A DNA stretch of 32,947 nucleotides, taken from a virus. Lineage: Duplodnaviria; Caudoviricetes. The notes under the pieces are model-generated. The model saw only the letters and a program-made list of their open reading frames with translations. It searched no databases and was not told the DNA's origin. The position numbers were made by a program, and so were the translations under genes. The DNA lies in IMG/VR virus record IMGVR_UViG_3300018050_000777, positions 1 to 32,947 of that record; one strand, given 5' to 3'. Within the stretch, counting starts at the first letter, position 1. Every line of letters starts with the position of its first letter. Below are positions 1-32,947 of this stretch, in pieces.

Positions 1-1841
1 TGACCAAAATCCGCAGGCCTGTAAATTTCTGGGTTCATCCAGACAACAGGAACCAATTCTCCAGTGGCATGCTCCTTGACCAGCATGAAGGCACCTCGTC
101 CGTCCTTAGTGAGGGTAGACGAATCAAGGCCCTTGCTGGTGAGCAGGTCCTTCATCTGCTCGAACGGGAGCACGGAGCCCACCGCCTTACGCTTCTGATT
201 CGGGTCCATAATCAGGTGCAGGAACTGTGCCGTCTGCCTGATGTTGGCTGATGCCTTGGTGGACTTCGCTCGGTCCGTATCGGCCGCAAGAGTCCTAAAG
301 AACCCAGCCAGTTCTGGATTCTGCCTGTCCATGTGGGTCATGAACTGGGTGTCGAAATCCCTGACGTAGTTCTCGTGCTGGACGCCACCACTGACGTTGG
401 CCCACAGATGCCTGAAGGCACCACTGTATCCGCCCCATACCATGCCCATGGTGGCACCGCTTACCATGCCACGCTCCCTGTCGTTCATGTAGCCCAATCC
501 AGCGAAGAACAGAGAGTCCTTGTAGGCATGCTTCAGTGCCGCAGTGGACATCTGAAGGATGGGGTCAACAGTGACGTTGATTGCCTTGGCGGCGTTCTGA
601 GCCGAGCGGCTCATGAGTTTATTGCCAGCGACACGCTCGATGACAGTCAGGCCGTTTATTTGGTCAGCCGTGACGACGCCCTGAGCAAGAAGGGAGGCCT
701 GCTCGCCGAACTCGCCGAGCAACTCGGCGGTAGTCCTCAGGCCAAGAGAGCCTAGGTAGCCGACAGTCTGCCTGACCTCGCCAGCACCGATGTCCGCCAA
801 GCCGTTGACGGCCTGAGTAGCGGCCATGTTCCTAGCGTGTGCGGAATTAATCCCAGCCCTGCCAGCAATGGCGTCGATGTTGCCCCCCACGAGCCCTTCG
901 ACCATGTTGGCAGGGATGGAAATAGCCTTGGAAGCGGCCGTAGCCATCGTTCCAGTCGTACGCAGTGCGGCACCATGTGCCAGAGCGTCAAATTTCTTAC
1001 CAGCGTCAGTGAGCGTACCCATGACCCTAGCGTAAGCGGATGCCCTTGCGGCGGTCCTTGCCGTCGCCGTCGCCATGTTGGTGGCACCTGCTACACCGAG
1101 GGCCGCAGAGGCACCGCCAGTGAACGGAGCCGCAACCATCGAGCCAAGTTCCAGTCCCAAGAAGGACATGGCATGGGCCACTTTCGGGTTCCTGAAAGAC
1201 CGCAGGGTCTCTGCAGTGTCATTGTCCATGTTCACATAGGGTAGTGCCTCGTAAACGGACATGTCTCCCTGCATGATTTTGTTGCTATCCCAAAGGAACC
1301 TGCGGGCGTGGTTCCACTGTTCGGCTTCTTCACGCCAGTTCTTGGAGACCTTTCCGCTGGTGACCGCACCGATTAGCGACCTGAACTTGAACAGCGGGGA
1401 GGTAGGGTTTTCCGACTCTGCAAACATGCCGTACATGTCCCTGAGCGAACGGACGACACCCTCGGCCACGCCTCCAGCGACCTTGACGGGGTTCGGGTCT
1501 TCCACGATGCCCTCGACAAGGTGCATGGGGAGTTTTGCGATTTCGGAGCCAGTCTCACCGATGAGTTCAAGCCAATCGGTATGACGCTTGCCCATGCCTT
1601 CGACCAACTTCTCCCAGTGCTCCTTGGCGTCCTCCCTAGACAGGTCGATGCCCCTGTTGGGGTTAGTCTCGTACCATTTAGCGACGTCATTATCGACGCC
1701 TGCGTCACCCCATAGGTCTTCCTTGGGCTGTGACTGCTTAGGTTGCAGGCTCATCCTGCCTCCAGCGGCACGAATAGCGGCCGCATAAGCGGCCGTCTGG
1801 TTGTAGTCGTTGGGGTTCCTAGGGGATTGCGGGGCGTCCAT
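1..1841 (-). CDS. Large internal virion/ejection protein, truncated by left window edge (about 613 codons in window)
   Basis: Not in the ORF track because it runs off the edge. ATG at 1841-1839 overlaps the upstream TAA (TAATG). Reads MDAPQSPRNPNDYNQTAAYAAAIRAAGG... with Ala/Gly-rich segments. Lies at the end of the structural operon. Confidence 0.7.
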   Translation of the reverse strand, partial: MDAPQSPRNPNDYNQTAAYAAAIRAAGGRMSLQPKQSQPKEDLWGDAGVDNDVAKWYETNPNRGIDLSREDAKEHWEKLVEGMGKRHTDWLELIGETGSEIAKLPMHLVEGIVEDPNPVKVAGGVAEGVVRSLRDMYGMFAESENPTSPLFKFRSLIGAVTSGKVSKNWREEAEQWNHARRFLWDSNKIMQGDMSVYEALPYVNMDNDTAETLRSFRNPKVAHAMSFLGLELGSMVAAPFTGGASAALGVAGATNMATATARTAARASAYARVMGTLTDAGKKFDALAHGAALRTTGTMATAASKAISIPANMVEGLVGGNIDAIAGRAGINSAHARNMAATQAVNGLADIGAGEVRQTVGYLGSLGLRTTAELLGEFGEQASLLAQGVVTADQINGLTVIERVAGNKLMSRSAQNAAKAINVTVDPILQMSTAALKHAYKDSLFFAGLGYMNDRERGMVSGATMGMVWGGYSGAFRHLWANVSGGVQHENYVRDFDTQFMTHMDRQNPELAGFFRTLAADTDRAKSTKASANIRQTAQFLHLIMDPNQKRKAVGSVLPFEQMKDLLTSKGLDSSTLTKDGRGAFMLVKEHATGELVPVVWMNPEIYRPADFG

Positions 1842-2809
1842 TAATCAAAAGTAATGCTGTTGTTGTCCCAGATGCTGTTCTGGGTGGCCCTGTTACCTTC
1901 ATTGTCTTCGGCCAAGAAGTCCACTCCGTTCGCATTGGCAGTGCCCTTGAGTTTCTCCATGGTCATGGCCCTGACCCTCTTCAGGAGGTTCTTCTCATTG
2001 CCCTTGAACCTAGTGAACCAACTGGAGGCTCGCTGGGGGGTCATGGACTGGGCGAACGAGATGTCCTTGTCGGACACGTTGCCGCCTAGGCCCTTGGAGC
2101 CAGTCATGACCTTCATGAAGTCCTTGGTGATGGCCGTTTCCAAGGCACGGGCTTCCGTGGAAGCCTCGCTGTAGCCGAAGCCAGTCAGGATAGCCTCGTC
2201 GTTGTAAATTTTCTCCAGCCTAGACAGGTTTCCTAGGAGCATCTGGGTGTCCACCACCAGACCCCTGAAGGAGTCCGCCGCCTCGTCGCCGCCCTTGAAC
2301 GGGACGTTGGTCACGCCGTACTGGTTAGCGTAGGCATGGACGGGAAGGTCCTTCATTCCCTGAGGGGTGGCCACCTGCCTGCTACCCTTGGGGATGATAC
2401 GCCAAGTAGCCTTGGTGGGGGCGGCGTTCTTGTCGCCTCCCTCTGGGATTCCCATGTCGAACTCGTAGGGGTCGTACATCTGGAAGATGGCACGGCCGTT
2501 CTTTGAGCCAGTAAGAGCCGCCGCCGCCCCGAAGTCTTCGACGGCGTTGGCATAGAACTCGGCATCCTTGGCGAACATGGAGGGCTGTTCGGGGGCCTTT
2601 TGGCTCCCGCCGCCACCGCCCATGCCGCCCGTGGATTGACCGCCGCCACGCTTCTTACTCTGGAACAGGGGAGCCGCCTCGGAAAGAGGGTTCATGCCCA
2701 TCTGCTTGGCCATCATGGCCCGCTCAGGGTAGTAGTAACCTTCCTTCTTAGACTGACCCAGTACGTCCTGCGGGCTGACGTTGAACTCGTCGTTGAATCC
2801 AGAGTCCAT
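1841..2809 (-). CDS. Putative internal virion (ejection) protein, 322 aa
   Basis: Coupled ORF (TAATG both sides) with a Gly-rich linker and a helical C-terminus containing 'GNVSDKDI'; position after tail genes. Confidence 0.55.
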   Translation of the reverse strand: MDSGFNDEFNVSPQDVLGQSKKEGYYYPERAMMAKQMGMNPLSEAAPLFQSKKRGGGQSTGGMGGGGGSQKAPEQPSMFAKDAEFYANAVEDFGAAAALTGSKNGRAIFQMYDPYEFDMGIPEGGDKNAAPTKATWRIIPKGSRQVATPQGMKDLPVHAYANQYGVTNVPFKGGDEAADSFRGLVVDTQMLLGNLSRLEKIYNDEAILTGFGYSEASTEARALETAITKDFMKVMTGSKGLGGNVSDKDISFAQSMTPQRASSWFTRFKGNEKNLLKRVRAMTMEKLKGTANANGVDFLAEDNEGNRATQNSIWDNNSITFD

Positions 2810-3585
2810 TATTCATTGCCCTCTTCGTCTTCGTAGTCGTACTGGAGGGCTTGGAAGGAGGTCTGCTTGTCCTTGTTCTTAGAAGGGTTCATGACGACCA
2901 CTCGCTTCTTGCCATTTACGTTGGCAAGCCCCGGAAGTACGTAGGCTTCCTTGGCCGCTTGCTTCATCATTTCGGAGTCACCAGTCTTGGCTAACTCCTT
3001 CACCAAGATGTCATGCAACTGGCTGGCTCGGGACGGGTCCTGAATGACAGCGGCCCTGTACTTCTTGTACTTTTCCATGCCCATGCTTTCGATGGCGGTC
3101 TTTACCCACTGGGAATCCTTGGCCACCATATCGTAGACAGGGGCACTAAACTTCTTGGAGCCGCCCATGCGTTCCATCTGGAACTTCTCACGGGACTTCA
3201 CCATTTCATCGCTGGACATGGGATTCTTGACGCCATTGGCATCACGGGGATTAACGTCTCCGCCAGCGGACATCTTGTATCCAAGAGTGCCAGCACCAGC
3301 AAGGCCGACGCCCTGTGCGGCATAGCCAGCACCAGTAAGGGGTCTCAGCACATTCGGGTCGAGTGGCATGTCGGTGTGAGACTCGTACCCAGTCGAATGC
3401 GGGTTAAACCTATAGGAACTCGGACGTGCACCTCTAGTGCGAATGCCAAGGCCACGTGCGATGTCTTCAGTATAAGAGCCAGGATTTAGCCTATTATCGG
3501 AAAAGAAATCGGCGATGGTTTTGCCAAGTTTGTTCTTCCTTAGGCCTTGGCGAAGGCCCTTAACGGATTTGCTGATAATGCCCAT
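2809..3585 (-). CDS. Putative internal virion protein, 258 aa
   Basis: Basic amphipathic N-terminus and a Gly/Ala hydrophobic stretch (GAGYAAQGVGLAGAGTLGY); operon context. Confidence 0.5.
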   Translation of the reverse strand: MGIISKSVKGLRQGLRKNKLGKTIADFFSDNRLNPGSYTEDIARGLGIRTRGARPSSYRFNPHSTGYESHTDMPLDPNVLRPLTGAGYAAQGVGLAGAGTLGYKMSAGGDVNPRDANGVKNPMSSDEMVKSREKFQMERMGGSKKFSAPVYDMVAKDSQWVKTAIESMGMEKYKKYRAAVIQDPSRASQLHDILVKELAKTGDSEMMKQAAKEAYVLPGLANVNGKKRVVVMNPSKNKDKQTSFQALQYDYEDEEGNE

Positions 3586-3591
3586 GTTAGT

Positions 3592-5583
3592 TTAGATTTG
3601 GTTTCCGAAAGGAATATTTGGGTACTGGTAGCCCTGACCTTGAATCCTTTGCTTGGACCTCTTCATGGGCTTCACAAGTGGCAGGCCTCCGCCCTGAGTC
3701 ATCATCGGGCCAGTCTGAGTTGGGTCTATGACAACCTGCGGCCTAGCGGAGCGGCTTAATTCCATTGGTACGCTAAGTCGGCCCATGTTCCTTACTGCGG
3801 AGACTGGGTCAAAAGTGTTCGTCGGTGCCATTGCGGCATCTGAAACCCTCTTGTTTGCGTAGAAGGTGGCCCTAGCCTTCCTCAGAGGGCCGAAGTCAAT
3901 GTTCTCTGGGCCGTTGGTAGGACCAATCGGGTCAAACGGGTCGCTGGTGGGGGGCTTGAGTCCAGTCATCCTGACCCTGTCTGCCGTAGCATTGTAGTCT
4001 GGCTTCTCCCAAGAGAACGTGGGTTCTGGGGTCGGAGTCACTGGCTCTGGGTAGTTGTTGGTGCCATCAAGTGCACCGCTCTGCTTAAAGGCGTCATAAC
4101 TATCCCAAGTGTTTTCTTGAATGTCCCTGAACGCACCAGTCAGAGGATTTTCACCGCCACGCTCTCCTCTGTCAAATTCGCCTCCCGCACCCCAAGCCTT
4201 CTGATATGCCTTCTTTCTAGCCTCTTCGAGGCCGTATCCGTTGTTAATCGCATGCGACCTCGAATGACCTCCACGAATCATGGCGGCATTAAACGCCGAG
4301 TTGGGGTCCTTCATTGCGGCCGCAAGGTCGGCGTCGTTCTGGGTAGCGGTCCTGATGTTCTTGCTCGCAAGGTATTCTTGCTGAAGTTGTGCGGTTGTTT
4401 TTGGCTGTGCCGCACTGGCGGCTACGGCCGCAGGGGTAGCGGCAGAGGTAGCGGCAGGAGTGGCCGCAGGGGTAGCGGCAGAGGTAGCGGCCTGCTGTCG
4501 CACGAGGTCAGCCACGGGGGCTTGGCTGTTGAGGCCAGAGTCCCCGAATTCAACCTGCCTGTATTCGTCTTCTGAAATCCATCGCCTTCCGTCAGGGCTA
4601 ATGTAGTTGCTCATCAACTCCTCTGGGGAGTTTTTTGGAAGATTAGGGTTTGCCGACGTTACGCCAGTAGACGGGTCACGCACCCTAGCAGGCTCATTTC
4701 CAAGAATGCCAGTAACGAACTGCCTGAACTGAGCCTTGCCAGCATCAGAGGTAAAGTCCCTGCCCTTGTACGTGTCCCTGTATAGGCTGTGGATTTGGTC
4801 AAAATAGCGGGAGTTCTTCCTGTATCCAGCAGGTGCGGCCTTGAGTGCCGCAAGTTTTTCCTCTGGGGTCTTTGCCTTGTCATAAACGTCATTACGCCAG
4901 ACGGCAAATTCCTTCCTGTCATTTTCAGACCTAAAGCGTACTGGATTCTTCCCACCTGTTTGGGTGGCAACATGGTCTCCGCCGATGGCGTAGTCTTTCT
5001 TTCTGCCCCCAGTGATGTAACCCCAAGGGTCGTCAGTGAAATCTACTGACTCGGCCTGACCTGTGGAGTTTTCCTTTCCGTAAAGTTCATCTAGGGTGGG
5101 TGCGTCCATTTCAAACCCAGTGTCCTCTTTGATTCTGGACCTGTTTACCTTGCCCTGCTGGTACTGGCGAATAATCTCAGCGGTGTTGTTGGAAATCGCA
5201 GACTTCTTATCTCCGCCCACAAAGGGCGTGATAAGGCCTCCGATAAGGCCTCCAACGCCACCCATCTCAAGGCCAGACTCAAGAGGGGAGAATGGCATGT
5301 TAGTGCCACGCTCCATGTGTTGCCTGTATTCTTCTTCACTGACTTGATTAGGACCATTTCCGACCACGCCCTCTGCCTTCAGTTTTTCAAGCAATGCGTC
5401 TTGGTTTTTGTCATCGCCACCAAACATTGCCTCTGCCCCGATTGCCAATGGAATGCTTGCACCTGCGGCCCATTTTTGGCCCTTAGGGCTAAGGACTTTG
5501 GCAAGCAAAGGACTGCTGGCCGACCTGTCTTTCAGTAGGCTCGCAGTTTGCTTGGCTACCCACTTGCCGATTGCTTTTCTCAT
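3592..5583 (-). CDS. Putative internal virion/ejection protein, 663 aa
   Basis: Long ORF with a glycine-zipper (GGVGGLIGGLI), AATP/AATS linker and low-complexity regions; ATGA overlap with the upstream gene. Confidence 0.55.
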   Translation of the reverse strand: MRKAIGKWVAKQTASLLKDRSASSPLLAKVLSPKGQKWAAGASIPLAIGAEAMFGGDDKNQDALLEKLKAEGVVGNGPNQVSEEEYRQHMERGTNMPFSPLESGLEMGGVGGLIGGLITPFVGGDKKSAISNNTAEIIRQYQQGKVNRSRIKEDTGFEMDAPTLDELYGKENSTGQAESVDFTDDPWGYITGGRKKDYAIGGDHVATQTGGKNPVRFRSENDRKEFAVWRNDVYDKAKTPEEKLAALKAAPAGYRKNSRYFDQIHSLYRDTYKGRDFTSDAGKAQFRQFVTGILGNEPARVRDPSTGVTSANPNLPKNSPEELMSNYISPDGRRWISEDEYRQVEFGDSGLNSQAPVADLVRQQAATSAATPAATPAATSAATPAAVAASAAQPKTTAQLQQEYLASKNIRTATQNDADLAAAMKDPNSAFNAAMIRGGHSRSHAINNGYGLEEARKKAYQKAWGAGGEFDRGERGGENPLTGAFRDIQENTWDSYDAFKQSGALDGTNNYPEPVTPTPEPTFSWEKPDYNATADRVRMTGLKPPTSDPFDPIGPTNGPENIDFGPLRKARATFYANKRVSDAAMAPTNTFDPVSAVRNMGRLSVPMELSRSARPQVVIDPTQTGPMMTQGGGLPLVKPMKRSKQRIQGQGYQYPNIPFGNQI
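4426..4491. repeat. 12-bp-unit tandem repeat encoding AATS/AATP linker
   Basis: ggccgcaggggtagcggcagaggtagcggc occurs twice, 36 bp apart. Confidence 0.85.
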
Positions 5584-6179
5584 GAATTTTCTTCGACGTC
5601 GTCGTCGTATTCCGAGTCGGCACCGCTACGCTTCTTGGGAGCGGGCTTTTTGTCTCGGGCTGGGGTGGGAGGACCGCCCTCATACTGAACGCCTAGGCTA
5701 CCGAGGGTGCCTTGGCTGATGGGGTCATTGATGCCGTACTCTTCAATGTAGTCCAGATATCCCTTATCGTGGGACATGCTCTTTCTGGACCTGTCGGACA
5801 GCATCTTGATGGTGCGAACGGCCTGCTTGTACTCAGGGCTGTCAGGGGCGTAACTTTGAAGGACGTTTTGAGACCAGTCCATCATGGCGGCTTCACGGCC
5901 ACCCATCTCGTCGGACATGTACTGCTCCTTTGCGGCGAGTTCTTCATCGCCGACGTCCTGCATCATCCTCCCCCTGAATTCTTCAAGGGCCAAGGTTTTC
6001 GACAGGGAGTCAGCCTCCGCCTGCCGCATGCCAAGCCTCCTGCTTACGCCAGAAAGGCCCTGCTGGGCCATTCCAGAAGCCATGCCCATGGCACCTTGGA
6101 GGGTCGGGTTGTCTTGGGCGAGGGCGGCGTTGAGGGCGTCCCTGTTGCCCTTGTAGTCTCCTAGGGATAGTTGTTGCAT
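5580..6179 (-). CDS. Hypothetical virion protein, about 199 aa
   Basis: Likely start MQQLSLGDY, just after the stop of 6181..6885. Helical, with an acidic tail. Confidence 0.55.
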   Translation of the reverse strand: MQQLSLGDYKGNRDALNAALAQDNPTLQGAMGMASGMAQQGLSGVSRRLGMRQAEADSLSKTLALEEFRGRMMQDVGDEELAAKEQYMSDEMGGREAAMMDWSQNVLQSYAPDSPEYKQAVRTIKMLSDRSRKSMSHDKGYLDYIEEYGINDPISQGTLGSLGVQYEGGPPTPARDKKPAPKKRSGADSEYDDDVEENS

Positions 6180-6180
6180 G

Positions 6181-6885
6181 TTAAATTGCTCCAGCGGCGG
6201 CTCCCTGAGCGTGTAGAGAAGCAAACATGACTGTTTGGTCTACTGGGGTCGGGTTGGTTCCAACATTAGCCATAGCACCAGTAAGGTGAGCGGCGGCGGC
6301 TTGGGACTGACGAATCTGTTGAGCACGGATTTCGCCAGCGGAATAAGCCTCAACGGAGGAGGCACAGGCGTCTGCCACTAGTTGGGACTCGATAGGCACG
6401 ACCAGAGGCATGCCAGAGGTAGCCTGATAAGTCAGCCCCATCAGGGACTGGGCCAGCCTAGAGGCAGACTCGTGCACCATGAGTTGCTTTTCCTGCGTGG
6501 CTAGGTTGCTGTACAGGGCTACGCTGGCGTGGCCACCGCCAGTAGCCGCACTCATTCCAGCCAAAAATTGGTCATAGGCTACGTTGGGAGTAACTGGGGT
6601 GCCGCCATATACGTCGTTCTTAACCAGCGTCAGCAGGTTTTGGTACTCGGCCCTAGCCGTGGTCGCCAAGGTCGAGACGACATCATTGTACCTAGTTTTG
6701 AGCGTGGTTCCGATGCTCAACTCCGCCGCCGCCCAATCGCCAGTGGGGGCGACGATGTTCTTGAGGAGGGCGGAGGTATACTCCAACTCCTTTTTCGGGT
6801 CACGGGTGGCAAATACGAATCCAGTACCAGCGTAGTTGGCGTATGGCTTGGACGGGTAAGGTCCGTTGTCGGCGGGTAATGCCAT
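6181..6885 (-). CDS. Hypothetical virion protein, 234 aa, Ala-rich
   Basis: TAATG coupling to the nozzle-like gene; helical Ala-rich sequence. Confidence 0.55.
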   Translation of the reverse strand: MALPADNGPYPSKPYANYAGTGFVFATRDPKKELEYTSALLKNIVAPTGDWAAAELSIGTTLKTRYNDVVSTLATTARAEYQNLLTLVKNDVYGGTPVTPNVAYDQFLAGMSAATGGGHASVALYSNLATQEKQLMVHESASRLAQSLMGLTYQATSGMPLVVPIESQLVADACASSVEAYSAGEIRAQQIRQSQAAAAHLTGAMANVGTNPTPVDQTVMFASLHAQGAAAGAI

Positions 6886-8318
6886 TAGAAGACGTTAAAA
6901 ATAGAGCGTCCAGCGATACTGCCGTCCACTGTGAACGAATAAAACAACGGCTTCCCTGACTTTACAACGACTTCCAGCATGAGCCCTGTACACTTTTTCC
7001 CAGCCAAAGCACGTCGAACCGCTTGGCCTACGTTGCCGTTTAGTTGGTCGAGCAGTATCCTAGAGTCAGGATTGATGGTGTTGATGTAGAATTCGACCTC
7101 AGCAGGGCCTTTTGTGTCTAGCGACAGGGTGCATGCGTCGTACCTCTTGTCGAAGTCTGTCCTAAAATTGTAGTTACGGGACTTGAACGAGGATTGGAAG
7201 GGCGTTCCAGCGTCGTTTGTGCCCGATTCCAGTTGGTAAATGTCCCCGAACTTAGAGACAGCCCACAAGCAAACCACCCCGCTTGAGTTCCTAGCCGTCA
7301 TTATGGACGCAATCTCGAACGGGTATTCGTCCACGGATTCAAACATGCTGGGCAAAAGAGGGTTGATGACCAAGATTCTTGTCATGTTGTTGTCTGTCTG
7401 GTTCGGAAGAAGCAGGTAATACCTGCCCATGTAGGCCACACCGACGGCCTTTTGCATTTTGGCGGCGGGGACGTCCTGCAGGAGGTTCTCAATTTGGTTG
7501 GAAATCGGTCCCTGCCCCTCAACAAAGCCCTTTGAGGTGTCGATGGAGTAGATGCCATCATGGCCAAGATAGAAAATCTGACCTGCGACCTCGGCAATGC
7601 TGTCCTTTGCCAGTATCCCCTCTTGAGAGGTGAGAAGATTTACCTTGTGGAAATGGTCCCCCGTCGGTTTCCCAGAATCAAGGCTCATGGACGTAAAGCC
7701 AAGCGTGACTTCATAGACCGAACGGGTGCCGAAGGCGTAAAGTTTACGTGTGGCGTTGGAATAGTGTATGGCCTGAACCTTGTCGTAGGTGCCCTGTATC
7801 AAGGACACAGTATCTCCATTGAACGGCTGTAATCCTCCGAATAAAGTAAGCCACAGTTGGTCGTTTTTGGCGTAAGCCAGACGACCCAAGACATTAGCAC
7901 AAGCAGTGAAGTCAGCGTCACCGCTCCAATTTGCGGCATTGGAAGCCTCAATGGTGGCTAAGGTCTGGTAGCCTTGACCTCTGGCTTTCCTATATGACCT
8001 AGGGCCATCCGTTACCGCCAGCATTCCAGTCGGTTGCGTGGTGCGGTAGCGAGACACCGACTCGCCAGTAGCCCCCCTCCACATGTAAATGTTATCTTCC
8101 AATGACCCATGGCCCGCCGCCGCAAACTGGACCTCCGTAACGCCAGTGTTAGTCAGGACCTTTGTGCACCCAAGCCTAGGCGTGAGTACGCCCTCTAGAA
8201 TGCGGACATTCTTGCACTCCGTGAGTAGGCCCTTTTGCGGGTCCAGCGACGCTGGGTTCGGGTAGGATGAGAACCCTCCGAATGAAAGTTCTCCGTCTTG
8301 TTGGAATTCTCTAGGCAT
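6885..8318 (-). CDS. Tail nozzle / packaged-DNA stabilization-like protein (P22 gp10 / tail tubular B-like), 477 aa
   Basis: N-terminal 'FGG...CKNVRILEGVLTPRLG', central beta-propeller-like motifs ('GILAKDSIAEVAGQIFYLGHDGIYSI', 'PISNQI', 'YYLLLP') and C-terminal 'FKSRNYNF..KRY'. Confidence 0.7.
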   Translation of the reverse strand: MPREFQQDGELSFGGFSSYPNPASLDPQKGLLTECKNVRILEGVLTPRLGCTKVLTNTGVTEVQFAAAGHGSLEDNIYMWRGATGESVSRYRTTQPTGMLAVTDGPRSYRKARGQGYQTLATIEASNAANWSGDADFTACANVLGRLAYAKNDQLWLTLFGGLQPFNGDTVSLIQGTYDKVQAIHYSNATRKLYAFGTRSVYEVTLGFTSMSLDSGKPTGDHFHKVNLLTSQEGILAKDSIAEVAGQIFYLGHDGIYSIDTSKGFVEGQGPISNQIENLLQDVPAAKMQKAVGVAYMGRYYLLLPNQTDNNMTRILVINPLLPSMFESVDEYPFEIASIMTARNSSGVVCLWAVSKFGDIYQLESGTNDAGTPFQSSFKSRNYNFRTDFDKRYDACTLSLDTKGPAEVEFYINTINPDSRILLDQLNGNVGQAVRRALAGKKCTGLMLEVVVKSGKPLFYSFTVDGSIAGRSIFNVF

Positions 8319-9918
8319 TGGTGATGGATTCTATCCAGAAGTCTTTAATGTAGGTTACTTTGCCGTCAAAAGACGGGATTTCAATGTCGTAAGTGTCGGT
8401 CCACTCTTCGCCGATGGTCTTGGTTACGTAGACGACGCTTTCAAACTCGGAGGTTGTGAAGATTGGCCTGACCATGGTCCCGTAATAGGCCCAGTGCATG
8501 TATGGACCCAGTTCATTCGGCTGTGGGCAATTGTGGTTCTCAAAATAGTGGATACCCCTGCCAGCGGTAAATCCCCTATCCCCTGAGCGACCATGGCCGT
8601 AACCCTTTAGTTTGCAGTTCCTGTACTGGGTGGTCGGAGACTGCTGTCCTAGGTCTTCATAGGGAGGGACGGCACTCTTGAGGTTGGCCCTGTAAATCTT
8701 GATGCCGAAAGTGATTCGCTTGCCAGCAGGGCCACAGCATGTCGGGTCTGGCCTGTACTCGCACTTGATTTTCCACCTAGATTTGACGTCGTAAGTGCTC
8801 CGAGTGTCAAAAGGGTAGTCAAACTCGTAGGTTTTGTACTCGGTCCACTCTGGAATGGTATAGGAACCGCTTTCGGTGATTTCCTCAGAGTACCCAGTCG
8901 GAACATACCATTCTTCAATTCCGTCCCCGTTCTCATCAGCCCAGTATGGTGGGTAGTCTGGGAGATTGGCATACTCCCCTTCGTCTGGCGGGTATGACTC
9001 AACGTAGCCAGTAAAATACCAAACAGTGTAAGTGTAAGACCAGTAAACAGTTTCTTCTGGGTGAAGTATGCCAGTGCTGTCGGTAATCCTCCACGGACCC
9101 CACTCGGGCCTGTTGATTTGGAAACTGAAGTCATACCACACCCTTTGATGAGTGGTCATTCCTTCATAGCCACCACCCTCGGGGAAGTCAGACAATTCCA
9201 CCATAGACTTGTACCAAGGGCAGATGAAGGCAGTCGTGGTCGGGCAGGCCTGAGTCTCATAAGGAACGACTTCTGGGTCTTCGTACTCGGTGTCGTCTTT
9301 CCAGCGTGGGTAAATTGGCTCCTCGCCGCCATTGTTATCGGCGTATAGGGTCGTCTGCTGAGAGGGCTGAAGGGAATTACGCAATTGGGCACAGTAAAGG
9401 TCGAACAGGTTCTGTGCCTCGGCCCTAGCGGAGTTTTCGTCGTAGGTTTCTGGGGTGGTTCCATTGACGCTATTCCAGTCCTCTGGATGACCTTCGTCGA
9501 TGGTCTCAAAGTCATAAGTGTAAACGAGAAAGTCTGTTACGCACTCCGCTGGCTCAAGCCATACAGTCATCCATGATGGCAAATCATCCTGAGGGTCTTC
9601 GTCGTAAGCACAAGTTACCCGATGCGTGGTTGTGGTTATGTCGTAAGGCTCGGAACCGCCATCCAACGTTCCCTGAACGATTAGCAACAACTGCCTAGGG
9701 AAATTGGCAAAATAGTGGTGGTTGCCCTTGTGTGGCGACTCGGGATGCCTTTCAAAGATATCACTCTTGTCGCCAGTGCACAGGTGCTCGTGCCACCTAA
9801 GTAGGTGCCTGTCTTCTTCAACCTCCAAGGTCTCGCTACCATCTGGGAATACTTTGCCCTCGCTCTCGGCCCTTCCGAGTTCGCAGATTAAGCCGACGAC
9901 TCTGTGGGGTAGGGCCAT
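8311..9918 (-). CDS. Hypothetical tail-associated protein, 535 aa, very acidic, Tyr/Trp/Cys-rich
   Basis: Coupled ORF within the tail module; composition only. Confidence 0.5.
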   Translation of the reverse strand: MALPHRVVGLICELGRAESEGKVFPDGSETLEVEEDRHLLRWHEHLCTGDKSDIFERHPESPHKGNHHYFANFPRQLLLIVQGTLDGGSEPYDITTTTHRVTCAYDEDPQDDLPSWMTVWLEPAECVTDFLVYTYDFETIDEGHPEDWNSVNGTTPETYDENSARAEAQNLFDLYCAQLRNSLQPSQQTTLYADNNGGEEPIYPRWKDDTEYEDPEVVPYETQACPTTTAFICPWYKSMVELSDFPEGGGYEGMTTHQRVWYDFSFQINRPEWGPWRITDSTGILHPEETVYWSYTYTVWYFTGYVESYPPDEGEYANLPDYPPYWADENGDGIEEWYVPTGYSEEITESGSYTIPEWTEYKTYEFDYPFDTRSTYDVKSRWKIKCEYRPDPTCCGPAGKRITFGIKIYRANLKSAVPPYEDLGQQSPTTQYRNCKLKGYGHGRSGDRGFTAGRGIHYFENHNCPQPNELGPYMHWAYYGTMVRPIFTTSEFESVVYVTKTIGEEWTDTYDIEIPSFDGKVTYIKDFWIESITNA

Positions 9919-10835
9919 CAGATTTGAGAGTACCAGTATTGTGCTGGGTCATCTCCACACTTGAAGCGTTCAAGCCACAGGGAGTTCCTGATGTACTGGT
10001 AAATCTTGGTGGTGTAGCCAGTTCCGTTAGGGATGTGGCTGATGCGTCCAATTCTTAGGAATGCTTGGTTCTCGTCCGTTGCCAGACCCTCGTTGGTTAT
10101 GATGATGGCGACTGTCGGGTACGTCTGGAGCCAGACTGTGACGTTGTTTAGACCAGTGCTTGGGTATCCCGCTGGAGAGTTGTTTACAGTACCCTCGCTG
10201 ACATGGAAGGTGTCAAAGCCCTCGTCCTTGACGATTTGGAATGGGTGCGGCTGGGAGGTGTCTCCGCCATTACCGCCACCCCCATCGCCCCCGTCGGGAG
10301 CACAGACGTCGCTACGCCAAATCTGCCTTACAGTCTCTCCGTTGGCAATGTAAGCGATAACGATGTCGCTTTCCGAAATGTCGGCCTCTTCAACCGCAGA
10401 AATGCACCACTTGTTGGTGTCTGGATTGTCCGTGTCACGGATGTAGTGAAGGATAATGTACTCGTGCTGGGGGCCAGTCCTAGGCCAAGCGACATAGCCA
10501 TGTATCCCAACCTCGTTGGTCGCATTGGATGTGGTGGCCTTGCCCCTCCCAGCAAGCGACGGACTTCCCTTGTAGTAAATCTTCGCCGAGTTCGTCTTTA
10601 CCGACTTTGGGAAGTACGCCAACTCGGTCTTGTTGTATGCCTGTGCCTTCTGCAAGCCACGATGGGTAATCTTGTTCTGTCCCGCAGGCCAAGAGTTCTG
10701 CGACGATACCCCGTAAACTCCCCCAGACAGGGAGTCATAGACCCTGCCCACATGGCAGACTATGATTTGGGCGTTGGATACCTCTACCTGAAATGGGTAA
10801 GGCCTCTCAGCACCAGATGTCCTGATGCCAATCAT
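9918..10835 (-). CDS. Putative tail protein with two related domains, 305 aa
   Basis: PYPFQV and PHPFQI motifs open two halves separated by a GGDGGGGNGG linker. Confidence 0.55.
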   Translation of the reverse strand: MIGIRTSGAERPYPFQVEVSNAQIIVCHVGRVYDSLSGGVYGVSSQNSWPAGQNKITHRGLQKAQAYNKTELAYFPKSVKTNSAKIYYKGSPSLAGRGKATTSNATNEVGIHGYVAWPRTGPQHEYIILHYIRDTDNPDTNKWCISAVEEADISESDIVIAYIANGETVRQIWRSDVCAPDGGDGGGGNGGDTSQPHPFQIVKDEGFDTFHVSEGTVNNSPAGYPSTGLNNVTVWLQTYPTVAIIITNEGLATDENQAFLRIGRISHIPNGTGYTTKIYQYIRNSLWLERFKCGDDPAQYWYSQI

Positions 10836-10840
10836 CGCCC

Positions 10841-11065
10841 TTACTTAGCCTTAGGCTCCACGTAGGTCAGGCCGTCCGCCTTGAACTGGGCAAGCAGTTC
10901 CTCCTTGGTGTTCTTGACCAGCAACTTAAGGAGGGTTTTTGCGTTACCGCCGCCCTTGAACTCGGCGACGAAGACCACTCGCTTGCTCTGCTCGTGGACG
11001 AATGCGACCCACTTGCCCTTCTCGATGGGCGTGGGGGTGAGGTTCTTGATTTCTTCAGGTTCCAT
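10841..11065 (-). CDS. Small hypothetical protein, 74 aa (possible fibre chaperone)
   Basis: Fills the gap downstream of the fibre-like gene; typical codon usage. Confidence 0.55.
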   Translation of the reverse strand: MEPEEIKNLTPTPIEKGKWVAFVHEQSKRVVFVAEFKGGGNAKTLLKLLVKNTKEELLAQFKADGLTYVEPKAK

Positions 11066-11068
11066 AAA

Positions 11069-12175
11069 TTAGGAGGTGTAAGTATAGGTGGTATAGCCGC
11101 CGTTGCCGTCGTAATAATGAGTCCAGTTAGTGTAGTACGTGTAACCATTCTCGTTGCCCCATTCGTCGTAAGTTCCGTCACCCACAAAAGTCGAGTACTG
11201 ACCATTGGCAATTTGGTCTCCCGAAGTGGCGTTCCAAGACCAGCAGTTCTGTGTATTGAAATTGCAGTTTCCGTCGGCTACATACGAGCAACCGCTAGAA
11301 CTATAGGTAAATTGCCCACCATAACTTCCGTCTTGTGGGTAGTACCAATCTAGGTTGCTTGAGGAATCGTCGGAGTAACTATAGCCGTACGGGGCACATC
11401 CAGTTTGAGCGGTACCAGAACCATTGTAGAAAAAGAATTCTCCGTTGCACTCTCCAAGGTATGTGCCAGCCGAAGTAGTTTCGTAAGAATATTCATTCGC
11501 ACCATAACTGCTACCCTGCCCGTCCGAGTAATTGTCATAAGTCACGTACCCGTAGGCGTGAGAGAGATTGCAACTGCTGAAAGTCATTTCCAAGTTATAT
11601 GAACCTGAATCGATGTACGTTCCAACAGGCGGGTAAGGCGTATTGTCATACGCCAACTCGATAGACGGGCCAGACAAGTTAAAGTAGACTGACCACCTGT
11701 AGACTGGGTTTCCGTTCACATACCCGTCCAATTGCTGGTCTACAGTCTGCCCGTCCACATAGTTGTAAGATACGTATTCCGAGACATAGTTTATTCCCGT
11801 GCCGTCTTCGATGTTGTAACTGTGAAAAGTGCCAGCAGTTACGTTGCCAGAGGCGACAGTGCCATTAGACAGGTAAAAGTTGTAACTTAGGGTTGAGGGT
11901 ACGTTGTAGTGACTAGTCACCCATCCAGCGGGAAGGTACTGAAGGCCCCAAGTCTCTACAGGATTCTGACCTCCGTTGCCGTCCGCATAGACAGTCGTGC
12001 TATACGGCATGTAGAACGAGTTGCCTACGTAGTCCTGTTCGTACCTGCTGGTGTCAGTCGGACCAGACAGGATGGTGCCAACCTCTGGAACTCCGTCAAA
12101 ATCACTCGACGTGCCATTGAGGTTGGCCTCGTTATCGTGAGGGCCACCCAGTCTTAAGTCGCCCTTGAACGGCAT
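11069..12175 (-). CDS. Putative tail fibre/receptor-binding protein, 368 aa, Tyr/Gly/Ser/Asn-rich
   Basis: Recurring YxDGxG and PxxGT motifs; almost no Lys/Arg. Confidence 0.55.
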   Translation of the reverse strand: MPFKGDLRLGGPHDNEANLNGTSSDFDGVPEVGTILSGPTDTSRYEQDYVGNSFYMPYSTTVYADGNGGQNPVETWGLQYLPAGWVTSHYNVPSTLSYNFYLSNGTVASGNVTAGTFHSYNIEDGTGINYVSEYVSYNYVDGQTVDQQLDGYVNGNPVYRWSVYFNLSGPSIELAYDNTPYPPVGTYIDSGSYNLEMTFSSCNLSHAYGYVTYDNYSDGQGSSYGANEYSYETTSAGTYLGECNGEFFFYNGSGTAQTGCAPYGYSYSDDSSSNLDWYYPQDGSYGGQFTYSSSGCSYVADGNCNFNTQNCWSWNATSGDQIANGQYSTFVGDGTYDEWGNENGYTYYTNWTHYYDGNGGYTTYTYTS

Positions 12176-12468
12176 TACTGTGCGTAGTAGTAGATGTAGC
12201 CTTCGCCCTGCACCCAGACCTCGCCGTTGTAACCATTCAGTTCAAACGAACCGCCGTCATGCTTGTTGACGTTCTTTTCGTGAGGAATGACGATAGGGGA
12301 GCCAGCACCATCGGGCTGGAGCCAGACGTTAAGGAGCACGGAATCGCTCGTGTTGACGATGCCGAACACACGCCTGCTCCTGACGGCGTCAAGTGCCTTG
12401 ATTTTGGTGCCTCCGTTGAAGACTTTGACGTCTACACGGGGGATTTGATACGGGAGGTCTTTGCTCAT
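12175..12468 (-). CDS. Small beta-rich virion protein, 97 aa
   Basis: 'RRVFGIVNTSDSVLLNV...GGSFEL..YNGEV' jelly-roll-like pattern; coupled ORF. Confidence 0.55.
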   Translation of the reverse strand: MSKDLPYQIPRVDVKVFNGGTKIKALDAVRSRRVFGIVNTSDSVLLNVWLQPDGAGSPIVIPHEKNVNKHDGGSFELNGYNGEVWVQGEGYIYYYAQ

Positions 12469-12469
12469 G

Positions 12470-13213
12470 TTAGTAATTTCGGAAATTTATCGGCCTCGTC
12501 GAGCCCTGTTGGCGGAGCGTCTGGTCGAGGGCCGAGTCGAGGGCTTTTGCGTAATCGGCCTCCGCCGCTTGGGCGGCTTCGAGTTCGTTGGTAGAACGAC
12601 GGAAATCGGCGTGGACTCCGTGGATAAGGGCGTTGGCGAAGAGTTTTGGGATTTGGATTCGTTCCCAAGAACCAATTGTAGGAATTGAACCAGTGCCCGA
12701 CGGAGTTGTGCCAGTGTAGACATAGAAATCGCCCTGAACAGGGTATCCAGAGACGGGAATCAGGGAGCCGCTTTCGCTTCCAGAGTCGTAATAGACCTGA
12801 GCATTGGGCCTGTAAGAGACATCCGTCTTCCAAGAATCGCCATAAAGGCGAGGGGATTCCTTGCGGGACTCCACCCAGACGTCAGCCTGCTGAAATCGGA
12901 GGTTGATGACGTTGTCAATCAGGTCGAAGTCCTTTTGCGTAGCAGAGCGGGCAAGCGGGTCCCTGTCCCAGATGGTCAGAACCTGTCCAATCTTAGGGTC
13001 GAAGGCCACCACACGGCGTTCGCCGACGAGATTTACCGAGCACTTGGTGATGACCTTGAGGTCAGTCCACTCATTGGACTCCCAAATGGTCCTGAGACGC
13101 ATGGAGGCAAGGTCCCTGACCATGGCGAACCTCTCAGGGGTCGTCAGGCTCCTGTCCAGACCGCAGATTTGCAGGCTGGCATGCAGAATGTCGCTGAAAT
13201 TGACTGAACGCAT
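12470..13213 (-). CDS. Head-tail adaptor / tail tubular A-like protein, about 247 aa
   Basis: Start MRSVNFSDIL via TAATG overlap. 'R...IWE..EW' N-terminus and 'IPKLFANALIHGVHADF' C-terminus; located shortly after the MCP. Confidence 0.6.
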   Translation of the reverse strand: MRSVNFSDILHASLQICGLDRSLTTPERFAMVRDLASMRLRTIWESNEWTDLKVITKCSVNLVGERRVVAFDPKIGQVLTIWDRDPLARSATQKDFDLIDNVINLRFQQADVWVESRKESPRLYGDSWKTDVSYRPNAQVYYDSGSESGSLIPVSGYPVQGDFYVYTGTTPSGTGSIPTIGSWERIQIPKLFANALIHGVHADFRRSTNELEAAQAAEADYAKALDSALDQTLRQQGSTRPINFRNY

Positions 13214-13563
13214 TAAGAAAGTGAACGGCCGAAGCCGTCTACGAGAAGCGTGGTGTTCTCCGCTTTGGAGTTCACCCTGCACTCGGGGTTATCACGAAGG
13301 AATTCCTTCATGAAACCATCGTCACGCCAGCATTGGTATCCGAGCCTCATCCCCCAGTAATGGTAGGACTCCTCAGGGATACGTGCCGACAGTTGGCCAA
13401 GACCTTCAACGTGACGATGTTGAAGTTGGTTGAATTGGGCTAATGCCTTTTTAGTGGCGACTGCCGTTGCTTTACGGAGTGCCCACCCCCGACGGAACTC
13501 AGTGACCATCGCTGGTATGAGTTCGTCGGGGATGTGCTCGTGGATGGATTCAAGACCAGCCAC
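13213..13563 (-). CDS. Hypothetical protein after MCP, 116 aa
   Basis: GTG start; 'LSARIP..Y..W.....CW.D..F..EFLRDNPE' pattern, of a kind often seen just after capsid genes. Confidence 0.65.
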   Translation of the reverse strand: MAGLESIHEHIPDELIPAMVTEFRRGWALRKATAVATKKALAQFNQLQHRHVEGLGQLSARIPEESYHYWGMRLGYQCWRDDGFMKEFLRDNPECRVNSKAENTTLLVDGFGRSLS

Positions 13564-13574
13564 GTCCCGTCGAA

Positions 13575-15029
13575 TTAGGCGTTGTTAGCCTTGTAGTCGA
13601 ACATGCCGAACGTCAGGGGGCTGTGGACCAGCAGAGCGGCCATAGCCTCCATCATGCGGCGAGGACCGCCACCATTCTCGGTGAGTTCCCTGACCTGAGC
13701 GATGTTACCGCCGTAACGGACTTCGAGATAGTCCCACGGGATAATGAAGCCCTTGCACTTGGCATTTTCGAGGTGCAGGTTAGCACGATACTTGGCGAGG
13801 GCCAGAGCGGCGGCGTTGTTAGCGGCCTGTTCAGTGGCGTTGGCACCAGTGGCGGCAACGATGGACAGGTTGTTAGCGGTCAGGGCGTTGCCAGCGGCGG
13901 CGAGCATCGTGGCCTTGGCGGCGTTGAGGCCAGCCGAGGAGACAGTGATGGCACCAGAGGTGTTGCCGTCGCTCGTCAGAGCCTTGACTCGGTTGGTTTC
14001 CGTACCCTGATGGCCGTCGTACAGAGTGCACGTAAGGATACCAGAGGTGACAGTTTCCTTGATGCCGTACGGGTTGACGCCCGCATGGAGGAACTGGGTC
14101 GGGATAAGAGCCAACTTACCGAAGTCGCCCTCGAAGTAGTCCACGGACGCCTTGATGCTGTCCGAGGACGCATCACGGGTCGAGCGGATGCCAGACTGGG
14201 CAGGCGTACCAGCAGGGGCACGGGTCGTGTAGACCAGTTCCGTGAACTGACGCTTCAGTTTGGTGCCGACGACGGCTTCGTGGTTCTTGAACTGGCCAGT
14301 CTGCTCATAGACCGAGGTCATGAGGTCCTGAACAGTGTTTTCGTTCAGTTGGTCAACGGCGAGACCAGTACCGACGATGGACGACTCAGGGGTGCAGAAG
14401 TTTTCGTCGATGGAACGAATCTGCTGGTTCTGGACGCCGTACTTGTCGGCATTGGTGGTGGCGATAGCCTTGTCCTTCTTAATCCAAGAAGTGAGGCATC
14501 GGGTGCGGTACGGGGTCGTACCATCGTCGATGGCGGGCATGATGTCCGAGGTGAAGGTGATTTCCATCGAACGCTTGAGGTCGATGGTGGCCTTCGCCAA
14601 CTGACGGGAGAGTTCGTCCTTAACACCAGCGATGTTGAGGATGTCCTGCGTCAGGTTGGAAACGTGAACGGCACGGCGGAAGAGGTGGATGTTGTTCTCC
14701 ACTTCAGTGCGGTAGCCGAGGGTGTACTGCTTGAAGTCAGCGTTGGTGCTCGGGCTGGTAGGGTCAACGTCCTTGCCGTCGAGGATGCCGAGTTCGACCG
14801 AGGGGTCGGGATTGCGGTCAACCTGCCAGCGGAACGTAGTATTTCCAGGCTTGGAACCACGCTTAGCCATGGAGGAGATGGGGGTCTCCTTGGCATCGAC
14901 GTTGGTGATGAGGTCCGAGAGTTCTTCACGGATACCGATTGCACCAGTCCTGAAGCCGCTACGGGCATCGACGTCGCCCTGCTGGACAGGACGCTTGTTC
15001 TGGAATTGGGACTCGAATAGAGAGGCCAT
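13575..15029 (-). CDS. Major capsid protein (DUF5309/SU10-like, HK97 fold), 484 aa
   Basis: 'GIREELSDLITNVDAKETPISSM', 'FRWQVD', 'N..HLFRR...VS', 'E...QLAKA..DLKRSME' and 'VDYFEGDFG' motifs; follows the scaffold gene. Confidence 0.85.
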   Translation of the reverse strand: MASLFESQFQNKRPVQQGDVDARSGFRTGAIGIREELSDLITNVDAKETPISSMAKRGSKPGNTTFRWQVDRNPDPSVELGILDGKDVDPTSPSTNADFKQYTLGYRTEVENNIHLFRRAVHVSNLTQDILNIAGVKDELSRQLAKATIDLKRSMEITFTSDIMPAIDDGTTPYRTRCLTSWIKKDKAIATTNADKYGVQNQQIRSIDENFCTPESSIVGTGLAVDQLNENTVQDLMTSVYEQTGQFKNHEAVVGTKLKRQFTELVYTTRAPAGTPAQSGIRSTRDASSDSIKASVDYFEGDFGKLALIPTQFLHAGVNPYGIKETVTSGILTCTLYDGHQGTETNRVKALTSDGNTSGAITVSSAGLNAAKATMLAAAGNALTANNLSIVAATGANATEQAANNAAALALAKYRANLHLENAKCKGFIIPWDYLEVRYGGNIAQVRELTENGGGPRRMMEAMAALLVHSPLTFGMFDYKANNA

Positions 15030-15051
15030 AGTGATGATGATTTTGGGTTTC

Positions 15052-16029
15052 TCAGACGAACTTGTTTCGGAACACGTCGCTCAAATCGTCAAGGGAGGAC
15101 GACTGCCTGTAGCGGGATTCTGCCAACTTGGCTTTGACGACGTCAGGCTTTCGGGCCTGAGCGGACGGCATCACTGAGTTGGAGGGCTGTACGGGTACAC
15201 GCTGAGTCGGCTGGCCAGTTCTGGCCGACGCCTTCTGCTGTTGGTAAGACACCATGCCATTGGCAAGGTGAGCGGCGTAGATTTCGTAGTCAGGGAACTT
15301 GGTGACTTCAGGAACGGCATCAATGAAACGCTTGGCCATGATGGCCCGCTTATCACTGGGGTCGTTGAGCCACGGGAATTCCTTGCGAGCGGTGGCCTTG
15401 TAGACCTTGCTCTTCTCCACGTAGTCTAACTGCTTGGGGAGGTAGTCCTCGATGGCACGGAGAGCGTTGACCTTGGCCTTCGCAATCTGGTCCTTGTCGA
15501 TGGGTTCCTTCCCGTCTTCGTAGTATCCGTCAGGGTAACGTTCGCAAAACAGGCGGATTTCCTTCTGCCTCTCGTACTCGGCCTCGATTTTTTCCTCCGA
15601 ATCCAGTTTGCCGAAAGGGTTGTTGGCATTCTGGGGAGTGGCCTGACGACGCTTGAGAGACTCAAGTTCTTCCTCTAGTTTTTGTGCACGTTCCTCAGCC
15701 TCTTTCCGCTGGGCGGTCAACTTGGAGATACGCTTGTCCACGCCCTTAGGCTGGACCTGTCGCTCCTCGTTTTCCTGCTCATACGATTCTGCTTCGGTGT
15801 TCTCGGTTGCGACTTCGGCCTCGTCTGAGACGGCCTCGTCCACCTGTTCCTCGGGTTCAACAGCCTGAGGTTCTGCTCCTTGCGGGCCGTCTGCAAGGGC
15901 TCGCCCAAAGAATTGGGAGAGTTTTTCATCATCGGCGAGGTCGGCGGGCTCGCTCTGTTGGGCCATGAGCGGATTAATCTCGGGCTCAAGTCCGAGAGGT
16001 TCGGTGTTATCCGTGTTGTTAGGGTCCAT
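15052..16029 (-). CDS. Capsid scaffolding protein, 325 aa
   Basis: Acidic N-terminus, 'GVDKRISKLTAQRKEAEERA' coiled coil; directly upstream of the MCP. Confidence 0.8.
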   Translation of the reverse strand: MDPNNTDNTEPLGLEPEINPLMAQQSEPADLADDEKLSQFFGRALADGPQGAEPQAVEPEEQVDEAVSDEAEVATENTEAESYEQENEERQVQPKGVDKRISKLTAQRKEAEERAQKLEEELESLKRRQATPQNANNPFGKLDSEEKIEAEYERQKEIRLFCERYPDGYYEDGKEPIDKDQIAKAKVNALRAIEDYLPKQLDYVEKSKVYKATARKEFPWLNDPSDKRAIMAKRFIDAVPEVTKFPDYEIYAAHLANGMVSYQQQKASARTGQPTQRVPVQPSNSVMPSAQARKPDVVKAKLAESRYRQSSSLDDLSDVFRNKFV

Positions 16030-16105
16030 AGTCAGCGTTACTTAGCACGCAGAAGTAGTCGTAAAGATGTACGTTTGGGGTTCGTTGCAAGAGGCGACAG
16101 ACTCG

Positions 16106-16372
16106 TCAGCCGTTTTGGGTGGGATTGACCTGCTTTCCTTCCCTGACTTTGGTCATCAGGTCCCTGTTTGCCTGAAACAGCCTGAGCATGTCGTTGAGGG
16201 CGGATACTCTGCCACTGTAGTGTGCTCGCTCCTCTCCGACTACCTTCGGGTCCATGACCCTGATGAGGTCATTCTGGAAGGATTCATCGGACAGGATGAG
16301 CACGGCCTTGTAGAGGGCCTCTGCGTCTGCGTTCACGAACCCGAACGCCTTGGTGTTTTCGTCGATTATCAT
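16106..16372 (-). CDS. Small protein between portal and scaffold, 88 aa
   Basis: Helical, 'RAHYSGRVSALNDM' pattern; typical position. Confidence 0.6.
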   Translation of the reverse strand: MIIDENTKAFGFVNADAEALYKAVLILSDESFQNDLIRVMDPKVVGEERAHYSGRVSALNDMLRLFQANRDLMTKVREGKQVNPTQNG

Positions 16373-16375
16373 GGC

Positions 16376-18628
16376 TTAGAGCATTCCCATGGACTGGAGG
16401 GGGGACGGGACGCCACCCTGAGGGACCTGTTGCGGTGCCTGCGGGGCGGCTCCCTGCTGGGGTGCCTGCTCGGCCATGGCTTCGCCCATCTCCTGCTGAA
16501 TCTGGTCGGAGGCAGGCGAGACGCCGATACGGCCGATGGTCTTGTTCTTCTGCTGTTCGACAGACATCTGCAGGTTCTTGGAGTAGTTCTCCAACAGAAT
16601 CTGGAACACCCTGTCGCCCTGAGCGGCCTGAGCCGCCTTCGGGTTCTTCTGGAGGATTTCCTGAAGGTACTGCATCTTGGACTCGGCGGCAGGGTCGTTT
16701 TCGACGTACAGGGCCTCGTTGCCCAGCATCATCATGCCGACGTCGTTGATGACGTCCTTGTACAGTTTCTGGGACGCAGTGGTCTGGTCGATGACCAGTT
16801 CCCTTGCGGCGTCAGGAGAGATAGCCTCGATGACCAACTTGACGAGTTTGTTCCTGTCGATGACGCCACCACTGTCGAGCGGCACCACAGTCTCGACGAT
16901 GGACTTAAGTTTCTCCATGACGAACTCGGGGTCGGTATCCCTGACGTCGAACCTGACGTTGAAGTCGTACTGGCTGTGGATGTCAGACATGTTCTGTTTG
17001 AGCGGTGCACCCGTGATGCGGGTCACCTCCTCCTCTGGCATGAACTGCAGGCACAGGGAGAACAATTGCTTGTACGCTTGGGTCCAGAACTGGAGCCAGT
17101 TGTTCACCTGCAACTGTTGCATCATGCGTACCTTGTTCGGGTCGATGGTCTCTCCGACGATGAAGCCGTAGAAGTTCCCGAGGTTGGTCTCAATCTGCTG
17201 GATGATGCTGATTGCGTACTCGGCTTTACCCTGAGGAGGGTCCATCCAAGTGTAGTCATCCTTGGTCGAAACTGGAAGCACTTGCCCCGGAGCAATCCTG
17301 TTCAAGGCACCAACCCTCTTGACCACTTTTACTGGCGGCATGATTTCGAGTGCGGTCCTGTCACGGAACGCATCGTGCTGTGCCTTTACTTCGTCCTGTT
17401 CCGTCTTGGAGATTTCAGGAATGCCACGGCTTTCGGTCACCTGACGTCGGGTCATTTCGAACCTAATGGACACGAAAGGATACTCGCCATGGGCGTAGTT
17501 CAGCATGTCTTGGATGGCGTACAGGTCGTTTCCGACGTGCGGCGAGAAGACAGTGTAGTAGATGGCGGCGATGTCGCTCTCGTCCAACTGCCTGTAGTAA
17601 GCCCAGACCACCTCGATGAGGTTGTCGCCACGCTGGACGTTAGAGTTCAGCATCGTGGTGGTAGGCACGAGGTTTGGGTCGTTGAAGTAGAAGTGGTTGC
17701 CAGAGGTCTTCACGGCCGCTTCAATGAACTCAGGGTCCCATCCAGCGTTCTTCTGCATGGAGCGGAGTTCGACTTCGGTCATGTACTGCCTGCGGAAGAT
17801 GACACGGGCCTCCTGCAGGTCGCTCGTCTCTGGAGGGAAGCAGACTTCGTCAAACGGCTTCAACGCCGTGACCTTCGGAAGGTTCTTCTGGATGTATACC
17901 TCCTCAAGTTCGCCCTGACCTTCCTCACGCATCTTGACGATGAACTTGCGGATGTCCTTCTGCTTCATCTGCGGGAGCACCTGCTTGCAGAGTTCCATGG
18001 CGTACTCTTCCTTCTCTGGGTTCTGCAGTGCGGCGATGAGTTCGCCTGTGACTCCGCCCTGACCCATGGCCTCCTCCTGCTGTTGGACGGCCATCAGTTC
18101 TTCCATGGTCATGGTCTGACGCCTGATGCCAATCTTCCTGTCCCACGTAATTTGGGCACAGCACCAGCCGTAGGTGAGCATGTAATCGGCGACCAGTTCG
18201 GCTTCCTTCTGCATCTCGGACTTCAGTTTGGTCTCGACGAGCCAACGCATAAGGTTGGTGGCGGACGAAGCGGCCATAGCGTCATTGACCTCGGTGCCGC
18301 CGACCTTGAGGGTCGAGGCGTTGTAAGAGGTCATCAGCATGGCCTTCTGGTCACGGATAAGCCTGTCAACCAGCCTGACACGGACGTCAGAGGCACCCTC
18401 GAAGGGGAAGGCAGGGTCTCCGTCGGGGCGGGCCCACGAATGCTTCTTGCCGTCGTCGGTCTGGCCAGCCCAGCGGGCGTAGCGGACGTCGTCCGCCCAC
18501 GACATCTTGGACACCATGGTGCCGTGGTAGGCAGACCTCTCGTACTCCTCTAGGAGCGTCTTGATGTCTGGCTTGCGTTCGTGGTAGGCGAGCGGGTCGC
18601 TACCGACCTTGTTAAACTTGTTTTTCAT
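16376..18628 (-). CDS. Portal protein, 750 aa
   Basis: Size, position after terL, 'FPFEGASD', 'HGEYPFV...SRGIPEI' motifs and a Gln/Pro-rich tail typical of podovirus portals. Confidence 0.85.
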   Translation of the reverse strand: MKNKFNKVGSDPLAYHERKPDIKTLLEEYERSAYHGTMVSKMSWADDVRYARWAGQTDDGKKHSWARPDGDPAFPFEGASDVRVRLVDRLIRDQKAMLMTSYNASTLKVGGTEVNDAMAASSATNLMRWLVETKLKSEMQKEAELVADYMLTYGWCCAQITWDRKIGIRRQTMTMEELMAVQQQEEAMGQGGVTGELIAALQNPEKEEYAMELCKQVLPQMKQKDIRKFIVKMREEGQGELEEVYIQKNLPKVTALKPFDEVCFPPETSDLQEARVIFRRQYMTEVELRSMQKNAGWDPEFIEAAVKTSGNHFYFNDPNLVPTTTMLNSNVQRGDNLIEVVWAYYRQLDESDIAAIYYTVFSPHVGNDLYAIQDMLNYAHGEYPFVSIRFEMTRRQVTESRGIPEISKTEQDEVKAQHDAFRDRTALEIMPPVKVVKRVGALNRIAPGQVLPVSTKDDYTWMDPPQGKAEYAISIIQQIETNLGNFYGFIVGETIDPNKVRMMQQLQVNNWLQFWTQAYKQLFSLCLQFMPEEEVTRITGAPLKQNMSDIHSQYDFNVRFDVRDTDPEFVMEKLKSIVETVVPLDSGGVIDRNKLVKLVIEAISPDAARELVIDQTTASQKLYKDVINDVGMMMLGNEALYVENDPAAESKMQYLQEILQKNPKAAQAAQGDRVFQILLENYSKNLQMSVEQQKNKTIGRIGVSPASDQIQQEMGEAMAEQAPQQGAAPQAPQQVPQGGVPSPLQSMGML

Positions 18629-18818
18629 TTACGGGCGGGGTGGAGTTGTTCTTAAGAAAGTTTTCGATGTCGTCCCTGTAGAACATGTGTTGCTTTCCTT
18701 GGGTGCTGAACACACGGAGGGCTTTTTGCCTACGCAGGCGGATGAGGGTGGTCTTGGACAGTCCGTAGTGCCTTGCGGCCTCGGCCAATCTAAGAAGGGG
18801 TGGAATCTTGTTGTTCAT
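18612..18818 (-). CDS. Excisionase-like (HTH_17/MerR-type) DNA-binding protein, about 68 aa
   Basis: 'LLRLAEAARHYGLSKTTLIRLRRQKAL...MFYRDDIENFL'; likely start MNNKIPP just after the terL stop. Confidence 0.7.
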   Translation of the reverse strand: MNNKIPPLLRLAEAARHYGLSKTTLIRLRRQKALRVFSTQGKQHMFYRDDIENFLKNNSTPPVNEKQV

Positions 18819-18819
18819 T

Positions 18820-20448
18820 TCAGTAAGAGCCTCCTCCGAATGCACGATAAGAATCGGCACCGCCGTAGTCGGGTTGCATGACGGCTATGTACCTCAGGGC
18901 GTCGATAGGGTCCTTGCTAGAGCCCTTCTCGCCGTCTATGCCTGTCCATTCACGCAGGCACCACATGAGGTTCTTGCAGTCCTCGGAGATGTAAAGTTTC
19001 GGCTGGTTGACCGCAGAAATGGGCTGATTCTGGTCATAGGAGAACCAGTCGTTGATGATGCTGACGCCCTCCTCAAGCCTGAGGCCAGCGGATGCGGTGA
19101 AGTACATGGGCAACGGCTCTTCGTCCAGCAACTGGAGTAGCGTCGTACCCCCCTCTTTGTTGATGACGGGGGAGCCAGCGGCCCTAGGGTCAATGTAGCG
19201 TTCGGAGATTTCTTCTCCGTTCTCTAGGTTAAGGATGTGCTCCTTGATTTCAGTAAGCCCCATGCCAGCACCCTGCTTCTGTGCGGGTCCAGCACGGCCG
19301 TCGGCTTTCTCGGACGGCAGGGCCCACTCACCCATGCTAATGTCAGGCCACTCCCTGTAGACGAACTTGTTGCCGTACTCGTCTATTCGAAGCCACACCA
19401 TGAACCAGTTTCGTGCTCCAGCAGGGTCAACAGCCATGTAATTCGTGCCCTCCTCTGGGATTTGGTCCGCTGGGATGATGTTTGGCTCTCCGAACCTCGG
19501 GAATTGCGAGCCCGCAAGCGATTCAGCCCAGCCGTATGCACGGATTTTGACTTCATAAGGCCCACGGCCCCTCAGTGCTAACTTGATTTGTTCGAAGGGG
19601 GAGTATCTATTCAGGATTGAATGAAACCAGATTACATTGGCCGAACCCTTGCTGCATTCTGCAACGTAGGGCATGTGCCCCTTCGGGATGCTTGGGACAT
19701 TCTGTGTATCGGGCAGAAGGTCCGCATAAAGGGTCTTTTTAATGCGGCACCCAGCGACGTAGTCCTTGACGACGGGAGTGAAGCCAGTGATGGGCGTGAA
19801 GGTAAGAATCATCTTACCCGAACGGGTGACAAGTCGGTACCTTAAGGTCTCAATCCAGTCCTGCGGCACGAGTTCGTCGCACCAGATAAGGTCTGGTTCG
19901 CCACCTTCGATGACCTTCTTCTCCTGCCCGTAGTTCATGAAGAAGCACTGGGAGCGGTTAGGTAGAACGAACGTAGCGTCGGTAAATCCGTTCTTCTGGG
20001 AGTATTGGATGTTCGTGACCTTAGTCTTCTTGGCTGTCTTGAACTCGGGGGGCATGTATTTCCAGATGACGGCCTGTTGCATCTGAATGGAGGTCTGGGA
20101 AGTGGTGTGTAAGCACCAAATTCTGGAGTTCGGCCTAGTGCACAGCAGTTGCATGACCCTCTTGGCGGCGTACTCGGTCTTACCAGCACGATTTCCGCCC
20201 ATGATGAGCAGTTCGTTGCCCGACATCAGCAACTTGTCGGCCTCAGCCCAACTGTCGGGCTCGTATCCGTGCCTGTAGGGGTCGCCCTGTTCGGCCTTAA
20301 TCTTCTCTTCACGACGCTTGAGCACCTCGACGGCACCCTCCGAGCCTAGCGTCTTGGCTAGTTCGACTATCTCGTCCTCAGTCGGTAAGTGGATGATAGG
20401 ATGCTTGCTCAACTGCATCCCAGCCACTGTCACTAGGTCCGTGCTCAT
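18820..20448 (-). CDS. terL: Terminase large subunit, 542 aa
   Basis: Walker A GGNRAGKT, Walker B LIWCDE, coupling motif LTFTP, RNase-H-like nuclease AVDP and C-terminal DPIDALRY. Confidence 0.93.
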   Translation of the reverse strand: MSTDLVTVAGMQLSKHPIIHLPTEDEIVELAKTLGSEGAVEVLKRREEKIKAEQGDPYRHGYEPDSWAEADKLLMSGNELLIMGGNRAGKTEYAAKRVMQLLCTRPNSRIWCLHTTSQTSIQMQQAVIWKYMPPEFKTAKKTKVTNIQYSQKNGFTDATFVLPNRSQCFFMNYGQEKKVIEGGEPDLIWCDELVPQDWIETLRYRLVTRSGKMILTFTPITGFTPVVKDYVAGCRIKKTLYADLLPDTQNVPSIPKGHMPYVAECSKGSANVIWFHSILNRYSPFEQIKLALRGRGPYEVKIRAYGWAESLAGSQFPRFGEPNIIPADQIPEEGTNYMAVDPAGARNWFMVWLRIDEYGNKFVYREWPDISMGEWALPSEKADGRAGPAQKQGAGMGLTEIKEHILNLENGEEISERYIDPRAAGSPVINKEGGTTLLQLLDEEPLPMYFTASAGLRLEEGVSIINDWFSYDQNQPISAVNQPKLYISEDCKNLMWCLREWTGIDGEKGSSKDPIDALRYIAVMQPDYGGADSYRAFGGGSY

Positions 20449-21176
20449 TCATCATCCTCCTCCTCCTTGGCGTCGTAGGTGGAAGCGGCCGATGCGGCAT
20501 CGAACTGCTGTACCGACACGATTGGGAACGCACCCTTCCAAGACATCGGCTGAATCCTGATGGCACCACCATGGAACCCAGTACCGAACAGCCCGAACTG
20601 AGGGATAAAATGCTTGGCCGACGCCACCGCCGCCTTGTAAAACCCCTGCCTGAACACCTGCGGGCTAAACTGCTTAAAGGTAGGGTCGCCTCGTCCGTAG
20701 GACGAAATTTTTTTTGTCCGCTTAGTTCCAGACTTCGCACCTCCACCAGAAAGGTCTTTCTTGGTGGCTGGGGGCTCAGTCTTGGGAACTGGCTGACTGG
20801 GACTAGGGATGGGTGCGTTAGGGTCCCTGAGGGTCAGTAGTCCGTTCTTACCCCTTACGAACGCAGAGGTACCCCTTGCGGCGATGTCCTTGTTGCGGCC
20901 GCTGATGGTATCCTTGTCAGCGAGAAGCCCAGAACTATCCCTAGCGAACACAGTGCCCTTGAGCAAGGCGTCCGCTTCCTTGGTATTGAGTTTGAGCAGG
21001 TTAGGGTCCGTGGCGAAGGACTTGTCGCTACCGCCAGCGTCGTACTTGCTAGGACCCTTATCCCACTCTGGGCCGAGGTGCTTGCTCCACGGCGTGAACG
21101 ACAAGGAGTCAGGACGTGTGACGTCGAGGCGTGGGTTGCCCCTGCCCTTCACGTACTTATCCTTGTCGTCGGCCAT
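20445..21176 (-). CDS. Hypothetical protein, 243 aa
   Basis: ATGA overlap with terL; no recognised domain. Confidence 0.55.
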   Translation of the reverse strand: MADDKDKYVKGRGNPRLDVTRPDSLSFTPWSKHLGPEWDKGPSKYDAGGSDKSFATDPNLLKLNTKEADALLKGTVFARDSSGLLADKDTISGRNKDIAARGTSAFVRGKNGLLTLRDPNAPIPSPSQPVPKTEPPATKKDLSGGGAKSGTKRTKKISSYGRGDPTFKQFSPQVFRQGFYKAAVASAKHFIPQFGLFGTGFHGGAIRIQPMSWKGAFPIVSVQQFDAASAASTYDAKEEEDDE

Positions 21177-21281
21177 TTAGCCTACGATGCTGACCCAGAT
21201 TGCCTTGAGGCGTTCGGAATAGCGGACACCGACATAGACGCCACCTAGGAAGCAGATGGCAGAAGCAATAAGAGTAATCAT
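21177..21281 (-). CDS. Small single-TM protein, 34 aa (MITLIASAICFLGGVYVGVRYSERLKAIWVSIVG)
   Basis: Below ORF-track cutoff; ATGA overlap upstream and stop abutting the next ATG. Confidence 0.65.
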   Translation of the reverse strand: MITLIASAICFLGGVYVGVRYSERLKAIWVSIVG

Positions 21282-21952
21282 CGGGATTCTTTCTTTTGAC
21301 GCTGGTAGTAGTTGTAGCCTTCGATGGCACCGCCGACGGCGGCGGCTCCGCCGAGGACACGACGGCCCGCACGGACCTGCTTGTCGGAGTAGCGTGGGCC
21401 ACGGCCCATCGGCTTGATTTCGTCATAGGACAGTTTGCTGTAGTCAAAGGCAGGTTGCTTGACCTTGTATCCTTCCATTTCCTGAGGCTTGTTGTAGATT
21501 TCCCTCATGTTGGCACTACGGGGAGGCCTGCTGTTGGACATGTAATCACCACGATTCGGGCGGACGCTTTCGTCACGGAAGTTGATGTTGTTGCGTTTAC
21601 CCTCCCTACGCATCATGTCGGAAGGCCTCTCGGAAGGAGTGTACTTCTTGTTCACCCAGCCCTTGCGTCGGGCAATCTGGCCCATGGTCTCACGGGGCAT
21701 CGGGCGAGCGTGGCGGGTTTTCTTGATGACGGCGGCGGAGGCATTGCGGACGGCTTCGCCGTAAGAGCCAGAGACGCTACGTTCAGCCTTGCTGATTGCA
21801 CCTCCCACTTTCTGGGCACCACGCACGAGGGCGGCGGTGGCCTTGTCTGCCATCCGATTGGCTCGGGCGATGGGGCGGAGGGATTTGCGTCCGAGGTAGT
21901 TGCCTACGGATTGAGCGGCCTTCTTCAGGCCAGTGATGGCGATTTTACGCAT
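21278..21952 (-). CDS. Highly basic protein with C-terminal Gly/Ala hydrophobic helix, 224 aa
   Basis: Arg/Lys-rich; 'VLGGAAAVGGAIEGYNYYQRQKK'. Confidence 0.65.
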   Translation of the reverse strand: MRKIAITGLKKAAQSVGNYLGRKSLRPIARANRMADKATAALVRGAQKVGGAISKAERSVSGSYGEAVRNASAAVIKKTRHARPMPRETMGQIARRKGWVNKKYTPSERPSDMMRREGKRNNINFRDESVRPNRGDYMSNSRPPRSANMREIYNKPQEMEGYKVKQPAFDYSKLSYDEIKPMGRGPRYSDKQVRAGRRVLGGAAAVGGAIEGYNYYQRQKKESR

Positions 21953-21960
21953 GTTGGAAA

Positions 21961-22485
21961 TTACGGCTGGTAGTTACGGGTCTTGTAATTCTTGAAGCCT
22001 TTTTCTCCATAGGAGTCGCTGAAGGCTTTGTTCTTGTTAGTTCGGAAAGCCTCCTTCGAGACGATGGTGCCGTACTTGTAGCCACCGACTGGCTTGAACG
22101 ACTTCTTGAAGTTACGCTCCTGCATGTCCTGTCCCTTGAAGGTAACACGGGGCGGCTTGGACCTGCCACCGCTAGAAGAGCGGGGCTTGGGATAACCAGC
22201 GTCATAAGCCTTAACACGCTTGGCCACTTTGGCCGACCTCGCTTGCTCCGCTTCAATGAAGTGTTTTTTCATAGCGGTGCCAGTCTTGACGTCTGACAGG
22301 TTCGTCGCTTCGTCAAAATTAGCGACGCCTTGGCTTCGAATAAGGTCTCGTTGCCTCATCGCCTGATTCGCAGAGCGAAGGTCGTCCGAAATCGGTTTGG
22401 CCCATCCCGTCTTAGGACGGCTGGACTTCATGTAGGCAGTGCGGAACTTGCGTCCGACGTTGCCAATCATCTTCATCATGCCCAT
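21961..22485 (-). CDS. Highly basic protein, 174 aa
   Basis: Lys/Arg-rich, low complexity; operon context. Confidence 0.65.
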   Translation of the reverse strand: MGMMKMIGNVGRKFRTAYMKSSRPKTGWAKPISDDLRSANQAMRQRDLIRSQGVANFDEATNLSDVKTGTAMKKHFIEAEQARSAKVAKRVKAYDAGYPKPRSSSGGRSKPPRVTFKGQDMQERNFKKSFKPVGGYKYGTIVSKEAFRTNKNKAFSDSYGEKGFKNYKTRNYQP

Positions 22486-22508
22486 GGCTTTTTATTTGGC
22501 GGCGGCGA

Positions 22509-22550
22509 TTAGCACCGCTTGCCACCTTTCTTCTTGGTGTTCTTCTTCAT
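22509..22550 (-). CDS. Basic micro-peptide MKKNTKKKGGKRC (13 aa)
   Basis: ATGA overlap with the stop of 22547..23041; TAA at 22511-22509. Confidence 0.45.
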   Translation of the reverse strand: MKKNTKKKGGKRC

Positions 22551-23041
22551 TGTGGTTGAGAATTTCTCTTAAGCAAAGTGTTGAGACGTAGTATGGAAGT
22601 TGGCCGATGCTCGCAATACCAGCGGTTAGCACGATACTTAACGACTATGGGCATCTTCGGTTTGAACGGCCTTGAGTCGAAAACGTTGCAGAAGACCGAC
22701 TTTCCGCTCTCTGTCTTGACCAGCATGATGCGGCGATTCGGGTAATCGCACCGCAACACGTCGGCGGCTTCGAGCACCTCTGGGTCGGCTTCGGCAGGCT
22801 TCATGACCTTGACCTCTTCCTTGGTGGCATGGACCTCTACGAGCCCGAACCGCTGGACGACGGCGTCCCAGCCAGATTCGGTGTAGACGATGGGACAGGT
22901 CCTTAGCGGCCTCTTGCCGAAAGGCATCCTCTCCCAGTGTTCGCCCTCATTGAGCGATTTACGAAAAGCGACCAATTCGTCCTTGGGGACCCCAAAACGT
23001 GAAATCACGTCAGATTCCTTCCACTGGACGAAATCACTCAT
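22547..23041 (-). CDS. Hypothetical protein, possible winged-helix DNA-binding N-terminus, 164 aa
   Basis: 'LNEGEHW...IVYTESG' resembles ORF6N-like wHTH; ATGA overlap with rusA. Confidence 0.55.
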   Translation of the reverse strand: MSDFVQWKESDVISRFGVPKDELVAFRKSLNEGEHWERMPFGKRPLRTCPIVYTESGWDAVVQRFGLVEVHATKEEVKVMKPAEADPEVLEAADVLRCDYPNRRIMLVKTESGKSVFCNVFDSRPFKPKMPIVVKYRANRWYCEHRPTSILRLNTLLKRNSQPQ

Positions 23042-23523
23042 TTGCTCAGATGGTCGATAATCGCCCCCATTAGCACGGAATCAATGTGTTCGGCCCGTTT
23101 CACCCAAACGCCCATAAACGGCTTGTCGGTGCGAAACTTCATAACCTTGCCAAAAACGACCTGACAGTCGTCATACCAGAATCCGCAGTTAGTCAGCGAG
23201 TCACAGACGGCCTTCGCCAAATTGTCGAAGTCGGGCCTAGTGGCCATATGGACAGTCTTACCTTTGTCGGCCAATGTGTTCGGAAACCCAAAATACAGAG
23301 TCAACTCCAGCGGTCCCGTGTAGGGCTTGTCAGGAGCATGCCTCTTGGCCTTCAGTTCGAATTCCTTCATCCACGCCTTGATGGCCGACTTCGTCGTCTT
23401 GCCGACGAACATGCGGTTGTCCTTGGTCTTCAGAATCCTGAGGTCGGACTGGTGGGTGGTCTTGATGGGGACGATGTCCACCATGAACTTACGTTCAAAA
23501 TAGTTGGGGACGTCCTCGGCCAT
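23038..23523 (-). CDS. rusA: RusA-family Holliday junction resolvase
   Basis: 'PYTGPLELTLYFGF', 'RPDFDNLAKAVCDSL' and 'DDCQVV' catalytic motifs; ATG 23523 preferred over GTG 23550. Confidence 0.88.
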   Translation of the reverse strand: MAEDVPNYFERKFMVDIVPIKTTHQSDLRILKTKDNRMFVGKTTKSAIKAWMKEFELKAKRHAPDKPYTGPLELTLYFGFPNTLADKGKTVHMATRPDFDNLAKAVCDSLTNCGFWYDDCQVVFGKVMKFRTDKPFMGVWVKRAEHIDSVLMGAIIDHLSK

Positions 23524-23562
23524 GGATTGACAGTTGTCACCAGTATCCACAGGTTGTCAACA
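23524..23562. promoter_or_regulatory. Overlapping divergent promoters, probably leaderless
   Basis: TTGACA at 23527-23532 (+) and TTGACA on the minus strand at 23560-23555, each about 30 bp upstream of the divergent ATG it faces. Confidence 0.5.
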
Positions 23563-24195
23563 ATGGACAACGAGAGACTTGATACCAACCCCTCCTCCAA
23601 CCACTCGGCTAAGCGTGTCTCGAAAGAGCGTCGTGCACAGGTCGAGGAACTGCTGAGGTCTGGCACCCCCATCCTCGAAGCGGCCAAGTTGGCCAAGATG
23701 TCGCCGAACAATGTCATGGCCATCAAGCGGGACATGCCAGAGGTCACGGGACTGCAGGATGAGTTCAAGGCCACGACTGTCCGCAACCTCAAGGCCTTCG
23801 TCCAGAGGGCGTCCCAAAAATTGGTAGACGAGTTGGACTCCCTCCATGTCAGCCAAATCCCAATCGCCATGGGTATCAGCATCGACAAGATTAACGCCCT
23901 GCAAGACCAGCCCCAAGCGGTGGTTGAGCATCGTTTCAGCATATCGCATGATGCCCTAGACAAACTGCTCAAGGCTAGGGGTCAGGGGGTAAAGGTGGAC
24001 CAGAAGGGGGTCATTGACCTCGATGTCGTGCACAACAAGCCCGAATCCACCCAGAATTTCTTGGACTGGGCTAAGGACCCAAAGGATTTTTTGGGCAAAA
24101 CAGTAGTACCTGACTATCCGTCAAGCGATTCGCCCCCTCCCATCGACCGACCCCCCCCGCCCCCTTCGAATGATGAGGGCGTGGGTGAGGATTGA
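23563..24195 (+). CDS. Terminase small subunit-like HTH protein, 210 aa
   Basis: HTH 'VEELLRSGTPILEAAKLAKMSPNNVMAIKR', then helices and 'IPIAMGISIDKINALQDQPQAVVEHR', resembling TerS oligomerisation regions. True start MDNERL, not the 23086 track start. Confidence 0.55.
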   Translation: MDNERLDTNPSSNHSAKRVSKERRAQVEELLRSGTPILEAAKLAKMSPNNVMAIKRDMPEVTGLQDEFKATTVRNLKAFVQRASQKLVDELDSLHVSQIPIAMGISIDKINALQDQPQAVVEHRFSISHDALDKLLKARGQGVKVDQKGVIDLDVVHNKPESTQNFLDWAKDPKDFLGKTVVPDYPSSDSPPPIDRPPPPPSNDEGVGED

Positions 24196-24223
24196 ATTTC
24201 GCACAACAGCAATTATGTCTAAT
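24196..24223 (+). other. XerCD dif-like recombination site
   Basis: ATTTCGCACAA-CAGCAA-TTATGTCTAAT has the 11-6-11 layout; arms resemble E. coli dif GGTGCGCATAA-TGTATA-TTATGTTAAAT. Confidence 0.75.
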
Positions 24224-24290
24224 CGGGGTCTAATCTAGGGCTATCTGCTCACGATTAGCACACCAAAGAGGTATAATGCGGCTGGGGGGA

Positions 24291-24318
24291 TTGACATAGG
24301 GGGGCTGTGTTATAGGGT
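24291..24318 (+). promoter_or_regulatory. Sigma70-like promoter candidate
   Basis: TTGACA-N16-TAGGGT; no substantial plus-strand ORF follows. Confidence 0.35.
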
Positions 24319-24420
24319 TACCATGCCTCGCACGTCGGGTTAGATACACCTATCTCGATTCACCCTCTAGGATTGGCTGTGAAGGCAGATGACTAGGCCA
24401 AGGCTATGATACCATGTGCC

Positions 24421-24885
24421 TCATGTGCTAGGTCCTCTGGTGGCAAATGGTAAGGTGCGGCAGGCTATCTGCCACAGGTTAGGGATAGGCACGAGTATGA
24501 CCTTGGCGGCATTGTCATCGCCACCTGATACGAGCCTACAGCCATAGGCATCTGGGTTGGCATGGACGGCCCTGAGATAGTCCTTCAAGTCCTCTGTGGG
24601 CAGGACAATGGCCATGGTTGGCACATCGCCCAGCCTGAACACATGGACCCAAAAATCGGCGGTTGTGACAGCGATGCCTGACTTGCGGCCACGACACTCA
24701 TACTCGAATACGGCATTACCTGTGGTGGCCCAAGTATCACGCTCGGTCTTGACCTCGACCTTGGCTTGGTCCGTGCCCAGCCATGTGAGCCAGTTCTCAC
24801 CTGCTTGGCCGTACTGTAAGTCTATGTCGAACTTGGCTCGGTCAGAGCCAGAGGAGCGGGAGCCCTGTGCTTCGTAGTGATTCAT
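24421..24885 (-). CDS. PD-(D/E)xK restriction-endonuclease-like protein, about 154 aa
   Basis: 'FDIDLQYGQAGE...VEVKTE..W..TGN..FEY...SGI..T.ADFW...GGD' pattern common in phage nuclease-like proteins; likely start MNHYEA. Confidence 0.65.
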   Translation of the reverse strand: MNHYEAQGSRSSGSDRAKFDIDLQYGQAGENWLTWLGTDQAKVEVKTERDTWATTGNAVFEYECRGRKSGIAVTTADFWVHVFRLGDVPTMAIVLPTEDLKDYLRAVHANPDAYGCRLVSGGDDNAAKVILVPIPNLWQIACRTLPFATRGPST

Positions 24886-25405
24886 GATGTGCGTAGAGGA
24901 GATTCTCGTAGCGTTCGCCTGTGGCCATCTTGCGTCGAGCAAGGGCATAGGCATAACCTACTGAGGTGAGTGGCTTCCATGGGGCCTTGTCATAGTACGA
25001 GCATACGACTGTGGGCTCATATGGACTGATGACGTGCTTCAGGTCAGTCATGTGGCCTATCTTGGCCAGCACGCTTGGGCCCAGTGAGTAGCACGCATAC
25101 AGCAAGGCTGGGCTTGGTGGTGCCCTGTGATGTACCCTGAAGCGTGAGACTATCTTCATCAGGAACGTGGTTGCATACTCACGTGCTATCTGTGGGTCAT
25201 ATGCACTGTGATAAGGATGCACAGCCAGACCATCACGTCGCCTCATGTCGCTGATGTCATCCCATGCACTCTGGTGTATCTGGAATGCACCAATGGCTGG
25301 ACCATCAGGATGATTGATGTCGCCCTTGGCCTTGGGGTCATCGCCTGACTCAATGAGTGCGAGTGCATGAGCGAGTGCCCGCTGGTCTGTGTATACTGTG
25401 TGCAT
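24842..25405 (-). CDS. Lysozyme-like / lytic transglycosylase-fold muramidase, about 187 aa
   Basis: 'ALIESGDDPKAKGD...AIGAFQIH..AW.D' catalytic Glu-Ser and GxxQ motifs; likely start MHTVYT. Confidence 0.75.
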   Translation of the reverse strand: MHTVYTDQRALAHALALIESGDDPKAKGDINHPDGPAIGAFQIHQSAWDDISDMRRRDGLAVHPYHSAYDPQIAREYATTFLMKIVSRFRVHHRAPPSPALLYACYSLGPSVLAKIGHMTDLKHVISPYEPTVVCSYYDKAPWKPLTSVGYAYALARRKMATGERYENLLYAHHESLRSTGLPLLWL

Positions 25406-25445
25406 GGGCTTGCCCTTACCCGAATGAGATACGATGTTGGGGCTC

Positions 25446-25913
25446 ATGGCAAACAAACGCACGTCGGGCAAGAGACAGAGAACAACCAAGAAGCAGGCCA
25501 ACCCGCTGAAGCGGAAATATGGCGAGAGCGGTGTCGAGGCGTTCATCGCCCACCAGAAAAGAATCAGTGAGGAACAAGTCAACAGTTTGATGATGCTCGA
25601 ACCACGTGAGTGGTGTGATTACGCATGCGTTGGTGTGGCCGAGGACAACATGGGCTCACTACGTTGTGTGTATGACCTCAACATACTGGAGCATGCGTAT
25701 GCACTCATGTATGCGTATGAGGAATTCGGATACGAGAGTATCGACAAACTGGTTACACAGGCGACGCCTGAGCAATTCGACATGGCTCAAGAGTGGGTAT
25801 CATACAACACGCTCAGGGCATGTCCTCACATGGGACCTAATTCCCCTCTGTTCGTACGCTCTCACGACCCCAAAAAGTGGCAGACGGCCCAAGAATGGGA
25901 CATGGGCTGGTAA
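25446..25913 (+). CDS. Conserved phage hypothetical protein, 155 aa
   Basis: 'VYD...A.EWVSYNTLRA.PHMG...P' pattern; start MANKR. Confidence 0.7.
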   Translation: MANKRTSGKRQRTTKKQANPLKRKYGESGVEAFIAHQKRISEEQVNSLMMLEPREWCDYACVGVAEDNMGSLRCVYDLNILEHAYALMYAYEEFGYESIDKLVTQATPEQFDMAQEWVSYNTLRACPHMGPNSPLFVRSHDPKKWQTAQEWDMGW

Positions 25914-25928
25914 ATTGATTTCGTTGTA

Positions 25929-25941
25929 CATCAACGACTTA
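25929..25941 (+). promoter_or_regulatory. IHF-like binding site
   Basis: CATCAACGACTTA versus consensus WATCAANNNNTTR (1 mismatch), just upstream of the promoter. Confidence 0.4.
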
Positions 25942-25962
25942 CAACTATCTATCTACGGACGC

Positions 25963-25990
25963 TTGACGCAGGACTACAAAGCGTCATGTT
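25963..25990 (+). promoter_or_regulatory. Early promoter candidate
   Basis: TTGACG-N16-CATGTT directly upstream of the RNA cluster. Confidence 0.5.
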
Positions 25991-25995
25991 GATGG

Positions 25996-26028
25996 CATGG
26001 TGATTAACGCACCATGTTCTTTAGCAAT
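25996..26028 (+). promoter_or_regulatory. boxB-like hairpin plus rrn-type boxA antitermination element
   Basis: Hairpin CATGGTG-ATTAACG-CACCATG, then TGTTCTTTAGCAAT (E. coli rrn boxA TGCTCTTTAACA). Confidence 0.55.
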
Positions 26029-26032
26029 CTAC

Positions 26033-26107
26033 GGGTGAGTCTAGCGACTATGTAAGGCATTAGAGGCCACGACACATACAGGGGTGCAATTCCCCAATCA
26101 TCCACCA
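26033..26107 (+). ncRNA. tRNA-like RNA resembling an isolated tmRNA tRNA-like domain
   Basis: Acceptor GGGTGA/TCATCC with G3:U70, A73 and CCA; T-arm-like GGGG-TGCAATT-CCCC; no D-stem or anticodon arm. Confidence 0.55.
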
Positions 26108-26113
26108 ATTTAT

Positions 26114-26189
26114 GGTGTCCATCGTCTAATGGTTAAGACATCGCCCTGTGGCGGCGAGGATACGGGTTCGATTCCCGTTGGTCACCCCA
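26114..26189 (+). tRNA. tRNA-His (GTG)
   Basis: Cloverleaf with G-1:C73, D stem GTCT/AGAC, anticodon stem TCGCC/GGCGA around CTGTGGC, T arm ACGGG-TTCGATT-CCCGT, and encoded CCA; one U-U mismatch in the acceptor stem. Confidence 0.93.
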
Positions 26190-26194
26190 TTTAT

Positions 26195-26268
26195 GGGTCA
26201 CACTTGCAGACAGGGCAGTTCTCCAACCACAGAGCACTAGAACGCTCGCCCTCTGGCATTACAGACCC
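26195..26268 (+). ncRNA. Long irregular hairpin RNA candidate
   Basis: Nested pairs GGGTC/GACCC, TGC/GCA, AGGGC/GCCCT, GTTCT/AGAAC; preceded by the same TTTAT spacer as tRNA-His. Confidence 0.4.
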
Positions 26269-26312
26269 TCCCTTCGCTAGATACATGACAGGCCTAGCCA
26301 GTCCTAGCAAAT

Positions 26313-26380
26313 GAGGTTCCCCGACGTGTATGGTAGCACCACGGGACGCAAGTCGGTTAAGCATTGGCCGAGCCTCACCA
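26313..26380 (+). ncRNA. tRNA-like RNA with 7-bp acceptor stem and ACCA end
   Basis: GAGGTTC/GAGCCTC then ACCA; inner stems CCGAC/GTCGG and TGGT/ACCA; no canonical anticodon or TPsiC loop. Confidence 0.45.
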
Positions 26381-26402
26381 AATTTCCACCCAAACACACA
26401 AC

Positions 26403-26501
26403 ATGAACAAACAACAAATCAGCATCCTCTGGGTCGTCGCCCTCATCATCGACACGGCTACTCTCGTAGCCCTCTGCGTCGGTATCGGCCTCATCTGGTA
26501 A
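26403..26501 (+). CDS. Small membrane protein, 32 aa (MNKQQISILWVVALIIDTATLVALCVGIGLIW)
   Basis: AC-rich leader and a single hydrophobic segment; below track cutoff. Confidence 0.6.
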   Translation: MNKQQISILWVVALIIDTATLVALCVGIGLIW

Positions 26502-26549
26502 TGCTAAGCCCCTTCGGGGGCCCACTTTATAATCCACCACACACATAAC

Positions 26550-26849
26550 ATGAAATACAGCATCAAATACACACCCATCAACACGACCAAGGGAACTGAC
26601 ATCTCCTTCGAGCAGGTTGAGAACCTCTACATAGGCAATGGCAACCAATGCCGTTGCGGTTGCGGGGGCGAATACTACGAGGCGAACGACGAGTTCAACG
26701 CCAGCATCATCAAGGATGCCCTCAAGAAGATGGCCAGCGGTAAATACGCAGTCGAGTCTATCGACGACTACATCTTCGAAATCGTCATCCGCAAGGAACG
26801 CACCTACAGGGGCAAGAACAAGGTCATGACCCTCTATCTCAAGAAGTAA
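26550..26849 (+). CDS. Hypothetical protein with CRCGCGG motif, 99 aa
   Basis: AC-rich leader; phage-like codon usage. Confidence 0.7.
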   Translation: MKYSIKYTPINTTKGTDISFEQVENLYIGNGNQCRCGCGGEYYEANDEFNASIIKDALKKMASGKYAVESIDDYIFEIVIRKERTYRGKNKVMTLYLKK

Positions 26850-26854
26850 TCCAC

Positions 26855-27055
26855 ATGCGTAAATACAAGTACATCAAGGCATCGGCCATCAAGGCCTTGG
26901 CCAAACAAACCAACGGACGCCGTGTCTCTGAGCAGTTCCTGCTCATCCTCGACGCCTTCGTGGGCAACAAGGTCGCCCTCTGCTCCCAAGCCCACAATGG
27001 TGGTCGCAAGACCATGAAGGGTGACATGGCAGTCATCATGGGCCTCAGCCGCTAA
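26855..27055 (+). CDS. Histone-fold protein (prokaryotic type), 66 aa
   Basis: 'IKASAIKALAK..GRRVSEQ...GRKTMK' matches the HMf-type 'RVS' L1 and 'GRKT' L2 motifs. Confidence 0.7.
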   Translation: MRKYKYIKASAIKALAKQTNGRRVSEQFLLILDAFVGNKVALCSQAHNGGRKTMKGDMAVIMGLSR

Positions 27056-27068
27056 TCTCCGCACACAC

Positions 27069-27323
27069 ATGAACATCAAGAAAACCAAGGCCTTACGGCC
27101 TATCCCTAAGCGTTCGAAACAATCCGAATGCGTCCTCACCATCGCCGCAACTGGGGCTTCATCGCCCGAGTTCATGAACCGAATCACGTTCCTCAAGGGA
27201 CGTCTGGAGCGGGTCAAGCAGGCCTACGCACAGCGTGGCTTGTACTGGGTCAAGACGGCTTGGGCCACGGACCTCGTCGAACGTGAACTGAGCAAGGTCG
27301 AGAAAGAACTCGGCCTCAAATAA
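27069..27323 (+). CDS. Hypothetical basic protein, 84 aa
   Basis: ATG after ACACAC leader. Confidence 0.6.
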   Translation: MNIKKTKALRPIPKRSKQSECVLTIAATGASSPEFMNRITFLKGRLERVKQAYAQRGLYWVKTAWATDLVERELSKVEKELGLK

Positions 27324-27366
27324 GTTGACGACTGCCCCGAAAGGGGCACAACCTTTCACCGCACAC

Positions 27367-28221
27367 ATGATTAAAACACACTACGACCCTGCTACGCTCT
27401 CTGAATTCAAGTTCGAGTTCGTGGCCTCAGAAATCATTCACGGCCTCGAAGAGGCCAAGTACCGCAAGGCGGACGGACTCAACCAGTCCACGCTCAAGAA
27501 GGTGCTGGCTGTTTCGCCGTTCCACGCCGACTACATGCTGAAGAACCCAGAGCAGACTCCTGCCATGGCTCTCGGCTCTGCCCTGCACACGTTCGTGCTG
27601 GAGCCCTCCAAGTTCGACAGCGAGTACGCAGTCGCACCAGAGTGCGACAGGCGGACCACCGAGGGTAAGCACATCTGGAACCTGTTCACCAGTGAGATTG
27701 GTGAGCGTAAGCCCATCAAGGCGGCTGACTACGAGGACATGCTCGGCATGAAGGCCAGCGTGGGCAACCTGTTCGACAGTCCGCACGGCAAGAAGTACGT
27801 CGAGTCCGCATTCTTCTCCGAGATTCTCGTCACTGAAGGCGAGTTCAAGGGCAAGCGTGTACGCCTTAAGGGCAAACTCGATTGCTTCCACGAGCGTGAG
27901 GACTCCGTGACCATCAAGGACCTCAAGACTGTGGCTGACATCAGCAACATCAACAGTGCCTCGTACCACTCCAACTGGGCCATCCAGTCTGGCATGTACA
28001 AGGACGCCCTTGAGTTCGCCCTCAAGAAGCCTGCCGCATTCGTCTACGTGTGCGTCAGCAAGGAGAAGCCGTTCGACTGCAGGGTGGCCAAGTGCACCGC
28101 TGAGATGCTCGCCAAGGGCACCCTTGAGTACACCAAGGCCATCCACATGTGGCTGAACTGGGAAGCCATGGGCAAGCCCAACACCGCCAAGTTCCTCGGC
28201 ATCCAAGAACTCAATGGCTAA
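27367..28221 (+). CDS. RecE/ExoVIII-like PD-(D/E)xK exonuclease (DUF3799-like), 284 aa
   Basis: 'GLNQSTLK...SP.H', 'TPAMALGSALHTFVLEP', 'DRRTTEGK', 'LKGKLD', 'IKDLKT' and 'Q..MY' motifs. Confidence 0.85.
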   Translation: MIKTHYDPATLSEFKFEFVASEIIHGLEEAKYRKADGLNQSTLKKVLAVSPFHADYMLKNPEQTPAMALGSALHTFVLEPSKFDSEYAVAPECDRRTTEGKHIWNLFTSEIGERKPIKAADYEDMLGMKASVGNLFDSPHGKKYVESAFFSEILVTEGEFKGKRVRLKGKLDCFHEREDSVTIKDLKTVADISNINSASYHSNWAIQSGMYKDALEFALKKPAAFVYVCVSKEKPFDCRVAKCTAEMLAKGTLEYTKAIHMWLNWEAMGKPNTAKFLGIQELNG

Positions 28222-28873
28222 GGACTTCGAATTCAAGGGCGTGTGGATACCCTCACGGGTATTCACGGACGCTCGGCTGACCCAGTCGGACAAGTTCCTG
28301 TTCGGGGTCATCCACATCCTGTGCAACGAGCGTGGCTGTTTCGCTACTCGTGAGTCTCTCTCCGAGTACATGAGCCAGTCCGTACGCAACACCCAGTACA
28401 GCATCGGCAGGCTGATGGACTGTGGCTACGTACGCAGGGATGAGGATGGTACCCTCTGGGACATCATCAGCCACACGTTGGACAGGGGTGAAAAACCTTT
28501 CACGGGAGGGGTGAAGAATTCTTCATCTCAGGGGCGAAGAAATTTTCACCCAGATAGTAATAAGGATAGAAACAAGGAGATAGAAAAGGCACCAGAGGTG
28601 CTGGTGGGTGATTCCTTCATCCGTTCTAATCCCGAACTGTCCGCTGTCTGGGACAAGTGGCTTGAGCACCGCAGGGCCAAGCGTTGGTCCACGACCAACA
28701 CGTACATCGCTGGTTGGGACGAGGCGTTCAGCCAGTGGGGGGCCGCACAGGCCGTCCAGTCCATCAACCAGAGCCTCCTGCAGGGCTGGCAGGGCCTGTT
28801 CGAGCCCAAGGGTAGGGTTACCCCTAGGGCACAGGCTCCCAAGACCGACACCGACCACTCCAAGGGTTTCTAA
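28214..28873 (+). CDS. Replication initiator (lambda O-like, N-terminal wHTH), 219 aa
   Basis: 'FKGVWIP...LT..DK', HTH, internal iterons and C-terminal 'W..W..HR...SL.QGWQGLF'; upstream of the DnaC-like gene. Confidence 0.8.
   Translation: MAKDFEFKGVWIPSRVFTDARLTQSDKFLFGVIHILCNERGCFATRESLSEYMSQSVRNTQYSIGRLMDCGYVRRDEDGTLWDIISHTLDRGEKPFTGGVKNSSSQGRRNFHPDSNKDRNKEIEKAPEVLVGDSFIRSNPELSAVWDKWLEHRRAKRWSTTNTYIAGWDEAFSQWGAAQAVQSINQSLLQGWQGLFEPKGRVTPRAQAPKTDTDHSKGF
28484..28549 (+). repeat. Three iterons (putative replication origin)
   Basis: aggggtgaaaaacctttcac / aggggtgaagaattcttcat / aggggcgaagaaattttcac at 23-bp spacing, followed by an A-rich tract. Confidence 0.8.
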
Positions 28874-28878
28874 TCACC

Positions 28879-29097
28879 ATGAGCCAAGAACAATGGAACA
28901 GCCTTGAGGGCAAGACCCCCGAGCAACTGAAGGACATCATCCGCACCCTCAGGACGGAGAATACCCGTCTTAGGTCCGAGCGTGACGAGCAGACCACCGA
29001 GATGGAGAAGCACGTCCAACGCTTCCACGAACTGCGGGAGAGTTTCTCTCGGCTTAGAGCCGAGGTGGACCTCCTCGTCAAGAGGGCCAAGTCATGA
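28879..29097 (+). CDS. Coiled-coil hypothetical protein, 72 aa
   Basis: Heptad pattern; ATGA overlap with the next gene. Confidence 0.65.
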   Translation: MSQEQWNSLEGKTPEQLKDIIRTLRTENTRLRSERDEQTTEMEKHVQRFHELRESFSRLRAEVDLLVKRAKS

Positions 29098-29768
29098 GCG
29101 AAGCACCCCTGTGCCGTAACTTCAACTGCAACAACCCCGCACACGTGCGGGAGTACGCAGAGAACATCCCCATCTACGAGACGCTGTGCAAGCCATGCAT
29201 GGTGGCTTGGGATAAGATGGTGCTGTCTCACGGCATGCCCAAGAAGCCCAAGCCCGAGACTCCCATGCCCGAACTGTTCGCCGATACGGACCCTGCTAGG
29301 CTGGGCGAACTGGGCATGGTGGCCGAGCACTACCTGCCTAACGGCAAGGGCCTGCTGATTCACGGCACCACACGTAAGGGAAAAACCCGTACGGCTTGGT
29401 ACATCGCCAACAGGCTGTGGAACGAGGACAACTACAAGAACAAGTATCTGTTCCTTACCATGTTTGAACTGGAGGCACGTATCGCATCGTCGTGGGGCAA
29501 TAGCACGTGGGATAAGACCATGCTCCAGATGACCAACGTACCGCTCCTGTTCCTCGACGACTTGGGCAAGGAGAAGATGACTGACCGCATGGCCTCGTGC
29601 TTGTTCGCTCTCGTGGACCAGCGTACCATGCACAAGCGTAGTACGATTATCACTACAAACCTCACGGGTGAGACTCTGTTAGAACGTTTCCACGACAAGG
29701 AAACTGGTGCGGCCTTCGTCGCACGTCTCAAGGACTCCGACCTGTTCGAGCGTGTAGCCGCCAAGTGA
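29094..29768 (+). CDS. DnaC/IstB-like AAA+ ATPase (helicase loader), 224 aa
   Basis: Cys pairs at the N-terminus, Walker A GTTRKGKT, Walker B LLFLDDLGKE, 'TIITTN' and '..RL'. Confidence 0.88.
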   Translation: MSEAPLCRNFNCNNPAHVREYAENIPIYETLCKPCMVAWDKMVLSHGMPKKPKPETPMPELFADTDPARLGELGMVAEHYLPNGKGLLIHGTTRKGKTRTAWYIANRLWNEDNYKNKYLFLTMFELEARIASSWGNSTWDKTMLQMTNVPLLFLDDLGKEKMTDRMASCLFALVDQRTMHKRSTIITTNLTGETLLERFHDKETGAAFVARLKDSDLFERVAAK

Positions 29769-29932
29769 AGAAGCGTAGGCCAGAGATACTCAAGCCGAGC
29801 CTCAAACTGCTCACGCCCCACGAACAAAAAATCGTGGCTAACGTGGGCGAGCAGGTGCTCCTGATGTGGAAGTCGTTGTACGCCAAGAACAAGTGGAAGC
29901 CACAAGAACCTGTAAAAAACTACAAAAGATAG
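29765..29932 (+). CDS. Small basic hypothetical protein, 55 aa
   Basis: GTGA overlap with the loader stop; MKKRRPEILKPSLKLLTPHEQ... Confidence 0.5.
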   Translation: MKKRRPEILKPSLKLLTPHEQKIVANVGEQVLLMWKSLYAKNKWKPQEPVKNYKR

Positions 29933-30018
29933 TTGCAACGACCTACGAAACCTATTCTTCTATTCATCTCGCCCCCACTAACATGGGGGGTAACCGACAA
30001 CCAACAAACAACACACGC

Positions 30019-30258
30019 ATGAGCGAAATCAACATCAACGCCGTCAATGCTCGCATCGAGGACCTCGAAAAGGAAATCGCTGTTATCAAGGCCGAGAAGC
30101 AGAACCTCACCGACCCCGTCATCAAGGGCCTCGGTATCAAGTTCAGCGACCTCGACCTGAGCAAGGCCTCTGCTGTCATTCACCTCCACAACGCTGTCCT
30201 TCAGCGTCTGGAAGAACTGACGGCCAAGGTCGAGGCTCTCGAAGCCAAGGCAAAGTAA
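30019..30258 (+). CDS. Coiled-coil hypothetical protein, 79 aa
   Basis: Start MSEININ after an AC-rich leader. Confidence 0.7.
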   Translation: MSEININAVNARIEDLEKEIAVIKAEKQNLTDPVIKGLGIKFSDLDLSKASAVIHLHNAVLQRLEELTAKVEALEAKAK

Positions 30259-30304
30259 TCCATCGGGGGAGCAAGGCCCCCACCAATTTCTCACACACAC
30301 ATAC

Positions 30305-30502
30305 ATGAGTACTAACAAAGAAAAACGGGCCAACCTTACCAAGGCCCTCAACGAACTCCGCAAGGAACTTCGTGACTACGTCAAAGCCAAACGCTGTGAA
30401 CTGCGTAAGCGTCCAGTCTACCTCGCCAAAGATTCTGACATCTGCGTCGATAGGCTCAACGAATCCTTCCGCTGGTTCATCAACAAGACCTACAGAGACT
30501 AA
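30305..30502 (+). CDS. Hypothetical protein, 65 aa
   Basis: ACACACACATAC leader. Confidence 0.65.
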   Translation: MSTNKEKRANLTKALNELRKELRDYVKAKRCELRKRPVYLAKDSDICVDRLNESFRWFINKTYRD

Positions 30503-30503
30503 T

Positions 30504-30812
30504 ATGGACTCTCCCAAGAACATCACCAAGCCAGCCGAAGCCGACAAGCCATACAACGGCTGGTCCAACTACGAAACCTTCTGGACCGCACACGTCATCG
30601 CCAACGATGACAACCTTTACAGGCTCTGCGGAGAACTGTACAAGGAAGGCTACACCTCGTGGGGCTCGCTCTCGAACGCCATGAAAATCTACGGCCACAA
30701 GTGGCAGTCCCACTACACGGGTGCGAACTACATCTCGTGGAAGAACCCTAAGGTTCGTGGGCCTGAACTGACCAAGCACCTCAAGGAACTCTTTTCCCAA
30801 CCCGCAAAATGA
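30504..30812 (+). CDS. Conserved phage hypothetical protein (YNGWxNYET family), 102 aa
   Basis: 'YNGWSNYETFW.....ND..LY' motif. Confidence 0.7.
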   Translation: MDSPKNITKPAEADKPYNGWSNYETFWTAHVIANDDNLYRLCGELYKEGYTSWGSLSNAMKIYGHKWQSHYTGANYISWKNPKVRGPELTKHLKELFSQPAK

Positions 30813-31027
30813 AAACACCAAACGAACGTAAGTCCGAAGAGGAACGCACCCTCATGAGGACTAGGCCCAGACTTCTCTGGGTGAAGGTCCCGCCCGAAGT
30901 CTCCAAGCGTCTCTCTGAGACCGCCGAGAAAATCGGAGTGTCTAGGGCCGACTACATGAGGCTCATCCTCATCAACCACGTCAACAACGACAGCCAGTCT
31001 TTCACCATCACCACCAGCACCAAATAA
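30809..31027 (+). CDS. Ribbon-helix-helix DNA-binding protein, 72 aa
   Basis: 'LLWVKVPPEVSKRLSETAEKIGVSRADYMRLIL'. Confidence 0.75.
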   Translation: MKTPNERKSEEERTLMRTRPRLLWVKVPPEVSKRLSETAEKIGVSRADYMRLILINHVNNDSQSFTITTSTK

Positions 31028-31761
31028 TGAGCACCAACATCACGCCAGAATTCGCCAAGGCCTACGCCGAAGCAATCAGCCGCACTCGTGACGTCGTAGC
31101 AGACGCCACCAACCCGTTCCACAAGAACGTCTACGCCACCCTCGGGGCCCACATTGCGGCCACCAAGGCAATCTTCGCCCAGTACGGACTCGCCATCGTG
31201 CAGTTCCCTGTGTCGAACAACGTCAATCGTGGCGAGGTCGGCGTCGAGACCATGGTCATCCACAAGGATGGCGGATACGTCTCCCGCACCATCCTCATGC
31301 CCGTCGCTGACGGCGTGAAGGGTCAGGACATCGGCTCGCTGGTCTCGTACCTGAGGCGGTACGCCATCGCCGCCGTGGCAAATCTGGCTACGGCTGATGA
31401 TGACGCAGAGGCCGACAGGGAGACCCGCACCATCCCTGCCCCTAAACTCATCCAACTGCCCAAGGCCGAGGCTCCCAAGCCCGTCTCCAAGCCCAAGGCA
31501 GAGCCTGTTGTCAACGACGACCCGAGCCTCGTAGACGCCCTGTCTACTGTCCTGCACTTCGGCAAGAACAAGGGCCAGACCCTCGCTCAACTGCCTAAGA
31601 ACTCGCTCGACTGGTACATCAAGGAATGGCAACCGAAGTCCTACAACGGCAAGCCCATCCCTGATGTGGACCTGAGCCTCCGTGCGGCCCTCGACGCCAT
31701 CCGTGATGCCCGCTCTGGCGGTAGCCAGCCCGACGTCACCAGCGACGACGTTCCGTTCTAA
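31027..31761 (+). CDS. erf: ERF-family single-strand annealing protein, 244 aa
   Basis: 'NPFHKNVYATL' and 'QDIGSLVSYLRRYAIAA...DDDA' ERF signature; C-terminal FGKNKG domain and DDVPF tail. Confidence 0.88.
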   Translation: MSTNITPEFAKAYAEAISRTRDVVADATNPFHKNVYATLGAHIAATKAIFAQYGLAIVQFPVSNNVNRGEVGVETMVIHKDGGYVSRTILMPVADGVKGQDIGSLVSYLRRYAIAAVANLATADDDAEADRETRTIPAPKLIQLPKAEAPKPVSKPKAEPVVNDDPSLVDALSTVLHFGKNKGQTLAQLPKNSLDWYIKEWQPKSYNGKPIPDVDLSLRAALDAIRDARSGGSQPDVTSDDVPF

Positions 31762-31769
31762 CCAACTTT

Positions 31770-31841
31770 GGCCTTATCGTTCAACGGATAGGACAGGCGT
31801 TTCCTAAACGCTTAATCTAGGTTCGATTCCTAGTAGGGCCA
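31770..31841 (+). tRNA. tRNA-Arg (CCT), CCA not encoded
   Basis: GGCCTTA/TAGGGCC acceptor, GTTC/GGAC D stem, GGCGT-TTCCTAA-ACGCT anticodon arm and CTAGG-TTCGATT-CCTAG T arm. Confidence 0.93.
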
Positions 31842-31870
31842 AAACCTTTCCACCCAGCACACACACATAC

Positions 31871-32326
31871 GTGAGCACACAAGAAAACCAGACCCAGCCC
31901 TCCGCTGAGGTCGTCACCAAACCAGTACAGACGTACTGGGCCAAGCAGAAGGGCTTCAAACACCCCGAACGCAAGGTCAAGCGTCCGAGGTACGACAAGG
32001 AACTGAAGAAACTCGTCGGGCAGGTCAATGTGACCTGTGCGGTTTCCAAGGACCTCGTCCGCCTCGTCGAAGAGCAGTGCCTGCAAGACGGCATCACCCG
32101 CTCGGACCTCCTGCGAGCCGCCCTCATCCGTGAGGTTGCCTTCAGGAAGTTCTGTCGGGAGAATGGTGCCTCGCCGCTCGCCGTCTCTCACCTGACCCCT
32201 ACGGGCCAGAAGCCAGAGAAGGCGGTCAAGGCGAAGCCAGCCAAGGCTCCGAAGCAGACGTTGGTGACTGTGCCCAAGGAGACGCTCGACCAAATCTCGG
32301 CCGTCTTCAAGGCACTCAACGGCTAA
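31871..32326 (+). CDS. RHH-containing DNA-binding protein, 151 aa
   Basis: 'VNVTCAVSKDLVRLVEEQCLQDGITRSDLLRAAL'; Lys/Ala/Pro-rich tail. Confidence 0.65.
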   Translation: MSTQENQTQPSAEVVTKPVQTYWAKQKGFKHPERKVKRPRYDKELKKLVGQVNVTCAVSKDLVRLVEEQCLQDGITRSDLLRAALIREVAFRKFCRENGASPLAVSHLTPTGQKPEKAVKAKPAKAPKQTLVTVPKETLDQISAVFKALNG

Positions 32327-32354
32327 CGTTAATAACGTCAGTCGCTATTAACAC

Positions 32355-32378
32355 GGGGACCTTCGGGTCCCCTTTTTT
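32355..32378 (+). terminator. Intrinsic terminator ending the early operon
   Basis: GGGGACC-TTCG-GGTCCCC followed by TTTTTT. Confidence 0.9.
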
Positions 32379-32467
32379 GTGCCGTGTAAGGCGGGCCGAT
32401 AGACGGCCCTTTAAGGCTTAGCCACCCTACGACACATACATGAAGGCCACGACAGCCCACACGTCGA

Positions 32468-32947
32468 TTACTGTGAGGGCTCGTCCTTGGGACGCAAGCG
32501 GCATTTGACCTCTCGGTGAGTATGCAGTCCAGCGTACATGCCATAGGCCATGCCAATCAGGACGCAGGCACCGAAAGCCCACTTGAACCACCAAGCCTCA
32601 ACCATGTCCCTGATGACGAACGGCGTGGCCGCACAGACAGCGGACAACATAAACATAACGATGCCAGCCTTCAGGCCCTTGCCGATGAAGGTATTGGCCA
32701 CGATGAAGGCGGCACTGGCAAAGCCGAAGACGACAGCCATCCATAGGAACTTCTCTGACACCTTGGCCCACTCCTTCTCCTTGTTCATGGCCGTGATGTT
32801 GTTCCTCAGGGTCTCGTTCTCCTTGTCTTTGTCGGCGATAATCTTGGCCATCTTGGTGGTCTCTTCGTCCACCTTCTTTGCCTTGGCTTGCTCTGCTTCC
32901 AACGCCTTTGAGTTGTTAATGGTCTTGTCGAACTTGTCTACCTGTTC
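32468..32947 (-). CDS. Coiled-coil plus three-TM membrane protein, 5'-truncated (possibly lysis-related)
   Basis: Frame is open to the right edge (EQVDKFDKTINNSKALEAEQ...); three hydrophobic helices. Confidence 0.6.
   Translation of the reverse strand, partial: EQVDKFDKTINNSKALEAEQAKAKKVDEETTKMAKIIADKDKENETLRNNITAMNKEKEWAKVSEKFLWMAVVFGFASAAFIVANTFIGKGLKAGIVMFMLSAVCAATPFVIRDMVEAWWFKWAFGACVLIGMAYGMYAGLHTHREVKCRLRPKDEPSQ

Follow-up and report, generated by a model that had tools for sequence, protein, structure and literature searches.

Phage P1 circularizes by Cre-mediated recombination at loxP in its terminal redundancy. Chromosomal dif sites, which are served by XerC, XerD and FtsK, consist of two 11-bp arms around a 6-bp spacer, and in Escherichia coli this spacer reads TGTATA. 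The plasmid sites cer and psi carry an accessory sequence of ~200 bp beside the core. According to PMC6744903, Xer recombination is inactive at dif by default and requires FtsK, accessory proteins or XafT, and XerC by itself produces junctions that can be completed by replication. The IMEX (CTX, TLC with XafT, and gokushovirus EC6098) have no integrase and carry a dif-like site for host XerCD, as described in PMC6744903 and PMC7062461. Passages of PMC9703825 and PMC3556154 concern phage-encoded recombinases rather than host dif sites, and the latter mentions Cre as a resolvase. In the literature that we searched, mostly openly readable papers, no report was found of host dif sites in the terminal repeats of tailed phages; the papers that came up dealt with IMEX, gokushoviruses, tailless phages and phage recombinases.

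The window examined here is the whole 32,947-base record G000. It represents part of a tailed-phage genome, complete relatives being ~48–50 kb long. On its plus strand, positions 24196–24223 read ATTTCGCACAA-CAGCAA-TTATGTCTAAT in an 11-6-11 layout, with a XerC-type arm at 24196–24206, the spacer at 24207–24212, and a XerD-type arm at 24213–24223. The arms are assigned by analogy with the dif sites of E. coli and Methylacidiphilum, the latter as given in the PMC3025954 supplement. The original prediction was of a dif-like site right after a terS-like stop codon, and the first base of the site (24196) does directly follow the TGA at 24193–24195 that closes a plus-strand open reading frame (23563–24195). 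Its right arm agrees with the XerD arm at 9 of 11 positions, as had been claimed, and the site as a whole is an imperfect inverted repeat (7/11). When the window was compared with a generic dif pattern at three or fewer mismatches, 24196–24223 was the sole match. The runner-up place has eight mismatches, and none of 100 dinucleotide shuffles of the window gave a match at that threshold.

This arrangement is retained in related phages. Among 59 IMG/VR loci with the HTH protein encoded by 23563–24195, nine end short of the site and were left out of the count; all 50 viral loci that span the place carry it. A set of 48 metagenome loci overlaps the IMG/VR set at many points and excludes the window's own record (L483). 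Four of these loci stop before the site, and 43 of the 44 that span the place have it, 42 in the same direction and one (L506) inverted. One family member, L497, has the C-tract and the TTGACA hexamer described below with the site between them absent, which may reflect either a naturally occurring deletion or an artefact of an assembly end. Among 43 distinct relatives, positions 3–11 of the left arm are kept at 86–100% and 9 of 11 positions of the right arm are invariant, while the flanks of these 43 copies diverge to the point of being hypervariable. The conserved arms occupy a noncoding position, as is expected of a dif-type site. Three near-invariant arm pairs are unable to base-pair, being paired in 1, 0, and 0 of 63 distinct sites, which indicates that the constraint on the site is not a hairpin. 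A candidate RNA hairpin or terminator at the site was rejected. Taken at the level of sequence, the data support an XerCD dif-type site under selection, beside packaging landmarks and in a phage family in which no integrase was found.

The arms of the site match those of one bacterial lineage. Searched with the phage-derived pattern, GTDB genomes gave at least 120 loci, and among the 120 matches listed, 114 are titled Verrucomicrobiota and most are named as Opitutia-level taxa (a count of titles). The commonest host form among these matches is ATTTCGCACAA-TATACA-TTATGTCTAAT. Both window arms equal the commonest arms of this Opitutia motif (22/22 positions among the matches listed), which is closer than the match to the XerD arm given above, and two of the six spacer bases equal those of TATACA. 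The exact host motif occurs in 124 of 301 sampled Opitutales genomes and is present as a single copy in 122 of these 124. On the complete chromosome of G006, GC skew changes from +0.044 to −0.044 at the motif, and at 60 host loci KOPS are oriented toward it at ratios of 63:3 in the left flank and 70:1 in the right flank. By single copy number, skew switch and KOPS convergence, the Opitutia motif behaves as the chromosomal dif. Two XerC/D-like genes were found in each of five hosts tested, and FtsK-gamma is present in G006. Distance from dnaA was considered as a terminus check and discarded as uninformative. In G006, dnaA (G006:C1:2598060; in another genome, G008:C2:2276820) is only ~0.54 Mb from the motif and hence not at the origin there, so GC skew and KOPS were used instead.

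Published dif predictions include two relevant Verrucomicrobia entries. In the PMC3025954 supplement, the Methylacidiphilum dif has a left arm nearly identical to that of the Opitutia motif. Row 599 of that supplement gives an Opitutus terrae dif that is unlike the Opitutia motif and is displaced from the skew shift by 16 degrees, an entry that may be a misprediction. The Opitutales genomes G007 (five places) and G006 (two) have additional dif-like sites in which the left arm is ACCGCACAA and the spacers vary, possibly derived from mobile elements or pdif-like modules.

The sequence match suggests that this freshwater phage family likely infects Opitutia (Verrucomicrobiota). Homologues of its TerL, portal and capsid proteins at 25–40% identity were detected in 8 of 401 Opitutales genomes, versus no strong TerL match in 401 genomes of a control order, where only weak partial matches occurred (4/401). 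In the DNA stretches examined, the prophage-like relatives in these eight Opitutales genomes showed no dif-like site. Head-module prophage-like relatives are located at G021:C1:3029804-3082286 and G336:C2:170256-178203, and G021 has two tyrosine recombinases ~30 kb from terL.

The spacer of the phage site is far more variable than its arms, with 16 forms among 63 distinct family sites. An A is kept at spacer position 2 in 60 of the 63 and at position 6 in 58, and both the exact 6-bp spacing and these two bases are common to phage sites and host dif. The host-like T at position 1 is found in only 16 of 63 family sites, versus 97% of hosts among the matches listed. The same holds for whole spacers among the matches listed: TATACA occurs in 44 of 120 hosts and in none of 119 viral sites, the four commonest host spacers together account for 87 of the 120 hosts but for only 3 of the 119 viral sites, and 35 of the 119 viral spacers occur at least once in some host match. 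The spacer changes at least 28 times on the HTH-gene tree, with identical hexamers appearing again in branches far apart. Orientation is also free, as L506 illustrates within the family; in the T7-like lineage described below, the site runs one way in 22 loci and the other way in 15 (37 loci). The phage site therefore shares with chromosomal dif its 11-6-11 layout, its arms (22/22) and A2 and A6 of the spacer. It differs in being carried by a phage, in a spacer unlike the host's, in having no converging KOPS, and in its free orientation.

Exchange of flanking sequence was also examined. Flanks are discordant across the site in 40 of 107 pairs, versus 9 of 75 and 18 of 102 at two control borders, with the limitation that pairs are not independent. 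No signal specific to crossovers between phages with the same spacer was observed (26 of 69 same-spacer versus 14 of 38 different-spacer pairs, again non-independent).

Two conserved landmarks bracket the site. A C-tract, GACCCCCCCCGCCCCC (24149–24164, plus strand), which we infer to be a terminase landmark near the start of a terminal repeat, lies 41–59 bp upstream of the site in 41 of 42 site-bearing metagenome loci. On the far side, the window has a conserved TTGACA hexamer resembling a −35 element (24291–24296, plus strand), and all 42 metagenome loci have TTGAC[A/T] 51–79 bp downstream of the site. The order in the family is C-tract, ~30 variable bases, site, ~70 variable bases, and TTGACA. 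The pair TTGACA and TATAGG was rejected as a promoter because the gap is 14 nt and a promoter scan at 24291–24296 revealed no full sigma-70 site.

Similar landmarks are present in phages whose ends have been mapped. Of the phages with mapped ends, LUZ24 is the closest by TerL (25%), and it has the same divergent gene layout as the family. Its 184-bp repeat has a C-tract at its start, and TTGACA begins 16 nt past its end. In LUZ100, an AAAAA-TGCGAG motif precedes a C-tract, and the 244-bp repeat begins 13 nt ahead of that C-tract. Of 41 T7-like loci, 37 have a similar motif, with the site 39–121 bp beyond it. Since the landmarks are common to LUZ24 and LUZ100, the site of the window phage is probably inside a short direct terminal repeat. 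By the same analogy, the landmarks appear to fit a short fixed direct terminal repeat of the LUZ24/T7 type better than headful pac packaging. The original placement beside a terS/pac region thus stands insofar as packaging landmarks do adjoin the site, but its pac component fits less well than a short fixed repeat.

Assembly data are compatible with a nearby genome end. Within 500 bp of the site, the density of contig ends is raised approximately sixfold (17 of 58 loci), as would suit a genome end but also a hypervariable poly-C stretch. In circular records the end repeats, 38–127 bp long, are overlaps sized by the assembler, and each assembled circle has one copy of the site. Among 15 circular records, the site is inside the overlap in one and the break is 158 bp from the site in one more, which is suggestive only.

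In this strain, the site directly follows the stop codon of a gene (23563–24195, plus strand) for a 210-amino-acid HTH protein that is a plausible small terminase. Its AlphaFold model has an N-terminal HTH and long helices at low confidence (mean pLDDT 58.8). Comparisons gave weak matches to PaP3 TerS (rank 5, E 0.49) and to the HTH of LUZ24 TerS (E 0.025, probability 2%), and 4 of 18 members of this protein family weakly matched the PHROG terS family (E 0.025). The terS-like label from the original prediction is therefore plausible given the HTH, but profile and structure matches are weak (E of 0.025 or higher, pLDDT 58.8). In the window, the proline-rich tail of the protein (24149–24195) is a read-through of the conserved C-tract. 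In the window the HTH gene points against terL; in distant groups it occupies the opposite side of the site.

Other genes give a picture of the phage itself. TerL (18820–20448, minus strand; phrog_2, E 1e-15) has as its nearest records C75C1 (32%) and the LUZ24-like phages (25% over 56% of its length). An SU10-type portal (16376–18628, minus strand) matches PF23899 with an E value of 6e-7, just under the curated cut-off. The minus-strand late genes comprise TerL, this portal, the major capsid protein, and RusA. On the plus strand, PHROG matches between 27325 and 31761 identify exonuclease VIII, a lambda O-like initiator, a DnaC-like loader, and Erf, a combination which suggests that the phage has a circular theta stage. 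The exonuclease and Erf could also give it a homologous route for joining ends.

Consistent with the original prediction, no recombinase was seen in the window by PHROG, Pfam and custom integrase profile searches. A PF00589 search of 23 near-complete family records was also negative, but this search is insensitive, having missed the real integrase of G411, a provirus from a distant group. The negative therefore rests on phrog_1, which gave a single weak 45-position match in 21 records (G428, E 4e-4), and on the custom profile, which found no integrase in five whole family genomes or in the window. The serine recombinase domain PF00239 was absent from 26 of 26 records searched. The rest of the genome, as represented by near-complete and whole family members, thus likewise yielded no integrase.

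Sites of this type are not confined to one phage family. The phage pattern matches at least 119 loci in IMG/VR, and among 80 listed loci with flanks, 26 are in or near the family, 8 belong to a distant group (TerL at 34–40%), and 40 to an unrelated T7-like lineage. In the T7-like lineage the site is ~0.6–1.3 kb beyond terL. This uncultured T7-like cluster (L260–L336; for example L263:159-1850), which carries the Opitutia-type site, has TerL proteins 55–65% identical to those of Ayaqvirus, HTVC and CRP phages; two near-complete T7-like members have no integrase, whereas cultured relatives have one. A palindrome-like motif of the GTTGATTATCAAC type often occurs within ~30 bp of the site in T7-like and distant loci (L283, L290, L292), and is absent from the window's family. 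This GTTGATTATCAAC-type motif is a possible accessory-protein site.

Direct evidence for a duplicated site comes from phages of other hosts. Perfect E. coli-type arms are present in both annotated 519-bp repeats of Hena1 (NC_048828) and in both 459-bp identical ends of HdK5 (MK373780), giving two direct copies in mapped repeats, and the spacers of both phages are one base off TGTATA. Like the window site, those of these Vequintavirinae combine host-perfect arms with a changed spacer, although Hena1 and HdK5 are unrelated large phages of enterobacteria. The sites are unannotated in both records, and we know of no function for them. A scan with E. coli-type arms found the host spacer at 35 of 80 loci and other spacers at 45. 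No good dif-type site was found in LUZ24, LUZ100, C75C1, CRP-171, HTVC134P, or S45-C18, which indicates that terminal-repeat phages do not generally need one. A 46-base host dif query against 50,697 phage records gave no convincing match. On the phage contigs L538, L557 and L572, DnaA-box-like words (TGTGGATAA(C/G)) were noticed beside an E. coli-type dif-like site.

We consider the chances about even that host XerCD recombines two identical copies of the site in the phage and so closes or concatenates its DNA. The site would be present in both short terminal repeats of virion DNA, and host XerC and XerD would bind both copies. By joining them, XerCD would convert the linear incoming genome to a circle for theta replication; alternatively, it might join and split genome copies later. 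Under this proposal the arms are fixed because they must fit the host enzymes, and spacer and orientation are free because the partner is the phage's own second copy. Recombination with the chromosome would be avoided by a spacer unlike that of the host. A Holliday junction made by XerC could be resolved by replication, as in CTX, making an activator unnecessary. Activation is the weak point of this reading: Xer is inactive by default, and the phage genomes examined showed no KOPS polarity, DUF3653 or FtsK-gamma. Also against it stand the distance of the LUZ24 anchor (TerL 25%), the existence of L497 without the site, the six other phages that have no good site, the missing crossover signal between same-spacer phages, and the Erf/exonuclease route to end joining.

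Several uses of host Xer had been put forward in the original prediction, and on sequence grounds a P1 loxP-like role in terminal redundancy appears to be the best-fitting option, whereas integration at dif is unlikely. By analogy with P1, the phage would have a tyrosine-recombinase site near its packaging end, likely duplicated in the virion, for recombination of self with self. The differences are that the recombinase would be a host heterodimer, with none found in the phage, and that the repeat appears to be short and fixed rather than a headful redundancy. In a broader proposal, to which we give somewhat less than an even chance, many unrelated integrase-less tailed phages would have independently placed a host-specific dif mimic with a private spacer in their terminal repeats, and host XerCD would close or concatenate their genomes. 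This would add a third role for Xer to those in plasmid resolution and IMEX integration, one exercised without FtsK guidance, and the arms would name the host lineage of uncultured phages.

End joining after entry by short-repeat tailed phages is known for few models. If the proposal is true, a host recombinase site in the repeat represents a new host dependency as well as a new use of Xer, and it prompts the question of what activates XerD when neither FtsK guidance nor XafT is at work. Arm sequences of dif vary from one bacterial lineage to another, which also makes the site a host tag, and this tag points at least two uncultured phage lineages (the freshwater family and the T7-like phages) to Opitutia.

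Another explanation is that XerCD acts only on a circular replicon, resolving Erf-made dimers during theta replication or in a carrier state as at cer and psi, and that the place near the end is merely free noncoding space. We regard this explanation as unlikely, though it deserves serious attention. The O-like initiator, DnaC loader, Erf, and exonuclease are all present, each assembled circle has one copy of the site, and free spacer and orientation fit equally well. However, the site is found at terminal landmarks in unrelated lineages, including the T7-like phages, and is inside the mapped repeats of Hena1 and HdK5. The analogy to cer and psi, as covered in PMC6744903, would lie in host XerCD acting on an element's own direct copies with a spacer unlike that of dif. 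The phage site differs in its location at phage end landmarks, and it appears to differ in its flanks, which are hypervariable and seem to lack a conserved accessory sequence of the ~200-bp cer/psi type.

It is also conceivable, if rather improbable, that XerC and XerD bind the site without strand exchange, where they might cap ends, stop a translocase, or shape DNA near an early promoter or the terminase cut. Such a role agrees with the free orientation and spacer, with a location between the C-tract and TTGACA, and with the fact that no activator was found: KOPS polarity was absent from 10 phage genomes and the window (versus 63:3 and 1:70 in hosts), DUF3653, the XafT domain, from five of five phage genomes, and FtsK-gamma from four. 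In contrast, avoidance of host spacers is best explained by a recombination-capable site. The exact 6-bp spacing and the kept A2 and A6 also argue for strand exchange, but cooperative binding may need these too.

Integration at host dif via XerCD, with the site serving as an attP in the manner of IMEX, is a highly unlikely reading. It could account for the lack of an integrase in the window family and in two T7-like genomes, whose T7-like relatives carry one, and spacer position 6 does equal that of the host. Moreover, gokushovirus dif motifs have variable spacers, yet these phages integrate, as reported in PMC7062461. However, phage DNA follows the site in all 38 metagenome loci that extend more than 600 bp past it, with no host-phage junction. 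None of 80 host dif flanks, a limited sample, matched ten phage genomes or held a second site. IMEX rely on spacer homology with host dif on the exchanging side or on a XafT activator, whereas 47 of 63 family sites have a base other than the host T at spacer position 1, in line with the general avoidance of host spacers. Provirus G411 has its own integrase at the edge with its dif-like site 29 kb inside. The window phage further differs from IMEX in being a tailed dsDNA phage with both arms host-perfect, no integration seen, and no XafT domain found. The suggestion that the phage integrates at dif is thus not upheld.

We give very little weight to the alternative in which the motif serves TerS or a repressor of the phage as an operator, or forms an RNA hairpin, and resembles dif by chance: it does abut the HTH-gene stop and is an imperfect inverted repeat, but its arms are identical at 22/22 positions to a lineage-specific chromosomal motif among the matches listed, the same motif occurs in unrelated phages with different packaging proteins, the non-pairing arm pairs are near-invariant, and the site inverts freely.

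A few further genes of the window and its relatives were noted. Relatives encode very large minus-strand proteins of ~3,550 and at least 2,187 amino acids (L433:9317-19972 and L434:3-6563, the latter in G001). The second of these is without a PHROG match, and the region encoding the giant proteins is mostly absent from the window. An SLT transglycosylase-like gene (24842–25582, minus strand) is next to the end region, and a gene for a ribbon-helix-helix protein is located at 31871–32326 on the plus strand.

Follow-up and report, generated by a model that had tools for sequence, protein, structure and literature searches.

A conserved tRNA-like RNA gene of uncultured phages: a predicted alanine-accepting, non-decoding mimic that may act on ribosome rescue

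Introduction

Transfer RNA genes carried by phages are commonly accounted for as a means of codon supply or as replacements for tRNAs that host defences have destroyed, and the chargeable half of tRNA(Ala) on its own fits neither of these explanations. In bacteria, the alanine identity set consists of A73, G2-C71, G3.U70 and G4-C69 (PMC9976931, in excerpt), and the tRNA-like domain (TLD) of tmRNA has a reduced D-loop without a stem (PMC3968760, in excerpt). A phage version of the latter is the TLD-only tmRNA of mycobacteriophage DS6A (JN698994: 28478-28560; Mao et al. 2009, via excerpts of PMC4131195 and PMC11915505); a DS6A-like molecule is reported to inhibit tmRNA strongly, perhaps by titration of SmpB, and to do so ‘whether or not chargeable’ (PMC4131195, in excerpt). 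Message-less tmRNAs are also described from organelles, namely jakobid and oomycete mitochondria (RF02544) and the plastids of Mallomonadaceae (~65-bp genes), where they co-occur with SmpB and may still help stalled ribosomes (PMC11915505, in excerpt).

Within the literature excerpts available, DS6A provides the sole comparable phage RNA in print, a single case reported as a tmRNA inhibitor, and no paper describing the family presented here was found among the texts returned by a full-text literature search. Here, a second and structurally different lineage is described, conserved across a group of uncultured phages and with an invariant alanine mark; it is read, tentatively, as a tRNA mimic that does not decode, is probably alanylated and may influence ribosome rescue.

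Genomic setting

The window, i.e. the whole stretch of DNA analysed, is an entire IMG/VR record of 32,947 bases (68% complete by estimate), with genes for SU10-type capsid, adaptor and portal proteins and the large terminase in its minus-strand half (Pfam, PHROGs) and genes for recombination and replication proteins at its plus-strand end. The element sits between the capsid/terminase and replication blocks, in a gene-free stretch 3' of an open reading frame (ORF) at 25434-25913(+) that also contains a tRNA-His gene and further structured RNAs (Table 1). A second canonical tRNA gene, tRNA-Arg(CCU) at 31769-31842(+), stands alone among the replication genes (ARAGORN, Rfam).

Both standard finders overlook the element: ARAGORN on the window and Rfam at the gathering score report the tRNA-His and tRNA-Arg genes only. 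Comparison with tmRNA and tRNA covariance models, the check put forward in an earlier note on this DNA, likewise returned nothing for the window copy at E <= 10 (Rfam on 25880-26420), the only matches of this permissive search being one of the T arm to a tymovirus tRNA-like model and a partial permuted-tmRNA match running into tRNA-His (14.6 bits, E 0.82). Taken by itself, the sequence has an ordinary folding energy (-19.8 kcal/mol, z = -0.90), matched by 36 of 200 shuffles.

Upstream of the element, the leader at 25963-26022(+) combines an invariant TTGAC box with a 7-bp hairpin that lies downstream of it and precedes TTCTTT (seven leaders aligned), with the hairpin stem exchanged for complementary GUAGUC/GACUAC in two related loci, L009 and L010 (L numbers denote related viral loci throughout). 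A sigma-70 scan found no promoter on the element's strand at the leader; termination of the upstream ORF, attenuation and phage-specific promoter activity are all conceivable roles for it.

Table 1. Coordinates of the tRNA-like element, its parts and its immediate neighbours in the window
Feature	Position	Strand	Basis or pairing
Conserved leader hairpin CAUGGUG-AUUAACG-CACCAUG, then UUCUUU; 10 nt 5' of element	25996..26022	+	Seven leaders aligned
Whole tRNA-like RNA gene, type A, 75 nt	26033..26107	+	R1 91.3 bits (by construction); homologues in related phages
Acceptor stem, 5' strand, positions 1-6, including G3	26033..26038	+	Pairs with 26098-26103
Mini D-hairpin, stem GUC/GAC, loop UAGC	26039..26048	+	RNAalifold; 26039-26041 with 26046-26048
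Arm at anticodon position: helix 2 around cap	26049..26078	+	26049-26052 with 26075-26078, plus 26053:26074 in window copy
Inner hairpin GGC-AUUAGAG-GCC, loop variable	26056..26068	+	By eye
Conserved ACGACA, 3' side of cap	26069..26074	+	7/7 type A
T arm, stem GGGG/CCCC, loop UGCAAUU	26081..26095	+	26081-26084 with 26092-26095
Acceptor stem, 3' strand, including U70	26098..26103	+	Pairing
Discriminator A73 (26104) and encoded CCA (26105-26107)	26104..26107	+	A73 in 14/14 family members
Canonical tRNA-His(GUG), 7 nt 3' of element, presumed same transcript	26115..26189	+	ARAGORN; Rfam tRNA 59.8 bits

Distribution among related phages

Seven related viral loci were obtained with the flanking 159-aa protein as query, and a homologue of the element lies directly downstream of it in six, being absent from L009. 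A core-pattern scan of metagenome contigs yielded eight matches, two of them due to chance and six true; the latter include the record of the window itself and contribute two new distinct sequences. The only match to the core pattern in bacterial genomes, in a Synergistaceae metagenome-assembled genome, lacks a surrounding acceptor stem and was rejected as chance. A model (R1) built from seven distinct close sequences and run on the best 80 of 107 loci related by terminase recovers further, more distant forms. The family comprises 14 distinct sequences, sorted by eye into four types: type A, to which the window copy belongs (75-78 nt, seven distinct sequences); type B (70-71 nt, three); type C (74 nt, one); and type D (77 nt, three).

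The flanking gene occurs in 34 of the same best 80 of 107 terminase loci, 32 of them with at least 900 bases downstream. Within these 32 loci covering the slot, 12 contain the element and the other 20 carry ordinary tRNAs (Pro, Arg, Met, Cys), with no R1 match above tRNA level; the element is retained where the identity of the flanking protein drops to 47-86%. A blastn search of 25400-26900 against 50,697 phage records returned one match, confined to tRNA-His, and loose acceptor plus T-arm scans gave mostly false positives in coding DNA and no extra subtype. A pattern of CGACAC plus T arm matched 36 viral loci, where only the known type B/C contigs and one new copy (L126) exceed 30 bits with R1; the remaining loci are ordinary tRNAs or tmRNA 3' ends and were set aside. 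Two metatranscriptome runs gave one contig each (26582-26760 and 26440-26592), none on the element, matches which are contigs and so uninformative on absence, ends or level; two further runs labelled RNA-Seq are probably DNA, four runs having been examined out of 24.

Secondary structure and covariation

Covariation among homologues, which the earlier note had named as a check, is found: across seven distinct close relatives the fold has 17 pairs that are 99.2% paired, seven with compensatory changes. When three subtypes are taken together (11 sequences), pairing in the acceptor and T stems amounts to 96.7%, a value reached by 0 of 500 shuffles. Kinship alone can beat shuffles without structure, a caveat that applies to the seven double-changing pairs (reached by 1 of 500 shuffles) and to the covariation score (0.434 against 0.137 for shuffles, reached by 0 of 500). 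Chance is nevertheless unlikely given the slid controls, at most 58.6% paired, and the number of independent double changes, and the element is, judged on these sequence comparisons, almost certainly a genuine RNA gene.

The acceptor stem, 6 bp in the window copy, is the best-supported helix, with 100% of cells paired in the seven sequences; pairs 1-3 (G-C, G-C, G:U) are invariant, whereas 3-4 of the seven show two-sided replacements at 4:69, 5:68 and 6:67. The earlier note had correctly read G1-C72, G2-C71 and G3:U70 (26033-26035 with 26101-26103), A73 and the CCA, the T-arm-like hairpin GGGG-TGCAATT-CCCC, and the mismatches at the junction of acceptor and T stems (G7.A66 and A49.A65, tRNA numbering). 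Its ‘unpaired D region’ (26040-26048), by contrast, is paired: G7-U8-C9 joins G14-A15-C16 in a covarying mini D-hairpin of three pairs, kept in 7/7 distinct close relatives (100% paired). Compensatory changes affect two of these three pairs, one switching from G-C to A-U and another appearing as U-A, C-G, A-U or U-G, and an A-G is invariant in the mini D-loop of type A. Helix 2 has four pairs (96.4% paired), the first of which is U-A, C-G or A-U, and the T arm has four (100% paired), one of which switches from G-C to C-G.

The T stem measures 4-5 bp across the family and its loop 7 nt, reading UGCAAUU in the window type and UUCGAUU in other subtypes; in the window T-loop U54, C56 and A58 are retained, whereas position 55 is a G. 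In tRNA, the elbow contact joins G18/G19 with positions 55/56. Here, a D-loop AG accompanies the T-loop UGCAA in 8/8 sequences and GG accompanies UUCGA in 6/6, a co-variation that points to a tRNA-like elbow contact, and the RNA very probably folds into the tRNA L-shape, as far as aligned sequences can tell. The same UGCAAYU loop with G55 occurs, together with A-G-rich D-loops, in tRNA-Cys(GCA) genes of three more distant relatives (L094 1134-1208, L101 1465-1538 and L078 393-467, all on the minus strand), which makes it a recurrent trait of these phages.

The arm at the anticodon position

The proposal that the anticodon arm has been replaced holds, since no anticodon loop is conserved, and the irregular helix described for the window is present as TATGT/ACATA (26049-26053 with 26074-26078) and GGC/GCC (26056-26058 with 26066-26068). 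The inner hairpin has 3-5 bp in relatives (GGC/GCC, GGCC/GGCC, UGGUU/AACCA), pairs that were identified by eye and not formally counted, the alignment being out of register there. The cap loops vary between 4 and 10 nt, differ between relatives and have no anticodon in common; they give unrelated triplets or none, which makes decoding very unlikely. The 3' side of the cap is fixed, with ACGACA invariant in 7/7 type A sequences and CGACAC in 11/11 sequences of types A-C.

Alanine identity

Alanine identity without a message domain, as claimed for the window copy from its sequence, extends to the family: G1-C72, G2-C71, G3:U70 and A73 are unchanged in 14/14 distinct sequences, and the window RNA is only 75 nt long. 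The 3' ends read ACCA in nine sequences, AUCA in one and ACCU in four, so that CCA is encoded in 9/14. The G:U pair could become G-C or A-U harmlessly were shape alone under selection, yet it never varies, which argues for selection on charging, and alanylation by the host alanyl-tRNA synthetase is accordingly predicted as likely.

Likeness to tmRNA

All family scores fall below the gathering score of 47 bits for Rfam tmRNA (RF00023). The DS6A TLD-only RNA, used as a control, scores 43.2 bits end-to-end with the tmRNA D-loop motif aligned, and end-to-end matches were also obtained for type B copies of L038 (39.0 bits) and L040 (32.7 bits) and for the type C copy of L037 (38.5 bits); among type A copies, the L010-type reaches 24.9 bits and L025 13.0 bits, and the window copy, three other type A variants, L035 and L044 match neither the tmRNA nor the tRNA model at E <= 10. 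Low tmRNA scores are unspecific and reflect mostly the acceptor and T arm, since 20.2 bits are also given to a relative's non-canonical tRNA-Val.

Individual tmRNA motifs give a similar picture. The GGAC linker that precedes the T stem in the Rfam tmRNA consensus is found in 0/14 sequences, CGACA(C) lying 4-5 nt upstream of the linker position in 11/11 sequences of types A-C, and the UUCGAC 5' motif of the consensus is absent from the family. A CGAC before helix 2, on which the earlier note had drawn, is present in only 2/7 type A sequences, a third reading UGAC. An mRNA-like domain (resume codon, tag frame, pseudoknots) is absent, the RNA amounting to 75 nt in all, and pairing of the element's interior to 130 nt upstream or 600 nt downstream stays within the range of 15 shuffles each in five phages.

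With UUCGAC and GGAC absent, a D-stem present and scores below 47 bits, the family fails tmRNA membership. The suggestion of a TLD mimic consequently survives in part: the DS6A precedent and the sister subtypes at 32.7-39.0 bits favour it, whereas the window copy itself has no tmRNA match, possesses a D-stem and lacks the motifs. In its sequence features, both present and missing, the RNA is similar to a message-less tmRNA, yet is not a member of that family.

Proposed action on ribosome rescue

Under the reading preferred here, the RNA would be excised together with the neighbouring tRNAs by RNase P and 3' trimming, charged with alanine by the host alanyl-tRNA synthetase and bound by EF-Tu and SmpB; on stalled ribosomes it would then imitate tmRNA without supplying a message, and would either compete with the host's own tmRNA or bring about rescue in which no degradation tag is added. 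An SmpB gene was found in 0/5 near-complete related phage records, so that any SmpB involved would be the host's. The steps from EF-Tu and SmpB binding to an effect on trans-translation are put forward tentatively.

Several observations weigh against the rescue reading: the window copy and five others (three type A, L035, L044) have no tmRNA match, the D-stem covaries, UUCGAC and GGAC are missing, the type A T-loop carries G55, the D-stem and extra arm may fill the space that SmpB occupies on tmRNA, and R1 gives no match to the DS6A RNA. The strictness of G3:U70 is moreover left unexplained, given that DS6A-like inhibition is independent of chargeability.

A broader version, somewhat more doubtful, is that the family represents a widespread, undescribed phage class of alanine-charged, anticodon-less mimics that would not derive from tmRNA and would seize stalled ribosomes, with the ACGACA arm as a handle for a partner. 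Tag-less rescue or jamming of host trans-translation would follow, and a dedicated protein partner would sit on the ACGACA arm.

Alternative functions

The element lies 4-8 nt from its neighbours, a spacing typical of a tRNA gene, and these neighbours vary between phages (His, Ala x2, Pro, Tyr, Met, Val, Lys, Phe). A tRNA-His gene stands beside the mimic in the window and L006, tRNA-Ala(UGC) and tRNA-Ala(GGC) genes do so in L004, L005, L008 and L025, and a tRNA-Pro or tRNA-Tyr gene lies upstream of it in L010 and L018.

The swapping of adjacent tRNA cargo among close relatives is what a contest over tRNAs would produce, and the RNA might thus be a decoy or sponge that occupies some host factor specific for the acceptor/elbow half of tRNA(Ala) or for the ends of tRNAs in general; a tRNA-directed defence toxin and a processing or modifying enzyme are candidates, the effect being to shield tRNAs or blunt the defence. 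The elbow and acceptor are indeed the conserved parts, and ACGACA could be a putative protein-binding site. However, the best-known tRNA-directed defences cleave anticodon loops, which this RNA does not have, neither defence nor counter-defence genes were recognised next to the element, and no particular target is indicated; such a role is considered unlikely.

Rather less probable is a role as processing punctuation, in which the fold would only mark RNase P and 3'-trimming cuts, in the manner of t-elements and mascRNA-type modules (tRNA-like cutting signals), and the released RNA would have no role of its own. This would suit the position of the element at or near the head of a tRNA/ncRNA cluster, right after the leader hairpin. 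The neighbours, however, are tRNAs with processing signals of their own and differ between phages, making a cutting signal for one fixed neighbour unlikely, and cutting needs no invariant G3:U70, A73, encoded CCA or ACGACA arm.

Strict alanine identity combined with a lost anticodon would also befit an alanine donor outside decoding, which would supply a transferase that depends on alanyl-tRNA (for cell-wall bridges or lipid aminoacylation, or one encoded by the phage) with no competition at the ribosome; several phages keep two canonical tRNA-Ala genes adjacent, so the element is no substitute for these in decoding. Against this, no Fem-type, aminoacyl-lipid or L/F-transferase domain was detected among 35 ORFs scanned with Pfam and 34 with PHROGs, in a record only 68% complete with many ORFs lacking annotation. 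We know of no phage precedent for an alanine donor of this kind, and the idea is regarded as improbable.

An unusual decoding tRNA, e.g. a suppressor with its anticodon in the inner hairpin loop, is most improbable: some loops look anticodon-like by eye, with U33 and a purine at 37 (window AUUAGAG; L006 GUUCAAA, whose UCA would read UGA), but the triplets are unrelated (UAG, UGA, UCA, CAA, UAA) or missing (L008, ACCCA), the stem below the loop has only 3-5 bp atop an internal loop, and with alanine identity most such triplets would mistranslate.

Type D and the pseudogene question

The type D genes (L044-L046; 77 nt) are of alanine type, occupy the same first slot and have UAGUCAGGCACGACAC in common with the family, and they present a loop CAUGCAA on a 9-bp bulged stem abutting the T stem. 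ARAGORN calls one of the three as tRNA-Ala(UGC), and the Rfam tRNA model does not call the L044 copy, the only copy searched; for comparison, R1 scores the canonical tRNA-Ala genes of relatives at 23-31 bits. A canonical tRNA at this slot in relatives had been named beforehand as the observation that would tell against the mimic, and type D, the nearest case, is not canonical. The features of type D hint that the family may have arisen from a tRNA-Ala gene of a phage.

That ancestry, suggested by an alanine-type gene carrying UAGUCAGGCACGACAC at the same slot, and the mismatches at the acceptor/T junction of the window copy would accord with a decaying, functionless tRNA-Ala pseudogene, a caveat already raised in the earlier note. 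Compensatory changes in all four helices contradict it, as do the tertiary co-variation and the retention of the gene beside a flanking protein only 47-86% identical, and the supposedly mismatched G7 actually pairs with C16; on the aligned copies, the pseudogene reading is close to refuted and its probability very small.

Other structured RNAs of the phage group

Directly 3' of tRNA-His, a second conserved structured RNA at window positions 26195-26268(+) has 19 pairs, 11 with compensatory changes (RNAalifold, five relatives), e.g. GGGUC/GACCC becoming GGAACC/GGUUCC, and no Rfam match at E <= 10. A third conserved element at 26313-26376(+), also with no Rfam match, contains the motif GGUUCCCCGA...GGGACGCAAG closed by GAGG/CCUC; it is found in L035 and L004 and twice in L009 (4681-4752 and 4885-4950), the locus that lacks the alanine mimic.

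Acceptor and T stems in perfect form characterise tRNA-shaped genes of L040/L041, L035 and L044 that ARAGORN does not call, one specifying a 68-nt RNA (GUGGGUA...GCCCAC-U-CCA) with no obvious D arm and others being Val-like or Cys-like; the phage group seems rich in non-canonical tRNA-like genes. Four AT-rich viral contigs (L124, L135, L139 and L141, with identical 321-base loci) carry an RNA of ~110 nt, recognised by eye, with the alanine-type acceptor GGGGAUA/UAUCUCC (G3:U70, A73), AAGUAG after the acceptor and CGACAC right before the T stem. It has no R1 score and may be a longer cousin of the alanine-mimic family.

Significance

If the RNA is charged and active at stalled ribosomes, phages would manipulate rescue far more commonly than has been assumed. 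As a compact and testable system, the family could in addition help to tell apart the contributions of alanylation, SmpB binding and tagging, and, with ARAGORN and Rfam overlooking such genes, the tRNA-like cargo of phages is undercounted.

Comparison with known systems

Canonical tRNA-Ala and the window RNA have in common the identity set, a layout of four arms, probably the elbow contacts, the encoded CCA and their placement within tRNA clusters; unlike tRNA-Ala, the element has no 5-bp stem topped by a 7-nt loop in which U33 and an alanine anticodon occur, its D arm is 3 bp starting at position 7, and it has almost no variable loop. The T4 tRNA cluster yields RNAC and RNAD (‘species 1 and 2’), stable non-tRNA RNAs that are processed with the tRNAs, but these are longer (about 120-140 nt) and are not known to be defined by alanine identity elements. 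Plant-virus tRNA-like structures (TLSs) are likewise aminoacylatable viral mimics of tRNA, but they form the 3' ends of RNA genomes, accept valine and have a pseudoknotted acceptor; the T arm of the phage RNA, GGGGUGCAAYUCCCC, matches that of the tymovirus TLS model (Tymo_tRNA-like, RF00233) at 17.8 bits (E 0.25), below the 40-bit threshold and confined to the T arm.

Organellar message-less tmRNAs have in common with the element a tRNA-like domain only, the lack of a tag frame and their conservation; they differ in being organellar and often encoded by permuted two-piece genes (PMC11915505, in excerpt), and the Rfam mt-tmRNA model gives no match to the window element at E <= 10. The DS6A RNA retains the GG..UCGAC D-loop motif and a stemless D-loop, whereas the window RNA has its covarying mini D-stem and, unlike DS6A, an ACGACA arm, a UGCAA T-loop and no tmRNA match; R1 does not detect the DS6A RNA, and common descent of the two is not shown. 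Both are nevertheless phage-encoded RNAs of 75-83 nt with G3:U70 and A73 in the acceptor, a T arm and no tag frame, and both place a short capped helix at the point where helix 2 exits in tmRNA.
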